The notes below the pieces were generated by a model. It was not told the origin of the DNA. It saw nothing but the letters and a program-made list of their open reading frames with translations, and did not search any database. Below are positions 1-64,000 of a stretch of 64,000 bases of DNA, in pieces. This stretch comes from Epithemia pelagica (taxonomy: Eukaryota > Protista > Bacillariophyta): NCBI GenBank assembly GCA_946965045.2, contig OX337234.1, positions 1,488,001 to 1,552,000 on the forward strand, read 5' to 3'. How positions within the stretch are numbered: position 1 is the stretch's first letter; each line of letters opens with the position of its first letter. The position numbers and the translations under genes were made by a program.

Positions 1-539
1 AAATTGACTGAACGTTGTGAACTTAGGCTTGTGCCTATTGTAGAGAATCTTGAGAACTTGTTATAGAGACGAAAGCGAAATGGAATAACTTATCAGTCCG
101 CAACCCAAAAGCATAGTGTATGTGCATGTTGCCTACGCCTACTACTACTCAAATTAAGTCTATTGGGAGTACGAGTCAGGGGTGAGAATCTGGTCGCGCA
201 AAATAAAGGATTGGATAATCGATGGGCTGCAGAACCAGGCGATCACGATGGAACGATCAACGGCCACGGGCGGTGAATTGAATCTTCCACGCTCGAGGAT
301 GAAAGTACGCGCATGGCATCGCAACGGTGGCAAGAAATGCAACCCGCCACGAAGGCGCGGTGGCCATTTCTGAAGGCGAGATGCATCCGTCGGATTCGGG
401 TGCGATTCAAGCCGAATCCCTGGTGGTTGACAAGCCTTTGGGTTTCAAAGCGTCTCAGTAACGCTTTGTAGCCTTCATGGCTGCCAAAAATCTCTTTAGA
501 GCCAGCAACGGTGAGCCTTTCTATCTAACACATACTCGA

Positions 540-1897
540 TCAGGATTGACCATGATCATCATCGGAATCAACATCCAGATCTTCCGCCGGACAATCAGGC
601 ATCAATTTTGTTCCACAGTGAGAAGAGAAATGGATGGCGCCCTTCACCGCAAGGAGGAAGGGATCCGGTAGACACGATGTGCTTAAATCAAAATTTCCCT
701 TTGCCACCTTGACGGTTCCCCAGTGCAACTCGCTTTTCAAGGTTGGCAATTCAATCCTTGGTTGCAAAGACCCCCGTAATTCCTGAACTAAAAGCTTCCA
801 GCGAGCGAGAGAAACATCCGTGCTGTTTCCCGCCGTGATGTTGACTTCTTCCAGTATGTCAACGTCTTCACAATCGATTAGCGATTCAGCAATATCCATC
901 GCGAAAGCTCTCAATACTTGTATTGCGATTTCAATATCTGCCTGGCTGCAGTATTCCCTCACATACTGCAACACATTGCGACATGCATGTCTAGCTCGCA
1001 AGCCGCAAGGAAGAACCAGCGCAGAGTACGGAGTTCCATTCCACGCCTTTATGTCCGGCAACGAGAGGATTGGCAAGACAATAAGAGCTGGAGGAGTGAA
1101 ATCGAGCAACTGCTTTTGGAGGAAGAGGTGAAATTTGTTGTATTTGCCGTGCTTTATGCCGGAATCGTTCATTCGTTGTCTGCGGCCCTTAAATTCCGTT
1201 GAGAAGCTTGCGACGTTTCTGATAGTTATCAACGAAAAAGCCACTTGCGGCCTGTGTAATCTTCAAGTAGGCAACATGGGAAAGCGGGTCATTTGAGAAA
1301 AGATGGGCGCGTTCTCCTTCCAAATTAAACAGAAAGTCGACACTGGTGAACTTTTGCAGTGTGTTTGTTGCGTCCGATTGAACGCTAGAAGCTTCCGCGC
1401 ACGCTTCCAAGTAGTCAGCATTTGCAGTGTTTGGATAAAGCAAGGCACCTTCTTCCTCACTTCTTTTCACACGGGAGATATTTGAACCTCCCGGAGAGAG
1501 GTTTTCAAAGGCGGTATCGCACAAAGCACCCAACGCCCAAAAGTGCAACCCCTTTTGTCGTGCTGTTCGTTCCTTCGGATCCAGGGAGTCAAGAAATTCG
1601 TCGTTTTCGGCCTCAATTTCATCTCGATAACTTTGAAGGTTCATTTTGTAAATTGTAGACTAGGCATTGCTCTCATCATATGCGTAAGGCAAGAAGGGGA
1701 GAGTTTACCCTGCACCAACAATTCAACGCATCGGCCATCGGCATCATCCACAACAACATGAACATACTCGTAGGACAAGGACACCTCAGTCTCGTACATA
1801 ACAAAGTTTTGGGGACAGGTCTTTGAAAACGAGATGATTTGGAAGCACTGTTCACAGGACAGGCACGATTATAAGGGCCATATAAAGGTGTTGGCTG
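540..1897 (-). pseudogene. Fragmented ORF of unknown function, truncated at its 5' side by the YR retrotransposon
   Basis: An open frame runs from the element edge (QPTPLYGPYNRACP...YDESNA) through an in-frame TAG into ORF 1189..1644. A 1-nt shift (GGA ATT TAA GGG vs AAG GGC) then joins ORF 540..1244. The C-terminal PDPFLLAVKGAIHFS...KLMPDC resembles, from memory, the tail of diatom HNH/Crinkler-like proteins; this is unverified. Confidence 0.4.
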
Positions 1898-2296
1898 GGT
1901 TCTTGTTCCTCTCTTATCAGCTCTTTGTCACATAACATCTACTATCTTATAGTTACATATACCGGTGCTCTGGGGGGGCGAGCCCCCCACCCATCCTTTC
2001 CCAAGGAGGGCGGGTATTGTGTTTCACTCCAGAATGTGGCGGGACTCGGATCCCGTCACGAGTTCTGTCCATTGCGTGCGAGTGTGCATCCAACCACACA
2101 GCCATCCCAAACACAGACCCCATTAAGGAGCCAAGATACCCTGAAATATCATCACAAGTATCTTGCCAACATACTCCGGCTGCCAAGCCATTGTATATCG
2201 TCTGCAGGATAAGCCGTTGTAGCGTCTGCAGGCAAGCTGGCAATAGCAAGCGAGCTGGACTTTACTCTTTGCAGAGTATCGTCGAGCCAATTCCCC
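1898..2296. repeat. Split direct repeat B2 (399 bp) of YR element 1
   Basis: Direct copy of 2566-2964 (offset 668). Overlapping ORF translations in the two copies are identical. Confidence 0.95.
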
Positions 2297-2311
2297 GGGT
2301 GGGCGGGTGGG

Positions 2312-2566
2312 CGAAAAGAGAACTGCCAACAGGATCAATGGGTGATCAGATCCTTGACACTGCCGCTGTTAGCTCTTTCCATTAACTTATGATCATACTT
2401 CCTCATTCACATGTTGGTTGGGATGCCATACTCTGTGCTGACGTGTACTTTACACGACAGTCCCAACCAACCAATGACTCATTCCTTGAACTCGTATCTG
2501 TGATGACGTCAACTTCTCTTCTGCGTTCGTCCGTCGGTCCCTTCTTGACCTGATGGGTACGGTGCG
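2312..2566. repeat. Split direct repeat A2 (255 bp) of YR element 1
   Basis: Direct copy of 10690-10944 (cgaaaagagaactgcc...gggtacggtgcg). Confidence 0.95.
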
Positions 2567-2964
2567 GTTCTTGTTCCTCTCTTATCAGCTCTTTGTCACA
2601 TAACATCTACTATCTTATAGTTACATATACCGGTGCTCTGGGGGGGCGAGCCCCCCACCCATCCTTTCCCAAGGAGGGCGGGTATTGTGTTTCACTCCAG
2701 AATGTGGCGGGACTCGGATCCCGTCACGAGTTCTGTCCATTGCGTGCGAGTGTGCATCCAACCACACAGCCATCCCAAACACAGACCCCATTAAGGAGCC
2801 AAGATACCCTGAAATATCATCACAAGTATCTTGCCAACATACTCCGGCTGCCAAGCCATTGTATATCGTCTGCAGGATAAGCCGTTGTAGCGTCTGCAGG
2901 CAAGCTGGCAATAGCAAGCGAGCTGGACTTTACTCTTTGCAGAGTATCGTCGAGCCAATTCCCC
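2566..2964. repeat. Split direct repeat B1 of YR element 1
   Basis: ggttcttgttcc...ccaattcccc, duplicated at 1898-2296. Confidence 0.95.
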
Positions 2965-3047
2965 ATCTCGGTATAGTATCTCTTGCGTTCCATTCCTTGC
3001 ATCGCCGCTTGTGTTGCCTTCTCATATTCCTTGTCTTTTAGTGATTC

Positions 3048-4565
3048 TTACAATCCTTCAGAGAATTGGATCAACGCCTCGACCGAAGCCTTCGCGTCTG
3101 TGTATCTTTCCATCATCGACATTCCTGGTAGGACTCCTCGACTGCGGAGATGTTTTCGCCAGCGGTTGTTCATTTCAATAACCTCGGGACCCAGCTTTCG
3201 ATTCTGCGCCGTTGTGGTAGCTCCTCGACGAAAGGAACGTCTTGCACTGAATTCTTCTTCTACCTTTACTGTTTCTGGTAGAATGTCCGGACGTTGATGT
3301 TTGATTCGTTTCCAGAGACCATGAAACAGATGGTCGAGGTCTCCGATCAACGCTCGTTGAATTTTTCCTGTTTTTGACACCCGTCTGAACAATGGTCCTT
3401 GAGTGACCTTTCGAACATGCAGTTCCCTTATTGCTCTCTCAATCCACTTCCTGATTTCAATGCCCGAGCTTGACTTTTCTGCCAATGGTTGAATATATAA
3501 GCGAAACGTTCCGTCGGTTTGTTTAAACCGACCTGCCAGTGCTAAAGGAACGTGGGACACAGAACTGCAATTCACACCTTCCTCCCAATGCTTTCGCAAC
3601 AATCCAACGTCTACCTGTGGAATTTCCTCCCCTCGCAGGGCAGCGCAAAATCCGATGACGACGAGTGCCCCAGTCAATGCGATCTCCATCTTTCTCTGTC
3701 CTTGTGGAAAATTGTCCCATTCCTTTTCGAGAATACTCAATCCACATAATACTTCCTCCAAGGTCACCGCTCTATCCGGGATCCAAACGTCTCCCATTCG
3801 ACGATGGCAGCCCGCCATGAATCTCTTGAACCAGAAACTGTTCGTCGGGCTGGACGTAAACATGAGAGCCGTCCTATCACCTGTGCCCATTGTCGACATA
3901 CCAGTGCCTCCCGGTAGCGTGTGAATAAAGTTCGAGACAACTGACCGAACCTTCCTTGCCGTCTCGAATTGAATGTGCTTTGAATTTCGACCATCTTGGA
4001 GACTCTTCATCAGGAGTATACAAGCGATCGACATCCCGACAGAGTCGCCAATCTCAAAAGGCCCTCGCCGCGGCAGTGGCTCGCTTAACCCGATCAAGTT
4101 TGCGGTTTTCTGCAAATTTCTCATTTCTCGCCAATTTTTCTCGACCGTTGATCGCTCTCTTGCCCAAAAGGCGTCCAGGATCGCTCGTCGCACACAGACC
4201 GACAACAATTTATCTTCCTTCGATCCTTCTCGCTGAAACCTACCCTTCATGTTGTAAAACATGCAATCGTCGCACTGGAAAGGACACATTAAATGGTCAC
4301 CTTCCCTGGCTTCTTGGAACCTCAATGCATCGTCTTCAAATTCATCAAGCCCATTTGGATCTATCAACGCGTCGTCCAGATCGCCCGCTTCAAGTACTGG
4401 GAATCGGTCATCTGCATCTTGAACGTAACAAGATGCATGCCAGGCTCCTGTGCATCTCCGACTAGTACCCCGTGTACATCCAAAATTGGCGCAGACAATG
4501 CCCGTCAATGGGGGAATCGGATGACCACACTTTTGACAGACCGTCGTGGACCGCATCCAGTACAT
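3048..4565 (-). CDS. Tyrosine recombinase of YR element 1, with N-terminal Cys/His-rich region
   Basis: Motifs GFCAALRGEE (catalytic R), ARRSFRRGATT (second R), NNRWR (W) and MERYT (Y nucleophile). First ATG is at 4565; the ORF-track start at 4616 is TTG. Overlaps the 3' end of pol in another frame. Confidence 0.9.
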   Translation of the reverse strand: MYWMRSTTVCQKCGHPIPPLTGIVCANFGCTRGTSRRCTGAWHASCYVQDADDRFPVLEAGDLDDALIDPNGLDEFEDDALRFQEAREGDHLMCPFQCDDCMFYNMKGRFQREGSKEDKLLSVCVRRAILDAFWARERSTVEKNWREMRNLQKTANLIGLSEPLPRRGPFEIGDSVGMSIACILLMKSLQDGRNSKHIQFETARKVRSVVSNFIHTLPGGTGMSTMGTGDRTALMFTSSPTNSFWFKRFMAGCHRRMGDVWIPDRAVTLEEVLCGLSILEKEWDNFPQGQRKMEIALTGALVVIGFCAALRGEEIPQVDVGLLRKHWEEGVNCSSVSHVPLALAGRFKQTDGTFRLYIQPLAEKSSSGIEIRKWIERAIRELHVRKVTQGPLFRRVSKTGKIQRALIGDLDHLFHGLWKRIKHQRPDILPETVKVEEEFSARRSFRRGATTTAQNRKLGPEVIEMNNRWRKHLRSRGVLPGMSMMERYTDAKASVEALIQFSEGL

Positions 4566-7500
4566 GTCTCGCTCGTGAGACTTGCCATGGCCTGTGAAAA
4601 AGATGAGCGTGAACAAATGCGACTATGAGAGGTTCATGTTGGTCTTTCGACCACAAACAACAATCAACCGGAATCGTAAAGACGATGTCCGCAATTTTTC
4701 CGAGCTTCTTCCGCCAACGATTTGACATAAGAGCAGGACAAACGAAGATATGGGAGTTATCGGGGTGGATATGATGCGAATCGCACATCAAATCCAACGC
4801 AACGTCTGCTATTGCGGGGGGCGGGTTCCACACAAAACATCCTCGTTCGAATGCCTCGTCGAACCACTGTTGGGGCGTTAGCTTCTTCCATTGTAATCCG
4901 CCTGTATATTGAAGCAGCCAGTCGATCGCGCCTGGGAATCGCTCTTCAGAGCTCTTGTGCAGTGGGACGTAGAATAACATGGAATCGCCCGCCATTACCC
5001 CCGTCAGCAGATCGCCTCTTGATAGACCGTCCGTGCCTTGGTCTATCATTCTGGTCCCGGCAACCCAAACTACTCTCAAGAAGACATTCCCGTTCATTTC
5101 GAGCTTGCGTGCTCGAAGGACAAGCTCAAACAGCAATCTCGAAGAAGACGTTCCCCGATAAAACGCAGACTCCGACGTAGAGTTGTCTGTAAACAAGAAA
5201 ACCTCGGTGCCCACCTTCAATCGGCCGCTTGTCACCAAGGCCTCCAATCTGAGAATTAAATTGTACAATTCTCTAAAGTTTGATGAACGGGCTCCGTACT
5301 CGCGGGTCCAGAGGCCATGTTCCGTGTCAACCTCATCACTCCCGTACAACCACAATGACGTTCCAAAGCCTTCACCGGATGCATCACCAAAAATAATCAC
5401 AACTTGTGAACCCTTTCTTGGGCGTGCTAAGAGTCGCGGTGGCGTGTCTCCGGCTGTCAAGTTCGCTAGAGCTTCTACGTCGTCGTTGAACCTCTTAGCT
5501 TTCTTTACCTTGGAGGGAGCAGGTCCAAACGCAATGGCTTTGTTTGATTCCTCTGCCAGCACCGCTTCTCGTTCCTTTGGTGGCAGTCTCCATCCATCCT
5601 CATTTCGGTCCGGTCTCCAAGACTCGAGAGTCAAATGGATCCCTTTTAAGTAAGGGACCATGCTCTGGAATGTCAGAGAAACATAAACCAGAAATCCTCG
5701 AATGCGCTCTAATTCCTTTCGATCAATCTCCTCCTCTTTCGCTGCCCATTCGACTAGCCTCTGGACATGTCCCTTGGTCTTTTTCCATCTTTCTGCCGAG
5801 ACAGTTTTGTACACGGCATCACCTGTTGTTTCTACAACGGCCCCTGCCCATGCTCCTGGGGTTTGACTTGGAGGTCGCCGCTTTCGTGCCGCATCTTGAA
5901 GTCCGAAAAAGGCAGCTCCTTTCGCCATCGCACTCGAGGCTAGCCATGCCTCCTCCCGACTGGGAGCGGTCCCCCGAAGATCATCGACGTAGGTGTGGAT
6001 GTCTACTGCTATTTGTCCGTCTTCTCGAACCTTGCAAATCCACGGTTTGGAAGAGTCATATTCACGACTCCCGGGCAAATTGATTTCCACCCTTGCCCAT
6101 CTAAAAATGTTTTTCTTGTCAAAACGACATCCAAAGATAACTCGTTTGACTCGTTGGGAGCACTGTGTCGTCTGATATGGGGACACTGTTATCCCCATTG
6201 CACAACGAACCCAAGCCTCCCACTTTCTTTTCTGGCCTGCTTTATTGTCTATCTCCTCTGCAAACATGGCCGTCAAATCCACTCCTGTATATTTCCGAAT
6301 TTCTGGATGAATCCAGAAATTCAGGAACATTTCTCCAAAGTCGTTATCGGCCGACCACGTGGACACATCAACTGATCGAAGCATGGAGTCAACGGTAGCC
6401 AAGCTGAACCATGGCGCATGCAAGACCGCGTTGAGGCCACTCTTTGTGCCATCATACACCATTCGTATGTCGGTAGGGCCCTTTGGAACGGAGAAAAAGC
6501 TGGTGAGTGATAGAATTCCAGCATGTGGAGCGATGTACCCTCTGCTCCTAACTTTGCTGATCTTCTTCTTTTCTAATCCTCTGCTTGTCTCATCCGGATT
6601 GTTCCTCTGTGGTATTCTGTATCTTGGTGGACGACCAATCCACATGGGTTTAACGCCGTCCCGCATTTCAACATGCCAGACTCGATCAGGCATCCTCCAG
6701 AAAAAAGGTGAGGAGCCTGCGTCCCAATCCCACCAAGACGACAAAGAGACATGCTGCATCGCGCTTAACCCCGCATCGAGTGACGCTTTCTGCTCTTGAC
6801 CGTCCAATTGTTTCTTGTGGAGTCTCCACCAGGTCCAAAAATCGTTGGCCACCTTTCTTTTCCAATATATCAACGCCCCCTTACGAATTGATGCTAACGC
6901 CTTGATCTTTCGTTGAGTGTCCGTGAACGACTGAACTCCGAACTTTGCCAAAATTCTGTCATTCCAAAGGTGGTAGGGGATTTCCGCGTCGTCTGCTTTC
7001 GTGGCTTTCAAATTTCGATCCTCGTCCTTGATTTCATCAGATAATTCGACAATCAACGAAGGGTCCATGTCGTCTAGAGTGGATGGCTCATCCCACTCCT
7101 TCATTCCAGGCTTTTCCTTGTTGCTTGACGATGTCTTTTTCAAATTGGGGCGATTTCGATCTCCCGTTGAGTCTCGAGGTTGAGTTAGGAAGCGACGGAT
7201 CAAGTGGACAACTTGGACTCTTGATTTGAACGGTGGGCCCACCTGTTCCACCCATCGCTCCAGGTCATCCTCTGGTGCATGCTTGCTTAGAATCGAAGGG
7301 AAGTCGAGCGCGAGGGAAAGCTCTCGAACTCCTAACCTCCTACACACCAATCCTGTTGGAGAGAACACGCTTGGGAGAACGTGCAGGGCGGACTTGTCCC
7401 TTTTCCAATCCAACTTACGATTCATGAGAGAGGTCTTGTTGTCTTCCGATGCTTTAACGCGTCCGTGAAGGGTATGATCTATTATACCCCGAACGCTGGT

Positions 7501-8241
7501 GAACTTCAAGCCGGTGTCTACAGCTCCATCCCACCAATTCTCGAAAGCTGCATTCGTCACACCTGTTGATGTGGTTTTTGTGGTTATGTACAACCAATCC
7601 ACTCGGGTGGTGACGCCTCCCAAAATCCCATGGTCCATTCTCATTCGTGTGGTGGACCACTCTTCACTTGCTGGGGGGCCAGCAGAAGGGCGGCTCTTCC
7701 ACCAAACAACAACTTGCAATTCTTTCGTGGACCAAACTGTGTGACTCGGACCTGGAGCCATACCATCGAAAAACACAATGTTCGTCGATGGATAACAATT
7801 TAAGCCACCTTCCTCCTTTGATGAACTCTCGCCACACTTCGACGACACTTCATCGCTCTTCCTCTTTTTACTTCCCCAACTTTTCGCTCTTGGTTTCGCC
7901 AACCGAAGAGACATCCATTCTCGATGCATGGTATCCTCGCCCTTCAGCGCCACTCCCGTGCTATCTATCCAGATCACAGGGCCCAAAAGAGATGTTGTCC
8001 AATACCAAAAGGGGATATCTCTACACACCAATCCGACTGTATAGCCACTTGTTCCTATAGGCAGGCGTGCTTGTTTACTTTCCAGAACGCCATTTTCTGG
8101 AGGAAGCGAGTCTGGACAACATCTCTTCGCTAGCTTAACATCGCTAACCGTAAGCCAAGTCGTCTCGACTAAACTTTGTGCTTGGTCTTCATCTTCATAT
8201 AGTTTGCGTTTGGTTCCTTTGTTGGGACTCCCTGTATTCTG
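4462..8241 (-). CDS. pol of YR element 1: methyltransferase-like N-terminal region, reverse transcriptase, RNase H, C-terminal MT-like region
   Basis: RT motifs SFFSVPKG, RMVYDGT, DFGEMFLNF and YVDDLR. RNase H motifs FGDASG, SNFREL, FTDN and GTDGLSRG. The frame is open from directly after the gag stop (8241) to 4462. Confidence 0.92.
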   Translation of the reverse strand, partial: QNTGSPNKGTKRKLYEDEDQAQSLVETTWLTVSDVKLAKRCCPDSLPPENGVLESKQARLPIGTSGYTVGLVCRDIPFWYWTTSLLGPVIWIDSTGVALKGEDTMHREWMSLRLAKPRAKSWGSKKRKSDEVSSKCGESSSKEEGGLNCYPSTNIVFFDGMAPGPSHTVWSTKELQVVVWWKSRPSAGPPASEEWSTTRMRMDHGILGGVTTRVDWLYITTKTTSTGVTNAAFENWWDGAVDTGLKFTSVRGIIDHTLHGRVKASEDNKTSLMNRKLDWKRDKSALHVLPSVFSPTGLVCRRLGVRELSLALDFPSILSKHAPEDDLERWVEQVGPPFKSRVQVVHLIRRFLTQPRDSTGDRNRPNLKKTSSSNKEKPGMKEWDEPSTLDDMDPSLIVELSDEIKDEDRNLKATKADDAEIPYHLWNDRILAKFGVQSFTDTQRKIKALASIRKGALIYWKRKVANDFWTWWRLHKKQLDGQEQKASLDAGLSAMQHVSLSSWWDWDAGSSPFFWRMPDRVWHVEMRDGVKPMWIGRPPRYRIPQRNNPDETSRGLEKKKISKVRSRGYIAPHAGILSLTSFFSVPKGPTDIRMVYDGTKSGLNAVLHAPWFSLATVDSMLRSVDVSTWSADNDFGEMFLNFWIHPEIRKYTGVDLTAMFAEEIDNKAGQKRKWEAWVRCAMGITVSPYQTTQCSQRVKRVIFGCRFDKKNIFRWARVEINLPGSREYDSSKPWICKVREDGQIAVDIHTYVDDLRGTAPSREEAWLASSAMAKGAAFFGLQDAARKRRPPSQTPGAWAGAVVETTGDAVYKTVSAERWKKTKGHVQRLVEWAAKEEEIDRKELERIRGFLVYVSLTFQSMVPYLKGIHLTLESWRPDRNEDGWRLPPKEREAVLAEESNKAIAFGPAPSKVKKAKRFNDDVEALANLTAGDTPPRLLARPRKGSQVVIIFGDASGEGFGTSLWLYGSDEVDTEHGLWTREYGARSSNFRELYNLILRLEALVTSGRLKVGTEVFLFTDNSTSESAFYRGTSSSRLLFELVLRARKLEMNGNVFLRVVWVAGTRMIDQGTDGLSRGDLLTGVMAGDSMLFYVPLHKSSEERFPGAIDWLLQYTGGLQWKKLTPQQWFDEAFERGCFVWNPPPAIADVALDLMCDSHHIHPDNSHIFVCPALMSNRWRKKLGKIADIVFTIPVDCCLWSKDQHEPLIVAFVHAHLFHRPWQVSRARHVLDAVHDGLSKVWSSDSPIDGHCLRQFWMYTGY

Positions 8242-10605
8242 TCACTTCTTGGCTTCTCCATTTGATCCGCTCTTGTTTCCTCCTCCAGAGCCCTTTTTGT
8301 TGACTGAAGAGACTACCTGATTAACAGAGCGGGCAACCTTTTCCAGTTTCTCATCGAAGGAGACTCGAAGTTCGTCAAACTTGGAACGCGGAGTGGAAAA
8401 GCGGATGAGGTGCTCATGTAAAATTAGAGCGATCTTTGGGTGTCCGCTGAAATCATGGGACCTGTATTCTCGCATTGTCTCGTGGGCTTTGAGAGTGCCC
8501 CAGAGCATTCCTCCTGGTGAGTTGGAGGCTCTTCCTGGGGCGCGAGAGTCTCGCAAGCTTTTAAACACTGCGCGGACGCAGTGTGAAATGAGGATCCAGA
8601 CCTCATGTTCCGACGCGTCGCTTTCCTCCTTAATTTCCCTGTGATAACGGACCATCCAGTGACAAAGCTCGTCCCAGAACGTCTTGCTAAGGAGCAAGAG
8701 TTCTCGAGCCACACTAGATGGTTCCGATCCGAATGCGAAAAGGTCTCCGATGGCCTGCTCCAAAGTCTTGCGTCCATCCTTGACGTAATCAAGTACTCTC
8801 TGATGGATGCCTTCACGGCCCGATGGTGGATGAAAGTCGACGAATTTCGGAACTCCTGCGAGAGCGCGTGAATTGATTGTCATGGACGAGTCACTGCTTT
8901 TGCCCAACAGAGGGGGCACCTCCAAATTGAAGGAGGCTATGTACGCGGTATGGTACGGTGTCTTGTCCTTGACCCTGGCTGTGGTTGCCCTCTGGTTGGC
9001 AGCCTGCCCCTCGTCCAGACTCGCATCGGAAGTAGCAAGGGAGAGAAGCGAAATTGCGTCCACGAACACGTGTGGATCTCCGACCGCCGTGTGCAAAGCA
9101 AGCCATGTGTCGCAAGCCTTGCGAGATGCGAAGACGATTGATCCAACCACAATGGCGTCGGATTCGGATTGTTCTTGTAAATCCTTGACATCCGCCTTTA
9201 GCTTTGCAATTTCTTCCTTCAAAGCGGTCACTACCGAACCTCCGGTTGCGGGAGTTTCGGAAGCAGTTGTTGAGGGGGCAAGAGACGAAGAAGAGGTTGT
9301 TCCCCATGCAAACATCGACGGTGTGGTTGCATGTGTGCCTGTTGCTCCTGAACTTCCTCCCGACTCGAGCGAACCAATGCGACGTTTTAAGTCTCGCAAT
9401 TCTCCATCCCATTTTCCACCCGGGTCCGCAGTTGTCAACGAAGAGCGAGTGAGGAGTCGCATAGTGGGTTCAACAAAACGACTACGGAAATCACCTGTTG
9501 TCATGAAACGTTCGATTTGTTCCATCACAATTTTTTCGACGTTGGTCTTTAAATTTGCAATATGACCCTCCAGAGTTGAAATCCGAGCTAATACGTCAGA
9601 TGACAACGACCCAGGCGGGGACTTCTTGGTATCCTCCAACATAGAAGCCAGAGTGTGCGTTGACGATGTCAATTGGTCAATAAGTCCGAAAGCGGACAGG
9701 GTTCCAAACGAGGTTGGACGCTCGCCCAAGAGCTCGTGCAAAACTGAAAGCTTCATATGAACGGAGTCGAGCTGTTCATCATGTTTGCCTCGAAAACTTC
9801 GACGAATCAACTTTTCTTCTTCCACAGCGGTCTTGAGCGCTGCCACATTTGATAGTAAATCGCGCCAAGCTCCCTGAGAAAGCGTTCGGAACGCGGGAGT
9901 GGGTTGATTGCCCAAATCCTCTGGTACGTCAATAAAAGACACGGAGGCTGCTGCCTTTTCCATCTTGACCGCCGCAAAGGTATCACCCAGGTTGGATCCA
10001 TCCGACGATCCTGAGGCAACATCTTGACCTTGACTGGAATCATCACTGCGTGGTTGTAAACGAACTTTCTTTCGTGCTGGCGTATAGACGAAGTTGATGC
10101 CAGACTTCGTGTCTTGTAGAACGTGAGCGACCACACTGCCATCCACCGCGTCGTTTCCCGCTGCCATGGCCGATTCCTTCAAAGAAGAGAAGGTGGCTTG
10201 CCAACTTTCCAGACTCCGCGGACTTGTTTCCAGTTCAGACCATTCCGCTTCTCGGATAAGCGAACTCGGAAGTGTAGGAGTTGCAAATATTGTAGGGTTC
10301 TCATCTCCTTTGGAACCACCAGAACCTCGAATGAAAACACATTGGGTCTCATCGCCTGCGAGGCTGGCCCAATCAACTTTCTTGGATGTGTGGGAAGCAA
10401 TGGAACAGTCGCTGCGCAAGCATACGCGTTGTCCCGACCCGATAACTCCCCGACAAAGACCCAAGAACACGGACTCTTCCATCCGCAGGATACCGTAGAG
10501 AGGGCCCGAACGAAGGCCCCCCCCCCCGGTCGCAATAACAGAAACGGACTCACCTGACGACCCCACAGAGGGCGAGGATTCCGACGTCCCAGCCCAATCA
10601 AACAT
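8242..10605 (-). CDS. gag-like ORF of YR element 1 (787 aa from the first ATG)
   Basis: First ORF after repeat A1. Has an N-terminal C-x10-C-x4-C-x4-H-like cluster (LCRGVIGSGQRVCLRSDCSIASH) and coiled-coil stretches. Confidence 0.8.
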   Translation of the reverse strand: MFDWAGTSESSPSVGSSGESVSVIATGGGGLRSGPLYGILRMEESVFLGLCRGVIGSGQRVCLRSDCSIASHTSKKVDWASLAGDETQCVFIRGSGGSKGDENPTIFATPTLPSSLIREAEWSELETSPRSLESWQATFSSLKESAMAAGNDAVDGSVVAHVLQDTKSGINFVYTPARKKVRLQPRSDDSSQGQDVASGSSDGSNLGDTFAAVKMEKAAASVSFIDVPEDLGNQPTPAFRTLSQGAWRDLLSNVAALKTAVEEEKLIRRSFRGKHDEQLDSVHMKLSVLHELLGERPTSFGTLSAFGLIDQLTSSTHTLASMLEDTKKSPPGSLSSDVLARISTLEGHIANLKTNVEKIVMEQIERFMTTGDFRSRFVEPTMRLLTRSSLTTADPGGKWDGELRDLKRRIGSLESGGSSGATGTHATTPSMFAWGTTSSSSLAPSTTASETPATGGSVVTALKEEIAKLKADVKDLQEQSESDAIVVGSIVFASRKACDTWLALHTAVGDPHVFVDAISLLSLATSDASLDEGQAANQRATTARVKDKTPYHTAYIASFNLEVPPLLGKSSDSSMTINSRALAGVPKFVDFHPPSGREGIHQRVLDYVKDGRKTLEQAIGDLFAFGSEPSSVARELLLLSKTFWDELCHWMVRYHREIKEESDASEHEVWILISHCVRAVFKSLRDSRAPGRASNSPGGMLWGTLKAHETMREYRSHDFSGHPKIALILHEHLIRFSTPRSKFDELRVSFDEKLEKVARSVNQVVSSVNKKGSGGGNKSGSNGEAKK

Positions 10606-10689
10606 CACGAACGGCGCAAACCCGAAGGGAGCGACACAAACACAACGAGAGAGTGGTTGGCAATGGCAGTCAGGGAGGAAAAAAGAAAA

Positions 10690-10944
10690 CGAAAAGAGAA
10701 CTGCCAACAGGATCAATGGGTGATCAGATCCTTGACACTGCCGCTGTTAGCTCTTTCCATTAACTTATGATCATACTTCCTCATTCACATGTTGGTTGGG
10801 ATGCCATACTCTGTGCTGACGTGTACTTTACACGACAGTCCCAACCAACCAATGACTCATTCCTTGAACTCGTATCTGTGATGACGTCAACTTCTCTTCT
10901 GCGTTCGTCCGTCGGTCCCTTCTTGACCTGATGGGTACGGTGCG
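10690..10944. repeat. Split direct repeat A1 (5' end of YR element 1)
   Basis: Identical in sequence to 2312-2566. Confidence 0.95.
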
Positions 10945-11328
10945 CGCGATCTACGAGTACTCGTACTCGTACGTAGATTTCCTACCGGAGTGCTACTTGA
11001 GAAGTATTCTGTCTCTTGTACGAGTACTAATAATATTGTACTCGTAGGCTTCTCGAGCGAGCTCGTACTTTGGAGAATATATATATGCCCTTATTTTGTT
11101 ATTTAAGCCAGTCACAGAAACAAAATTTTCATGAGAAGTCCAAGCATGCCTTCTTAAGTACAGTTCAGTCACGCATCCCGGACGAGTTTGTGCATCCATG
11201 TCTGCCTCTCACAATTTTTTTCTGGGAACGACCAACACCAGTTCGTCCTTCTCATATGGAATGTAACCAAAGAGACCATTGTTTCTGCGTCTGCAGAGTT
11301 CCCAAATGATGCCAACAACGATAGAAAG

Positions 11329-12089
11329 ATGAAATTAGTCACTGCTATACTTCTCACGCTGGTGTATATCGTGGATTGTGCCCTGGCGAATCTAACTGAC
11401 AGTTCGCTCGTGGGCAGCGACAGGAGCTCCGAGAGTGCACAAAGAGGGCTGTCAGGGAAGGTAAGCTAAACGTTTTCATGATAGTGTGAATGTCACTGGC
11501 AAGGGTACCTGACAAAGTCTCTTCCTCTTACGTCACCTTTTCTCCTTAGGGAGGCAAGAAAAAATCAAAGCGGAACAAATATAGCGTACGTACACCAGCG
11601 ATTTGTATTCTGTCGGCATCAACCAAATGATTGGACAATAACTCATTTCTTTTTCCCATAAAGAACAAGAAAGAATACAGACGACCATGTCCTAGATGTG
11701 GCGACCAGATATTGAATGTCGCGCTGTTATGGGATGAGCCTGTGATTGCCCCAGATGGGTCCAAGGTTGTGTATTCTACCTTGCAAGGTGCACGGTTCCC
11801 TCATGTGGGCAACTTGTACGATGAACCAAGTGGAAACTCGGTGGGATTTAGTGTTGAGCTTTGTGAACGGGTGAACGAAAATGACTTGTGGCATTGTGAA
11901 GGTACCATGTTTGATGTATCCTCGTGCGTGGGTCATTTGACTTTTTCTGGTGTCTTTCAAGACGGTACAAAATCAGGCAAATTTGTCATAAACGGTGGAA
12001 CCGATGACTTTGAAGGATCCTCAGGCTCCATTTTTGATCAATTTGATGAACAAACGGGCTTCTATCTTCGAACGATTGATATCAATTAG
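11329..12089 (+). CDS. Secreted allene-oxide-cyclase/dirigent-like beta-barrel protein (3 exons: 11329-11460, 11550-11585, 11664-12089)
   Basis: Signal-peptide-like MKLVTAILLTLVYIVDCALA. GT-AG introns at 11461-11549 and 11586-11663 keep the frame. GHLTFSG and FVINGGTDDFEGSSG resemble the AOC/dirigent G-x-L-x-F-x-G and I-x-GG-T-G-x-F-x-G-x-x-G motifs. Confidence 0.6.
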
Positions 12090-12766
12090 AATGCAACCTC
12101 TTTGTTTACACACTTGACAGAGGCTGTAGAGAAAGATGTTGTGTACAGTCATGTTCTAGCTTTGTCGACAAGATTTCCCTGAAAGTTTGCTCCGTCCTTG
12201 GTCGGACATGGTTTTCCGTTTCTGTACGTCGTTAGTCGTTAGTCCCATGTATTGTATTCCCTCACGAATCGAGACCAGGGATGATCCGGTGGATCTGGTA
12301 CGTACAATTGTTAGATGCGCCATGTGCCCTGGCGCCGGAGAACGATGAACGAAGTCAGTTGCTGAGTTCAGCCATGATAGGATGTGGCTTCAGTAGCACA
12401 ATGTCGAAAACAGCATTGAAGGGCTGGAGGGCGTTTAGAAAAGTGTGTCCACTGCGCCTTGCACCTCCTAAAAATCGCCTTTTTCCTCTTTATCTCCACT
12501 CTTGTTCGAGTCTAGACCTGATCAAATGGAAGTCTAACCTTACTCCTATACATGGGCAAGTCATTTGGGTTTTGTACTGAGCCTACTTAGCCGAACATGG
12601 ATCGGCTTACCCAGCCCTTACCTTGGGATAGGAGTAGTACAATAGCCCCTCAATACGATGTTCGAAGTCGGGGTGAGGGTGCATTTCACCCCCTTTTCTC
12701 TTATGATTCGTAGTTGCTGCCATAAAATCGAAAGACAGCGTGAAGGAGGCAGCTCCAGAAGGAAAG

Positions 12767-14223
12767 ATGGCCATGGAGATTGATAAACCAACTTCCGTTG
12801 GCGCAAAGGAAGATACGGCAGTTTTCGTGCATCCTGTGAGTGAATCCTCATCCCTCGAAACGTTCTGAATTACTGTGGTTTGACACGTTCCCTGTAAATC
12901 CAGATATTGGAACCGTCACGCTCCAAAGATCTCGACTTGTGTAGGAGATTGAACTATTCCTCATCTTTTGGCCATTGCTGCTGCTTGTCTCTATTTGTTT
13001 CTTTTCTGCCACTGATTGTTTAGCTGGCTTTGGTGCACATGTCGGATCAGTATACTCGAATTCGATGGGGCGGATCACCCCTTGATGCATCGGCTCCGGT
13101 GGTAGGATTACTGTTTGGTAAACAGCGCCAAGACGAAGATGGTGCTCGCAGTTTGTACGTCGAAGATGCAGGGGATATTCCCTTGCAAGATGCCCAGAAA
13201 CAGATAGACTTGCATCGAGCAGTTTTCCCCACTCATGGAGTGCTGGGATGGTACAAGGTGGTGGTTGTTGGTGAAGACAATGAGCCCACCGTTGAGGATT
13301 TACAGCAAACACAAAAAATTCAAACCCTCTATCAAAAATCCCAGGAGCAAGATAAGGAGAAGGGATCAGCTTCTGAAATTACCACAGAAACGTCCACTTC
13401 AAGCAAATCGACAACGAACGATGCCGGCGTGACATTTTTTGGTTTGTTACAGGTACCGTCGATGAAGAAACAGACTCCAAGCGTCACACCATCAGATGGG
13501 GAAGACTCCGCGATGAAGATTGACGAGGAGAAAGCAGGCACCTCGCAGAATAAGAATGACGATGCAGAAGAGGATGAATTGCCCCTGACATTGTTTAGGT
13601 TGGAAGAAAGCAACGGTTCTGCATCGCTGGTTGCTGTGCGCACTTGGTCATTGCACACTTCAGACTCTGAGCGCTTTGCTGTCCAACGTGTAATGCGAGA
13701 AAAGACATCGGAGACGATGCATTCAACTCCTATTATCCCACCGGCGTCTCAGAAACAACAGAGTGGGGGAGAGGAAGCAACTTCTAAGCCTCCCCCCTTT
13801 CAACCTTCCTCTCAACCACCACCTCAACCTTCCAGCATATCTCTGGCTACTGTGAAGCCTCAAGCCATTCGTCCTTACACAGACGAATTACAGGAGTCGT
13901 GCATGGCCATATCGACTCGTTTGACATTGATTATGCAATATTTGGAAACCTTGGAGTCCGATCAATCGTCATTGTCGGTGAACGATATGTGTCTGTTACG
14001 GCAGATCCAAGGGTTGTTGCGGCAGTTGAGCGTCATCTCTGGGACAACCCCTCATCCTAGTCCGGATTCTTGTGCTCGACAGTTGCACCAGCTGGCTTCA
14101 TTGGCCCAAACTGTGGATGCCGTAACCATGTATACGGAAAAGTTTCGTTTTTTGCACGAACACGGTGGTGGAGGGGCAGGAGGGGGGCCTCGGGGTGGAC
14201 CGCGTGAAGTACGACGCTTCTAA
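12767..14223 (+). CDS. CSN6: COP9 signalosome subunit 6-like MPN-domain protein (exons 12767-12835, 13024-14223)
   Basis: Spliced VFVHP|LALVHMSDQYTR, then VVGLLFGKQ, AVFPTHGVLGWY and SDSERFAV, matching MPN-minus CSN6 motifs. GTGAGT...TTTAG intron at 12836-13023. Confidence 0.78.
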
Positions 14224-14720
14224 GTGCTTCTCTTTTGCTTGCATGTTTCATTTACATGCAAGATTGTCTTTATTATCATTTTTATAAGCCGCGCAACTGA
14301 ACCAGAGAAAACGTCATTTTAGCGCCACTCGAGAAAATAAGTTCCAAAGCTCCGTCGGCCGCCGAACAAAAATTGATCATACAATGTAATTAGGAAATGA
14401 TTTTCTAGAGCTTCAGCCTGGTTCCCATTTCCATTTTCGAATCACGTAAAAGCAAAATGACAAAATGAAGTTTCTGAACTCAGTTTCAGATCTCCTCGAA
14501 ACAACTTGCATCTCGCAAAGGTTGCGATCAAGCAAGATTGTGCGCGGATGACTTGATGGTATTGCGTGATCATGCAACGTGACTTCAATGATTGTTGAAT
14601 CAATGTTTGGAAGAAGAAAATAAGACCCAAACTGCAAGGTAGAGACAAGATACTCTGATTGGACTAGAAGTACGAGGACATACAGCCACAATCCAACGTT
14701 GTTCACATGGACGTGATGGT

Positions 14721-15812
14721 TCACACGGACGTAACGTTCCAAGCTTTTGCAAGGCGAGAAAGTTCCCCCTTCCATACTTTTTCATACGCCTCGCGTCCCA
14801 TAATGGTGAGATTCACGGGATGCCTCCAAAACTTGTCTGAAGACTTGATAAATTGAAACTTGAGACTGTGTGGTAAATTAGCTGCCATGGCATCAACATC
14901 GCCATCCTCCAAACCCTGTCGGTACTTTTCCACTCGTTCTGTTTGGGCCTCTTGGACAATCTCCGCTGCAACATTGGGGCTCATGCCATAAAACTGCCCT
15001 TGAAAGTAAAGATGAAGGTGCCCATATCCGGAACCACCGTCGAAATGGTGTCTAAGAGAAACATAGGCTGCTTTCCTTTTCTCGTACTCCCATAGGTTTT
15101 TAGTGGCAGCGTTTCCCATCATGGAGTTTGAGTTGAACGGAAAGGGAGGCAAGAACACATCGAGGTACTGGACAACCTTGTCGATATAAAGCAATGTATC
15201 TCCGTTTGTCTTGGCAATGTAGTCTATTCCTCCTGTCTCTTCCACTACTTGAGAGGCAAAATTGAGCCAGGTCTCGGACTTGCCATCATTCATATTCTCC
15301 TCGATATTCAAAACAGTAAAATCGGTCTGTTTTTCGAAGTCCGAAAACTCCGGTGGTAGAGGTCCTTTTAAAGTGGGACGAGGGATGGCAACGTTTTTGT
15401 TTCGTTCCAGAAATTTTGTAGGTCCCTTGTCACGTCCCGCAACTACAAATGTATAAATGATACGGCATGCATCAGAATGGACGCTCTTGGACTGGAAATC
15501 ATTTAGACTGCACATGATACCGTTTGATAATTTTGCGAGATCTCGATAGTTTGTCCGGTATATCTTGTGATCATAGATGGTGGAGAATACCCCAACGAGA
15601 ATCCGAGAGTGTCTTGGTGATCTTGGTTCTCTTTTGTTGACGTCGCTTTCCAATGAAGGACTGACAAAATGAGGCAGAGATACTGCTTGAACGGCGTCCT
15701 CCATGGATATCCTTTCGTTTATATTCATCTGGAAATGCACGGTCGACCAAGTTATCAGCCAGGTCGCAATCGACATTAGGCAAAGAATTCTGACTCGCAT
15801 GTCCATCTTCAT
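14721..15812 (-). CDS. Type II membrane glycosyltransferase (GT31/galactosyltransferase-like), copy A
   Basis: N-terminal TM segment, ENMNDGKSETWL, YIAKTNGDTLL (DxD position reads NGD) and YFQGQFYGMS. Confidence 0.75.
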   Translation of the reverse strand: MKMDMRVRILCLMSIATWLITWSTVHFQMNINERISMEDAVQAVSLPHFVSPSLESDVNKREPRSPRHSRILVGVFSTIYDHKIYRTNYRDLAKLSNGIMCSLNDFQSKSVHSDACRIIYTFVVAGRDKGPTKFLERNKNVAIPRPTLKGPLPPEFSDFEKQTDFTVLNIEENMNDGKSETWLNFASQVVEETGGIDYIAKTNGDTLLYIDKVVQYLDVFLPPFPFNSNSMMGNAATKNLWEYEKRKAAYVSLRHHFDGGSGYGHLHLYFQGQFYGMSPNVAAEIVQEAQTERVEKYRQGLEDGDVDAMAANLPHSLKFQFIKSSDKFWRHPVNLTIMGREAYEKVWKGELSRLAKAWNVTSV

Positions 15813-16560
15813 GACGTGCCGTAGAAGGAAGGGGGTATATTTTTATGGGTTGGTGCATTTGTTTCCAACTCCTCACTGGTTCTTGAGTCCTCTTTTCGGT
15901 ATTGTGGGCCTTCCAGTTGCCGCTTGCCTACGAGTATTGCCAATAGACACCCGTTTTTGGATGTACTTTAGCTCTAACTGGTTACTGGTTATAATCCTTT
16001 TTATGGATCGCCCTGCGCTCCGGGGGGATACATGATGCAATTTGGTCGGGACTAATATTCATGTAATCTCACGAATATTTCTGTATCATACGAGTACGAG
16101 TTTTCTATCGTATTTTGTGGAGTACGAGTGTACTCATAGTTGGTAGACTTTCCTTAGGACTCCTATTACTCCTAGACCTAGATGAGTATCGAGCTTGGTC
16201 CGTCAGCGGTCAAGGTCAAGCATCAAGCATATAGAGTATAGAGTGGAGACTGGAGACTCAAGCGCATGACGTTTGCGCCACAACCAAAGCGGTCTTAAGC
16301 GGCACTTACGGCAGGTCGTCTCCTCCCCAGAAAAATCGCATGACTTGGAATCTTCCAGGACCTCTGTCTGTGCGGCGCTTGGGTCTTTCGAGGTCAGGTG
16401 GAGGACCGGGCCAAGCTCTTACCCGAACTACTCCTACCTCCTACGGCCTATTCTCGTACATGGCTGCTACTTAGAGCAAAGGCTATGCCGCTAGAGAGAC
16501 TAGAGGGATCCATATTCCATATTCCATACTTCATATTCTTTATTTTTGAGTATTTGCGTA

Positions 16561-19219
16561 CGGACTCCGGGGGCCGAAAAATTCCCCCACGATATCCAGT
16601 GTTTCACGTTCGTGAGACTTCCGGCCCTACGAGATTCATGACTCAATCCATTTTCTCGAAGTAAAATGAATTGCCCCTCATCATCCACAAGACGTTCACG
16701 TATCTCGCAGTCGTAACTAATACGAGCTCCACCTCAACAAAATTGCAGCCGCAGTAGCCCGTGCTATCAAGGCCTCCACTGTTTTTTCTATAGTGATTCT
16801 AGCGTCGTAGGAAGACCACTACGGTCAGTTTGCACTGCATAACACCACCATGGACAACAAGAACCGCTGTGCACCTCCAACGAAAGGTGCTAGTACTCCT
16901 CCGGCCATCCAGGATGCCGCAGAATCAAGTGTACCGTGATGGGTGAAAAGGGCGGCGTTGAGTTGGCGAGTTTGATGGACCTACGGCAAGGTTGTTTAAT
17001 GTCTTCCACTTTTGGGTTGGAAGGAAGCAACGAGAAGATCAAGATTTGAGTCGGATAATGATGGAATCGTCCGTCCGCATGCAACAATCAACTTCTTGGT
17101 TTTTCGTGGTCTCTTACGCAACAAAAGTTTGGTTGGACGAATCAAAAAACCACGCTACCATGGGTGGAAGGACTGCTTCTGCCACCGCCGCCGATGGTGG
17201 TGGCTGCTTCCGCAAACACAGTTCGAGTGGAAGAAGGAGTGGACAAGTGGAGCCGTACACAATCAACTGGTTTTGGCCTCGCGTAGCAGTGCGTGTCCCA
17301 ATCATTACAATCAACTCGTCGTTTCGGCCGGACGAAACAATTTGGGGCCACGACAATGACACCAAACGCAACAATCAACTGCTTTCCATCTCTGTTTCTT
17401 CCATTTCTACGGTTATTCAACAAACGAAACAATCAACGCCTTGTTTTGTCCGAACGAGACAACCCTGTGCCGCGACAACGACACCAAACGCAACAACAAA
17501 CTCCTCGTTTCGGCCGAGTGAAACAATCCCCTATAACAACGACAACAAGCAGCGTTGATGGTGCTAAGCTAGGTAGATGTTCTGTACTAGTAGGTGTTTA
17601 TATGCATACTCGTAGAGGAGGCGGGTTGATTGTTGTGCTAGGTGCTAGCGCCTCCTCACCATGGTGTGGGTGCCGGTGGTGAGAATCTCGATGGTTTGTT
17701 TTGAACTGTGCATGAGCATGTGGGGCAATTCATTTTACTTTAGGAAAATGTATGGTGGAGTGAATCTCGTTGGGCCGGGAGTTCCACCGAGGATCGAAAA
17801 TGTAAAGCACGGGCTACTGCGGCTGCAATTTTGTCGAGGTGGAGCTCGTACCGATGAACCTTTTCACCATGACGAGGCGCTTACCCTTCCTGTGCGAGTA
17901 GTAAACAACAATCATACAAGTGCAAAATATACAACCCACTTATTAATTATAAGCCTATATTATGTAGTCACCACCACTACTGCTTGTTGTCATGGGTATA
18001 GGTGATGGTTTCACTTGGAGTTGGTTGTTGCATTTGTTGTCGTTGTCGCGGCACAGGATTGTCTCGTTCGGCCGAAACAAGGCGTTGATCGTTGTGTTTG
18101 TTGTAGAACTGTAGAACTGAAAGAACCAGAGATGGAGGGCAGTTGATTGTTGCTTTTGGTGCAATTGTCATTGTCGTGGCCCCGGATTGTTTTGTTCGGC
18201 CGAAACGATGAGTTGATTGTTGCGTGGGGGCATGCATGCTACGCGAGGCCAAAACCAGTTGGTTGTGTGGTTGGTGGTATCTGTTGTCATGTTTGTGGGT
18301 GTCGTATCATCATTACCATCCGATGGCTCGCTCGTTGTGGCTGTTGGTTTTGTCGTCAAGATCCTCCCGCTTTTGATTGTTGCATTGGATGTTGTTGTCG
18401 TTGTGGCCAAAACGAGGAGTGGATTGTTGCATTTAGGTTTTGTTGGAGGTCTAGAGTAGTTGATTGGTGCATTGGTGCCATTGTCTTGTACCATCCAATG
18501 GATTGGTCGTGGTGGATGTTGGTTTTGCGGTCGTGGGCTTCACGTCGTTGGGAAACAAGGGTTCACTTCGCGTCCAACTCGTCGTGTGGTGCCACAAATC
18601 AGTCGCTGTCTTTCTTGTGGCCGAGGTTGTTGCGGTTGTTGCAGCCGTGATGATGGAGTCGACCCTTCACTTCCACAAGGCGGCCGGTTGTTATTGGGTT
18701 CTTGTGGTCTCGCAACATTGAGAGACAGTCTGTTGTTGGTGTTGTCGTTGTTGCGGCCGACTGTTTTGTTCAGACGAGAATCCTCCAGTTGATTGCCGTG
18801 TGTCCTTGCCGCTGCTCTCCCACGACTCATCCATCCATTTAGAAGCTTCCATTGTCGTCCCTCATTGCAATCTTTGTTCATTACATCATTCTCCGACTCC
18901 AATCTTGGTAATCTTGTTGCTTCCTTCCCACCAGGATTTGAACTTCAAAACCTTGCCTTCGGTCCACCAAAATGGCCAACCCATCGCCGCCCGTTCATTC
19001 TGTCACAGTACACTTGATTCTGAGGACTCCGTGGTGGTCGGAGGAGTGCTAGCACCTTTAGTTGGAGGTGCACACCGGCTTGAGTTTGCCATGTTGGTGC
19101 CATGCAGTGTATCATGACCGTGGTTTCCTAAACCACCGGCCCAGATAACTATAGACAATAGAGTACAAGTATGAAAAGCACGGCTATCTGTGGGGGAATT
19201 TTTCGGCCCCCGGAGTCCG
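16561..19219. mobile_element. Non-autonomous foldback/TIR element with TA flanks (Tc1/mariner-type ends)
   Basis: 16558-16590 (gtacggactccgggggccgaaaaattcccccac) is the exact reverse complement of 19190-19222. TA lies at 16559-60 and 19220-21. Imperfect inverted homology continues inward (about 16815-17100 vs 18860-19125). No transposase. Confidence 0.75.
17260..18262. repeat. Internal inverted repeat blocks (about 17260-17510 vs 18017-18262) built of ttcggccg-x-acgaaacaa subunits
   Basis: Diverged reverse-complement match seen by eye. Recurring cggccg-centred units also occur near 18750. Confidence 0.7.
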
Positions 19220-20221
19220 TACTGGTTGCTCGTAGAGGCATCGTTCATCAGTGTCATTGTCACGCGTACCGGTCTTTGAATACTAATGACTTCTTGGGGA
19301 GTACTATGAACTATGACTATTCTGGCCTTTAGACTCGTAGAGAGCAGTTTCTACCCCAGTGGTTGAGCTCTATTCGTACCTACTACCTAGGAGTAGTATT
19401 AATACTTCCCGGTGTCGAGTCCTTTCAAGGAGGGACCGCCCGGCGCGGAGGGTAGAATGACGAGGAGGGCAATGGTCGAGGAGGGCGCACGCCCGACAAG
19501 ACAATTGCCCGTCGAGTCATTCTCACGACAAGCCGGGCGTGCCCGACGCGAGAGGACGGCCAGACACAGGGAAGTAGTAAACTTACTCCCTATCAAGCTG
19601 TGTAGGTAGTGAGAAATTCCTGGAAGCCATGTCACAAATTGTCACACAAGTGTCACACAAGTGTCACACACGAGAGGGAAACCGCGCGACTCGCACGAAA
19701 CTACTTCACGGTCGTACAAAAAATTCCTACTGTAGTATAAAAATGTGAGACGAACTACCTACACAGTCTGGTATGGAGTTAGTACTCTACTCTACTAGCT
19801 AGAAGAATACGAGTCCTGGTCTCTGTGCACTTGTATCCCAAGAGAAAGGGAAAGTGGAATGACAAGACAGACCACACAACTCGTCGAATACGTAATACGG
19901 AAAACGAATACCTACGTATGATATCTTGATATCCGTATTAGTAAGCTATTCATCTCAATACACCACCAAGCACCATCAACCACAACCACCACCAACCAGA
20001 CATAATACGAGTACTAGTATCCGTATTATGTATTGTATTCTGATTCGAATACGAAAGAACATTGGAATATAGATATTCGCATCCGTATTACAATTAATTG
20101 TGTCCCCTCGAACGCAAGGCGATCCAAAGTTTCATATTGGGTGTGGCAATCGGCTAAAACAGGGAGAGGGGGGTCCAAAGACAGCAAAAGACACACCTCT
20201 TTTTCTTCTCTACGGCATGTC

Positions 20222-21337
20222 ATGAAGATGGACATCCGAGTTCGATTCGGCATGATGCTGATTGCGACCTGGGTGATGACATGGTCGACGGTGCAGTTTC
20301 AGCTGAATATACAGGAAAGGATATCCATAGAGGACGCCGTCCAAGCGGTGTCTCGGCCTCTTTCAGACAGTCCCTCGTTGGAGAGCGACGTCAACAGAGG
20401 AGGAGAACAACAATCACCAAGAGATTCTCGACTTCTCGTTGGGGTATTCTCCACCATCTATGATCACAAGATATACCGGACAAACTATCGAGATCTCGCA
20501 AAATTATCAAACGGTATCATGTGCAGTCTGAATGACTTTCAATCCACAAGTGTCGATTCTGATGCATGCCGTATCATTTACACATTTGTAGTTGCGGGAC
20601 GTGACAAGGGACCCACAAAATTTCTGGAACGAAACAAAAACGTTGCCATCCCTCGTCCAACTTTACAAGGACCCCTGCCGCCTGAGTTTTCGGACTTTGA
20701 AGCACAAAATGATTTTACTGTTTTGAATATCAAGGAGAATATGGAGGATGGCAAGTCCGAAACCTGGCTCAATTATGCTTCTCAAGTTGTGGAAGAGATA
20801 GGAGGAATAGACTACATTGCCAAAACGGACGGAGATACAATGCTTTATATCGACAAGTTTGTCCGGTATCTCGATGCATTCTTGCCTCCCTTTCCGTTTA
20901 ACTCAAACTTCATGATGGGAAAAGCTGCCAGAAAATACCTTTGGAAGTACAAGGAAAAGAAGGGAGCAATCCAATCCCTGAAACACCATTCCGACGGTGG
21001 TTCCGAGCTCGGACGTCTCCAACTTTACTTCCAAGGGCAGTTTTATGGCATGAGCCCCAATGTTGCAGCGGAGATTGTCCAAGAGGCCCAATTTGAACGA
21101 GTCAAAGCGTACAGAAATGGCTATGAGGATGCTGATATTAGTACAATGGCGGCTAATTTACCACACAGTCTCAACTATCTTTTCATCAAGTCTCCGGACC
21201 TCTTTTGGGAGCATCCCGTCAAGCTCAACAGCCTGGGACAGCAAGGGTTTGAAAAAGTGTGGAAGGATGAATTTGCTCGCCTTGCAATAGCTTGCAATAC
21301 CACACACATGATAGGGAAATGGTACCATGGACCATGA
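20222..21337 (+). CDS. Type II membrane glycosyltransferase (GT31-like), copy B
   Basis: Paralog of 14721-15812 in the opposite orientation. YIAKTDGDTML has an intact DxD. Homologous start is MKMDIRVR at 20222. Confidence 0.8.
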   Translation: MKMDIRVRFGMMLIATWVMTWSTVQFQLNIQERISIEDAVQAVSRPLSDSPSLESDVNRGGEQQSPRDSRLLVGVFSTIYDHKIYRTNYRDLAKLSNGIMCSLNDFQSTSVDSDACRIIYTFVVAGRDKGPTKFLERNKNVAIPRPTLQGPLPPEFSDFEAQNDFTVLNIKENMEDGKSETWLNYASQVVEEIGGIDYIAKTDGDTMLYIDKFVRYLDAFLPPFPFNSNFMMGKAARKYLWKYKEKKGAIQSLKHHSDGGSELGRLQLYFQGQFYGMSPNVAAEIVQEAQFERVKAYRNGYEDADISTMAANLPHSLNYLFIKSPDLFWEHPVKLNSLGQQGFEKVWKDEFARLAIACNTTHMIGKWYHGP

Positions 21338-21759
21338 TCCACAAAATGTCAACAACCACAAACGCGTGGCACATCACAATCCACATCTTACACAGAGTCA
21401 CATGAGTGAATATCAACGGTCTTGGCGAACTGGAACCGCAATTTAGTAGCTTCGAATGTGGAGACGTGACTGATGGGCTGCTTTTGTCACCTTTACTGAA
21501 GGGGAAATTGGAGTCGCATGGTCTATCGATCAACGGATTCTGTAGTCACTCCCTATCGGGGGTTGTTTTGAGGATTTTATATCAGGGCTACACACAATTA
21601 CATCCTCTTAGCCACCCCCGCTAGGGGATGACTCTGTGGTAAATACGAAGAGGACTACCGAAATTACCTAGCCACGATACTACCGAATGGTTTATAAGGA
21701 CATGCATCAGTAGCAGGAATTCCAGAACCAACAACTGATTACAATATATAACTTTCACC

Positions 21760-22668
21760 ATGGGACAAGTTCTATCTTTTGCGGAAGGTGTCTGCACTGG
21801 GATGATCGCTGGAGGGAATTTCTGCGGTGAAACCCAGCAAGTCTTGAACACTACCAGCACGAAATCCGTGTTTTCCGCACTCATCACTGAGCTGAAGCGA
21901 CTATCTAAAAACGAAAATGCAAGACTTGTTGGAGCCTACGGAGGAGTGTACTTGAATGCTACACAAAGCCCTGTTTTGCAAAAGCTCACCAATATGCCGG
22001 GGGATGGGTACCTCCCAGGGAAAACTTATGTCATCTGGGCAAGGGCGGAAAACGGGAAGTCTGCCGCGTTGCAGGACTTTATCGAAAATCATTTAGACAA
22101 TGGTCGAGCTGGTCTGTACATAAATGTGGAAAAGTCCATCAACATCGTTGAGGCGATTCAGCAACAATTGAGCACGACACGCAATAGCGGAGACATCGTA
22201 GATGCCTTGGTGTCAGCAAGAGATGCGAAAGGCCCGCGAAGGCCAAAGTCGTTCTTGGTTATCGATGAGGTGAATGTCTCAGACGGGGGCTTGGACGGGG
22301 TTGGAGCGACCATGAGCTTCATTCAAAACTTATTTCAGACAGTTGCCGATGATCGGTCCATTACCTGTATAATTTCATCAAACAGAAGAGAAACGGCAAG
22401 TGCTCTGGTGAAACTTAACGGTGGGAAAATCATTCCACACAGTTGTTTTACGTCGGTACCGTGGCAGCAAGGTCAGGACGATATTGAGTGGGCAGATTTT
22501 AACTGGACAGTACCGCAACTCGAAGCTCTCCTTCAATTGAAACATCCTAATGCTCCCTTAGGTTACGGCTTTCTTCAGAACCGACGCGGAATCAGTCCGG
22601 GAGATGCCATTTCTACATACGAAGCAAAGTTGGAACTTGGAACTCCGCACGACATATTAACACGATGA
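21760..22668 (+). CDS. P-loop NTPase (AAA+/STAND-like)
   Basis: Walker A-like WARAENGKS and Walker B FLVIDEV in a 302-aa ORF. Confidence 0.7.
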   Translation: MGQVLSFAEGVCTGMIAGGNFCGETQQVLNTTSTKSVFSALITELKRLSKNENARLVGAYGGVYLNATQSPVLQKLTNMPGDGYLPGKTYVIWARAENGKSAALQDFIENHLDNGRAGLYINVEKSINIVEAIQQQLSTTRNSGDIVDALVSARDAKGPRRPKSFLVIDEVNVSDGGLDGVGATMSFIQNLFQTVADDRSITCIISSNRRETASALVKLNGGKIIPHSCFTSVPWQQGQDDIEWADFNWTVPQLEALLQLKHPNAPLGYGFLQNRRGISPGDAISTYEAKLELGTPHDILTR

Positions 22669-23077
22669 AACACTCATTTTATGACTGAATTTCCCTATAT
22701 GTTTTTTGTCCGGACACCATCGGACGTGTTCTGATGGAACAGTCGATGTACTTAGCTATCATGGAGTTTTTTCACGTGCGACGTGCTCTGGGTCTCCATT
22801 GTAATACGGCAACAGACCCACGTCCACTTTCTTCCGTTTCGCCTGCTTTCCGTGAATGTTCGAACATTCGTGGTACAGATCCTCGGGATCTATATCACCT
22901 CTGTCATTGTCGCAACAAGCCGATATCCTGTTGCTCGAAGTCATACGCAGCGAAGAGTTGATGCTTCACTATGGTCAACTTGGTTCAATGATGCGGCTAA
23001 CGACGAAAAGGAAGATAAAAACAAGATACCTTCTCTCATTTTTTCTAAAGTAGTGTGCATGTTTCTTGGTCGGGGCC

Positions 23078-23233
23078 TGAAAAGGGAATGGTTTGTAAAA
23101 TTATAACTAGTAAACGTATTACGAAAAAGAGTAGGGCCTAAAGATATGGTGTGCGTTGGCACTGACTTGGTACTGACGATTGCGAGTCTGACGTAGGGCT
23201 AAGGGGTAACCATTAGGTCGCTCTCCCTTGTCA
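23078..23233 (-). repeat. 3' LTR (156 bp)
   Basis: Starts TGACAAGGG and ends CCCTTTTCA on the sense strand. Preceded by the polypurine tract. Confidence 0.93.
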
Positions 23234-23242
23234 CTCCCTCTC
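23234..23242 (-). promoter_or_regulatory. Polypurine tract (GAGAGGGAG)
   Basis: Purine run abutting the 3' LTR on the sense strand. Confidence 0.8.
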
Positions 23243-23323
23243 AGACGAGCATTCGGATGAGAACATGCAAGTAGATTGTAAATGTAGTGATGAAAATAAA
23301 AGAAAAGGGAATGAAATGGCGTC

Positions 23324-26300
23324 TCACCACCCACAGAGCAGTTTTCGAATGCTTTCGAAGGTCGCTTGGGTGAGGCCTTTGGTAAGGATATCGGCACGTT
23401 GTTGGGTCGTATCCACTTTGACAATTTTAAGTCGTTCGCTCAAATGAGAACGAAACCAATGAGTCTTCACCGCGTAATATTTGGATCTAGGAGTGATCCG
23501 ACCGGGTTCCATATTTGCGAGCGTCAAGGCTCCTGCATTGTCCTCCCAAACGGTGGTTTTGAAAGTTGTTTTGTAATCTTCTGGTAGACCGACTCCTCGT
23601 GCCACATGAGTTAAGAGTTCTTGTAAGGGAAGAACTGACTTCAAGGCTTCACTGAGGGCATTATATTCGGCCTCCATTGTACTTAAGGCGATCGATGATT
23701 GTAGCTTACTGGTCCAGATAACAGGACAGTTGGCAATACAAATCGCAAATCCTGTACGGCTCTTGACACACGTTGGGTCAAGTTTGTCTTCGTACGGCCA
23801 TAGTACGGCAAAGTCGGCATCCACGAAACAGTCCACATCCAAATTGGTACTGGGCTTAAGTATTAGGCCTTGGTCCTGTGTATGCTTCAGATACTGGCCG
23901 ATTTTCTCAAGCGCTTCTTCGTGGGATCGCTTTGGGCTGAATGTAAAACGGGCACACTGACTGACGGCATAAGTAATGTCCGGTCGGCTGTGGGCATGTA
24001 AATATTGTAGCATCCCAACCACGCTGGCGAAATTATAGCGTCCTTGTGGTGGTGCTCCATTCTTGTTTTCCACAAGTGGTTTTGACAGAGCGGGTGTACA
24101 GCTACGCTCAAGGTCACCAACTTGTAGGGCTTCCAAGATTCGCTTGGTTAAGCCTTTCTGTGTAAGCTTGATGGTTCCATTCGAGTCATCCCTTTCAATA
24201 TGAACTCCTAGGAACCCTGCCACACTTCCTTCGACTTCTAGTTCGGCATGTTCGTCGGACTTCAACTTGTCGAGGATTTCGTCGATATATTCTCGCTTGG
24301 GGCTATAGAAGAGGATATCATCCACATAGACCACCGCGATCACTCGTTCGGAGATAAAGAGACATGGGTCAACTGCGTCTTGGGAAACAAATCCGACGCG
24401 TTCTAATTGCCCTTTAAAATGTAAAAAGAAGTTCCTTGGGGCTTGTTTGAGGCCATATAAGGACCGGATGAGTTTGAGAACTTTACCGTCCTGGCCAAAT
24501 CCCCGAGGCATTTCGACGTAGACGCCGCTTCGTTCGCGTTCTTGTCGAGTCATGGAATTCCAGTTGGGATCTCGATCAATTGGTGCATGTAGAAATGCGG
24601 CAGTGTAGTCCACTTGGACCGTTGCAAGGTTCAACACTATCGATAGGATCAACATGAGACGAACGGTGGTCCAATTAACCACAGGGGCAAACGTCTCAAA
24701 GAAGTCAATTCCTTCGACTTGGAAATCGCCGCGAGCACAGAAGCGTGCTTTGAGTTTCTTTACTGAGCCATCGGGATAGCGTTTCCTTTTAAACGCCCAT
24801 GTAGAAGGGATGACATTCATCCAGTCCTGGCGGTCGACGACCTCCCAGGCTTTCATCAGGCGTGACAAGGTGTCAATCTCCTTTTTACAGGCTTCCATAA
24901 AGCCAGCTGCGTCCGGTCCGTTCATGGCATCATGCCATCTAGGGTTGTCCGCTGCATCGGCCTTAGTTACTAGCATCATGGGATGCATAGCTTCCATAGT
25001 TCCCGTCCTTACGTCCATGTGGAGTGCCATGAGACGTCCCAATAGGGTTGAGGTTGTAGACTTGAGTTCGTGAATGGCCGTGCTCCAATCCAATCGTGCC
25101 AAGAATGCATCGTTGAGGGAGTCACGTTTCACTTTCGTCCGCGCATACGTTTCAGACTCATGGGGAAAGTGGGAGAGTGCAGCCCACCGTGCTTGCGAGA
25201 AGCTTGCATACTTGGGATTAGGCTTGCGAGTCCTCTTACCACGACCAAAAGTCATCTCGTCTGGCTGTTCAAAGTGTTGCTTTCGTCTGGCTTTCTCGTT
25301 TTCTCGTTCATCTTCCTCATCAAACACGACAACTTCATCCGCCGAATCCATTGTTGTGTTGTTGCCATCGTCCCACACTCCTTCCATCTGCCATTCTGGC
25401 ATGTGGAGGCCATCATTAGGATCAACAGGAGCTTGAGGTCCATTTGGGTCCACATTGTCCAGGGGAAATTGGTGAGGGAAAAGAGGTTCAGGAGGAGGAA
25501 CAGAGTCGTCGTCAGGAGCGAAAATGGGATCGGGACCTGGAGCGGCCTCAGCATCCATTGCCTCTCCCTCTGGAGCTAAAGGGGCCACGGCTCCCTCTGG
25601 AGCCAAGGGTGGTGGCGGAAGAACTGGCTGGGGGATAGGGAGGCCGTTGATACGTTCGGCCTCAGTTTGTTGGCGCTGTAGGGCGTCCAATTCCTCGTTC
25701 GTTAGCCAGTCGTGGTGGAGAGGCGGCGGTTCGGGTTCTCCATCGTAATCGCCGTCGTCCAACCGTTCTAGACCTGTAGCAAGAAGGGTATCCCAAAAGG
25801 GGCCGGTAAAGACATCGGGCTGGAGGGCGCCTCCAGTTTCAGCATTAGGTACACTTGAGAAAAGGTCGTCATAGACCACATGGAATTGGGGACTGACGAA
25901 TCCCGTTGCCAAATTAAGGATAAGGCCCACGGTACTAGAGTGGTTGGGGGACACTCCCAGATATTGCCCTCGTCGAGAACGCGGATGCCACTTGGGAAGT
26001 TTCTTGCCGTCTTGGATCGAAGGGTCTAAGACATAAACAGGGCAACCCCACACATGACTGCGTTGGAGGTGATGCAAGGTAGGGAAAGTAGTACCGCTAA
26101 ACAATTCCAATGGGGCAATAAAGGTGCCACGCTTGGGAAGGTTGTTCCACAGCCAGACGGCGTGTCGTAGTGCAAAGGGCCACAGGCTCAAATCGTGTGC
26201 ATGTTCGGGCCAGTGAAGAACCGCATGAAGCATCATTGTGCGGGCCCAATTCGTTACAGTTTGGATGCCACGTTCGGCAACACCGTTTTGGTGATGTGCC

Positions 26301-26971
26301 CCGACACCCGAAAAAGAAAGGGTCTGGTTGGCCGCATCGACAGCCTCGACAAATTTGGCATTCCCAAAGGGTTTGTTATCCACAAGGTAAGACTTGACAG
26401 TGACACCATGGTCGAGGGCATAACGTTCGAATTCCAGTTTAGCTTCAACGGTCTCGCCAGTGTTGAGGGACACTTGGTGCACACAGTACATAAGACCAGA
26501 AGCATGGTCCACGAATAATGTACCACCCGTGTACTGATCTTTCTTGGGTTCTTTGCCTCGAGTATGGGGCAAACGACCAGTCAAAGGCGACTGGTATTGA
26601 TCAATGCTGACACAGTCACCTGGTGCTAGATTATCTGACTTAGTGACCATTTGACGTCCTTCTTTTGTGTTCGCGTGTTGAGTGTTCGCACCACGGCGTC
26701 GTTGTTTTCCTAACTGACAGGCGGTACAACGAAGATTCCGCGTCGGGCAATTCGACACATGGTCATGTCGAGTATGCAGGACGCGTCGTCGGTCCACCTT
26801 TGGATCGCGACAAAGATCTTGGATCCACTCAAAATTCGCGTGCCCAAGACGCCAGTGCCAAGAGAGCAATTCTCGCTGCGCCGCGGTTACATTCTGATTG
26901 GTTTCAGCAGCCACTGACATGAAGGCCTCTATTTCTTGGATGGACATCACGTCTTCAAAAGACAAACCCAT
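23324..26971 (-). CDS. copia pol: GAG-pre-integrase, integrase, reverse transcriptase, RNase H (no protease motif seen)
   Basis: WHWRLGH...CTACQLGK, SIDQY / VDNKPF / NGVAER (DDE), LKARFCARGD, SLYGLKQAPR, YVDDIL, CFVDADFA, STMEAEY and RADILTK. Confidence 0.93.
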   Translation of the reverse strand: MGLSFEDVMSIQEIEAFMSVAAETNQNVTAAQRELLSWHWRLGHANFEWIQDLCRDPKVDRRRVLHTRHDHVSNCPTRNLRCTACQLGKQRRRGANTQHANTKEGRQMVTKSDNLAPGDCVSIDQYQSPLTGRLPHTRGKEPKKDQYTGGTLFVDHASGLMYCVHQVSLNTGETVEAKLEFERYALDHGVTVKSYLVDNKPFGNAKFVEAVDAANQTLSFSGVGAHHQNGVAERGIQTVTNWARTMMLHAVLHWPEHAHDLSLWPFALRHAVWLWNNLPKRGTFIAPLELFSGTTFPTLHHLQRSHVWGCPVYVLDPSIQDGKKLPKWHPRSRRGQYLGVSPNHSSTVGLILNLATGFVSPQFHVVYDDLFSSVPNAETGGALQPDVFTGPFWDTLLATGLERLDDGDYDGEPEPPPLHHDWLTNEELDALQRQQTEAERINGLPIPQPVLPPPPLAPEGAVAPLAPEGEAMDAEAAPGPDPIFAPDDDSVPPPEPLFPHQFPLDNVDPNGPQAPVDPNDGLHMPEWQMEGVWDDGNNTTMDSADEVVVFDEEDERENEKARRKQHFEQPDEMTFGRGKRTRKPNPKYASFSQARWAALSHFPHESETYARTKVKRDSLNDAFLARLDWSTAIHELKSTTSTLLGRLMALHMDVRTGTMEAMHPMMLVTKADAADNPRWHDAMNGPDAAGFMEACKKEIDTLSRLMKAWEVVDRQDWMNVIPSTWAFKRKRYPDGSVKKLKARFCARGDFQVEGIDFFETFAPVVNWTTVRLMLILSIVLNLATVQVDYTAAFLHAPIDRDPNWNSMTRQERERSGVYVEMPRGFGQDGKVLKLIRSLYGLKQAPRNFFLHFKGQLERVGFVSQDAVDPCLFISERVIAVVYVDDILFYSPKREYIDEILDKLKSDEHAELEVEGSVAGFLGVHIERDDSNGTIKLTQKGLTKRILEALQVGDLERSCTPALSKPLVENKNGAPPQGRYNFASVVGMLQYLHAHSRPDITYAVSQCARFTFSPKRSHEEALEKIGQYLKHTQDQGLILKPSTNLDVDCFVDADFAVLWPYEDKLDPTCVKSRTGFAICIANCPVIWTSKLQSSIALSTMEAEYNALSEALKSVLPLQELLTHVARGVGLPEDYKTTFKTTVWEDNAGALTLANMEPGRITPRSKYYAVKTHWFRSHLSERLKIVKVDTTQQRADILTKGLTQATFESIRKLLCGW

Positions 26972-27223
26972 CTATGAGGCGAAAAAGGTACGCCTTCCAC
27001 CACCTCCCTCTCGCGAACGAGGCACAACGGACAAAATCAAGACCAAAAGGGGGAAAAGAATGAGGGATCCAGGATCGGGTGACACCAGGACGCTGGCTTC
27101 AGACCAAAGCGAAAATCCACACACAAACAACAACCAAACAAAGGAGAAAAGAACCCAGGTATCCCTCCTGGGAACGCAACAATGAAACAGGTGGCCTACA
27201 TCGACTAGTCGACGGCCACACCA

Positions 27224-28683
27224 TCACGGGAGGGCTTGAAACTGCGCCATCAACGTGTGGACAGTGCGCTCAATGGCCCGACGATTATTGGCTTCGTCGA
27301 GACCAGGGGAACCAGTGGATTCTGCAATCTGCACACGCCGGGAGGACCCGCCAGGAGGATTGTTGGCGGCAGTCGGAGGAGGAGTGGTGGCCAGTGCGAC
27401 CCAACGCTTCGTGTCGGCATTCCAGGACATGGATTTGCCATCGATGACACGACGATTATTCTCGTCAGGAGTAGGGGCTCGCCACTTGTGACGGCGCGAC
27501 CCAGACCCAGAACCGGAGGATCCCGAATTGCCGGACTTGTTCTTTGCCTCGTTGAACTTCTTGCGATTGGCTTCAATAAGCGCCTCATTGCGCGGCTTCA
27601 GACAGTCTTTAAGGGTGTGACTTCCACCACAATTCCAGCAAATAGGGCCTTTACGATTACCACTAGGTTTAGAATCGGGATCAACGGCAGGGAAGGATGA
27701 CGGGCTGCCGCGGGTTTTAGCGCCAGTCCAATCGTTGGACCGACAAAGAGCTAGATACTCTTGCTCAGCAAGATCCAAGAGAGACTCCACCTTGGGGATC
27801 GTAAATTGGGCTTGGACGGTAGAACCTGAACGAGAAAGGGCAGTCGCAATACGAGCCTGGCTTTCGATCAGTTCGAAAACCTTGTTGAACTTGTCCACAG
27901 AACTTGTCTGCAGAACAGTCAGAACGGTCTTGTCAAAGTCTTCGGGAATCGTTTCGATGGCTTCCAACCGCTCACAAGCGCCCAAAATAAGACTCACAAC
28001 TTTGGAGACGTTTTCTCCACGAACTTTAGAGATCTTGAGGTTCTCCACCGTCTCTACTAGCGACTTAGTCGCTTGTTCAGTATGGGTGACTAGCAACTTC
28101 ATCATAATAATGAACACCAAGGGACCGCCTTGTTGCTCCGTCTTGTACCGTTTGTAGCGCTCATAGACTTTAGTCCAGAGCGTGTTCTTCATACTAACCT
28201 CAAGCTGTTTAGCGGTCAGCATGAGATTCTCGCGATACCAGCTTTTCTTCGGCCAAGTAGAGTACCACTCATTGCTCAATGCGACCTGTTCTTCCGTAAG
28301 ATCGGAATAATACGAATAAAGGTCTTTCGGTTGGTGAATCTGGTCAGTCTTCAATGAGGGACCTGTGCCATCAGGTGTCACAATCATAAAGACGTCATGC
28401 ATATCATACATGATATGCTGACTCTTCAACCTTGAGACCATCAAGTTGAGGTTATAGCATTCTTCGAGTTGCTTCACGTCCGTAATGTTGGTAGACAGAA
28501 GGTCGAATTTGGCTGGGGTAGAAGTTGAAGCCTTGGCAAAGAGTTCTGACGCTTCTCTGCGCCCATCCCTTCACGGTCTTCTTTCTTGAACAATGCGGTT
28601 TCCACGTTCTGTGCTGGCGTCGCTTGATCGTTAACCTCAATGGTCTCGCCATTGATCACAATGGGGGCTGTAGTACTGGACAT
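27224..28683 (-). pseudogene. copia gag with a 1-nt frameshift near 28545
   Basis: ORF 28474..28683 joins ORF 27224..28477 if one base is added (RQN-LFAKASTS...). Zinc knuckle CWNCGGSHTLKDC. Confidence 0.8.
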
Positions 28684-28980
28684 TATGCTACTAGCTACGC
28701 TTACAGTATCTTACCACCCTGCTTCAGAATCCAAATCGGAGTCTCGTAATAGGTTCAGAAGGTCTTGAAGTGTTTCCATTCACCGCAAAACTGCAGCTGC
28801 TCTTCTTTTCGTCGTGTCTTCGATGCTCACCGTTTATATAAACGGGCTCTCGTGGTTCTTGCAATTCGGTAGGACTTGGGGACTTCAACGGGCTCTTTCC
28901 GACGGCTTTTTCTCAACGTCAAGGTCCGGTTTTCTCCTCTTTCGCAACCAAATTGTGTGTTATTTTACGTACGTGATACT

Positions 28981-28993
28981 TGGGCTCATAACC
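28981..28993 (-). promoter_or_regulatory. Primer-binding site GGTTATGAGCCCA (complementary to the initiator tRNA-Met anticodon arm)
   Basis: Abuts the 5' LTR. Contains the complement of CAU and differs at one position from the Drosophila copia half-tRNA PBS (GGTTATGGGCCCA). Confidence 0.8.
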
Positions 28994-29090
28994 TGAAAAG
29001 GGAATGGTTTGTAAAATTATAACTAGTAAACGACGATTGCGAGTCTGACGTAGGGCTAAGGGGTCACCATTAGGTCGCTCTCCCTTGTCA
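28994..29090 (-). repeat. 5' LTR (97 bp; lacks 59 bp present in the 3' LTR)
   Basis: Matches 23078-23233 except for loss of 23117-23175 and one substitution. Confidence 0.92.
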
Positions 29091-29095
29091 GGGCC

Positions 29096-31129
29096 ATGAC
29101 ACCACCAACACCAACCGCATCCATATTCACATCCACAACAGCAGAAGCTGTAGCATCCACAACAACAACAACAACCACGTCGTCCTCTTCCACATCATCT
29201 ACTGGAAACCAAGATTCACAACACGGCGCTCCTCCTGTCACGCTGTGCTCCTCCAACAACGATGGAGTCGTCGTCAATCCTCCTCCGTCGTCTTTGTCCA
29301 ACCTGTTGCACCCCTTGTCGGCGTGGAGTGGAGTGTCGGTGGACAAGGTCGTTTTGGGCGTACCGGACGACCCGGACGACGACGACGACAACAACAAGCG
29401 AGTAGTGCGAGGATTACGAGCTCGCATCCATCTCGAGGCGGGAGACGAAATTTTGTCCCCCCTGCCCTGGAATCGTGTCTTGGGTGTCTTTGCCGCACGT
29501 CATTTCATGGACGCCGAACTGTGCAAGGGACGAGGCATTTTTGAATGTCCCACCCATTCCAACCACAAGAAGAAGAATAATAATGACCAGGAAGAATCGG
29601 TCACAACGTGGTGGAAACGACAATTGATTCAAGCCACTCATGGGAAGGCCTTGCGGTTGTGGTCTTGTACCTTGGCGTGTGCCCTGTTGACGGCTCTCCG
29701 ATATCCATTGTCCTCCTGGTCCTGTTATGTGGCCAGTTTGCCATTTCTGCTCCACGAAACCGACGATCACGAGGGACGGATCGCGCGAGCCCTTGGACGT
29801 ACTCGAATGGCCCTGGTCAAACAAGCACGACGCCGACAACGATTGGAGGAACGCCAACGACAAAAGGAGGCCCAGAAACAGCAGCAACAGGAGCAGGAGG
29901 AGGAACCACTCCAACCATCCGTGTCAACTACATCAACAACAACAACCAACCAAGAAGCGCTCTCGTCTCAACTCCCATCTACCAAGTCTGAAATGGACTC
30001 GTCAGACTTGCCCCAGGAAGTCAATGTTCCTTCCTCACAGCATCATGTCTTGGCCTTTTCTCAACAGGCATTAGAGGCCACGGGCGATATGGCATTGATG
30101 CAGACGGTGCAAGTCCATAACCAATGGTTGTATCGGGTTTGGAAGGCCCTCTTTGTTGTGTCAAACGACGATGAGCCGCTCGTGTCGTGGGAATCCTGGG
30201 TCTGGGCCCATGCCATGGTCATTTCTCGAGCCGTGGCGGTCCCCCGAGCTCCAGCCTTTGTGTGTGATTGGCGCCATCCACACGAGGACAGCGTGTCGTA
30301 TTTGACAGGTTCCACCGTCCCCGGTGTTTTGTTACCGGTGATTGACCTGATTAACCATGCCGATAGCAGCAGCAGCAGTCACACCACCAAGAGTTCGACG
30401 AGTAAGGACAAGGAGGATGCCGCGACTCGAGGAGTGCCTTTCGTGGAAGAAGGAAGCAATGCCGCCTTGCATGTGACACAAGCGGGGGTATCGGTTCGAG
30501 CGACACGAGAGATTCGTCCCGGCGAACAAGTCTTGTTTGATTATCATCCGGGAGCATCCTTGCACTTGATGTTGCACAATTATGGCTTTGTCCCTTCCAA
30601 CAGTAGGGTCCACAACCAAACCTGGTCGGTAGGGCCCCATCTCACCGTGTCAGTCTCGCAGAAATTACAAGACACGAAGGACACTGCAAACAATGACGAG
30701 GACAGCGACAAGGAAACGACGCTGGACGCTGGAATGATGATGCGGTTGCAACACGTGTGGGTAGATTCCAAGCAGCATGTGACCCTTGTCATTTCCAACC
30801 ACGATGGTTGTACGGAGCCGGACGAGGAGGACGCTTCCAAACAGCAGCAAGTGGATTTGATGGTGCTGCATGCTTCGTCGGACTCACTCGAGTGGTTTGT
30901 TTCTTATCAGAATCTGGCTACCCACCTTTGTCGACTCGCCATGCAAGCCTATGCACCGCTTTCCACTACAACTACAGCAGCAAAAACAACCGATACCCGG
31001 GGTGAATCCTCGGCCTTGGAGTTGGCCATGGAATATCGACAGGCCACGTTTCGTCTTTTTGAACATGCCTTTCTGGACCTTTTCAGTTGCTCGCAGCTGT
31101 TGTCGTCCACTACGAATCTTGAAGAATGA
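29096..31129 (+). CDS. SET-domain protein-lysine methyltransferase (Rubisco-LSMT/SETD3-like)
   Basis: RGLRA, WVWAHAMVISRA, LLPVIDLINHAD and IRPGEQVLFDY...NYGF. Confidence 0.85.
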   Translation: MTPPTPTASIFTSTTAEAVASTTTTTTTSSSSTSSTGNQDSQHGAPPVTLCSSNNDGVVVNPPPSSLSNLLHPLSAWSGVSVDKVVLGVPDDPDDDDDNNKRVVRGLRARIHLEAGDEILSPLPWNRVLGVFAARHFMDAELCKGRGIFECPTHSNHKKKNNNDQEESVTTWWKRQLIQATHGKALRLWSCTLACALLTALRYPLSSWSCYVASLPFLLHETDDHEGRIARALGRTRMALVKQARRRQRLEERQRQKEAQKQQQQEQEEEPLQPSVSTTSTTTTNQEALSSQLPSTKSEMDSSDLPQEVNVPSSQHHVLAFSQQALEATGDMALMQTVQVHNQWLYRVWKALFVVSNDDEPLVSWESWVWAHAMVISRAVAVPRAPAFVCDWRHPHEDSVSYLTGSTVPGVLLPVIDLINHADSSSSSHTTKSSTSKDKEDAATRGVPFVEEGSNAALHVTQAGVSVRATREIRPGEQVLFDYHPGASLHLMLHNYGFVPSNSRVHNQTWSVGPHLTVSVSQKLQDTKDTANNDEDSDKETTLDAGMMMRLQHVWVDSKQHVTLVISNHDGCTEPDEEDASKQQQVDLMVLHASSDSLEWFVSYQNLATHLCRLAMQAYAPLSTTTTAAKTTDTRGESSALELAMEYRQATFRLFEHAFLDLFSCSQLLSSTTNLEE

Positions 31130-31343
31130 CTTTCCACTTTCCGAGAATGAACGACGACTACCTATGTTATTACTTCCGCTGGCCATCAATTTTGTTCCCT
31201 TTTAATCTAATCATTATTGTATCGTTTACAACTCGCTACGCCAAACAAGCCAAGTGTACACGACTGGACCATGCCCAACGGACACGGTGGCATTCACAGT
31301 TTTCTCTCCAGCGCAAATTGTTGAATGCATCTGCACTGCTCGT

Positions 31344-31889
31344 TTAGAAACCGTGCAGAACGACATTTTCGGAATGACAAATTTCTTGGTCCACCAAAAA
31401 GTCCTTCACATTCGTTCTTTGATCGCCAGATAATTGAATGACCTCTCCCACTTCTTCATCTTTTTGTACGGCACCGTTGCACGAAAAATTCTTTTTAAAC
31501 GCCTTGCAAATTCTTTTAATGTCCAAATCATCGGCCAATCCAGCGACGGTGGTAATACATTTCCGGCCATTGCGTTGCTGGACACGGACGTGGACTTTTT
31601 CTTCCGTGCCTCCACCACCCGTATCGCCCGCATCGTCAAAGGCATCTGGAATAGAGAATCATGTCATGTTGATTTTTTGTCGTGGGATACCAAGAAAGGG
31701 CAACAGCAATCGTGTACATCCGCCATCACAAACCGTGAAAATCATACGACAACCGAAACAAAAGTGAGAAAACCACAACCATTTCCTCGAACACCAATCT
31801 TTCAACACAGCATCGGACAGAGTGAGAATGGTGAAAGCCTAATCGAAGATCCATGACGTACCAAAGCCTCCAAAATTCATACTCGCCAT
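31344..31889 (-). CDS. SUI1: Translation initiation factor eIF1/SUI1 (exons 31889-31862, 31645-31344; 109 aa)
   Basis: KVHVRVQQRNGRKCITTVAGL...KKNFSCNG...VIQLSGDQR...HGF. GTACGT...TTCCAG intron at 31646-31861. Confidence 0.95.
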
Positions 31890-32437
31890 GGTGGTTGAAA
31901 CTTTCTCGGTTGCAGTTTTTTTTTGTGGGTGTGTTGTGTGTTGTGTGTTGCCCTCGTCTCGTCGACTTGTCACGTCGGGAGGACAGGCGACACTGACGAA
32001 TGTCAGACGCCATGCACGTTTCGTTTTCGTCGCTTACGTCTTGCGGCTTGCGCTGAACTTTTCAGTGCCACTATAAAATGGAATGTAGGAGTATGCCCAT
32101 TTGGGGGCGGATTCTTCCGCATGACTTCCACCCCTCCATGATCCGACAATGCAGAGAATGCCCCCTTCTGTCACAAATATATTGCAAGAACACTTCGCAT
32201 GCCCCTCAAACAACGACCCCCTGATCCGGAACCTGAATTGAAATGTTGTTTGGGAGCGCGAGTTCGGCCGCACTCGCACCCAAGCGAAAACCCAGCTGTC
32301 TCCATTCACAATTTCGCATTATTTTCTATGAACGCACCCACTGCTCTTGCCAGCAGCAGTGACCACCATTGGGACCGCCGCATACCCCTTGCCGCAATTG
32401 GTTGTTACCCTTTGGGGTAGAGCCCAACAAGTGAGAG

Positions 32438-34930
32438 GTGTTTGTTGCCATGAATGCCGCTAAATATGCTACCTTCAATATCGATGCCTTGGAGTTTGAT
32501 TATGGAGGCGGTGGTTCTTCCTCCCAAGAAAACCAAGCCATGTACCATGGCCCTCAAAACGAAGGTTACGATTCCTCAGCGGCCCCACAACCTACCGTTA
32601 CACTTGGTGCCTATAATTCTTCAAGTCGAGGAACCTCGGGTTTACATGAGACGCAACAACCAGCACCACCCAACCAAGCGGCACAACCCTTCTTGGTAGG
32701 TCGAGTCAATGAGTATGCGCCTCGAGATGCAACCTTTCTATCACCGTATGCCATTGGGACACCGGCGTCCGCTCCAGCGTACACCCTGCACAATGCGAGC
32801 GCGAGTTCTCAATACGCAGCTGCGACGAGTGCAAGCAACAACCCCAATCCATTTGATCCACTACCCATATCCATGAATCATCATCATGTTCCCGTCAATC
32901 CTGTGAATCAGGGTTCCAGTTCCAACGCGTTTGAGGACTTTTTGCTGAATGCATTGGTTTCGCAGGGATCCGCCCCCGTGGACGCGGTTCCGGTCGAACC
33001 GAATGCCACCTACAGCACCGTGTCCTCCTCCCCCATTGAACAATTCACAGAACCATGGCTCAATGAAATCAAAATCACTGTGTCAACGTTGTCACTCGAA
33101 CCGCTCTCTGGGATTGAGATTATTTCGAGATTGCAAACGCGAATGGACGATGTGATTACCAAGTTTCTTCCATGCGTGGACTTTTTGGTTCAATGCCAAC
33201 AGGATCTGAGAAAGGGTTTGGCTCTGGCTCAACGCAAGGTTGGTTCGAGTCGCCGGTACTTTCAACAACACTTAAGTCCTAGACAGTTTTGGGCGAGTTA
33301 TGTTGAACCGCTACCCAAAAAGTTCATGCTCAAAAATCAACACCTAATGGAGAGGAAGAGTCTGAACGAGGCCGTTACGGGGCTGGAGAGACTACGAAAA
33401 GATGCCAAAAATAGTTGTGATACATCTTGTGAAGCCGTCAAAAACAGCTTTCTGGGCGGTATGAAAGAGGGCGAATCTTGGGGGCTTCGAAAATGGCTTT
33501 CACGCCATGGGAATGCGCTGGCCATATGTACGGATATGGAATGTATACTCAAAGCACTAAAAACCTTGGACAAATCCTTGGAGTCCACAAAAAAGCTTGC
33601 TGAACTACTGAGACCACTGGCAAGTAAGACACTGGCTCGACTGAAAAAGGATGTTCCGTCGTCCTATCAAGAACGGAGTTCCGCCCATCCCTACCTTCCA
33701 TTTTTCCACCGGTTGGAAAGCGCCCTTCGCGATGTAAGCCAGTTCGATCCAGACGATGATGGCGTCATTTGCTTGGACGATTCGGATGATGATTCAGATA
33801 TTGTTGTGGAAGTCAAGCCTCCTCCAAAGCCCAAACCTGTCACCCAGCCTAGTCGGCAGAAACGAAAGGCTGCACAAGTGGTGACCGAGCCTGTGCGGCC
33901 GAAAGAGCAAACTATTGATGACAGCGGAAGCTCATCGGGATCGGACGAAGAGTGTGATGTTGTTGAAATCGTTGGTGTCAAGCAGCCAATACCAGAAATT
34001 CCTTTATCACCAACACCTGAATGGAAATGCAAAATATGTTCCGAGCTCAACTCTTCCTCCTCGCCTATTTGTACTGAATGCGGGGCCGAAAATACCAATG
34101 CTAATGCGGGGCTGCTTCGAGATATCGATCAGCTTTTTAATGGTGCAGACGGCTTCCCTGATGAAGATATGGAGGAGCTTGTACCAAAAGAGCCTCCAAA
34201 GAAGAAGACCAGAAAGAAACGGGCTTCGCCAAAAGCGAAAAAACCCGAGGAAATAATAACTTCACATGTATGGCCAACACCGGTGTCTATGGACGAACTT
34301 CAAGCCGTTGCGGATGTTGCGTCAAGAATAGCTGCAAAATTGGATGACCTTGCCCAGTTCTTTCGGGACCACCGAGAAGCAGAGGTGCGACCAATGACCG
34401 CTCCCCGGGGCCACTTTTGGATCGGCGAACGCTATGCCGATGTACTCTCGATATTTGGGAGCATTCTACGAAGTCCTGAGTCTGTCCATTTCATTGAGAA
34501 TGTGAGCGACGATCGATTACACGATGCGAACCCGGATCAAACGCGGTACACAGATGTCATCAAGAATCCCTTGTGTTTTAGTGACATTGCCGCTGCCCTG
34601 ATACATGAACCATGGAATGAAGAATTTTCTAGCTACTCCGATGGACAACTTCCTGGGAGAACGTTGGCCTCTTGGAACATGTGGATAGGGATTGATCTGT
34701 TGCAAGCGCTGGATCTGGTCCTGTTGAACTCGCTTGCTTACGGAAAGGTCATTGGTGAGGGACGATCGCGTCAACGTGCAAGAACCAACGAATTACGCAA
34801 GTTTTTGTGGTCACGCATTCAAGAAGTGGTGGCGACTCATACGGGCGATGACTCTGAAAAGAAGAAACAGTGTACACCGACAAGGCGGTCCGAAACCAGC
34901 GGATTCGTCGTGTTGAAACGCAAGGACTAG
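32438..34930 (+). CDS. Uncharacterised nuclear-type protein with RanBP2-type zinc finger and degenerate bromodomain-like C-terminus
   Basis: 830-aa ORF. WKCKICSELNSSSSPICTECG fits W-x-C-x2-C-x3-N-x6-C-x2-C. YTDVIKNPLCFSDI and DLVLLNSLAYG recall bromodomain ZA-loop and helix B motifs. Basic NLS-like stretches. Confidence 0.6.
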   Translation: MFVAMNAAKYATFNIDALEFDYGGGGSSSQENQAMYHGPQNEGYDSSAAPQPTVTLGAYNSSSRGTSGLHETQQPAPPNQAAQPFLVGRVNEYAPRDATFLSPYAIGTPASAPAYTLHNASASSQYAAATSASNNPNPFDPLPISMNHHHVPVNPVNQGSSSNAFEDFLLNALVSQGSAPVDAVPVEPNATYSTVSSSPIEQFTEPWLNEIKITVSTLSLEPLSGIEIISRLQTRMDDVITKFLPCVDFLVQCQQDLRKGLALAQRKVGSSRRYFQQHLSPRQFWASYVEPLPKKFMLKNQHLMERKSLNEAVTGLERLRKDAKNSCDTSCEAVKNSFLGGMKEGESWGLRKWLSRHGNALAICTDMECILKALKTLDKSLESTKKLAELLRPLASKTLARLKKDVPSSYQERSSAHPYLPFFHRLESALRDVSQFDPDDDGVICLDDSDDDSDIVVEVKPPPKPKPVTQPSRQKRKAAQVVTEPVRPKEQTIDDSGSSSGSDEECDVVEIVGVKQPIPEIPLSPTPEWKCKICSELNSSSSPICTECGAENTNANAGLLRDIDQLFNGADGFPDEDMEELVPKEPPKKKTRKKRASPKAKKPEEIITSHVWPTPVSMDELQAVADVASRIAAKLDDLAQFFRDHREAEVRPMTAPRGHFWIGERYADVLSIFGSILRSPESVHFIENVSDDRLHDANPDQTRYTDVIKNPLCFSDIAAALIHEPWNEEFSSYSDGQLPGRTLASWNMWIGIDLLQALDLVLLNSLAYGKVIGEGRSRQRARTNELRKFLWSRIQEVVATHTGDDSEKKKQCTPTRRSETSGFVVLKRKD

Positions 34931-36746
34931 CATATATGCGTGGAACACAAGAAATGGAAACACGATCTTGAGCATGGCGCATTTTCGATCAAAATTTGTG
35001 CACATAAGCATGGTCCGTTTTTCTGCTACTACCGTGTGATTGCAACGCATTGACATTCTGAAGTCAAACGAAGTTGCCCTTAGGACAGTTGACTCGATGT
35101 CAATGAATCAATCCGTCGCCTATGAAAAAACAACAAGTACTCTCTCCCTTCAATGAGAATTCTCGACATCAAAGAGTAACAAAGGCGAACGAGGAGATCC
35201 AGACATCCAGGTGAAGCGTACGAATCATTTCTTCTCCTGACTGAAGAGCAGCAACGATGCAACCAGGTTCTTTTCGCATGTCGTCTCTTGCGTCAATCCC
35301 ATGTTCTAAGAGTGTCAAGTCAGCGGTCAGTGTTCGCGTCTCCTCCATCCAAACATAGATAGTCAATGGAACGATCATTTGGGAAACAAGAGCACTTGGA
35401 TGACGGCAATGGCATAAACTAAAGACGCAATGAATTTTCCATCACTACAGATAACAGATCGTTGAACAGACAAGGATATCATGGAGTTTCGAAGTGGTAC
35501 GGTGCAGTGCATCTACGAGAGTAAAGATCTCTCCAACTGACTATTGTTGATCACCTTCCAGTCAGGAAGCCCTTAAGGAATGTATTGCCATCTCTCTATA
35601 CAATTCACATGAAACCAACAGCAATGGCGCCGAGGCTGACCAGTGTGACCTTACTGTACTAATACACTTGGTCGAGAACGTACGATAGTCTCACCTCCTG
35701 GAGTACAAGAACAACGGCAATACCTAAATCATCATCATCCCCTCTGTCATATGGAAAGCGCATTTGTCACAGTATCCAGTCACACCAATCCAATAGATAA
35801 CGATTCGCCAGTTCAGGCCAACCGATGTGCTCAATGACAACTTTGCTCCAGTCTGCGTCATTAAGGTTGAAAGTAATTTCCCTTCTTTATTTTTGCCAGT
35901 ATGGATGAATGGCTTGGAGTTCAGGACATGTTATCCTCATTTTCGGCAGATAATTTCGTACGACCTTTATGCTCAGGAATTCCTAAGCAAGTTCTTTGAA
36001 TGCGTAAGGCGTAATGAATGGACCATGGCATGCCTGTCCCTGAAAATTGGCCAGTGCCAGAAGGAAGATTTCACACGAAAGAATTTTGAAATATGTGTCA
36101 TCTCAAGGAACCTTATGGAAGTGATCGGTTAGTCTGATCGATCCCTTTTCCGTCGACTTTCATGTACAATGGAGGGACGAGCATCAATGCAAAAACATGG
36201 ACAACTATGGTTCGTCACTGGAACGCGTTTTGTCACTTTTGGCCATTGGGGCGAAGCGGCCAGTGCCACAAGCCAGATTTCGCACGAACGACTTTTGAAC
36301 TCCGCGTCATCTCATGCCATCTCCTGAAAGTCATCAGCCTGATCGGTCCCTTTTTCGTCGACCGTCGTGTGAAGATTCGCTTCTCCTATTGGAATTTTTC
36401 GGTGAATCGTGACAATGTGAGCACGTGTATCGTCAGAAACGATAACAAACAACGGAAGGAGTCCTGCAGCATTGTTATAGAGACTGGATTGAGGCATATG
36501 TAATTTGTGTTGGTCGCTTCTAAGTATTCGTCTGGGAAAAGGATCGTGCGCCAGTTTCGAATTCTAATTACTGTTGCGACTCCCCTATCTTGTAAGTGGA
36601 TTGCGCGCATGCCTGACTCCCCCAAGGAATATCACCATGAACGATTAGACATCGGTTGGAACATCGTTTTTCGATTTTCTCATCCACTCTCGTCTTGCTC
36701 ATAATTTGCGAGTTTGGCCCCATCAACGAGAAACACAAGTGTTGTC

Positions 36747-37556
36747 ATGAAACCTGTCCTTACGGCAACGGCAGCAGCTGCCTTATTTTGCTTGGTCTCC
36801 GATGTCCAGGCGTGGGACGATGATTACATGATGGACGACATCTATGTGCACGATGATTTCTATTACCCCAAGGATGATGACGGCAAGGGTGGCAAAAAGA
36901 GCGGCAAGAAGGGTTCGGATGGCGGCAAGAAAGGTAGTGGAAAGAAAGGACAATATGACGATGACTACCACTACGACGACGATATCTACCATCCTTACGA
37001 TGACTACTATCATCCATATGATGACTACTATCATCCGTACGATGATTACTATCATCCGTATGATGACTATTATCATCCATACGATGACTACTACCATCCG
37101 TACGATGACTATTATCATCCATATGATGACTACTACCATCCGTACGATGACGACTATGGTAAAGGAAAGGGCAAAGGAAAGGGTAGTGACGACGACTACT
37201 ATGGAAAAGGAAAGGGCGGTGGAAAAGGCGATGACAGTGGCAAGAAGGGCGGTGGAAAAGGCGATGACAGTGGCAAGAAAGGAGGATACGATGACGACTA
37301 CTATGGCAAGGGCAAGGGTGGCAAAAAAGAGGGCGGCAAGGGCGGCAAGAAGGAAGTGTACGACGACGACTACTACGACGATGACTACTACCAGTACTAT
37401 TACAACCATTACCCTTACTATTACCCCCCTCCACCCAAGTACTACCCACCACCCCACTATTACAAGAAATACCATGGTCCATCGCCACCAAGCGGTAAAA
37501 AGGGCTCTGATAGCTCCGATGGCAAGGGTGGCAAGGGTGGCAAGAGACGTGACTAA
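36747..37556 (+). CDS. Secreted Tyr/Asp/His- and Gly/Lys-rich repeat protein (cell-wall/cingulin/silaffin-like composition)
   Basis: Signal peptide MKPVLTATAAAALFCLVSDVQA, 7x YDDYYHP, many GKGGK/KxxK motifs and a YYPPPPKYYPPPHYY tail. Confidence 0.7.
   Translation: MKPVLTATAAAALFCLVSDVQAWDDDYMMDDIYVHDDFYYPKDDDGKGGKKSGKKGSDGGKKGSGKKGQYDDDYHYDDDIYHPYDDYYHPYDDYYHPYDDYYHPYDDYYHPYDDYYHPYDDYYHPYDDYYHPYDDDYGKGKGKGKGSDDDYYGKGKGGGKGDDSGKKGGGKGDDSGKKGGYDDDYYGKGKGGKKEGGKGGKKEVYDDDYYDDDYYQYYYNHYPYYYPPPPKYYPPPHYYKKYHGPSPPSGKKGSDSSDGKGGKGGKRRD
36996..37142 (+). repeat. Coding tandem repeat, 7 x 21 bp (YDDYYHP)
   Basis: Units differ only at synonymous positions (tat/tac, gat/gac, cca/ccg). Confidence 0.9.
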
Positions 37557-38569
37557 AAGAACAAACGTGGTCCTGGAGTGTTAGGAATGAAGGGTCTGAC
37601 GCGGAGGTGTCAATGATGCGGGGAGGCATTGAATGTTGTATATGTGCCCTCTGGCCTGTTACAACGAGGCCAATAGATCGTGTCTCACACTACGGTTGGT
37701 GGAGGCACATGATTGAGCCGGAAGAAGCAACAGTTACCCATGGTGGTTCAACCCTTTGTTTAAGACAGAAGGATGAGTAGTGGTCGTGTGTTTTGGAAGG
37801 ACTTTATATTGTAATTTATTTTATTTCTCTACAAAGCATTACAAATATAGAATTTTTGGCTCCATGGAGAACCGCCTTAAAATCATGGAACGAGGCAATC
37901 CCCATAATGGTGACACTTGCAATGTGAAGAGAGTTACGAACAAGATCGCGGTTAGGGGGTGTGGGATGAGGGCGCACATTCATGGAATCTTTTGCCGATA
38001 TTTCGAGAGATGCAATCAGCCCTAAATCCGATGAGCAAAACAAGAACTAGGAGTAGGTAGGAAGGAATTTCGGAGTACTTTTTGAAAAGTCAACGAACTT
38101 TTTTTGAAGTCCTTCCAGCCACGGCTGGAGAATTTAGCTTCTACCGTTTTTTCCGGTTCCTGGTTCCCCTATTCCTGGACCCCCCACCCCCCTTAAACGT
38201 ACATGGCCCCCTAACTTTATATCTGTAGGTTCTTTCCAGGTTTTAGGGTTACCCCCACATTCCTCACGTTCCAAGCTTTCCATCGCACTGCCTGACATTA
38301 CATGGGAGTGAATCGAAGAGGAGAAACAAGAGATACAGCATGATGGGTATTGTTATTAGGGTTAAGGCTACGTTTGGAAGCACGGTCTTTCCCCTAACTG
38401 GATTAGTGCGACCAACCCTTCTCCACAACCCCGATGTTGAACATGAACTTTACTATTAAGTTAATTGTACTGTGTGAATGGAATCTTAAAAAAAATTATC
38501 CAACAATTGCCGGAGTCCTGGACCCAATCATGTATTGTACATTCCTGGGGTCCAGGAATCCGTAAAATA

Positions 38570-38983
38570 CAATGGCTAAATGCCACCTCAGTTGCGTCCC
38601 TCCTTCTCCCTCGTAAGACACAAGAGAAACTAGGTGTGTAGTGCTGGGCGAAATGAAATGCTAGGAGCCCAACCGTGCTACCACACCATGGCCTGGGCGG
38701 GTAGAGGCGGGTTAGCTATCTACTTCAGCAGTCTCTCGTGACGGCCAAAAGGAAAGAATGAGCTCCTTGCCACAATGTGACAATCGAGAAAGTGTGACGA
38801 CCCCGGGCGAGCGCGCCGGGCCAGCAGTGTCAACTCGTCTGTCGTGCGTACCGCAACTCCAATGGCTAAATGCCACCTCAGTTGCGTCCCTTCTTCTCCC
38901 TCGTAAGACACAAGAGAAACTAGGTGTGTAGTGCTGGGCGAAATGAAATGCTAGGAGCCCAACCGTGCTACCACACCATGGCC
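38570..38983. repeat. B2-spacer-A2-B1 repeat block of YR element 2
   Basis: B is 124 bp (38570-38693 and 38860-38983). A is 152 bp (38712-38863 and 43447-43598). Confidence 0.92.
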
Positions 38984-39127
38984 CGCTGTTGCAGGGCCAA
39001 CACAGACGCGGAGGGACGGGAAGTATCGGAGGTACGGGGAATAGTGTCGTTGTTTGCTTTGGTAATGTTGATGTGTGTGTATGTTTTTTTTTTGGTTTTG
39101 TTGTTTCACTGGTTTGTTGACTCGGGG

Positions 39128-40327
39128 CTAGGAGCCGGCGGAGGACGATGGGGACCAGCCTTCGGTCATTTTGAGTATATGTTGCTCGGCCACTGGGACG
39201 TCTGCGCCATTTTCTAGCTGGAAGGTACCATGTGTGTGCATTTTTTCAGCAAGTTTGTTGATGATGGGCGTCGCTTGTGCATGGAGGTATCGGAACATTG
39301 CATCCGACCGCCAGCGACCCACGAGCTTGATCATGTCGGTGTCCACTTGTCCACACAGCAACGCCATGGCACCACCGGCCCGAAGACTCCGAGTTTGGAT
39401 TTTGGCTGGGTCGACACCCGCCTCTGGGACAAGGGATGCGGCCGTACGTAGGATTCTGGTGATCATGCTGGACGTGACGATTTGCCAGCCTCGAGCATGA
39501 GGAGCTATAGCGCAAACTGGCGTGTTCGGGCTGCCACCGATGGAGCGGACATAGATGATACGACGTGCCAGGGAGAGTGTGGGGCAGGCATGGGGATGGC
39601 CGCTGCGCCCGTGGGCGATAATTTCACCTTTCTGCCGATTTTTCTGGGTTTCAAAGGTGATGGACGAAGAGGTGGCCGCTCGCAGTTCATCGTAGGTGCA
39701 GCGAAAGGCGTCCAGTTTTGTGTTGTTGATGCTGAATGAGATTTGGCGGGCTCGGAGGGGTTTGTTATCCGTCGTGAAGCAGTGTTCCCCAGAACGTAGC
39801 ATATAATAGAACGCTATCCACGCCATGTCCATTACAACTTCGGCTTCGAGGCGCCGTTTAGATTCGTTGGATATTGCTTGTGCTTTGTACATGATGCTCA
39901 GTGGGACGGGCTGTAGACGAACTGGGGCTGGGTCGACCTGTGTCATGCCTTTTAGTTGCGAACCGAGCCGAGTGTCGATGGCGCCAAAACGATTCAGGCG
40001 TGGGTCCGTGGCCCCCATTGCTGTAAACGCCTTGGCGACGGCGAGTAATTGGTCAGCCACTGTAGTACCTCTGACCGGGTCACCACTCCTGCTGCATCGG
40101 CCGTCGCGGACCCGTTGGGCGAAGACTTGGAGAACTGGGATTTTGTCCGCACAGGTTTGTAGGAAGGGGTCGAGCGCCAAGGATTTACAGAAGGGTAGCC
40201 AAGATTTTTCCCAAATGCGGTCTTGGGAGTCGGCACGGTGTTTAGAGACGGCAGCTCTGGACGTGTCTTGAGCAAGGCGCAGGTCAACGTAGAAATTATC
40301 CCTGGCCGAGGCTGGTGAAGCTGCCAT
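39128..40327 (-). CDS. Tyrosine recombinase of YR element 2
   Basis: AFYYMLRSGE (R), TRSLRAGGA (R) and VGRWRSDAMFRYLH (W, Y). Overlaps the RNase H 3' end. Confidence 0.9.
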   Translation of the reverse strand: MAASPASARDNFYVDLRLAQDTSRAAVSKHRADSQDRIWEKSWLPFCKSLALDPFLQTCADKIPVLQVFAQRVRDGRCSRSGDPVRGTTVADQLLAVAKAFTAMGATDPRLNRFGAIDTRLGSQLKGMTQVDPAPVRLQPVPLSIMYKAQAISNESKRRLEAEVVMDMAWIAFYYMLRSGEHCFTTDNKPLRARQISFSINNTKLDAFRCTYDELRAATSSSITFETQKNRQKGEIIAHGRSGHPHACPTLSLARRIIYVRSIGGSPNTPVCAIAPHARGWQIVTSSMITRILRTAASLVPEAGVDPAKIQTRSLRAGGAMALLCGQVDTDMIKLVGRWRSDAMFRYLHAQATPIINKLAEKMHTHGTFQLENGADVPVAEQHILKMTEGWSPSSSAGS

Positions 40328-43300
40328 GGTATGGGCTGTTGATAGGACGAATTGAAAAGTGTGAGAAATTGTTGGTCAGAGAGAGAAAACAATCGTGAGG
40401 CATCGTCGGCGAGGCGGTTGTGCTGCCCCGGGAAGTATGAGACTTGATGGATGTACCGATGTTCACGTTGATGTAGGCTGGCTGCCCGAAGGATGTAGGA
40501 GGCTGGGCTCGAGGACGTGACACTGCCAGCGTTGTTCCAACCTACGGACGCTGTGTTGTCGCAACCAGTGGCTATTGTGCGTTCTCTGATATCGATGCAG
40601 GACCCCAGGACATCAGCATGTAGGAGTGTGGCTGCCAGTTCGAGGTCATTGTTCGTAATGGGGCCTCGAGGATTGGAAGGGCTCTGAATATGCGGGACAA
40701 GGTTGGGTGGCAAGGGTAAGCGCCAAACAATAGGGGGATGGGCTGGTGTGTGCCGGGATGGTCGCTCGGGAGGTAGCCAGACTCCGCCGAAACCGGATGG
40801 CGCCGCGTCACAGGCTCCGACAAAACTTGGGTGGCAAGGTATGACTTCTGCAATACGCGTTGGTCGATTGGCGACATCAAGTGCAAGTGTCCATAAGTCT
40901 TCAAGTTGGTCTTTGGTGGGCTGTTCCAACGTGACGAACCTTTTGTCGTGGTTCTTGGACAGAGCTAGTTGAAGATGGGAAAAAAGGCCACGGCCGCCCG
41001 GGATGCCCAAGAGCATGCTCCGAAGCTCTCCAAGCAATTTGTGCCACTGCAGTATGGGTACTGACTGTTTGCCGCGCACGGCTTGCAAGATGGAGAGGAG
41101 TTTGGCACGTCTGTGTGGTGGTAGCTCTATGGTTTGTCGCCAGGTGTCAATATCCCAGCCGAGGACTGTCTTGAAAGTAGTCCAACAGCCGTCGCCCCGC
41201 GAGAGTTTTTTTGCTGAAATGGGTTGTCGGCGATCACAGGCGTCGTCTTGGTCGTCATTCGGGCAGAAGATGGCATCGGTGCAGTGCATAAGGGTGCGAC
41301 GAATGCGATTGAGACGAGAGCGGGAGCCTTGTGCGACTTGGATGGTGTCATCCAAATAGACGTCGGTGTAGGCAATGGGTCCACGACGGTAAGGGAGATA
41401 TTTAGACCGTGACGGAGGTGGGTTCTGGGGGAAGATGTCGCGGAGCTGTTCTGGGGAGAGGCGAACCACTGTGTCTTTGGGTGGCGGGGGTGGGATGGCA
41501 ATGGTGACGCGTTCGTCGTGGGGACGGGGGGGGGGGGGGGGGAGTGGAGCTCGCCAGTTGTTCCATCGGGTGAGGTGGTGGATCCCAGCTGGATGTGACT
41601 GTGAGTTGGTTGGCTAAATTGGCGATCGTCTCGGTGAAAGCCGTAAACTGTGGGGGACTCTCAGTCCATCCCATGGGAAGGGTTACGGGAAAGGCGATAA
41701 GGTCGTCGGTGGCGTCTTTCCCACGGGGCAGCACCACACCGAGTCTTGGGACGTCTGCTGGGGCCAAAGGGACACGGTAGAACCCGTCGGACAGATCAAT
41801 TTTGAGGAGGTATACTGGGCCATGCTGTGGCGGGGCCGAAAGGATGGTGCGTAGGATTCGCTTGAGTGTACCACCGAATTGCATGGCTTCGGGGTGTGCC
41901 TGGCGGTTGGTGGTGGCGTTTACTCCGCTGAAAGTGTAATCGACGATGATACGCGGTCGGCGCTCACGCTAGGGAACACAACCGATGGGAGAGATGCGTA
42001 GGTTGGGAAGGCCACGGACCTGTTGAAAGGGGAGGACCAACCAATAGCCGCGGGCGACCATGTCGGCCATGTCGCTGTAGAGGAATTCTTGGAATTCTAG
42101 CGCGCTTTTGTGACAACCTCTTGTGGCTGCCATGACGCGCTGACCGTCGGTCCATTCGTGATCAACGGAGAGGACGGGTACTCCGGCTTGTCGGAATTCG
42201 TCGAGAATGGTTGCCGCGTTGTGTGGCAGACGGGAGATGAAGGGGGCAATGCACGACCGCCCGCGTGTACGATGGATAAACTGTGTCCAAGGTAAAGACG
42301 AGACCTTTGTCTCTTTGGAGACTGCGGGGACTTGGTTTGTCGCTGCACCAGCGCTACGGGCACGAAGGGTCACTGCGTTGCGCAGGATGGTGAGGTGCTC
42401 ACCCTTGTCAGCGTTGGATAGTAGATGGTACACGGCCGGTAGGTTTGCTTCGGAAGTGACGGATGCGAAGGCCATCCAGTCTTTGGCAACCGTTTTGTAC
42501 TTTGTAGCAGGTGGTAATTTGTCGCCTTTTTCCGCCATGCGACGTGCTTCGTCTGTCGCTCTTTCACTTGCTCGATCATTGCGCATGGCACCGAGGATAG
42601 TGGCGACTTGTTCGGTGGCACCGGTAGGGACGGGAGCGAGTAGTGTAGGTATATCTCGCGTTAGGACGGCCCAACGGTGTCGATCAAGGGGCTCGTCATC
42701 AACCACTGGTGTGAAGGTGGTGGGAATGTCACCTAGGAAGGTTGCAGGGTCTGCAACGTTTCGAGACTTGGCGGTTGACGCCACGCGGAGCCAGGCGAGC
42801 AATGGTGCGCATGCGGCTTGGTTGTTGTCGGTGTTGATGGCGACTGAGAGGGTAGTCCATGCTTCGCGTGGTGACAGTGTCTTCCCGAGGACGAGAGGGA
42901 CATACTTCCATGGGACAGGAAACAGGTGGCGTGTGACAACGGATTCGGAGTTGGCTGCACTGGCGGCTAGAGGCGGTAAGAGCTCGATTGTGGTGTCCGC
43001 TGCCCAGGCGGCGTCCATGGTGGCCGTTGTTGCCACTCGTTGTGCGTCGGTAGGTTCGAAGATGGATTGCGGCGTTTCGTAGGTCTGGATGAAGTTGCTT
43101 CCTGGGCGAATGTCGCCGTGGAAGAGGAAGAACTTGTTGTTCCATTGCGGCGCTGGGGCGGCGAGGTCTGGCTCGTAGGCGGAAGGGCGATGGAGAGCGA
43201 TGATCTTTCTTGCGCCATCGATCGACACTTGGGCGAGGAAGACCTTTGGAATCGTATTCGCAGACTTGACGACCGTTTCGAAGAGTTCCTCGGGCGTTTG

Positions 43301-43441
43301 GGTGTTCCCGGTTGCGAAAGGCAAGAAGAGTGGAGTGTAAACTCCATTGAACACATCCTTCATCTGCTTGTAGCGTGTGAGGTAGTTGGTGGGCGACGGT
43401 GCCGCCTGTTGTGGCGTCGCGGCTGGTGGAGCGGCGGCCAT
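39994..43441 (-). pseudogene. gag-RT-RNase H reading frame of YR element 2, with a nonsense codon (41969-71) and a +1 shift in a 17-nt G/C run (41526-42)
   Basis: ISPIGCVP*RERRPRIIVDY (TAG where Gln is expected), KIDLSDGFYRV, LPMGWTESP, YLDD, ACDAAPSG, ITNNDLEL, GCDN and NRLADDASR. Confidence 0.87.
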
Positions 43442-44092
43442 GGTGCTTAGCTATCTACTTCAGCAGTCTCTCGTGACGGCCAAAAGGAAAGAATGAGCTC
43501 CTTGCCACAATGTGACAATCGAGAAAGTGTGACGACGCCGGGCGAGCGCGCCGGGCCAGCAGTGTCAACTCGTCTGTCGTGCGTACCGCAACTCCAATAC
43601 GGTATCTAGCTAGAGGCTGAATAGTCGAACCTGATTCTTCTTTCATGCAAAGGGGATCACAGTGTAATGGGTGACGCCATCAGTATCAGTACCATCTTCG
43701 ACTTGATGTTACTCTGGATCTAGGTAGTCTAATAGAGATGTCCTTCCGCACTGGTTTTGCAGCTAATAGAATCGGTCGCGCGGGTCTCCTTGTCCACGTT
43801 GCGGCGTCAACCCAAAACTACTCCTCAGAATCGTTTACAAGAAAGGGATTAGCGGAACGAAAGAATTCTTATTGTGTGAATCACTCCTTCTTCCTTAGTC
43901 TATATGTTTGCACGCTAGGCGTTCAGAGGTTATTTTAACCGAACGTTACCGAGACAGCGGAATAATGGTGTACGCTCTGTGTCCTGCGTGAGCTTGTCCA
44001 CAACCATCGATCTCGAGTTTTCCTGTGATGAGAACGAGGAACTGTTTGCTGCCTCTCTCATTTGTTGAGAGAAGGACACTCTCAACAAGAGC

Positions 44093-47000
44093 ATGAAAAC
44101 ACAAATTTTTGGATCTGGATCGGAAACCGACGAAGACACCAACCACATGTCGTCCTCCTCCAGTGACGATGAGGAAGGAAAATCTTTTGTTGTGGTTCCG
44201 CACAAGACGCAAGACTCAGGAGAAAGTGAAACTTCGAGGGCCATTGATCCCAAAGATTCCGAGTTCACAGGATATCTTCAAGAAATCGAGAAACCCCAAG
44301 ATTCTTCGCGAATGAGAGAAAAGGACAAGGCACAAGGCAATTGGTTGGTAGATAACAGCAAAGTTCCCAGTGAGATGATCAACGCTTGTCACTCTATGGA
44401 AGACGGCAAGAAGAAAGAGAAAACGCTTCGAGAAGTCCGGTTCGCTCCGAGCGCCCCCATGGAACCTCTGAGTGAAGCTCCCATGGAAAAGGAATTGACA
44501 GATATTGAAATTGCGAAAAAGATGTCGCTTGGAATATCCACAGGTCCTGTCGCGCTTCGCTCGGAGCGTGCGCCGTCACCATACATTCCTCGAGACCCTG
44601 AAGAGAATGTGTTGCCAGAAGACCAGAACATGGAAAAGCAACACATGCAGCTACGTTCAACGAGAACTCCGAGCTTTAGCGATCGGCGCTCCATAATCAA
44701 GACAAGTAGCCAGTATCATGATGGAGACCGGTTTTACGACACCAAGATGCACGGAGACCATTTTTACGACACCAAGATGCCTCCCACACGGAATCATCCA
44801 CTTCGAGACTATGATGTGGATGCTGCTACGACTAAAGAAGAGATGGATATGATGGAGGCTATCAGCAAGTCCCTTCAAGAGTCCGACCCATACTCGTCGC
44901 GTGCAATGACAAACCGAGGAAAAGGAGCGGCTACAGCTTCGATCGCTAGCGGACGAGGAAGACAGCAGGGAAGTTGGCTCTCTCACTTATGGCCTAGAGC
45001 ACCACCAGCCCCACCTCGAAACGACCGAGGTGGGCGAACGATTGCACAAGGAGTCAAATCACAGTACACTTATGAAGGTGGTCAGGTGGCATGTACATCG
45101 ATTTGCCTCGTCGCTGCGCAAAGTTTCTTGACGGATGATCCAAGCGAGTGGGAGCATTTGCAGGGCAGAGCCCTAGATCATTTTGTAGAGGAAGGAATTG
45201 CCCGTCACTTCAATCACGGCAAAAAACACAGCTCTGTGGAACAGCTCTGGGGCCTTCAACTGTTTGCTGATGTCGCTGGAAAACTGGAAATGGGGTGTCC
45301 TTTTCAGGGAAGCGTTGCAAACCGAAACCATTTACGCACGGCGTTGCAGCGGGCCCACGAATTTGCTTTCACTGACAAGAACAGTCCTTCACTTGCCGTT
45401 GTGTTCACCAAGTCTGGTGAAACCATTTTGTGCATCAACTCCATCTTTTCGGAAGAATGGATGTTAATGGATAGTCATGGACAATCTCATGAAAAGGATA
45501 AGCGCATTTATCTCAAAAGCTTCTCTTCGTTGGACGCTGTGGTGGCGTTCTTGGCGAAAAAATACCCTGCGATGCATCTGGGAGATGGATCATTCCAAAG
45601 TGAAATGTACGACATGTTTGAAACGTTCCCAATTATTCGCCGTGAATCACGAGAAAGCAATAAAGATGACCAGCCAGAAGAAGAAATTATGGTCCAGTTA
45701 CCATCCTCCTCTGTGTGTCACAAACTTGTTCTCAAGTCTGAAACGCAACTTGACAAACATCAAGAGGAAGTAGACAAAAGCTCATCCAATAAGTCCATTT
45801 CTTCACCAAAAGACCCCCCAGTGCCACCCCTGAAAGATGAATCAATGAGAGATGAATCAAATCCTCGGAAACGAAACATGAAAGACCCGCCCATGAAACC
45901 GGACGGTCCGGAAAGTGAAGTGGATTCAATAGAGATGGAATTGGAAGACCATCCACGAAAAGAACCCCCGAACAGCTCCTCTGAGGAAAAAGCTGGAAAG
46001 CAGTCTGGCGGTGCGGTTGAATCGTCCCCTTTTTTCGTACAAAGCGATTATGAAGATCCCGTCACTTGTCAAATTATGGCGGATCCGGTCACTTGCAAAG
46101 GTAATTTGAATAGTCTTCTGTGGTTGCTTATCAATCGACTGAATTCTCACCCCAAACGCTTTGATCAATTCATTTAGATGGCCAAACATACGAGCGTTCA
46201 GTCATTGAGAGGTGGTTTCGAGAGAGAGTGCAGGAGGAAGAAAAACGGCGTCGAAAGGAGCAGGAGGGGGAGGATCAGAAAGAAGATGATACATGCTGTG
46301 GCGCACAACGACCTATTCAACTTACGAGCCCAGTTACAGGAAAAGAAGTCTCCGGTGATCTCGTCCCAAACCATACTTTGGCTCAACAGATTGTTCGTCT
46401 GATGGAGGTTAATGCGTTCAAAATGTCTAATGAAGAAATTGAGGAATGGAAAAAGCGACGAAATGAGAAGCATGCAAACGACCGAAAACGAGAAGAACTG
46501 GAACGAGAAGAACAGGCTCGGGTTGAAGAGAGGCGCCGAAACGCTGAAGAAGCCGAAAAACGAAACCGTGGACGTAGCAATGACGGAACCGCTCCTGCGG
46601 ATGGCCCTGGGTCCGCAGCGGTTGATCCTTCACAATTGGTTCGTTTGGATCGCGAAGTCGACAACTCATCTACCTTGTCCACGGGTGACACTGGCCTTTC
46701 ATGCGCTTTGGGGAAGCCTTCGACCTTTATCCCTAGAGAGATTGCGATGACTAATGGCATTCTACGATGCATGGTCCATCGTTGTACCACACGATTGGGT
46801 CAGGATCATGATATGTGGTGTTCTCGTTGCGGCCGTCTTGTTTGTGAGAAGTGTCTTGCGTTTGGCGTCACAGATATTCAATCTACGAGTAATAAGACAC
46901 TTCGCAATATTTGTGTTGATTGCATCACGCAGATTGCTGACGTGATGGACTCCGGCGATATCCATCTTCAACAGAAGAGGGTCGTCCTCACTCGCACCAT

Positions 47001-48402
47001 GGAGAGTCGACACAGTGCTAGATTCTCTAGTGCAGCTTCACGTCTCCAAGACGTCGTCGTCCTTCACGATGTCCAGATGCGCCATGCTCCGGACCAAGCT
47101 CATATGGAAGAAACCGTGTATCAGCTGGAAGTAGAGCTTGCACGCCTCAAGCGGAAGGTACGACAGGCGTCGGAACGTGCATCTGCAGCACGCGAAGATA
47201 ACCCACATGTTGAGCACGAAACTCTGATTGAGAGGCTTACGCAAGAATGTTCCTCATTGGAACAAGAGTTTGCGACTGCAACAGAGAATGAACCTCCCGA
47301 GGCTGAAGAAGAAGCTATCCGTTATTTTGAGTCTTTCAGTGACATTTCCTTCCGATTGGAATCGGCTCGCATGGAACTCGCGACTGCGTTGTCCAATGGA
47401 CCACCCACAAGGAGTAAAACCAAGAACGACGACTCGGTACAAGACGACTCGGAAGAGGATTCTTCTCCGATATTGAACACGCCTGCTGGTAAAATTAAGT
47501 CCATGGAACGAGAATACGCAGAGCTGAAGGCACGCTATGATTCGTTGCTGGAAGAGCCAGAGGGTGAACACGAAGAAGAAGCATTCAACAGGGCGGTTGA
47601 AGTAAGTGCTTTGCAGGCGTCCTTAGAGGAAGTACAAACCCGACTTGTTGTAGCGAGATCAGAGTACAATGAGGCCACTTCAAAAACGCCTGACGAGGTT
47701 ACAAGGGCACTTGAGGATCTGGAAGCCCTCGGCAAAAGTCATGACGACTGGCCTTTGCCGCTCGGCCTCAGCAAAGTTTTCCCGACGTCCCGAATGGAGC
47801 AGCAGATGGAAATCCTACAGAACACACTGGAACTACGCCGCGTCGAATCTGAACGAGCAGGCGAAGAAGAATGGGCTAACCAGATGGGACGTTGGGATTC
47901 TCGACAAGATGAACTTGAAGCAGAAATTGCTAGCACCCGAGCAACACTGGAGGATGCGGAGCGAGACGCGAAAGAGGAAGAACGCCAAGCTCAAGTTCGA
48001 GCGGAGGAGCGTCGTCAACGAGAGCTTGCTCGTCTGGAGCGTGAGCGGGTCCTCCGGGAACAGGCTTTGAAAGCAGAGCGGGAGCGTGCTGAAATGGTTG
48101 CCCGTCATCGTCGAGAAGAAGATGCTACAAGAGATGCTTTTGCCAGAGCCGCAGGCGATAGCAATAATGGTGCCCAAGCATTCGGTGGATCTGGCGACCT
48201 TCGTATGTGCAAAAGGTGCAGAGCCGGTCCGATTGAAAACAAATACTGCACAGATCTGGCAGCTCACAATGATTCGTCATCTAGTTACAAGGGAGAGACG
48301 GTAAGAGCAAAAAGTAAGCCCAATCACTGCCCTCACTGTGATTGGTTTGACGCCAATTGGCACAACTGGCCGTACTGGGATGGAGTTTACGGGCCACACT
48401 AG
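44093..48402 (+). CDS. Multidomain ubiquitin-system protein: UIM, C76/VTD-like cysteine protease, U-box, FYVE-like finger, coiled coil, C-terminal Cys-rich finger (exons 44093-46100, 46178-48402; 1410 aa)
   Basis: The phase-1 GT-AG intron 46101-46177 restores the U-box DPVTCQIMADPVTCK|DGQTYERSVIERWF...SPVTG...LVPNHTL. Also EEMDMMEAISKSLQES, SQY...ACTSIC, LMDSHG and CSRCGRLVCEKC...CVDC. Confidence 0.8.
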
Positions 48403-48695
48403 AACCGACATTTATCTGTCAACCCATGATACAAAGGTTCTGTAGTGAGAACCTGCTGGCTTCTTTTGTACCTTAAGATTGGCTCCAAGGAGGACATCTA
48501 TATTATGCCATTATACATGCTGCTATTCATCGAAGAAATGTTTCCTTCGACTCTTATTCGTCATCTTTCACAGTCAAATTGGTGACAATGTTAGTATGAA
48601 GCTTGACACCGGCAAAAGGCATATGCATAGGTTGACGGGACGGAAGAAGAGACAGAAGATACCGACTGCAAACCAAACCAAGTGATTGAACATGT

Positions 48696-50515
48696 CTAAT
48701 ACGTTCCCCTGTGTGCGGCCATTATAAAGCAGAAGCAGCAAAACGTCGTTGCATAAAGTACGAGCTCTCCAATGACCTGGACTGCGTTCATCGACGACAT
48801 GTCACTAACACAGAGGAGTGGAGAGTCTTTCTTCTGACTAGGGGGGCTTTGGATCTTGACCCCAGCACTTTCGCCGCTCGCTCGAATAAGCATGGGCTGC
48901 AACTCAACGCTCCCGCTTCCAGGATTAGAGTCATCGTCCTCTAGATAGATATTTTCAACGTTCTCATCTTCACTGGCATTGGTTTTGACTGCCTCCCATT
49001 CGAATCGCAATAAGCCCCAAAGCATTCTTCGAATGATTTCAGCAGATCCAATGACAGGCCCCAAAATGTGCGTTGCCCAATTCCCCACCAAGTTCTCGGT
49101 GAGGACACCGGAAGCGTTCAGGTAGTGGAGAGGGACAAAGCTAAGCGTCCAGCAAAACCGGAGAACAATATTGATCCAAGCAATTGCCCAGTAGAATGAT
49201 GTGCTCTGATAAAGCCGTTTGGAGCGGAGAGAACCCTTCCGATCAATCAAATTCCAGTCCATATATACATCCCACCAACACTGATAAAGTGTGGCAATGA
49301 CAAAACTTGCCAGCCAGACAATATTATCCTTTTTGTCGGGATGAAAAACACCAAACATCGCTACCTGTGCAGCTAAAAAGTACTTGAATGCATTTCCCAA
49401 ATAGGGCCATCTTTGTCGTTCATCAAAAACTTGCCGTAGATTCTGAAGAAAACGCCACCAAAGCGGTGATGCGGAGCAAACTGGCAACTAAAGATCAACG
49501 CCAATATTGTGTGAGACGTATGGTTTCTCAGCTGTTTGCCTCTCCATTCAAATTACCTTTATCTCTAGGCGTTTCAGAGACTCACAACAACTGTATGGAC
49601 AATCCAGGAACGTTCCATTTCTGGGACGCTCGCGTCGGCCGTATCAAGAAAGTTAAAATGTCTGTATTCATGTGTCGACCACCACCCCTTGAGGCCAAAC
49701 ATTATGTAAAACAGAGTAAACGAGATATCTTTCAAGGGACGAACCGACGATGTAATGACATCTCCAATGAAGCCATCTCGAAATGAAATAGGGAACCATG
49801 GTGCCCCCCATGTGTACGACACAACTGTCCAGAATGGGCGTCGGCTCTTTGACCAAGGGAAGAATGCCCTGTAGATGAAGAACACAAACAGGATCAAGGG
49901 AAATGTCGGGGCAGCGACTGAAGAAAACATCGACCAAAAGGCATTGGCAGCATCCCCTTTGTATTCTTCACGAGAGGAACTGAGGGTGAAAAGAAAGAGC
50001 GTTACCAGTATTGCCAGGAACATGTCCAATGCAACATTTGTCACTTCCAGTGGTGTAACCACTGAGTCTGAAGTGTTTATGGGAGGTTGAACTTCACCGT
50101 CCTCAGCATAGTCAGCATCCAGAGCTTTCTCCTCCTGAAATAAGGCCTCATCGCCTCCAAGTCCACCACGGGTTCCCTGCAATGCTGCTTCATCGTCTCC
50201 AAGGTCATCACACTGGTCTTCCTCAAGACTCTGAGGGTTATTTGACGCCGTGTGTCCACTGGTATTCTCCTCACCAAGTGGAGGTTGGAAAAATAGCGAT
50301 CGAACAGCACCAGTCCCAATTGATTGCGTCCACAAGGAGAGAGAAACTGCCGCACAAAAAAACATCAAATTTACTTCCAACAGAGCTCGGAAGATTCGGT
50401 AACTCGGTTCATGTTGTCTCAATGCGCTGAACACATTGAAAGACGAATCCCCTATCAACCATATTGCAAAGATCAATGCAACTGCTAAGAGAATCTTTCG
50501 AACACGTCCAACCAT
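48696..50515 (-). CDS. EXS-domain membrane protein (XPR1/PHO1/SYG1 family; exons 50515-49586, 49487-48696)
   Basis: FRDGFIGDVITS, PLWWRFLQNLR, YLGNAFKY, WWDVYMDW and EIIRRMLWGLLRFEWE. GTGAGT...TTTAG intron at 49488-49585. Confidence 0.85.
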
Positions 50516-50971
50516 ATTTCCGCCCGTAGCTCACAACTGGCATCATGGTCACAATGTCACCCAATGCCTTGAAAAGTCTGTGGGGGACAAAGGAGAGAGA
50601 GAAAGGGGAAACGGAACCTACCCCTACTAGCTGGTTTCAGGGTTTAAGCCAGTGAAGTAGAATCTACAGGGCTTCCTACCAGAAGAGAAATCCTCGATAG
50701 CGTTCTCATTACTAGTGAATGAAAATGTCCGACTGGCAACTTCCCAGAGTCTTTGAATAATATTTTATTATTTTTAGTGTATTGTGTGACAGCTTCCGAA
50801 CGCTGGAATTGCGTCCAAAATGATGAAAAAACGGTTGTTGTCTAATGACCATGGTGGAGGGCCATCCCAACCGTTCCAGGTGTTGCCGAGCTGCATCTGG
50901 ATGCTTTAGGGTTTACTTGAACCACCCCCAATGGGGCAACACCTGGACGGATCGGCATCATCCACAAAAGA

Positions 50972-53900
50972 ATGACGCGATCATTCAATTCACCCCACGA
51001 ACAACAGTCTCGGACGAAACCAAATTTTGATGGGAAAGAGGTTGCCACTGCATTTCGGACGCGATGCTCTCCTGTCAACTTTGGATTCTGCAACATAGGG
51101 ATCCGAGATGTCGAGATTTTGGGGTTCCTGAACACTTGGTTTCCAGGATTGTTGGTGGTGAACATGAACCGTGCTTTTGCATTAGACAGAATCTTGGAAA
51201 CCTGTTTTGAAGATGTGACGAAGCCTAACAAGCATGGCTTCTACCTCCACAAGCTTACGATCAAGAAGAAGAGATACACATTTTACTACGTCAGCAAAGA
51301 CAAGAAAGAACCACCAGTGATGTTGGACGATCACCAAGAATGGCTGGAGGCTGCAGAAATGAACGTGATTCGGCGGTCGGGACGAGCGCAGCCAACGAAG
51401 CGAAAGAACGAAATACATGAAGAGGACTCAACAAAAGGAAAGTATGCAAAGACCAGCACAACACCACCAACGATGAGGAACAATGGACTGCAGCCACATC
51501 CACCACCGCTGACAATTGGATTCAGTGCCGCATCAATGCAAATATCATCGCCGTCTGATGGCTCACACAGCATGGCGGCAACAACCAATCACGCTCAAAT
51601 GATGGAGAGCCCTCGTTTTCTCATTGGAGGAGAGGCCGGCAGTGTGCCATCAGCTGCAAAGACAGTCAATGATGGCAATCCAGGGATATTGCCCGTTGGA
51701 AATCCCGAGGTATTGCCCATTGGTTTTACAGCAACTAGTGAGGAGACCATCCGATTTATCCAAGCGATGGAAGATAACTTTTTTGATCAGCCAAGGATGT
51801 GTTTGCTCTTTAAGGGCAAGCAAGATACTCCAGGATCTGCGAAAAACAACCTTTTGGGATGGATAGAAACCCTTTCCACTGCCCCGTTCAGCTTAGCTTC
51901 CATGGCGAAAATTGTTAACAAGGCAGACGTCTATCCACTTACACCGGAGCAGCTACCAAAGTTGCAGTTCATGGCGACATACCTTTGTCTCGTGTACAAG
52001 ATTGCGCTGGTCAACATGCCAGATGGCCAAACGTTTCAAGGCTGCATCGAGGAAGCATCAAGGAGACTTGCTTTAGTCTATGGTAACGAGCATATAAAAA
52101 GACATCATTCAACAATTTCGCGATGGCACAAGTTCTTTCGTGAAGATGGTTGTCTCCCTCATCCAAATCACCTAGTGCAAAATGGGAAGGATCCATCACC
52201 CGCTCTCTTTGTCAACGTACCCGAAGCAAAACTGAAGTTTGAAAAGTGGGCAAAGGAAAATGTGGCGACACTTTCCACAGAGACTGCTCTAGTCTACATC
52301 AAGGAGACTTTGCTTCCGGAAGTATACAATGTGCTCCTGGAAGAGCGTGTAAAAGATGATGCAGGAAGCCCGATGACATACGAGGACTTCTTGGCTAGCA
52401 TGAAGCTAACCAAAGTATCGCGCTCCACCGCAAGGCGCTGTATTGCCAGTGCAGGGCTGGTCTACAAGGACCACAAAAAATCTATTTCAATGATCGTCAT
52501 GAAAACCCTGAGAACGTTGCACACAGGGCTGCATTCATCAAAGAGTACTTCAAAGCGGAAGAGCTTTCATATCGGTGGGTGCAGCTCCCTGTCGAGGATG
52601 CCATCAAACTGGAAAATGAAGGGAAATGCTGACAACGAGAAGCTCCTACCGCAGAGTTTTGTATTTGAGTACACAGATACACCCACGGGAATTCAGATGC
52701 GGGAGTACCATATTGACGCCTTCCACGAAGAGTTTAAAAGGTACATCAAGCCTGAAAACGCAATTCACAATGGAAACCTATCATATAGGTTCCCTTCGGA
52801 CCGTAGACCCGTCATCATCATCGGACAGGATGAATCAATCTACAAACAGTTTTCGTTTTCAGCAAAGACGTGGTACACTAAGGATGGCGTAACAAAACTG
52901 CTACCGAAAGACGATGGGCATGGACTTATGGTCAGTGCTTGTGTAAGTCGATCGTGGGGGTTTCTTATGGATGGAAATCCGGCACTTGGAAATGCTCTAC
53001 CCCTGATCAATCAGCTTCGTCTCCAAATGAGGCACCGTACGTATATCTCTACCGAGTCTGCAATGAAGATCAAAGGCACCGCTTTCAAAAGTGAAGTTGT
53101 CAACTCGGAATCCTTCACTCGATTTTTCCAATATGGAAATGACAAAGAGGGATACTGGTGCTATGACCACATAGCATTGCAGTTAGAGGACATTGTCGAT
53201 TGCCTCGTGATCATGTTCCCCGTGCACGACTTTCTGTTTTTGTTTGACCAAAGCAGTGGTCATGGAAGACAACAAACCGATGGACTAAATGCACTGAACA
53301 TGAATAACGACTGGGGAGGAGCGGTTCCCAATATGCGGGACACAGAAACTGTTGACAAATCTTGCCTTGGTCCGTATAACCATCCCAGGAAACTAAAAGT
53401 TGGTGACGTGCAACACCTGGTTTATCAAGCGAGTGACCCTGGTCCTGTTGCTAAAAAAGGACGTCTTCTTGACGATGCACAACGTCTCGAATAAAGGCTT
53501 GCACGTGCATCTGATACCACAAGAAAGCGCCCCCTCACAAAGCGAGAGCTCATGGCAAAACTTGTTGAGGTCACGGGACCTGCAACGCATAGTTCGTTTC
53601 AATCGAAAAACACACGAGAGTTGCAGGACCTTTGTAAACGCTACCAGATTGCAACGGAGGTCCACGAGAATGTTATGGAACAAGGATGGATGGACGCTCC
53701 TAAGGGTTTATTCCAAGTATTGTGGGAGAGGGGATGGATCGACCCTGATAACATGACCAAGCACGTCAAGACAACGAGAGATGCATGGTTGGAAGCGGAT
53801 AAGAAGACTGTGAAAGAAGACTGCATGGAAGAATACAAGAAGTACTCTCTTTTTTGTCTTATGAGCGAGTGCTTGGACTTTAAAGCAGAAAAGTCTGCCA

Positions 53901-54337
53901 TGGAGAAGCTTGCACAAGATCTGTCGGAACGGCATCATATCAAGATCAATATTTTGAAGTCGACCAAGTATCATTGTGAGATTGCTGGTGAAGGGATTGA
54001 GTATGGCTGGGGCTTCTCGAAGAAGATCTTTCGCTCTATGTTACTGGAACAGAAGAAAACCAAAGCTGCCTTTCATCAATGTGTAAAGACAAGCCTTCGA
54101 AAGGCAACGTCTGAACTGGTATGGACAATGTCAGCAAAGGCACGTCGCTATATGTTGACGTATTTCTTTCTGGATCAAAATTCTATCAATGGAGACTTTG
54201 AATCTGCAGGTCTCTCGTACCACGAAATCGAAAGGATGCAAAAGACATTGAAGTGTCACCGATCTGCTTTGGATCAAGACCAGGGCTTCATCTGGGAACT
54301 CTGGAGAGAAGCACGAGACAATGAGGACGGACGCTGA
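50972..54337 (+). pseudogene. DDE transposase, IS630-Tc1-mariner-like with long D-E insertion; in-frame stop and compensating frameshifts
   Basis: GQDES (D1), FLFDQSSGH (D2) and KYHCEIAGEGIEYGWG (E). An in-frame TAA at 53492-94 separates ORFs 50972..53494 and 53552..54337. No TIRs found. Confidence 0.7.
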
Positions 54338-54624
54338 TCTAGTTTCTCTCTCTTTCTCTATCTATATACGCGTTACTTAACAATTTATACTATTAATCCA
54401 TTATATTGAATGTAATCCTTGTCAGTTATTGGTATCAATGATCACTTCCGTGTTGTGTGCTCGTATGCTCGTGTTGCGTGTTCGATTCTCAGTTTGTAAA
54501 TAGATCAAAAATGTGCGCGACCGAGAAAAATGGACAATTTTCGGAGCACATCTTGCGCGAAAACACGCCCCCCTCTCTGAAAGCACGCACGCATCGCAAA
54601 ACTCGCACCCCAACCCTTAAGTAA

Positions 54625-54701
54625 CTCAGCCCACATACCAAAAACTTTCCCGTTTTTTTAGTATGTGAGCTGGAGATTTTCTTTTTGGTATGTGGGCTGA
54701 G
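54625..54701. repeat. Perfect 20-bp inverted repeat (54625-54644 / 54682-54701) with a third degenerate copy between
   Basis: CTCAGCCCACATACCAAAAA ... TTTTTGGTATGTGGGCTGAG. ttttttagtatgtgagctg lies at about 54654-54672. Confidence 0.8.
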
Positions 54702-54758
54702 GAGAGTGCTGCGTTTCGTGTTTCTTGTGTTTCGTGTTTTGAGTTTTGCGTTTCGACC

Positions 54759-57722
54759 ATGGGGAAACCAAGCTCAAAGAAACAGCCTTCAAAAGCGGGT
54801 GCTCAAAACCGAGACAGCATGACTGACCAAGGAAATCTTAACGCTCTTCTACTTGCAATAGATGCAGCGGAAGGGCCGTCAGCGGCAGCAGCAGCGGCGC
54901 CCGAAGCAGCAGCAGCCGCAGCGCCCGAAGTAGCAGCAACAGACGAAGCGACAACAACAAAGCACCATCGGTTTCTTTCGGATAAAGACTTTGCCCACGT
55001 GAAGGAGAAAAAGCTTGCAGATGTTCGGCGTGGCCATCCAGGGAAGGACGACAGCAAACAGTATTCGGACACTCAAATGCGGCAGCTCCTCACCGAGACG
55101 CGCACAGCGGACTACAAGAAAGGCGTCGAGGAAGTGGAGAAACTCTCTACTCGTTCTGGACGGGATCCAATCAAGACTTTCAGAGAAGGACTCAAGACGC
55201 TCTCCAAGATCAAAGACAGTGCTGTACTTGCCTGTGCTGTGGGAGAGTATGTCTCACGGAAGATTACAGCCACTTTTTCGGTCCAAGAAGCTCCAATTCG
55301 GAAGCCCGGTTCAGGCTTGCAAAAGGGGAAAATTGTGCCACTTTCGGGTGGAATGGGTCTTCCTGTGAAGAAGAACAGAAAACATACCTTCCCGATCGGC
55401 AAGTATGCCCAATACACATTTGCAAACAAGCCGGTAATCAAGACCTACCTTGGGAAACTGCTCCTGTTTGAGGTGAGGGAGTCAAGACTCCCGGGCGCCG
55501 GGTTTGGCGTTTTTGCAGCTCGGGACATCGACGATGATGAAGTGCTTGGCGCGTACACAGGATACGACGTCACGTCTCGGACAGTTGTACCCAACGAGTA
55601 CGCGATTCACTTCGGACGTGACAATCGAACGCTTCAAGCAGACAACGACGATCACTTCGGCATGGGGCTGCACTTAATCAACGACCACCTACACCATCGG
55701 TACGGGACAGACAATCCACCAGATGAATCGGACGACGGTTACAACGTGAGAATCATGCCGAATCTTCTAGTCAAGGCAATCAAGCCGATCAAAAAGGGCG
55801 ACGAGCTGCGGTTGTTCTACAACCTTACGGACGTATCGACGACGTCCTCCGAACAGGTCATTCGAACGTCGTGGAAAGGTGACGACGAAGACGAGGGAAA
55901 AACGCAGTCGACCCAATGATGAAAATGAAGACGAGAAAAAGGCAAAGAAGGCTTTCGTTACTTCTCCTTCTACTGTTTTCCGTCCAGTTGCTACTGTTGC
56001 TCGTCCTCCTTCTCCGCCTCCTCCGCAAGACGTTTCTGAGCACTACCATTCACCCTCTCAGCTGCCGCCGCAGTATCCTCCGCCGCATTATCATCATCCT
56101 CCGCCGCAGTACAATAATCCTCATCCTCCGCGCCACAGTACAATCATCCTCATCCTCCGCGCCACAGTACAATCATCCTCATCCTCCGCCGCAGTACAAT
56201 CATCCTCATCCTCCGCCGCAGTACAATCATCCTCATCCTCCGCCACAGTACAATCATCCTCATCCTCAACCGCAGTACAATCATCCTCATCCTCCGCCGT
56301 ATCATCCTCCCCCACAGACAATCACCCCCATCAGCCGCATTACCATGGACATCCTCCGTCGTACGATCAACCCCACTATGGAGGTTACCGGGGGGCTCCC
56401 CATGATCAGCAGCAGCAACAACGCACGACCCAGCCGGTCGAAGGCTCACCCGAGCGTCCGAGCAATGCCGTCCCACCTGCAGCACAAGCTCAACCCGAGC
56501 TTCCGAGCAATCCCGTCCCACCTGCAGCACAAGCTCAACCCGCCACTCAAGCCAATCCCGGCCCTACTGGAATGTTAGTACCAGTGGTTGCCCCGCCAGA
56601 AACAGCAGGAGACGACATGGATGAAAATTCTATGAATGAGGAGATGATTGCAATCGACGAGGAAATGCAGAAGGGTCAATGGCAACGTAAACAGGCGTTG
56701 CAAAATAGAGAATTGCGCTCGAAGTATTTCAAGTGGCTATATGATATTGAAAACAAAATGTATCGAGCATGTTTTTTTCGACTCCGCCAGATCTCCTCGA
56801 CTTGTTGGAGAGAGCGTGGGACGACAAAGGCTTGGACAATAAAGCAAAGGGCGCATACTTCAAATCTGTTCAAGACTACACACCAAATTTGTTGATGGCA
56901 ATGATGGAAAATGAGGGCTTGGCGACCAACACTCGGTTCTTCAGTCTCTTCGTCCCAGCTTATGTTCAAAAAGTCACGACAGAGTTCAAGCAGGCGCTTG
57001 CCTCAGCTCTTTATGCAATGCAATACGCAAAAGATGAAGCATTTGCGGACGAAATGAGCATTTCCCTTTCGTTTATGAAGACCACACAAGAAAAAGTCCA
57101 AGAACCTCACATCGACTTCTTGTTCCCGGTCGTAACAGGAAACCTGTCCGAAGGTCCCAAAACGCCCTCCGGGAAGAAGAAACCCACAAAGATGACTCGG
57201 AGAGCTTATTCAGATCTGCCATTCCGGGAACGCGTACCCTTTATTGTTTTCATGCCGCTGTCGGAGGAGGGTATGTCCATTGAATTGTGGAAATACCGCG
57301 GTGAGAAGCACGAAGACTACCCGCATGAGTTGGGTAAAGTGGTACAAATCCCGTATGGCAAGTTTCTCCTCGTTCGCGGAGATACTGTCCATGCTGGTGG
57401 CTCTATGACTGGAGAGTTGGGGAGTCCACGTGCACATTTCTATGTGTACCAAGGAAAAGATGGGACCATCCACGATCCCATGCCAAAGAATACCTACAAG
57501 CTACCTTCTGGAGCAGGAAGGCTTTCAGAGTTCTACTTCCACCAGAACGACATTCCTGGTACTCGCCCAAGTGGGCTCGTTCGGGTTCACCTTTGGGTGA
57601 ATAAGGACGAGCGTGTTAACGCCCTTAGTGATAATCCTCGTAATGTGCTTGTGGCTAAGAATTATAAACCTGGTAAGAAGATCGCGACCAAAGAAGCCGA
57701 TCAAACTTATATGGTACGTTGA
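54759..57722 (+). pseudogene. Predicted single gene: SET methyltransferase, Pro/His/Tyr repeat linker, 2OG-Fe(II) dioxygenase; split by about five small indels
   Basis: SET motifs GAGFGVFA, LHLINDH and IKKGDELRLFY. Dioxygenase motifs QEPHID (HxD), DTVHAGG (H) and PRAHFY (R). Frames join with single-base corrections at 55898-902, about 56128, about 56158, about 56315 and 56772-78. Confidence 0.6.
56085..56330 (+). repeat. Coding tandem repeat, about 27-bp unit (PPQYNHPHP)
   Basis: Repeated ccgcagtacaatcatcctcatcct units. Confidence 0.85.
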
Positions 57723-58133
57723 GTTGCAGTATGACATTAAGATTTATTAGTTTATTCCTTCATATTATACTTTAGTGCATTGTCGTGTTTGTTTCCATAA
57801 AGTGTCGAAAACGCAAAATATGAGATAAGCCTTTTTTCAATCATAGCTCGGCTGGGACCAATCACAAGTTTCCCTCATATACATCCATACTAGTACAAGG
57901 CGCGACCAATCTCATCCGCAGACCGGGACCCAACTACCGACACTGGGAAGCTGCATCAATGCAAGTAGGAGAAGACGACGATGACGAAGAAAAAGACGAT
58001 GAGCGACAGTGACAATGCAACGACTATGACAAGGACGGCAACAAGTACATCAAGGAGAAATGAAGAAAGTCATTCAAAAGTGAAAGCTATTATAGTGGTC
58101 AAAGAATCGTGTGCATCCATCTGAGAAAGCCTA

Positions 58134-59112
58134 CTAGTAGTCATCCTCTTCGGCCTCATCGTAGTACTGCGAGCCGAAAAGATCATTGTCCTGAGTCCTG
58201 ATGACGTCTTCTTGCGTCTCAAGAAATCCATCATCAGCGTAGGAATCGATGGATGTGCGGTAGGCACCAGAGGGATTGTAATAGAACAACGGAGGTGACA
58301 TGGGCACCTTTTCCCTGGTCAGCGACAGCTGGAGAACCATGTGAGGGTCAGCTGCACCACTGAGCTGAACTTCGCGTTCTGCAACCTGACGCTGGAATGC
58401 GTGCTTCTGGGAAGGGGTCCATGGAAAAGGTTGTTTCTTCGGGGAGCACTTCTTGTTCGAGGAATCCGTCGTCTTTGGGGAATCTCTCTTCTTCGGGGAA
58501 TCCACCTTCTTCGGGGTCACATGTGACTCTGCCGATGCTGATAAGTCCTCAACATCGTTCTTTGCCACCCCATTGCTCTCTTTGTCGTTGGGACTCTTGT
58601 CTAATGGCAGCAGAATGCATGGTGAGAGATGGAAAGGCGAAATCATCGAACAATCTAAACTTACCACTCTTTTCAGCTTTCTTGCCACCAGCTTCCATCG
58701 CAAGAAGTTCTGCCGCAATGTCCGATAGGCCTGCCTGTTCGACGTTCTGGCAGCTGATGAAGCGCACCGGGAGGCCGTTTGCATCCCAAATGGTCAGCTG
58801 CCTCTACGTCGCACGACTGTACCAAGGATCGTCTCCGTGCATGTCGAAGGTGACGTGCTTCGTCGTCAATTTTTTGTCGCTTGGTGACGGGCTTGTTTTG
58901 AGGGGTGTCTTCTTCTTGGCCGTCGCCGTCTTCTTGGACGATGCTGTCTTCTTGGCTAATGCTGCGTTCTTGGCCGTTCCTGTTGCCGTCGCCGTCTTCT
59001 TCTTCGTCTTCGACACTGTGTCGAGAGGCTTCTTTGCCTTCATCTTTTTTTTGCTGGAGGGAGCTTCGGCGTTGGAGCGAACTTGCTCCTTCGCTGTGGA
59101 TCGAGTGCTCAT
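58134..59112 (-). pseudogene. Lys/Ala/Thr-rich, SPKK-containing histone-H1-tail-like protein with acidic C-terminus (intron 58601-58664; in-frame TAG at 58804-06)
   Basis: KTKKKTATATGTAKNAALAKKTASSKK, then TPKK/SPKK/SPKT/SPKK after a GTAAG...TTAG phase-1 intron. Confidence 0.5.
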
Positions 59113-59352
59113 CGATGAACTTCAAGTTACGCGCATGTTTGAATTATGATCTTGTTTGTTTGATTGTTGTATTTGATTGTCTTGTTTGTTGGTCCATCTC
59201 ATTTTATTGTGTCATCTCGGGATCCTCCCGGCGCTCATTTGTGAACAATATCGGCGCACGCCAAGTGAGTTGCAGCTTCCGAACGTGTCGGACAACAATC
59301 AAACAGGAGAAACGAAGAGCAACGAGACAAGGAGAAGCAAGAGAAAACGACG

Positions 59353-59850
59353 ATGTCCAGCTTCAAATACAACAAAGAGGATGGTAATCCTGAGAGTATT
59401 CTTTGTCTCCCATTCAAGTCTTGCTTTTATGCAAGAAACGTCTGTGCGCTCCTTGGGCCGATGTCGAAAAGCAAGGACTCAGGACGAAACGTCGTGGACC
59501 GCGGCCATCTACTGGTCCAGCGGGAGCTTTGCACAGATTATCTTCGGGTTGCTATCTTCCACCGGGAGGCAACGAGTGAGCACGAAGAACCAGGGTTGGT
59601 TGTACCGGTTGGGTTCATTGCTTTGACCCATATGGAAGCTGTGGTTGGAGAGAGCCGCCAAGAAACCAGGGGACGCATCCGCCTCTACACGCGCTGCTCT
59701 ATCACCCCTTCGTTGCGTATGGAGCCCCAGATTGTGACCATCTACATGAGTACTGGTGATATGGATCGCCTCAACATTGCGCTCGGTTCAGAAATGATGA
59801 AGTATCCGCATCAAAACCTCTTCTTCAATCATCAACAAGCACAAGCTTAA
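59353..59850 (+). CDS. Hypothetical protein (165 aa)
   Basis: ATG-initiated ORF with globular composition. No motif recognised. Confidence 0.4.
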   Translation: MSSFKYNKEDGNPESILCLPFKSCFYARNVCALLGPMSKSKDSGRNVVDRGHLLVQRELCTDYLRVAIFHREATSEHEEPGLVVPVGFIALTHMEAVVGESRQETRGRIRLYTRCSITPSLRMEPQIVTIYMSTGDMDRLNIALGSEMMKYPHQNLFFNHQQAQA

Positions 59851-60784
59851 GTCTACAACACTAGCACTCACAAGTGTTTAAGGATTCACTAGTGTTTTAC
59901 GATTATCATTCGAGTAAAAATCAAGCTTGTTGTACCAAAGTCTGCAGCCGTCGCGTTGCCTTCTCGACATGGCTTCGTGAGTCAAAACATGTGTATTAAT
60001 AGTATCACTTTGTGACGTGAACTACGCTTGATCTTTGTTCCATGTATCTAATGACGAGAATATTACTTTTTAACGTGAATTACGCTACAATATACAATAG
60101 TCGCTGCTCCATCATTCGATTCTACGATACGAATTGAGGTGCATTGGTTGCGCCGTAATTTTGCCGCAGTAAATGACGCATCGACGACCTATAGACGATA
60201 AAAAGCCACTTACCCAACGAATTCAAGCCAACCAACGTTGTCCGTCCTCAACCCATGTACGAAGAAGAGGTTCCACGCATGGGATCATGGAGCCGTTGCC
60301 TATACGAGTAGAGATCGGCCAAAAGAGCCGCTCACCATGGTCGATTTTTGGTAGAACACGTAGGGCCTAATTAGAAGGGCTATATTAAGGGGATGGCTGG
60401 CGTGGAACTCGTAGCATTTGTACTGCGAGCTACGTCACTCGCATTTCGTCTGAAACCAGCTTGTACCCAGTTTTCAGTTTTCAAATTTCAAAACTAGGAG
60501 TACCCCCTTCGAGAAGTCGAAGAGGTAGCCTTTTGTACCTATCGATAGGAATAGGAGGTGTCTTCCGTCGCCAAAAATAATGTAGTTTTTCCTAATAGTG
60601 TACTTTCGCGCATGTCAATCTATATGATTCCCCATATTATCCTAGAATTTTTATACTCCGAATGAGCCGGCCGTCCTCCTGTAGACTTGTACAACAGCCT
60701 ACGAGAGTTTTTTGTGCGACTGTATTTACGAAAAAATTGTAACGATCGGAGGGAGTACAATAATTTGTGGATACAGAGAGACTA

Positions 60785-61523
60785 TCCCCCAGCGGGGGTG
60801 TTTTTGAGGGAGTAATTTCGTGTAGCCACCCCCTTCTCTGTTCGCTGGATCTTGACGGTAGGCATATCTCATTTCCTCCACCACGATAACAACACGACAA
60901 TCAAACTTTGTTGTTGCTGGTGACCTCCAATGGCCACCCCATCATGATCTGACCATCATATGCTTCATCTGGGTACCATGGCAGTGCATTGTGAGGGACA
61001 CAGTGGATTCGGGCCACTCTAGGAAATGACCAATACAGTGACGCGTAATACAGGAACAATAGGAGACCATGATGGCATGAAAATACATGAGAGTTGATGT
61101 TTTGCTATCAATGCAGCGCGTAACTACTACTGTTATGTGTATTGTAGATCAATAGGTGTTCAAACAATGCAAGATAATAGCCATATTGTCCCTTTGAGTT
61201 GCTTCGTTCGAAATTGTGAGACGTCGCGTCCGTGCCTGTGCCACGAGGCATGGCGCCTCTGAGTCTGATGCATAACAGCCTTAACCTTTAAACTTTGGTG
61301 ATGCAGATGCATTCTACACTATTGGTTTGAGGTCTATGACTGGGAAGACAGGTTTCAAGAGTCCAAATAGGTGCACAACAACCTGTGCAACACCATGGCC
61401 CGTGTTGTTATCGTGGTGGAGGAAATGAGATATGCCTACCGTCAAGAAATAGGTTATTATTTGCTCTTAGGGAAGGGGGTGGCTACACGAAATTACACCC
61501 TCAAAGCCACCCCCGCTGGGGGG
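60785..61523. mobile_element. MITE-like element with long bipartite TIRs and TA flanks
   Basis: 60786-60836 vs 61472-61522 (51 bp, 3 mismatches) and 60850-60896 vs 61401-61447 (47 bp, perfect) are inverted. TA at 60783-84 and 61524-25. Confidence 0.65.
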
Positions 61524-61779
61524 TAACAGAGAGAAGAGAGAAGAGAGACCCAATGCCAAAAAACGGACGTCTCACCAAGACAAGCATTGACCAATCATAC
61601 GACTTCATTCAGACCAACGACACCGAATTGGTCCCGCACGAACAGCCATGCACGTCTCAAAACCCAACTGCCTCCTCAACGATCGCCACAAGTTGTGGCG
61701 ATCATTTTTTGACACACAGCCATAAAATTATCGAGACCTCACATTGAGAAGAGAAGACATTGTCAAGTGAACGGGAAAG

Positions 61780-61992
61780 ATGACGACTCTGGACGACTTG
61801 AAGAATGAGATGCAGCGGCAGCTCACAGAGATGTCAGAGATGTTTCTCGGGGAGCTCAAAGGGGTGAACGACAAGCTCGATTTTCTCATGTTGGGTAAAG
61901 TCGCACCCCACGCTGACGACATTGCAGCGCGTGCTACCGTGGCGGTTCAGCAGAATTATCTGCAACAGCCGGTGACACCAGATGGCAAGTGA
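61780..61992 (+). CDS. Small coiled-coil hypothetical protein (70 aa)
   Basis: Heptad-like MTTLDDLKNEMQRQLTEMSEMFLGELKGVNDKLD. No family recognised. Confidence 0.3.
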   Translation: MTTLDDLKNEMQRQLTEMSEMFLGELKGVNDKLDFLMLGKVAPHADDIAARATVAVQQNYLQQPVTPDGK

Positions 61993-62717
61993 AAAAATGG
62001 TCGAAGCGACGATTCAGGGTTCGACCTTCTCAATGTTCGAATCGCCAGTAGATAGAGGCATAGAGCCGCCTAGATGCATATCATTCAGTCATCTCTTGCA
62101 TGCAAGATGAGGTTATTGCAACACACGATCATTTTAGTAGTAGTTACAATATCTACAGGAAACGCTTTAATTCCAAGCAAACCAAAACTGCAGAGACGTT
62201 CTCCAAGGTTTTCAATACCTTGAAGAATGTTGTCAGGCTTTTGACTCGCCACAACGTTTTCATTTCCTCTTCAATCACATCCGTTGCCAGAAATCCACCT
62301 AGTTCCAGTTGCGGCCCCACTAGCCTTAAATCGGTGCGCTCCATTTCCATGATGTACAAGTCTGGCTCTTACCATCGACCAGATATCATTTCATTTCATT
62401 TTAAGTCCCTTCCTCCCGATAGCCTGAAATCGCGCTCCATATCCATGATGTACACGTCTGGCTCTACCCATCGTCCAGGGATATCATTTCCTTTCAGATA
62501 AGTCGCTTCCTCCCGCTGTAGACATCAATGGGACAATCAACGGTCAACAACGCGTGCAACAGAAACGTTCACTTCTAGTCGCACACGTCAATGAGCAATA
62601 GAGACATTTCCTGTGATGCGAGGGGAAGACAATCGCAATACGACAGAGCAGGGGGAAGACTGACAACCCAGAGTTTCAAATGTGATCATTCAAGTGTATC
62701 AAAGCCTCTTTCCATAT

Positions 62718-64000
62718 TCAGGATTCCCAATACACTTCTCGGGTTGTCTCCAAAGAAGTTTCAAACGTACTGGATCCTCCCAAATCTTCCTCCTCCTCCA
62801 AGACCGCCACCTCCATGACACGCACTGAGCTTCGAGAAAACTCACGAAATTGATGATGATGAACTTGTGTATGTGGCCACAGATCAGGACGATTCACGCT
62901 TTGTCGACGCACCAGCGGTATCCTGTTTCCTTCCTGTTGACGCGATGGGCGACTTTTCCCACCCGGTGATTGAGTTTTGTGGTGGTTTCTGTCATTGCCA
63001 GTCGGTTCGGTTCTTCGTCGATTGTAAAACAAAAGGTATGCGGCAGATTGATTGTGCTTCAAAGTGCTTTCTGAGATTCGCTGTGTAACGCTATCGTTGA
63101 ATTCATACCATTCTTCATTTCCAAAACGACTCATGGCATATGCCGTATAGTGACCGCTTCCAAGGCCACCGAAATGATTGGACACTGCATACAAATCGTA
63201 GATTGGTTTGTCGCTGCTCTGACTTTTGACAAATTTCTTGAGATTCCAATTCTCAATGGGATAGTCCACGGCTGCCGTATTCTTCGATCCCACATAGTTC
63301 CCAAAATCATCAAATTTGAATCGCTTCAAATGAACAATAAGAATGGGAGGCAAGATCCAAATATCGGTCTTCTTGATGGCATCTCTGTGGGTTTTGCATT
63401 TACTGCAATACCATTGGTTGTCGCCGTGCAATTTTTCCGGAGCCAGGTACAACTCCATACAATCTTGAAGCGACCGACATTCACTGGTCATGGGCAGTGA
63501 CAAATACATGAACGGCTCGAATCTTATATTCTTGTGTCCACAATGCAAACAAGTGAGGCAACTGCGCATTTGACCTTGAAAAATGTCTACAATGATTGAT
63601 TTATCACGGCAAAGGTAATTTTTCCAAGCTTCCATGGCATCTCGCTCATCGTTCAAACCATCGCAATCGCGATCTTCTATATATGGCTTCTTTTGGATGC
63701 GATTTAAGTCTTCATGGATGCCATCCAACATGAGTGCCAAAAGTTCTTGGGCATCATGTTGCTCCGAGCCCTCAAACTGTGGAGAAAAGTTGGCCAATTG
63801 TGCCTTGAACAGTTTGGGTCGGAGCACAAGGTTCTTACCAGACCAAATGGAACCCATCAAATCCGCATACGCTGTAGCTAGTTTCCCTTTGGTTCCAAGA
63901 GCACTGGATTTGTTAATTTCAGCTCGGTAATTGTATCCCAAAAAGTAATCGGTCAGGGGTATCGTCGCTGAAAGGCACTGCAAGCTACTGTTGAGATAGC
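62718..64000 (-). CDS. Ubiquitin-specific protease (peptidase C19, USP4/8/15-like), 5' part beyond the window
   Basis: (C)YLNSSLQCL Cys box at the window edge, EQHDAQELL, CLHC...CSKC fingers, LIVHLKRF and His box YAVSNHFGGLGSGHYTAY...WYEFND. Confidence 0.93.
   Translation of the reverse strand, partial: YLNSSLQCLSATIPLTDYFLGYNYRAEINKSSALGTKGKLATAYADLMGSIWSGKNLVLRPKLFKAQLANFSPQFEGSEQHDAQELLALMLDGIHEDLNRIQKKPYIEDRDCDGLNDERDAMEAWKNYLCRDKSIIVDIFQGQMRSCLTCLHCGHKNIRFEPFMYLSLPMTSECRSLQDCMELYLAPEKLHGDNQWYCSKCKTHRDAIKKTDIWILPPILIVHLKRFKFDDFGNYVGSKNTAAVDYPIENWNLKKFVKSQSSDKPIYDLYAVSNHFGGLGSGHYTAYAMSRFGNEEWYEFNDSVTQRISESTLKHNQSAAYLLFYNRRRTEPTGNDRNHHKTQSPGGKSRPSRQQEGNRIPLVRRQSVNRPDLWPHTQVHHHQFREFSRSSVRVMEVAVLEEEEDLGGSSTFETSLETTREVYWES

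Follow-up and report, generated by a model that had tools for sequence, protein, structure and literature searches.

A two-exon Epithemia pelagica gene that probably joins a VTD-type deubiquitinase and a U-box ubiquitin ligase in one polypeptide

The window analyzed here, a 64,000-nucleotide stretch of contig OX337234.1 from the diatom Epithemia pelagica, contains a gene of ~1410 codons that is made up of the following parts.

44093..46100, + strand: exon 1, an open frame of 669 codons and one further base, which starts a split codon; it encodes a disordered Ser/Asp/Glu/Lys-rich N-terminus, followed by the VTD domain, a linker, and the U-box's first third
46101..46177, + strand: intron of 77 nt, GT..AG (GTAATT...ATTTAG), phase 1, inside the U-box
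46178..48402, + strand: exon 2, which finishes the split codon with two bases and continues in frame for 740 codons to a stop

The intron was absent, to the base, from a 2705-nt contig of the public run X5, which comes from the same organism. This contig is collinear with 44103-46098, where it is joined to 46176-46884, such that both reading frames are united. Additional X5 contigs cover exon 2 at 46905-48337 and, in one more case, from 48308 onward, and two metatranscriptome contigs match the gene at ≥99% identity. DNA-like contigs from runs X2 and X4, which belong to the same study as X5, keep the intron. Given the splicing and a coverage that begins at the gene's 5' end, we infer that X5 is an RNA library. 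Since the X5 contig begins 10 nt after ATG 44093, the next ATG, at 44147, could be the start codon instead.

The gene callers of public collections divided these ORFs into two proteins, of 694 and 724 residues, which renders the fusion invisible in current annotation. Taken at face value, such calls would imply separate deubiquitinase and FYVE/coiled-coil genes, with a U-box that spans the gap by coincidence. This scarcely credible reading is already contradicted by the spliced contig, which bridges the ORFs with exact GT..AG removal, and by the relatives, which carry the same order within one protein. Moreover, in the U-box alignment of the relatives the two exons meet in register, their ends one column apart, and the codon split by the intron (G|AT) encodes Asp, the residue found in that column in all of them. 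The initial annotation, made from the sequence alone, had proposed both the 46101-46177 intron and a single polypeptide, and the X5 contig bears out the two proposals together.

Between the disordered N-terminus and the linker, exon 1 encodes a predicted deubiquitinase domain with several recognizable elements.

45026..45640, + strand: VTD-type cysteine deubiquitinase domain, residues ~312-516, recognized by profile, fold, and invariant residues
45059-45106, + strand: Gln/Cys box, SQY-x7-ACTSIC, with Gln324 at 45062-64 and Cys334 at 45092-45094
45227-41, + strand: HSSVE motif of the VTD domain
45293-310, + strand: Pro-Phe loop of the VTD domain, GCPFQG
45470-45478, + strand: DSH, i.e., Asp460-Ser-His462
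45584-637, + strand: conserved C-terminal helix segment of the VTD domain, residues 498-515

When a profile of five relatives was compared with PDB sequences, profile positions 29-196 matched Wc-VTD1 (8ADB/8ADC, E = 2.8e-11), with Cys334, Asp460, and His462 aligning on Cys313, Asp440, and His442 of that enzyme. The HMM alignment starts after Gln324, the putative oxyanion-hole residue, which is invariant in the family. In addition, the Glu of HSSVE aligned on Glu363 and the Pro-Phe pair aligned on the ubiquitin-contacting Pro383-Phe384 loop, elements that act in Wc-VTD1 at the ubiquitin C-terminal tail and the Ile44 patch, respectively (PMC9741609). The Phe of this loop is replaced by Arg in relative P0002. 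A fold model of middling confidence (pLDDT 72) retrieved 8ADC, 8ADB, 8ADD, and 2J7Q at Foldseek ranks 1 to 6 (E from 5.7e-10 to 4e-05), and its VIA Z scores were 15.0 for 8ADC (173 residues), 14.3 for 8ADB, 12.6 for 8ADD, and 11.5 for murine cytomegalovirus M48 (2J7Q), followed by 9.9 for AvrPphB. The range of the VIA alignment, from first to last aligned residue, ran over model residues 13-217 and 8ADC chain residues 291-493 and thereby spanned the C-terminal helix alpha-9 of Wc-VTD1, which has been tied to K6 specificity, although the structural basis of that specificity was left undefined (PMC9741609).

The Pfam family Herpes_teg_N (PF04843) gave no match to the diatom protein at E ≤ 1, and weak, sub-threshold matches appeared only in the distant relatives P0126 and P0133. 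Since the protist, fungal, and bacterial VTD group has diverged too far to be detected directly (PMC9741609), the missing match does not exclude VTD membership. Profile and model together assign residues ~312-516 to the VTD deubiquitinase family (extended peptidase C76), in agreement with the papain-like Q...C and D-x-H triad and the herpesvirus tegument/VTD-type protease proposed initially. The domain appears closest to the K6-specific subgroup of Wc-VTD1, Nf-VTD, Si-VTD, and Sl-VTD, with a K6 preference suggested only by its closeness to Wc-VTD1.

Insects have VTD copies that are inactive (PMC9741609), and the K6-type VTDs of fungi and Naegleria are unreactive with ubiquitin probes, so that the diatom domain, too, may fail to react with such a probe. 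We considered whether the diatom protein might be a ligase only, its VTD being a catalytically dead ubiquitin-binding module. The loss of the key residues is, however, what defines inactive VTDs, and in this family Gln324, Cys334, Asp460, and His462 are invariant in 19/19 domain copies (18 representative relatives), while the Glu363-equivalent Glu and the Pro-Phe loop are kept. A dead VTD is consequently improbable, and we continue to read the domain as a predicted deubiquitinase.

Mobile elements are abundant in the window, and just upstream of the gene, on the opposite strand, there is a 490-residue, GC-rich ORF that matched no family. Together with the finding that most non-viral VTDs sit in Helitrons (PMC9741609), this neighborhood would fit a VTD carried as cargo by a mobile element, Helitron-type or other, rather than a host gene. 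That the locus is such cargo is nevertheless very improbable given that the gene occurs once in the genome, accompanied only by a single distant UBA-VTD paralogue, that it is expressed in spliced form, and that other diatoms and a dinoflagellate have orthologues with the same five-part layout. Inside the gene, neither Rep/helicase or endonuclease domains nor transposon features were found. The locus itself is best described as a host gene, spliced and present once, that has orthologues elsewhere.

The U-box is encoded on both sides of the intron.

46043..46100, + strand: N-terminal part of the U-box, SDYEDPVTCQIMADPVTCK plus the first base of Asp, aligning to the start of the relatives' U-box
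46178..46407, + strand: remainder of the U-box, with the GQTYERSVIERWF helix, an insertion, and TSPVTG...LVPN...IVRLME, from Pfam and the alignment with relatives
46219-46323, + strand: charged insertion of the U-box, ~35 residues, ending in Cys-Cys-Gly

By itself, the exon 1 piece had no U-box match and hit zf-Nse weakly (E = 0.061), and the exon 2 piece matched Pfam PF04564 at profile positions 23-40 (E = 0.025, 15.2 bits versus a cut-off of 21.4). In the relatives, whose U-box is unsplit and of the same layout, scores were 30 to 38 bits, above the Pfam gathering score, with most of these matches spanning only profile positions 3-40. These sub-threshold pieces and short matches, the insertion of 35 residues between the U-box helix and the second loop, and the presence of Asp-Pro-Val in place of the canonical Cys-Pro-Ile, which alters E2-contact residues, could all mean that the U-box has decayed to an E2-, chaperone-, or ubiquitin-binding scaffold without ligase activity, leaving a deubiquitinase only. 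We consider this unlikely, since conservation from diatoms to the dinoflagellate extends to the charged, Cys-containing insertion as well as to the U-box half on either side of it, the match in relative P0019 covers profile positions 3-66 across the insertion (37.8 bits), and the fold-defining hydrophobic and Pro residues are kept. The same evidence, with the register of the exon ends, upholds the earlier description of a U-box that is completed by splicing and bears a charged insertion, and we treat it below as a candidate ligase domain.

Two UIM-like motifs lie in the disordered N-terminus.

44486..44536, + strand: UIM-like motif 1, EKELTDIEIAKKMSLGI, with a hydrophobic-x-x-Ala-x-x-x-Ser core and no trailing acidic residue; the weaker of the two
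44837..44884, + strand: UIM-like motif 2, EEMDMMEAISKSLQES, with the strict UIM pattern

Motif 1 coincided with a weak Pfam Ubiq-assoc match (E = 0.012-0.037, below the cut-off). Motif 2 fits the UIM core, namely, an acidic run followed by hydrophobic-x-x-Ala-x-x-x-Ser-x-x-acidic, and accordingly the pattern noted earlier at 44837-84 is present. However, such a pattern arose in 6.7% of composition-preserving shuffles, and a UIM at this position is not kept in relatives. Canonical UIMs occur elsewhere in P0027 (before the VTD) and in P0024 (C-terminal). The motif is thus at best a weak candidate for a "reader" element of the protein.

Exon 2 continues beyond the U-box with four further features.

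46768..46923, + strand: FYVE-like eight-Cys finger without WxxD or RRHHCR
46957..48153, + strand: long charged helical region, from composition and a crude heptad scan
47743-47847, + strand: conserved DDWPLPL...RMEQQ motif inside the helical region
48193..48399, + strand: Cys/His/Trp finger at the protein's C-terminal end, from a twelve-sequence alignment

The FYVE-like finger has eight Cys in FYVE spacing and scored 25.5 bits against Pfam PF01363, just below the cut-off of 27.8. It reads DHDMWCSRCG where RRHHCRxCG would be expected, and the PI3P-binding motif set (WxxD, R(R/K)HHCR, and RVC) was not found. In contrast, the orthologue from Effrenium voratum has a canonical FYVE domain (RRRHHCRRCG, E = 1.3e-13, 51.3 bits). 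These results match the initial annotation's description of an eight-Cys finger that lacks the basic patch; the endosomal role that it raised is unsupported, since the diatom FYVE has lost the patch that binds PI3P.

After this finger come four charged runs free of Pro and Gly (37 to 88 residues; exon 2 residues 260-303, 305-341, 463-503, and 571-658), and a fifth such run, of 67 residues, directly follows the U-box. A long coiled coil had been described here. The charged runs are indeed present, but the crude heptad scan flagged only exon 2 residues 305-341. Since the last run (571-658) looks E/R/K-rich, it may form a single helix rather than a coiled coil. The WPLPL motif within this region is common to relatives P0008, P0011, P0013, P0014, P0015, and P0140.

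The C-terminal C-x2-C...HN...CPHC-W finger that had been noticed in the sequence proved to be strongly conserved. When residue 1 is taken as the codon at 46228, where the second open frame starts, Cys661, Cys664, Cys674 (48247-49), His680-Asn681 (48265-70), Cys701, Cys704, four Trp, and the terminal His724 are invariant in the twelve-sequence alignment, and the lone Cys lies nine residues beyond the first CxxC. The finger was found only in this family. It had no match among Pfam and PDB sequences, and a low-confidence model (pLDDT 65) had no fold match. An RBR Rcat/RING2 identity was rejected: compared by hhalign with three Rcat domains encoded in the same genome, the finger aligned over only 16 columns (probability 2.6%), and it has only one CxxC...CxxC site, as opposed to two zinc sites. 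In a protein-language-model look-up, IBR-family clusters appeared at 0.80-0.82, below the level that counts. As a long shot, the finger could be a new catalytic or ubiquitin-handling module in which the lone Cys and the His act like an Rcat pair and the U-box passes the ubiquitin of its E2 to that Cys. If so, the protein would combine a hybrid ligase of the U-box/Rcat-like kind with its own K6-type deubiquitinase, paralleling the fungal VTD-RBR fusion by another route.

The predicted order of parts is an N-terminus with one or two UIM-like motifs, VTD, U-box, degenerate FYVE, charged helices, WPLPL, and C-terminal finger. A survey of the phyletic distribution of this architecture, which had been suggested as a check, recovered at least nine representatives that share the complete domain order, from diatoms and the dinoflagellate Effrenium voratum (CAJ1342649.1). 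The hypothetical protein KAI2489292.1 of another diatom, Fragilaria crotonensis, has the VTD, the FYVE-like core, and a sub-threshold U-box (18.4 bits); the C-terminal finger and WPLPL motif were not found in it.

The gene structure, the placement of the protease domain in the VTD family with every catalytic residue retained, and the recurrence of the domain order in other diatoms and a dinoflagellate are direct results of this analysis. Taken together, they favor, with a probability of about 0.72, an expressed, two-exon diatom nuclear gene that places a VTD-type deubiquitinase and a U-box ligase in one polypeptide and that works by an editing or guard mechanism. In the mechanism we propose, the U-box would recruit a charged E2 and assemble ubiquitin chains, with a substrate or the protein itself as the acceptor, and the adjoining VTD domain would trim particular linkages, most likely K6. 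This trimming could either edit the chain type made by the ligase or guard the ligase against its own ubiquitination. By analogy with other U-box ligases, the helical region probably oligomerizes the protein, and the FYVE-like and C-terminal fingers may supply localization or substrate/ubiquitin binding.

Few ubiquitin signals are as poorly understood as K6-linked chains. No truly K6-specific eukaryotic deubiquitinase had been known until the fungal and protist VTDs were described, and the role of these enzymes was called "enigmatic" (PMC9741609). The diatom gene would represent a second, independent K6-type VTD-E3 fusion, of the U-box type and conserved in diatoms and a dinoflagellate, which suggests that the function of these deubiquitinases is to edit or guard the ligase they are built into. 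Since diatoms are genetically tractable, this idea could be tested in them. The gene also adds a conserved C-terminal zinc finger without a family assignment.

Among known systems, Wc-VTD1 (Waddlia chondrophila wcw_1294; 8ADB, 8ADC), a K6-specific deubiquitinase, is the best match in both sequence and fold. Its catalytic Cys, Asp-x-His, ubiquitin-tail Glu, and Pro-Phe loop align with those of the diatom domain, and the range of the structural alignment runs through alpha-9. Wc-VTD1 is, however, a bacterial effector without a ligase domain and is only ~22% identical to the diatom domain. Murine cytomegalovirus M48 (peptidase C76) shares the fold over 182 residues and the Cys...Asp-x-His order. 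Unlike Wc-VTD1, the herpesvirus tegument deubiquitinases have no detectable sequence match; the Pro-Phe loop type of the diatom protein replaces their beta-hairpin, and they prefer K48.

The Effrenium protein (915 residues) is annotated as a "FYVE-type domain-containing protein", and neither it nor the Fragilaria protein is annotated as a deubiquitinase or a ligase. It has the VTD, the U-box with its insertion, FYVE, the helical region, a WPLPM motif, and the C-terminal finger in the same order, but differs from the diatom protein in its PI3P-type FYVE and in the absence of the long N-terminus. Functional analogies are offered by A20/TNFAIP3 and by the CHIP-ataxin-3 pair, both of which couple deubiquitinase and E3 functions to edit the type or length of chains. 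The domains involved in A20 are an OTU and a zinc finger. CHIP, a U-box ligase, has a deubiquitinase of papain fold as its partner, CHIP and ataxin-3 being separate proteins; neither system is homologous to the diatom protein beyond the U-box.

The closest precedent for the fusion itself is in Agaricomycete fungi, where a K6-type VTD is joined to an RBR ligase in one polypeptide (Erven 2022, PMC9741609). The claim of an undescribed architecture therefore does not extend to the joining of a VTD to a ligase as such. It does stand for this particular combination: in the literature, we found no paper describing it, and, by the published description, FYVE, the helical region, WPLPL, and the C-terminal finger are not reported for the fungal proteins. 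The ligase domain also differs, being RBR (RING-IBR-Rcat) in the fungal lineage, whereas diatoms and the dinoflagellate pair the VTD with a U-box.

The DUB-ligase gene is laid out as two open frames that lie head to tail in different reading frames of the + strand, with the sequence ...TGCAAAG/GTAATT...ATTTAG/ATGGCC... at the junctions of the spacer between them. An intron with GT..AG ends fits this spacer:

44093-46177, + strand: open frame 1, 694 aa
46101-46177, + strand: intron, 77 nt, GT..AG
46228-48402, + strand: open frame 2, 724 aa

Excising 46101-46177 unites both frames through a split codon (G/AT, encoding Asp) and yields a spliced gene of 669 + 1 + 740 = 1410 codons; the analyses below took the two exons one at a time. 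We compared contigs of four public sequencing runs (X1, X2, X4, and X5) with window positions 43800-48700. A 2705-nt contig of run X5 matched 44103-46098 and resumed at 46176-46884, omitting exactly 77 nt with GT..AG ends, and the X2 and X4 contigs retained both the intron and the upstream spacer, as expected of genomic DNA. X5 shares its organism label and study with DNA-like runs, and its transcript nature is judged from its behavior: nothing upstream of 44103 is covered, so that the run behaves like a transcriptome. Other X5 contigs span 46905-48337 and 48308 onward, and the metatranscriptome X1 contributed two short contigs at ≥99% identity. Because the X5 contig bridges both frames, the transcripts do not show two separate genes; a two-gene reading was considered and rejected, and the locus encodes a single spliced polypeptide. 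Given that the contig begins 10 nt downstream of the first ATG, the actual start codon could lie at 44147, where the following in-frame ATG is found.

In public collections, the two exons are given as separate proteins of 694 (P0001/P0156) and 724 (P0006/P0157) residues, the split calls coming from two ENA contigs of 809 kb and 341 kb. Current automatic annotation thus conceals the fusion. Between 44273 and 48663, the window differs from the X2, X4, and X5 contigs, which carry the same organism label, at 18 single bases, probably through allelic or strain variation. One difference (A>G at 44843) falls within a UIM-like motif, and two others (46885 and 46895) coincide with the gap at 46885-46904 where the X5 transcript contig breaks.

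Pfam searches with both whole open reading frames returned no protease match and no U-box match, and these domains surfaced only via relatives, profiles, and structure. A word search with residues 300-530 recovered four relatives from public assemblies (40-44% identity), all four with a pre-computed U-box match. Their alignment with the window protein revealed an invariant Gln, an ACTS(I/V)C box, and DSHGQSHE. When the profile of this five-sequence alignment was compared with PDB sequences, it produced one match (E=2.8e-11), to 8ADB/8ADC, the ubiquitin-bound and apo forms of Wc-VTD1 of Waddlia chondrophila (PMC9741609). Counting along the printed profile alignment, Cys334 corresponds to Wc-VTD1 Cys313, the residue replaced in C313A, a mutant listed as lacking catalytic activity, and Asp460/His462 correspond to Asp440/His442, which complete the catalytic triad (PMC9741609). 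Likewise, the Glu of HSSVE corresponds to Glu363, mutation of which abolished activity, and the Pro-Phe of GCPFQG corresponds to Pro383-Phe384, a loop that grips the Ile44 patch of ubiquitin (PMC9741609).

An AlphaFold model of the domain built from the same five sequences (pLDDT 71.7) was then searched against the PDB with Foldseek; ranks 1-6 went to 8ADC, 8ADB, 8ADD (zebrafish Helitron VTD), and 2J7Q (cytomegalovirus M48), and AvrPphB came next. VIA-align Z scores (15.0 for 8ADC, 14.3 for 8ADB, 12.6 for 8ADD, 11.5 for 2J7Q, and 9.9 for AvrPphB) reproduced the relatedness order described in the VTD paper (PMC9741609). The aligned range in 8ADC, chain residues 291-493, takes in helix alpha-9, which is present in all K6-specific VTDs (PMC9741609). 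When 1.84 billion representatives were searched exhaustively with the profile, 344 relatives scored E≤0.001, of which 19 reached E≤1e-30. Every one of the 19 VTD copies in the 18 long representatives inspected retains the Gln, Cys, Asp, and His. Complex prediction of the domain with the genome's own ubiquitin scored 0.26 against a mark of 0.34, a result that weighs neither way. The profile match, the fold match, and the conserved residues place the predicted protease domain in the VTD family, closest to its K6-type branch, in agreement with the herpesvirus-tegument/VTD type recognized in the initial annotation.

The remaining elements of the protein are distributed as follows:

44837-44884, + strand: UIM-like motif, fits the UIM pattern
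46219-46323, + strand: U-box insertion, ~35 charged residues with a Cys-Cys-Gly motif at its end
46768-46923, + strand: FYVE-like finger, eight Cys with FYVE spacing
47743-47847, + strand: DDWPLPL...RMEQQ motif, common to six relatives

The U-box had been proposed to be completed only after splicing, and the alignments bear this out. Both the last part of exon 1 (SDYEDPVTCQIMADPVTCK) and the first part of exon 2 (GQTYERSVIERWF...) can be aligned to relatives in which the region is unbroken, and the two pieces sit one column apart, that column being Asp in every relative. Alone, the exon-2 piece matched Pfam U-box profile positions 23-40 (E=0.025), and the exon-1 piece gave no Pfam U-box match. 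The U-boxes of the relatives scored 30-38 bits (cut-off, 21.4 bits), and in one relative the match spans profile positions 3-66, across the insertion. This insertion is present from diatoms through a dinoflagellate. The window U-box has Asp-Pro-Val in place of the usual Cys-Pro-Ile.

Scanned alone, the FYVE-like finger scored 25.5 bits against a cut-off of 27.8. It has its eight Cys residues and lacks both WxxD and RRHHCR, whereas the FYVE domain of the Effrenium voratum orthologue reads RRRHHCRRCG and passes at E=1.3e-13. The sequence comparison therefore points to the diatom finger being a FYVE whose phosphoinositide patch has been lost. With this patch gone, the endosomal role suggested earlier cannot be read from the finger. 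Downstream of it, Pro and Gly are absent from four runs of 37-88 residues, in which Glu, Arg, Lys, Gln, Leu, and Ala are abundant; a fifth such run, of 67 residues, follows the U-box. Although these charged runs make the proposed long coiled coil plausible, a crude in-house heptad scan, unvalidated as a coiled-coil predictor, flagged only exon-2 residues 305-341, and the last run more closely resembles a single helix of the E/R/K type. The UIM-like motif fits its pattern, but the pattern occurs in 6.7% of shuffles and the position of the motif varies among relatives, so that its proposed part as a "reader" element is only weakly suggested. Since canonical UIMs were found in two other family members, ubiquitin-binding motifs seem to have been gained and lost in variable regions of the family.

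The protein always ends with the C-terminal finger (last 69 residues), whose invariants are Arg-Met-Cys-x-Arg-Cys-x-x-Gly-Pro, a lone Cys, Leu-x-x-His-Asn, a second Cys pair, four Trp, Asp-Gly, and a terminal His. Pfam at E≤10 returned only zinc-ribbon matches at noise level, and a profile search of PDB sequences found nothing. For its AlphaFold model (pLDDT 65), Foldseek found no fold match, and a VIA wide search peaked at Z 2.1, with an NZF finger. Small proteins carrying the finger by itself were also sought by word search; only fragments of the same family came back, and we saw the finger in no other family. Over its first 16 residues (CxxC, nine residues, Cys), the finger looks like the beginning of an RBR Rcat domain, but when it was compared by hhalign with three Rcat domains from the same genome, the probability was 2.6%, and an Rcat-like nature is an improbable reading that we keep solely as a novel case.

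The order VTD, U-box, FYVE or FYVE-like finger, helices, and C-terminal finger recurs in at least nine representatives from diatoms and a dinoflagellate. The full-order Effrenium voratum protein (CAJ1342649.1) is annotated only as "FYVE-type domain-containing protein." A Fragilaria crotonensis relative (KAI2489292.1) is annotated as "hypothetical protein"; the C-terminal finger was looked for in it and not found. P0011, a close relative of 2018 aa on a 1.2-Mb ENA contig, carries two near-identical tandem VTD domains (Asp-x-His at 591 and 1009) ahead of its U-box, FYVE-like finger, and C-terminal finger. Within the genome (60.5 Mb, 23 contigs), the DUB-ligase gene is single-copy, and one distant VTD paralogue, with a UBA domain ahead of the VTD, lies on another contig. 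Its coordinates follow those of the two neighbors of the DUB-ligase gene:

41969-43441, - strand: upstream ORF, 490 residues, GC-rich stretch
48696-49487, - strand: EXS-family (ERD1/XPR1/SYG1) membrane protein, C-terminal part, Pfam E=5.6e-38
G000:C11, locus L002 1144-2859, + strand: UBA-VTD paralogue, 571-residue open frame, UBA-like segment then VTD

The paralogue contains SQY...SACTCIAL and VDSHPRP; its E value against the VTD profile is 6e-10. The upstream ORF, in a stretch of 55-57% GC compared with ~48% around it, had no Pfam match and is possibly part of a mobile element. Inside the DUB-ligase gene, transposon-like features were sought and none were found; a transposon-cargo reading was considered and rejected. 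The downstream EXS-family gene is convergent, and since the X5 contig from 48308 passes the DUB-ligase stop codon into it, the 3' ends of the two genes may overlap.

Taken together, the gene structure, VTD family membership, and conservation uphold the core proposal of a deubiquitinase and an E3 ligase in one polypeptide. As a working model, we consider it most likely that the protein is a U-box ligase with its own linkage-selective, probably K6-selective, deubiquitinase; both enzyme activities, the linkage preference, and the localization are what we infer from these features. The deubiquitinase would either edit chains built by the U-box ligase or shield the ligase from self-modification, and the helical region and two fingers would supply targeting.

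Erven et al. defined the VTD family in 2022 and showed Wc-VTD1, along with family members from fungi and Naegleria, to be K6-specific (PMC9741609). Their main text and the supplements available to us mention no U-box, FYVE, or diatoms (PMC9741609), and full-text searches of the literature turned up no account of a diatom protein that combines a VTD with a U-box or a U-box with a FYVE and a DUB. The architecture was initially thought to be undescribed as a whole. Given that both the family and the principle of fusing a VTD to an E3 are already known, what appears to be undescribed is this version with five parts and a U-box, together with its occurrence across diatoms and dinoflagellates. In most Agaricomycetes, the VTD is likewise fused to an E3 (PMC9741609), but the ligase there is an RBR, whereas here it is a U-box.

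Follow-up and report, generated by a model that had tools for sequence, protein, structure and literature searches.

A decayed copy of a predicted SET–2OG-Fe(II) oxygenase fusion gene, probably transposon cargo, in the diatom Epithemia pelagica

We analyzed a window of 64,000 nucleotides of the Epithemia pelagica genome (assembly GCA_946965045.2, contig OX337234.1, positions 1,488,001–1,552,000 of the forward strand). Its segment 54759–57722 is probably the decayed form of a gene that stands second in a ~9.8-kb cut-and-paste transposon and encodes a fusion of a SET domain with an oxygenase domain. Judged from intact paralogous sequences, and not just from mended frames, the SET domain and the oxygenase domain with its HxD...H...R motif are parts of a single polypeptide of ~970 residues. 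As the gene is carried by a transposon with recent activity, the beneficiary of the enzyme is probably the transposon and not the host.

In the window, the gene (ORF2, plus strand) extends from the ATG of the sequence MGKPSSKK at 54759 to a stop codon that ends at 57722, and this span is tiled by four open reading frame pieces in shifting frames (54690–55919, 55879–56895, 55916–56578, and 56769–57722). Piece 1 (54759–55901) carries the N-terminal region and the SET domain (about 55500–55823) and shares 86% identity with the intact fusion protein. It is followed by a basic NLS-like stretch and a Pro/Tyr/His-rich repeat linker (55897–56320), by further linker with a helical segment preceding the oxygenase domain (56311–56778), and by piece 4 (56769–57722), which is assigned to the 2OG-Fe(II)-oxygenase-like domain from its 215 homologues, its conserved residues, a structure model, and fold matches. 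The residues predicted to bind iron and 2OG are encoded at 57108–57116 (His-Ile-Asp), 57390–57392 (distal His), and 57429–57431 (Arg). All of the features described in a sequence-only reading of this DNA were found at the positions that it had given.

The same genome contains at least 21 paralogues, in each of which one stop-free frame of 895–993 residues runs from the SET domain through the HxD...H...R domain. Intact paralogues measure 948–971 residues from the MGKPS start, with open frames of 966–993 residues, in agreement with the SET–dioxygenase protein of ~990 residues that the sequence-only reading had predicted from repaired frames, and they are the homologues with both domains for which it had proposed to search. 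The intact protein consists, in order, of an N-terminal region devoid of recognizable domains, a PR/SET-type domain, a basic NLS-like patch, a Pro/Tyr/His-rich linker whose number of repeats varies among the copies, a helical segment, and a C-terminal double-stranded β-helix. The intact frames come from at least four transposon subfamilies, the ~895- and ~943-residue subfamilies being known from match coordinates and open-frame lengths only. That the SET and oxygenase domains belong to two neighboring genes and are only apparently fused is most improbable: in the window, the piece with the SET domain (from 54759) and the one with the oxygenase domain (ATG at 56769) are indeed each open on their own, but unbroken frames of 895–993 residues cover both domains in 21 copies of at least four subfamilies, and the split in the window stems from indels relative to those intact copies. 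Between the intact subfamilies, dN/dS is 0.30 for the SET domain and 0.42 for the oxygenase domain, and 0.75–0.78 for the N terminus and the linker. Both domains are thus under purifying selection in several subfamilies, although recent common ancestry of the copies may account for part of the low dN/dS.

Searches of a set of 5.8 billion proteins with the whole fusion and with the SET region alone returned nothing beyond its own cluster (P0151), although in the whole-fusion search further candidates may have been displaced by low-complexity words. In a second ENA assembly lies the decayed remnant of a SET-plus-oxygenase gene (L039), which has 77% DNA identity to the ~895-residue subfamily. This relic is absent from the Epithemia pelagica genome, and other repeats are common to both genomes at 95–98% identity; because of these matches, the second genome is probably that of a close relative and does not constitute independent evidence of a wide distribution.

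The frame breaks of the window copy were located by aligning its DNA to intact paralogous coding sequences. The first lies at about 55899, in an A5 run (55898–55902) that is 2 nucleotides short compared with the intact copies L014 and L002, a deficit equivalent to the removal of one A. Breaks 2 (about 56123–56152) and 3 (about 56311) both fall within the Pro/Tyr/His repeats, where the aligned indels measure 7–8 and 5–23 nucleotides and are not the single-base changes assumed earlier, and break 4, at 56778, coincides with a T7 run (56772–56778) that is 1 nucleotide short. These are the same four areas, in the A run, the PPQYNHPHP repeats, and the T7 run, where the breaks had been noticed from the sequence alone. 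Programmed frameshifting was considered and ruled out, because the four breaks differ in sign and the low-complexity sequence in which they occur is uninterrupted in the paralogues.

The sequence-only reading had left the choice between decay and long-read error open; decay is now favored and error disfavored. It is very improbable that the window gene is truly intact and that the four breaks are artifacts of long reads or of assembly at homopolymers and repeats. Two breaks do occur in homopolymer runs (A5 and T7) and the other two in a short-period repeat, where assembler slippage is possible. However, 21 paralogues from the same assembly cross the homologous runs and repeats unbroken, the repeat indels span several nucleotides, and the adjoining transposase gene carries a clean in-frame stop codon. 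Moreover, the window copy has no close relative, its ends carry mismatches, and its two domains give dN/dS values of 0.48–0.65 against the intact copies, higher than those among the intact subfamilies themselves. The window ORF2 looks like a pseudogene from an old, divergent lineage, for whose indels decay is a likelier origin than read error.

A whole copy of the transposon, divergent and decayed, occupies 9,841 bp of the window (50625–60465, plus strand), as delimited by blastn comparison with the intact 9.76-kb copies and by a pattern search for the inverted ends. Its left end (50625–50660, plus strand) reads TA followed by the terminal inverted repeat, which begins CTAGCTGGTTTCAG; at the right end (60430–60465, minus strand), the terminal inverted repeat is followed by TA. 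The SET–oxygenase gene is the second of the four genes of the element. It is preceded by a transposase pseudogene (ORF1, 50954–54316, plus strand; tblastn, 56% identity, in one frame throughout, over 1139 columns), which is broken by an in-frame stop codon at 53492–53494 and whose intact homologue has 1114 residues (L032:6225-9569, minus strand). Downstream are homologues of the lysine-rich ORF3 (58381–58896, minus strand; 37.5% identity over 184 residues, the intact protein having 250) and of ORF4 (59278–59841, plus strand; 60% identity over 190 residues, the full length of the intact protein), both detected by tblastn. ORF3 has no match to a Pfam family; ORF4 has none in Pfam or the PDB, and for it an atlas search yielded nothing better than a C2-like lead below threshold.

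About 20 full-length copies of 9.76 kb, 97–99% identical to each other, were detected in the genome by blastn. Six young copies start with TA followed by CAAGCTGAGTTCAG and are embedded in unrelated flanks; they share with the window copy inverted ends of ~36 bp with TA on the outside. The TA could be a target-site duplication, as read from the flanks, or alternatively represent the outermost bases of the repeat. In the whole genome, we counted 112 termini of this pattern and none of a control pattern. The termini pair at distances of ~9.7 kb and ~0.53 kb, the latter indicating miniature derivatives of ~540 bp. Taken together, the copies testify to an element that has evidently moved recently in the Epithemia pelagica genome, while the window copy, whose ORF2 is broken four times, whose transposase gene contains a nonsense codon, and whose ends are mismatched, is dead.

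Relatives of the transposase were found in Nitzschia inconspicua and in metagenomes, with the motifs GQDES, FDxSxGH, and GEGIEYxWG conserved. The 1114-residue protein has no Pfam match, and a PDB search with the transposase family profile yielded nothing real. Weak matches to HTH_33 were obtained for 2 of 32 relatives, and one distant relative (P0187) matches DDE_3 with 26.7 bits, under the gathering cut-off of 28.6, over a stretch that aligns with GEGIEYGWG of the Epithemia protein. The enzyme can be described as a putative DDE-type transposase distantly like those of the IS630/Tc1/mariner group, the link to DDE_3 passing through that single below-cut-off relative; the spacing of ~250 residues between its second Asp and the Glu is far wider than in known ITm groups.

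The SET domain in piece 1 of the window copy matches the Pfam model PF00856 with 25.4 bits (gathering cut-off 22.4, E = 2e-5) over residues 271–378 of the open reading frame that starts at 54690. Intact copies score 29.8 and 25.0 bits against the same cut-off, and the model is covered over its full length (positions 1–105). The nearest sequences of solved structure are the PR domains of MECOM, PRDM16, and PRDM12, with weak E-values (8e-4 to 0.02). The N-terminal strand and the GxG motif, FE(V/L)(K/R)ES.(L/M)PGAG(F/L)G(V/I)(F/W), align well with these proteins; unlike them, the diatom protein has no zinc fingers and is encoded in a transposon. Direct reading of the motifs finds GAGFGVF present and GDELSLFY with the Tyr retained. 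At the site of the canonical NH(S/C) stands HLINDH, in which the Asn is kept and the His is replaced by Asp (IND). Many PR domains are weak or inactive enzymes.

The C-terminal domain has no match in Pfam, even at E-values up to 10. An AlphaFold model of this domain (pLDDT 83, pTM 0.83) predicts a 2OG-Fe(II)-oxygenase fold, that is, a double-stranded β-helix; an AlphaFold2 run from three paralogues alone (pLDDT 37) was discarded. The structure prediction, which had been proposed as a check in the sequence-only reading, led exclusively to 2OG-Fe(II) oxygenases. The top 21 matches of a VIA fold search are all of this class (Z 8.9–10.6), and 2OG oxygenases head both the PDB and the viral lists of Foldseek, where AndA, FtmOx1, and AsqJ lead; other close folds are the prolyl hydroxylases PHD, PPHD, and OGFOD1. 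With these small-molecule enzymes and PHD-type prolyl hydroxylases, the model shares the double-stranded β-helix with HxD, distal His, and Arg on the expected strands, at Z 10.2–10.6 over 153–173 residues, with 8–17% identity and TM-scores of ~0.35; unlike the diatom protein, they are stand-alone enzymes with small-molecule or proline substrates and are not borne by transposons.

The sequence conservation is consistent with this fold. His103, Asp105, and His198 are invariant or at least 90% conserved in alignments of 56 and of 131 family members, and Arg211, at least 90% conserved, is placed 13 residues after His198 at the start of the next strand. A PDB profile search aligns the segment VHAGG...R with FtmOx1 (E = 0.035), so that Arg211 corresponds to the FtmOx1 Arg in VHAGG...pR. 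Over the 131 sequences, a Gln, HxD, the distal His, GG, and RxHxY are near-invariant.

The motifs had been read as PhyH/AlkB-like rather than JmjC. The domain is indeed closer to PhyH-like enzymes, and to prolyl hydroxylases, than to JmjC proteins, a proximity at the level of fold and features only: the Pfam PhyH family (PF05721) matches neither the domain nor any of 131 relatives. Of the AlkB family, OsALKBH1, FTO, and Escherichia coli AlkB appear among the VIA matches at Z 8.1–8.4, under the leading group at Z 10–10.6, and there is no Pfam match. JmjC gives no Pfam match and is absent from the 50 best VIA matches and from the Foldseek matches listed. For TET/JBP likewise, neither a Pfam match nor an entry among the 50 best VIA matches was found, which does not strictly exclude a family further down. 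The nearest relative of the domain is not any of the known demethylase families JmjC, AlkB, and TET/JBP, and the writer–eraser fusion proposed in the sequence-only reading is at present conjectural.

With 215 homologues retrieved in a representative search, the oxygenase domain appears to define a family of ~200 representative sequences, mainly from diatoms and other marine protists, for which there is no Pfam model. One member carries a TFIIS/Med26 N-terminal domain, a nuclear transcription module. Other members stand alone, surrounded by ordinary host genes, both in Epithemia and on metagenome contigs. From match coordinates, C1:6216175-6217236 is a probable stand-alone host paralogue. The SET or N-terminal region was sought in the 150 best oxygenase relatives and was present in none. 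Neither a SET domain nor a transposase is encoded near the oxygenase relatives at 16 metagenome loci, most of which are on short contigs, and the neighborhoods of two stand-alone relatives (P0005 and P0017) were uninformative. No relative of the oxygenase was found in IMG/VR viral contigs.

What the fusion does for the transposon can be proposed only tentatively. With a likelihood that we place somewhat below even, the protein may be active in the nucleus, its targets being chromatin, or proteins bound to it, where copies of the element itself lie. Methylation of a lysine would be the task of the SET domain, and hydroxylation or oxidative demethylation of a protein or nucleic acid that of the oxygenase domain; the fusion would thereby counter host silencing or mark the element. 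A two-headed enzyme, in which SET writes a lysine methyl mark and the new 2OG-Fe(II) family oxidizes or removes a repressive histone or nucleic-acid mark, so that the element's own copies escape silencing, is a possible but rather doubtful form of this proposal; such an escape, if true, would explain the recent burst of the family. A chromatin target is not implied by the fold, because the nearest structural neighbors include small-molecule enzymes.

The fusion may also be real and have a target other than chromatin, which we regard as rather unlikely. It would then be a PhyH- or prolyl-hydroxylase-like hydroxylase of proteins or small molecules that aids the element, with the transposase or a host factor of repair or translation as conceivable substrates, or else a neutral captured cargo whose SET domain is a non-catalytic binding module. 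The nearest folds, which belong to enzymes acting on small molecules (AsqJ, AndA, and FtmOx1) or on protein prolines (PHD, PPHD, and OGFOD1), the PR-like character of the SET domain with no canonical NH(S/C), and the stand-alone relatives among host genes of Epithemia and on metagenome contigs are consistent with such roles. Neutral cargo, however, is unlikely because both domains appear to have been kept under purifying selection in several subfamilies. SET and 2OG oxygenase genes are also found as cargo in red algae, oomycetes, and fungi, on transposons unrelated to this one, and the family member with a TFIIS/Med26 domain likewise points away from a target outside chromatin.

Transposons with their own epigenetic enzymes are rare, and such enzymes reveal which host silencing marks matter. 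Finding the gene as transposon cargo in dozens of copies alters the view of whom the enzyme probably serves, and the many intact copies, of which the window copy is merely a relic, are ready material for expression and assay. A SET domain is linked with a Tc1/mariner-type element also in the primate protein SETMAR, a host gene product that captured the transposase of the Hsmar1 mariner element and fused it to SET. In Epithemia, in contrast, the element is mobile and present in many copies, and its SET domain is part of a cargo protein distinct from the transposase, with an oxygenase as the fusion partner.

The red alga Bostrychia moritziana provides a close parallel. The accessory genes PAG2 and PAG3 of its EnSpm-type Plavaka transposons bring a SET domain and an oxygenase as cargo; the best HHpred match of this oxygenase is PhyH-like (2OPW), and the cassette, which passes from one transposon family to another, is proposed to modify the chromatin of the element that carries it (bioRxiv 10.1101/2025.02.11.637652). 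In Plavaka, the two are separate genes, in which the SET domain has an N6-adenine DNA methylase as its partner and the oxygenase a ParB-like domain, whereas the diatom protein is one polypeptide with neither partner domain and its carrier is TA-flanked and Tc1/mariner-like; the two oxygenases are likened here by description. In Phytophthora, a gene for a SET histone methyltransferase is part of HarbingerS and MuDR transposons (Kojima and Jurka 2014, cited in PMC12730594), which, as described there, are like the present element in being stramenopile DNA transposons with SET cargo. Their transposases are of other superfamilies, and no oxygenase domain is mentioned in the citing text, a comparison by description. 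Fungal DNA transposons encode TET/JBP dioxygenases, thought to counter epigenetic silencing (PMC12730594). They too have a 2OG-Fe(II) dioxygenase as cargo; unlike theirs, the diatom domain lacks a TET/JBP match in Pfam or among the top 50 folds and is fused to SET. Carriage of SET or 2OG oxygenase genes by transposons is thus already known from oomycetes, red algae, and fungi, as separate genes, and our literature search found no report of SET and a 2OG oxygenase in one polypeptide or on such an element. What distinguishes the Epithemia element from these systems is that its host is a diatom, a group in which transposon silencing is poorly understood, that at least four subfamilies of this young, structurally complete element have kept the fusion intact, and that both predicted activities reside in one protein.

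Searching the window's assembly (60.5 Mb, 23 contigs) at the DNA level returned dozens of copies related to the window gene, several of which form a single unbroken ORF of 948–971 aa running from the MGKPS start through the HxD...H domain. In a profile search of the same genome, oxygenase matches lie in at least 21 stop-free open frames of 895–993 aa, which form at least four groups by length: 957–993, 966–984 (mostly 971), ~895, and 943 aa; in the 943-aa class, the SET-region DNA matches lie within the same frame span as the oxygenase match. The sequence-only reading had reconstructed the fusion by single-base frame repairs and had proposed a search for intact homologues with both domains; such homologues are present as paralogues with one uninterrupted frame in the same genome. 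The SET-oxygenase fusion is real; the copy in the window is a broken one.

On the forward strand of the window, we found each feature at the position first described: the ATG of MGKPSSKK at 54759, an A5 run at 55898–55902, a T7 run at 56772–56778, the His-Ile-Asp (HxD) motif at 57108–57116, the distal His at 57390–57392, and the stop codon ending at 57722. This span is composed of four ORF pieces with the frame changing between them, the first carrying a Pfam SET match that exceeds the gathering score. Alignment to the intact coding sequences places the four indels at ~55899 (A run, 2-nt deficit), at ~56123–56152 and ~56311 (both in the Pro/Tyr/His repeats), and at 56778 (T run, 1-nt deficit), and these sites coincide with the areas previously repaired. 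Read errors are an unlikely source of the breaks, since 21 paralogues are unbroken across the same runs, two of the four breaks are multi-base indels, and the adjoining transposase gene (50954–54316), which keeps a single frame, carries a substitution-type stop at 53492–53494. The window locus is a dead copy of the fusion gene.

Between two intact subfamilies, dN/dS is 0.30 for the SET domain and 0.42 for the oxygenase, with 0.78 for the N-terminus and 0.75 for the linker; between the window copy and the intact copies, it is 0.48–0.65 over the SET and oxygenase domains. These values indicate that both domains are maintained by selection in the transposon lineage and that the window copy is drifting. 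The subfamilies appear to be mosaics from recombination or gene conversion: between their intact representatives L002 and L014, dS over the first 235 codons is 0.056, well below that of the 3' half (0.32), and identity of the window copy to one subfamily falls from 89–90% across the 5' half (54759–55460) to 81% across the 3' half.

The SET-oxygenase gene is the cargo of a DNA transposon. Six copies are 97–99% identical across 9.76 kb and end in inverted repeats of ~36 bp, which begin CAAGCTGAGTTCAG... next to a flanking TA, the flanks being unrelated among copies. A genome-wide count of the terminal pattern gives 112, versus 0 for a control pattern, and the termini pair at ~9.7 kb (full elements) and ~0.53 kb (miniature derivatives). 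Four ORFs lie on the intact element L032. Two encode the 968-aa fusion and a 1114-aa protein; the others, a lysine-rich one of 250 aa on the opposite strand and one of 190 aa, match no known family. The window element spans 50625–60465, with slightly mismatched ends, and retains homologues of the lysine-rich 250-aa ORF (58381–58896, reverse strand) and of the 190-aa ORF (59278–59841, forward strand), at 37% and 60% identity to young copies, respectively.

Other repeats were observed alongside. Miniature derivatives have termini only ~525–545 bp apart, for example at C1:3598611–3599135 and C2:5048717–5049259 of the same assembly, G000. At G000:C9:1912868–1931797, four tandem ~5.7-kb units, each combining the left end of the element with portions of the transposase gene, appear to derive from a truncated copy by tandem amplification. 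Just past the right end of the window element (60783–61526), a ~745-bp repeat with inverted ends of ~115 bp and at least 40 further genomic copies (86–99% identical) is apparently a young non-autonomous DNA transposon in its own right.

Relatives of the 1114-aa protein occur in Nitzschia inconspicua and marine metagenomes, with conserved GQDES, FDxSxGH, and GEGIEYxWG motifs, and no Pfam model covers the family. GEGIEYxWG aligns with a stretch of a distant relative that matches Pfam DDE_3 just below threshold, and this alignment, together with the TA flanks, tentatively suggests a very divergent IS630/Tc1/mariner-like transposase. In the intact protein (L032:6225–9569, reverse strand), ~250 residues separate the putative second Asp (FDQSSGH) from the Glu (GEGIEYGWG); to our knowledge, this spacing is far shorter in the described IS630/Tc1/mariner groups.

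The SET domain matches Pfam SET along the full model length, and among solved sequences, the PR domains of MECOM, PRDM16, and PRDM12 come closest. Read directly, its sequence keeps both GxG and the C-terminal Tyr and has IND in place of NH(S/C); the module is a putative methyltransferase.

The C-terminal domain had no Pfam match, either in the element copies or in 131 relatives. Searching 1.84 billion representative proteins with a HMMER profile gave 215 relatives at E < 1e-3, including MMETSP transcripts, metagenome proteins, and, from the diatom Epithemia clementina, a hypothetical protein; the Epithemia member and one metagenome member are surrounded by ordinary host genes. Invariant or nearly so in 131 sequences are Q100, H103, D105, P153, W164, H198, G200, G201, R211, H213, and Y215. 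For the AlphaFold2 model built from the family alignment (pLDDT 83, pTM 0.83), the top Foldseek matches in the PDB are AndA, FtmOx1, and AsqJ (E ~2e-5, TM ~0.35). In a VIA-align comparison taking in 48,161 representative chains, the lead is shared, at Z 10.2–10.6, by AsqJ, PHD-type and bacterial prolyl hydroxylases, TlxIJ, and AndA; the best 21 matches are all 2OG oxygenases, and AlkB-type entries rank lower (Z 8.1–8.4). The 50 matches listed include neither JmjC nor TET/JBP entries. When PDB sequences were searched with a profile, VHAGG...R aligned weakly with FtmOx1 (E = 0.035). As all three comparisons with solved structures point to one fold class and the ligand set is full, the domain is a predicted 2OG-Fe(II) oxygenase. 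Its family is undescribed, and the substrate is not readable from its neighbours. The genome's top match to the family profile, G000:C1:6216175–6217236 (E 9e-105), lies in an open frame just 394 aa long and may be a stand-alone host paralogue, the source of the captured cargo.

The main rival reading of the fusion is somewhat less likely than the leading one: the oxygenase would work on small molecules or on proteins outside chromatin, and the SET module may be inactive. The most likely mechanism, which we put forward tentatively, is that the protein would act as a transposon-encoded nuclear modifier that counters silencing. The writer-eraser fusion first suggested is supported in part: the domain fusion and the oxygenase class stand, by the intact paralogues and the predicted fold, and the writer-eraser role is a candidate function. 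What changes with the transposon context is the likely beneficiary of the enzyme.

Outside this genome, a single contig of another ENA assembly (L039) was the one place where the SET-plus-oxygenase arrangement was found; it is decayed there and 77% identical in DNA to the ~895-aa subfamily. That assembly is probably from a close relative, as it has other repeats in common with this genome at 95–98%. Protein and metagenome searches, run with length and word limits and on short contigs, gave no further fusion. The literature searches turned up no description of a single polypeptide that joins SET to a 2OG oxygenase, and none of such cargo either in a diatom or on a TA-flanked Tc1/mariner-like element. 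The theme of transposon-borne epigenetic enzymes is already known from published cases. Phytophthora HarbingerS and MuDR elements carry SET genes (PMC12730594), and fungal DNA transposons carry TET/JBP dioxygenases (PMC12730594); brown-algal giant elements bear ParB-methyltransferase cargo (PMC12477816). The red-algal Plavaka cassette, whose proposed target is the chromatin of the element itself, encodes PAG2, an N6-adenine methylase plus SET, and PAG3, a ParB-like plus PhyH-like 2OG oxygenase (bioRxiv 10.1101/2025.02.11.637652).
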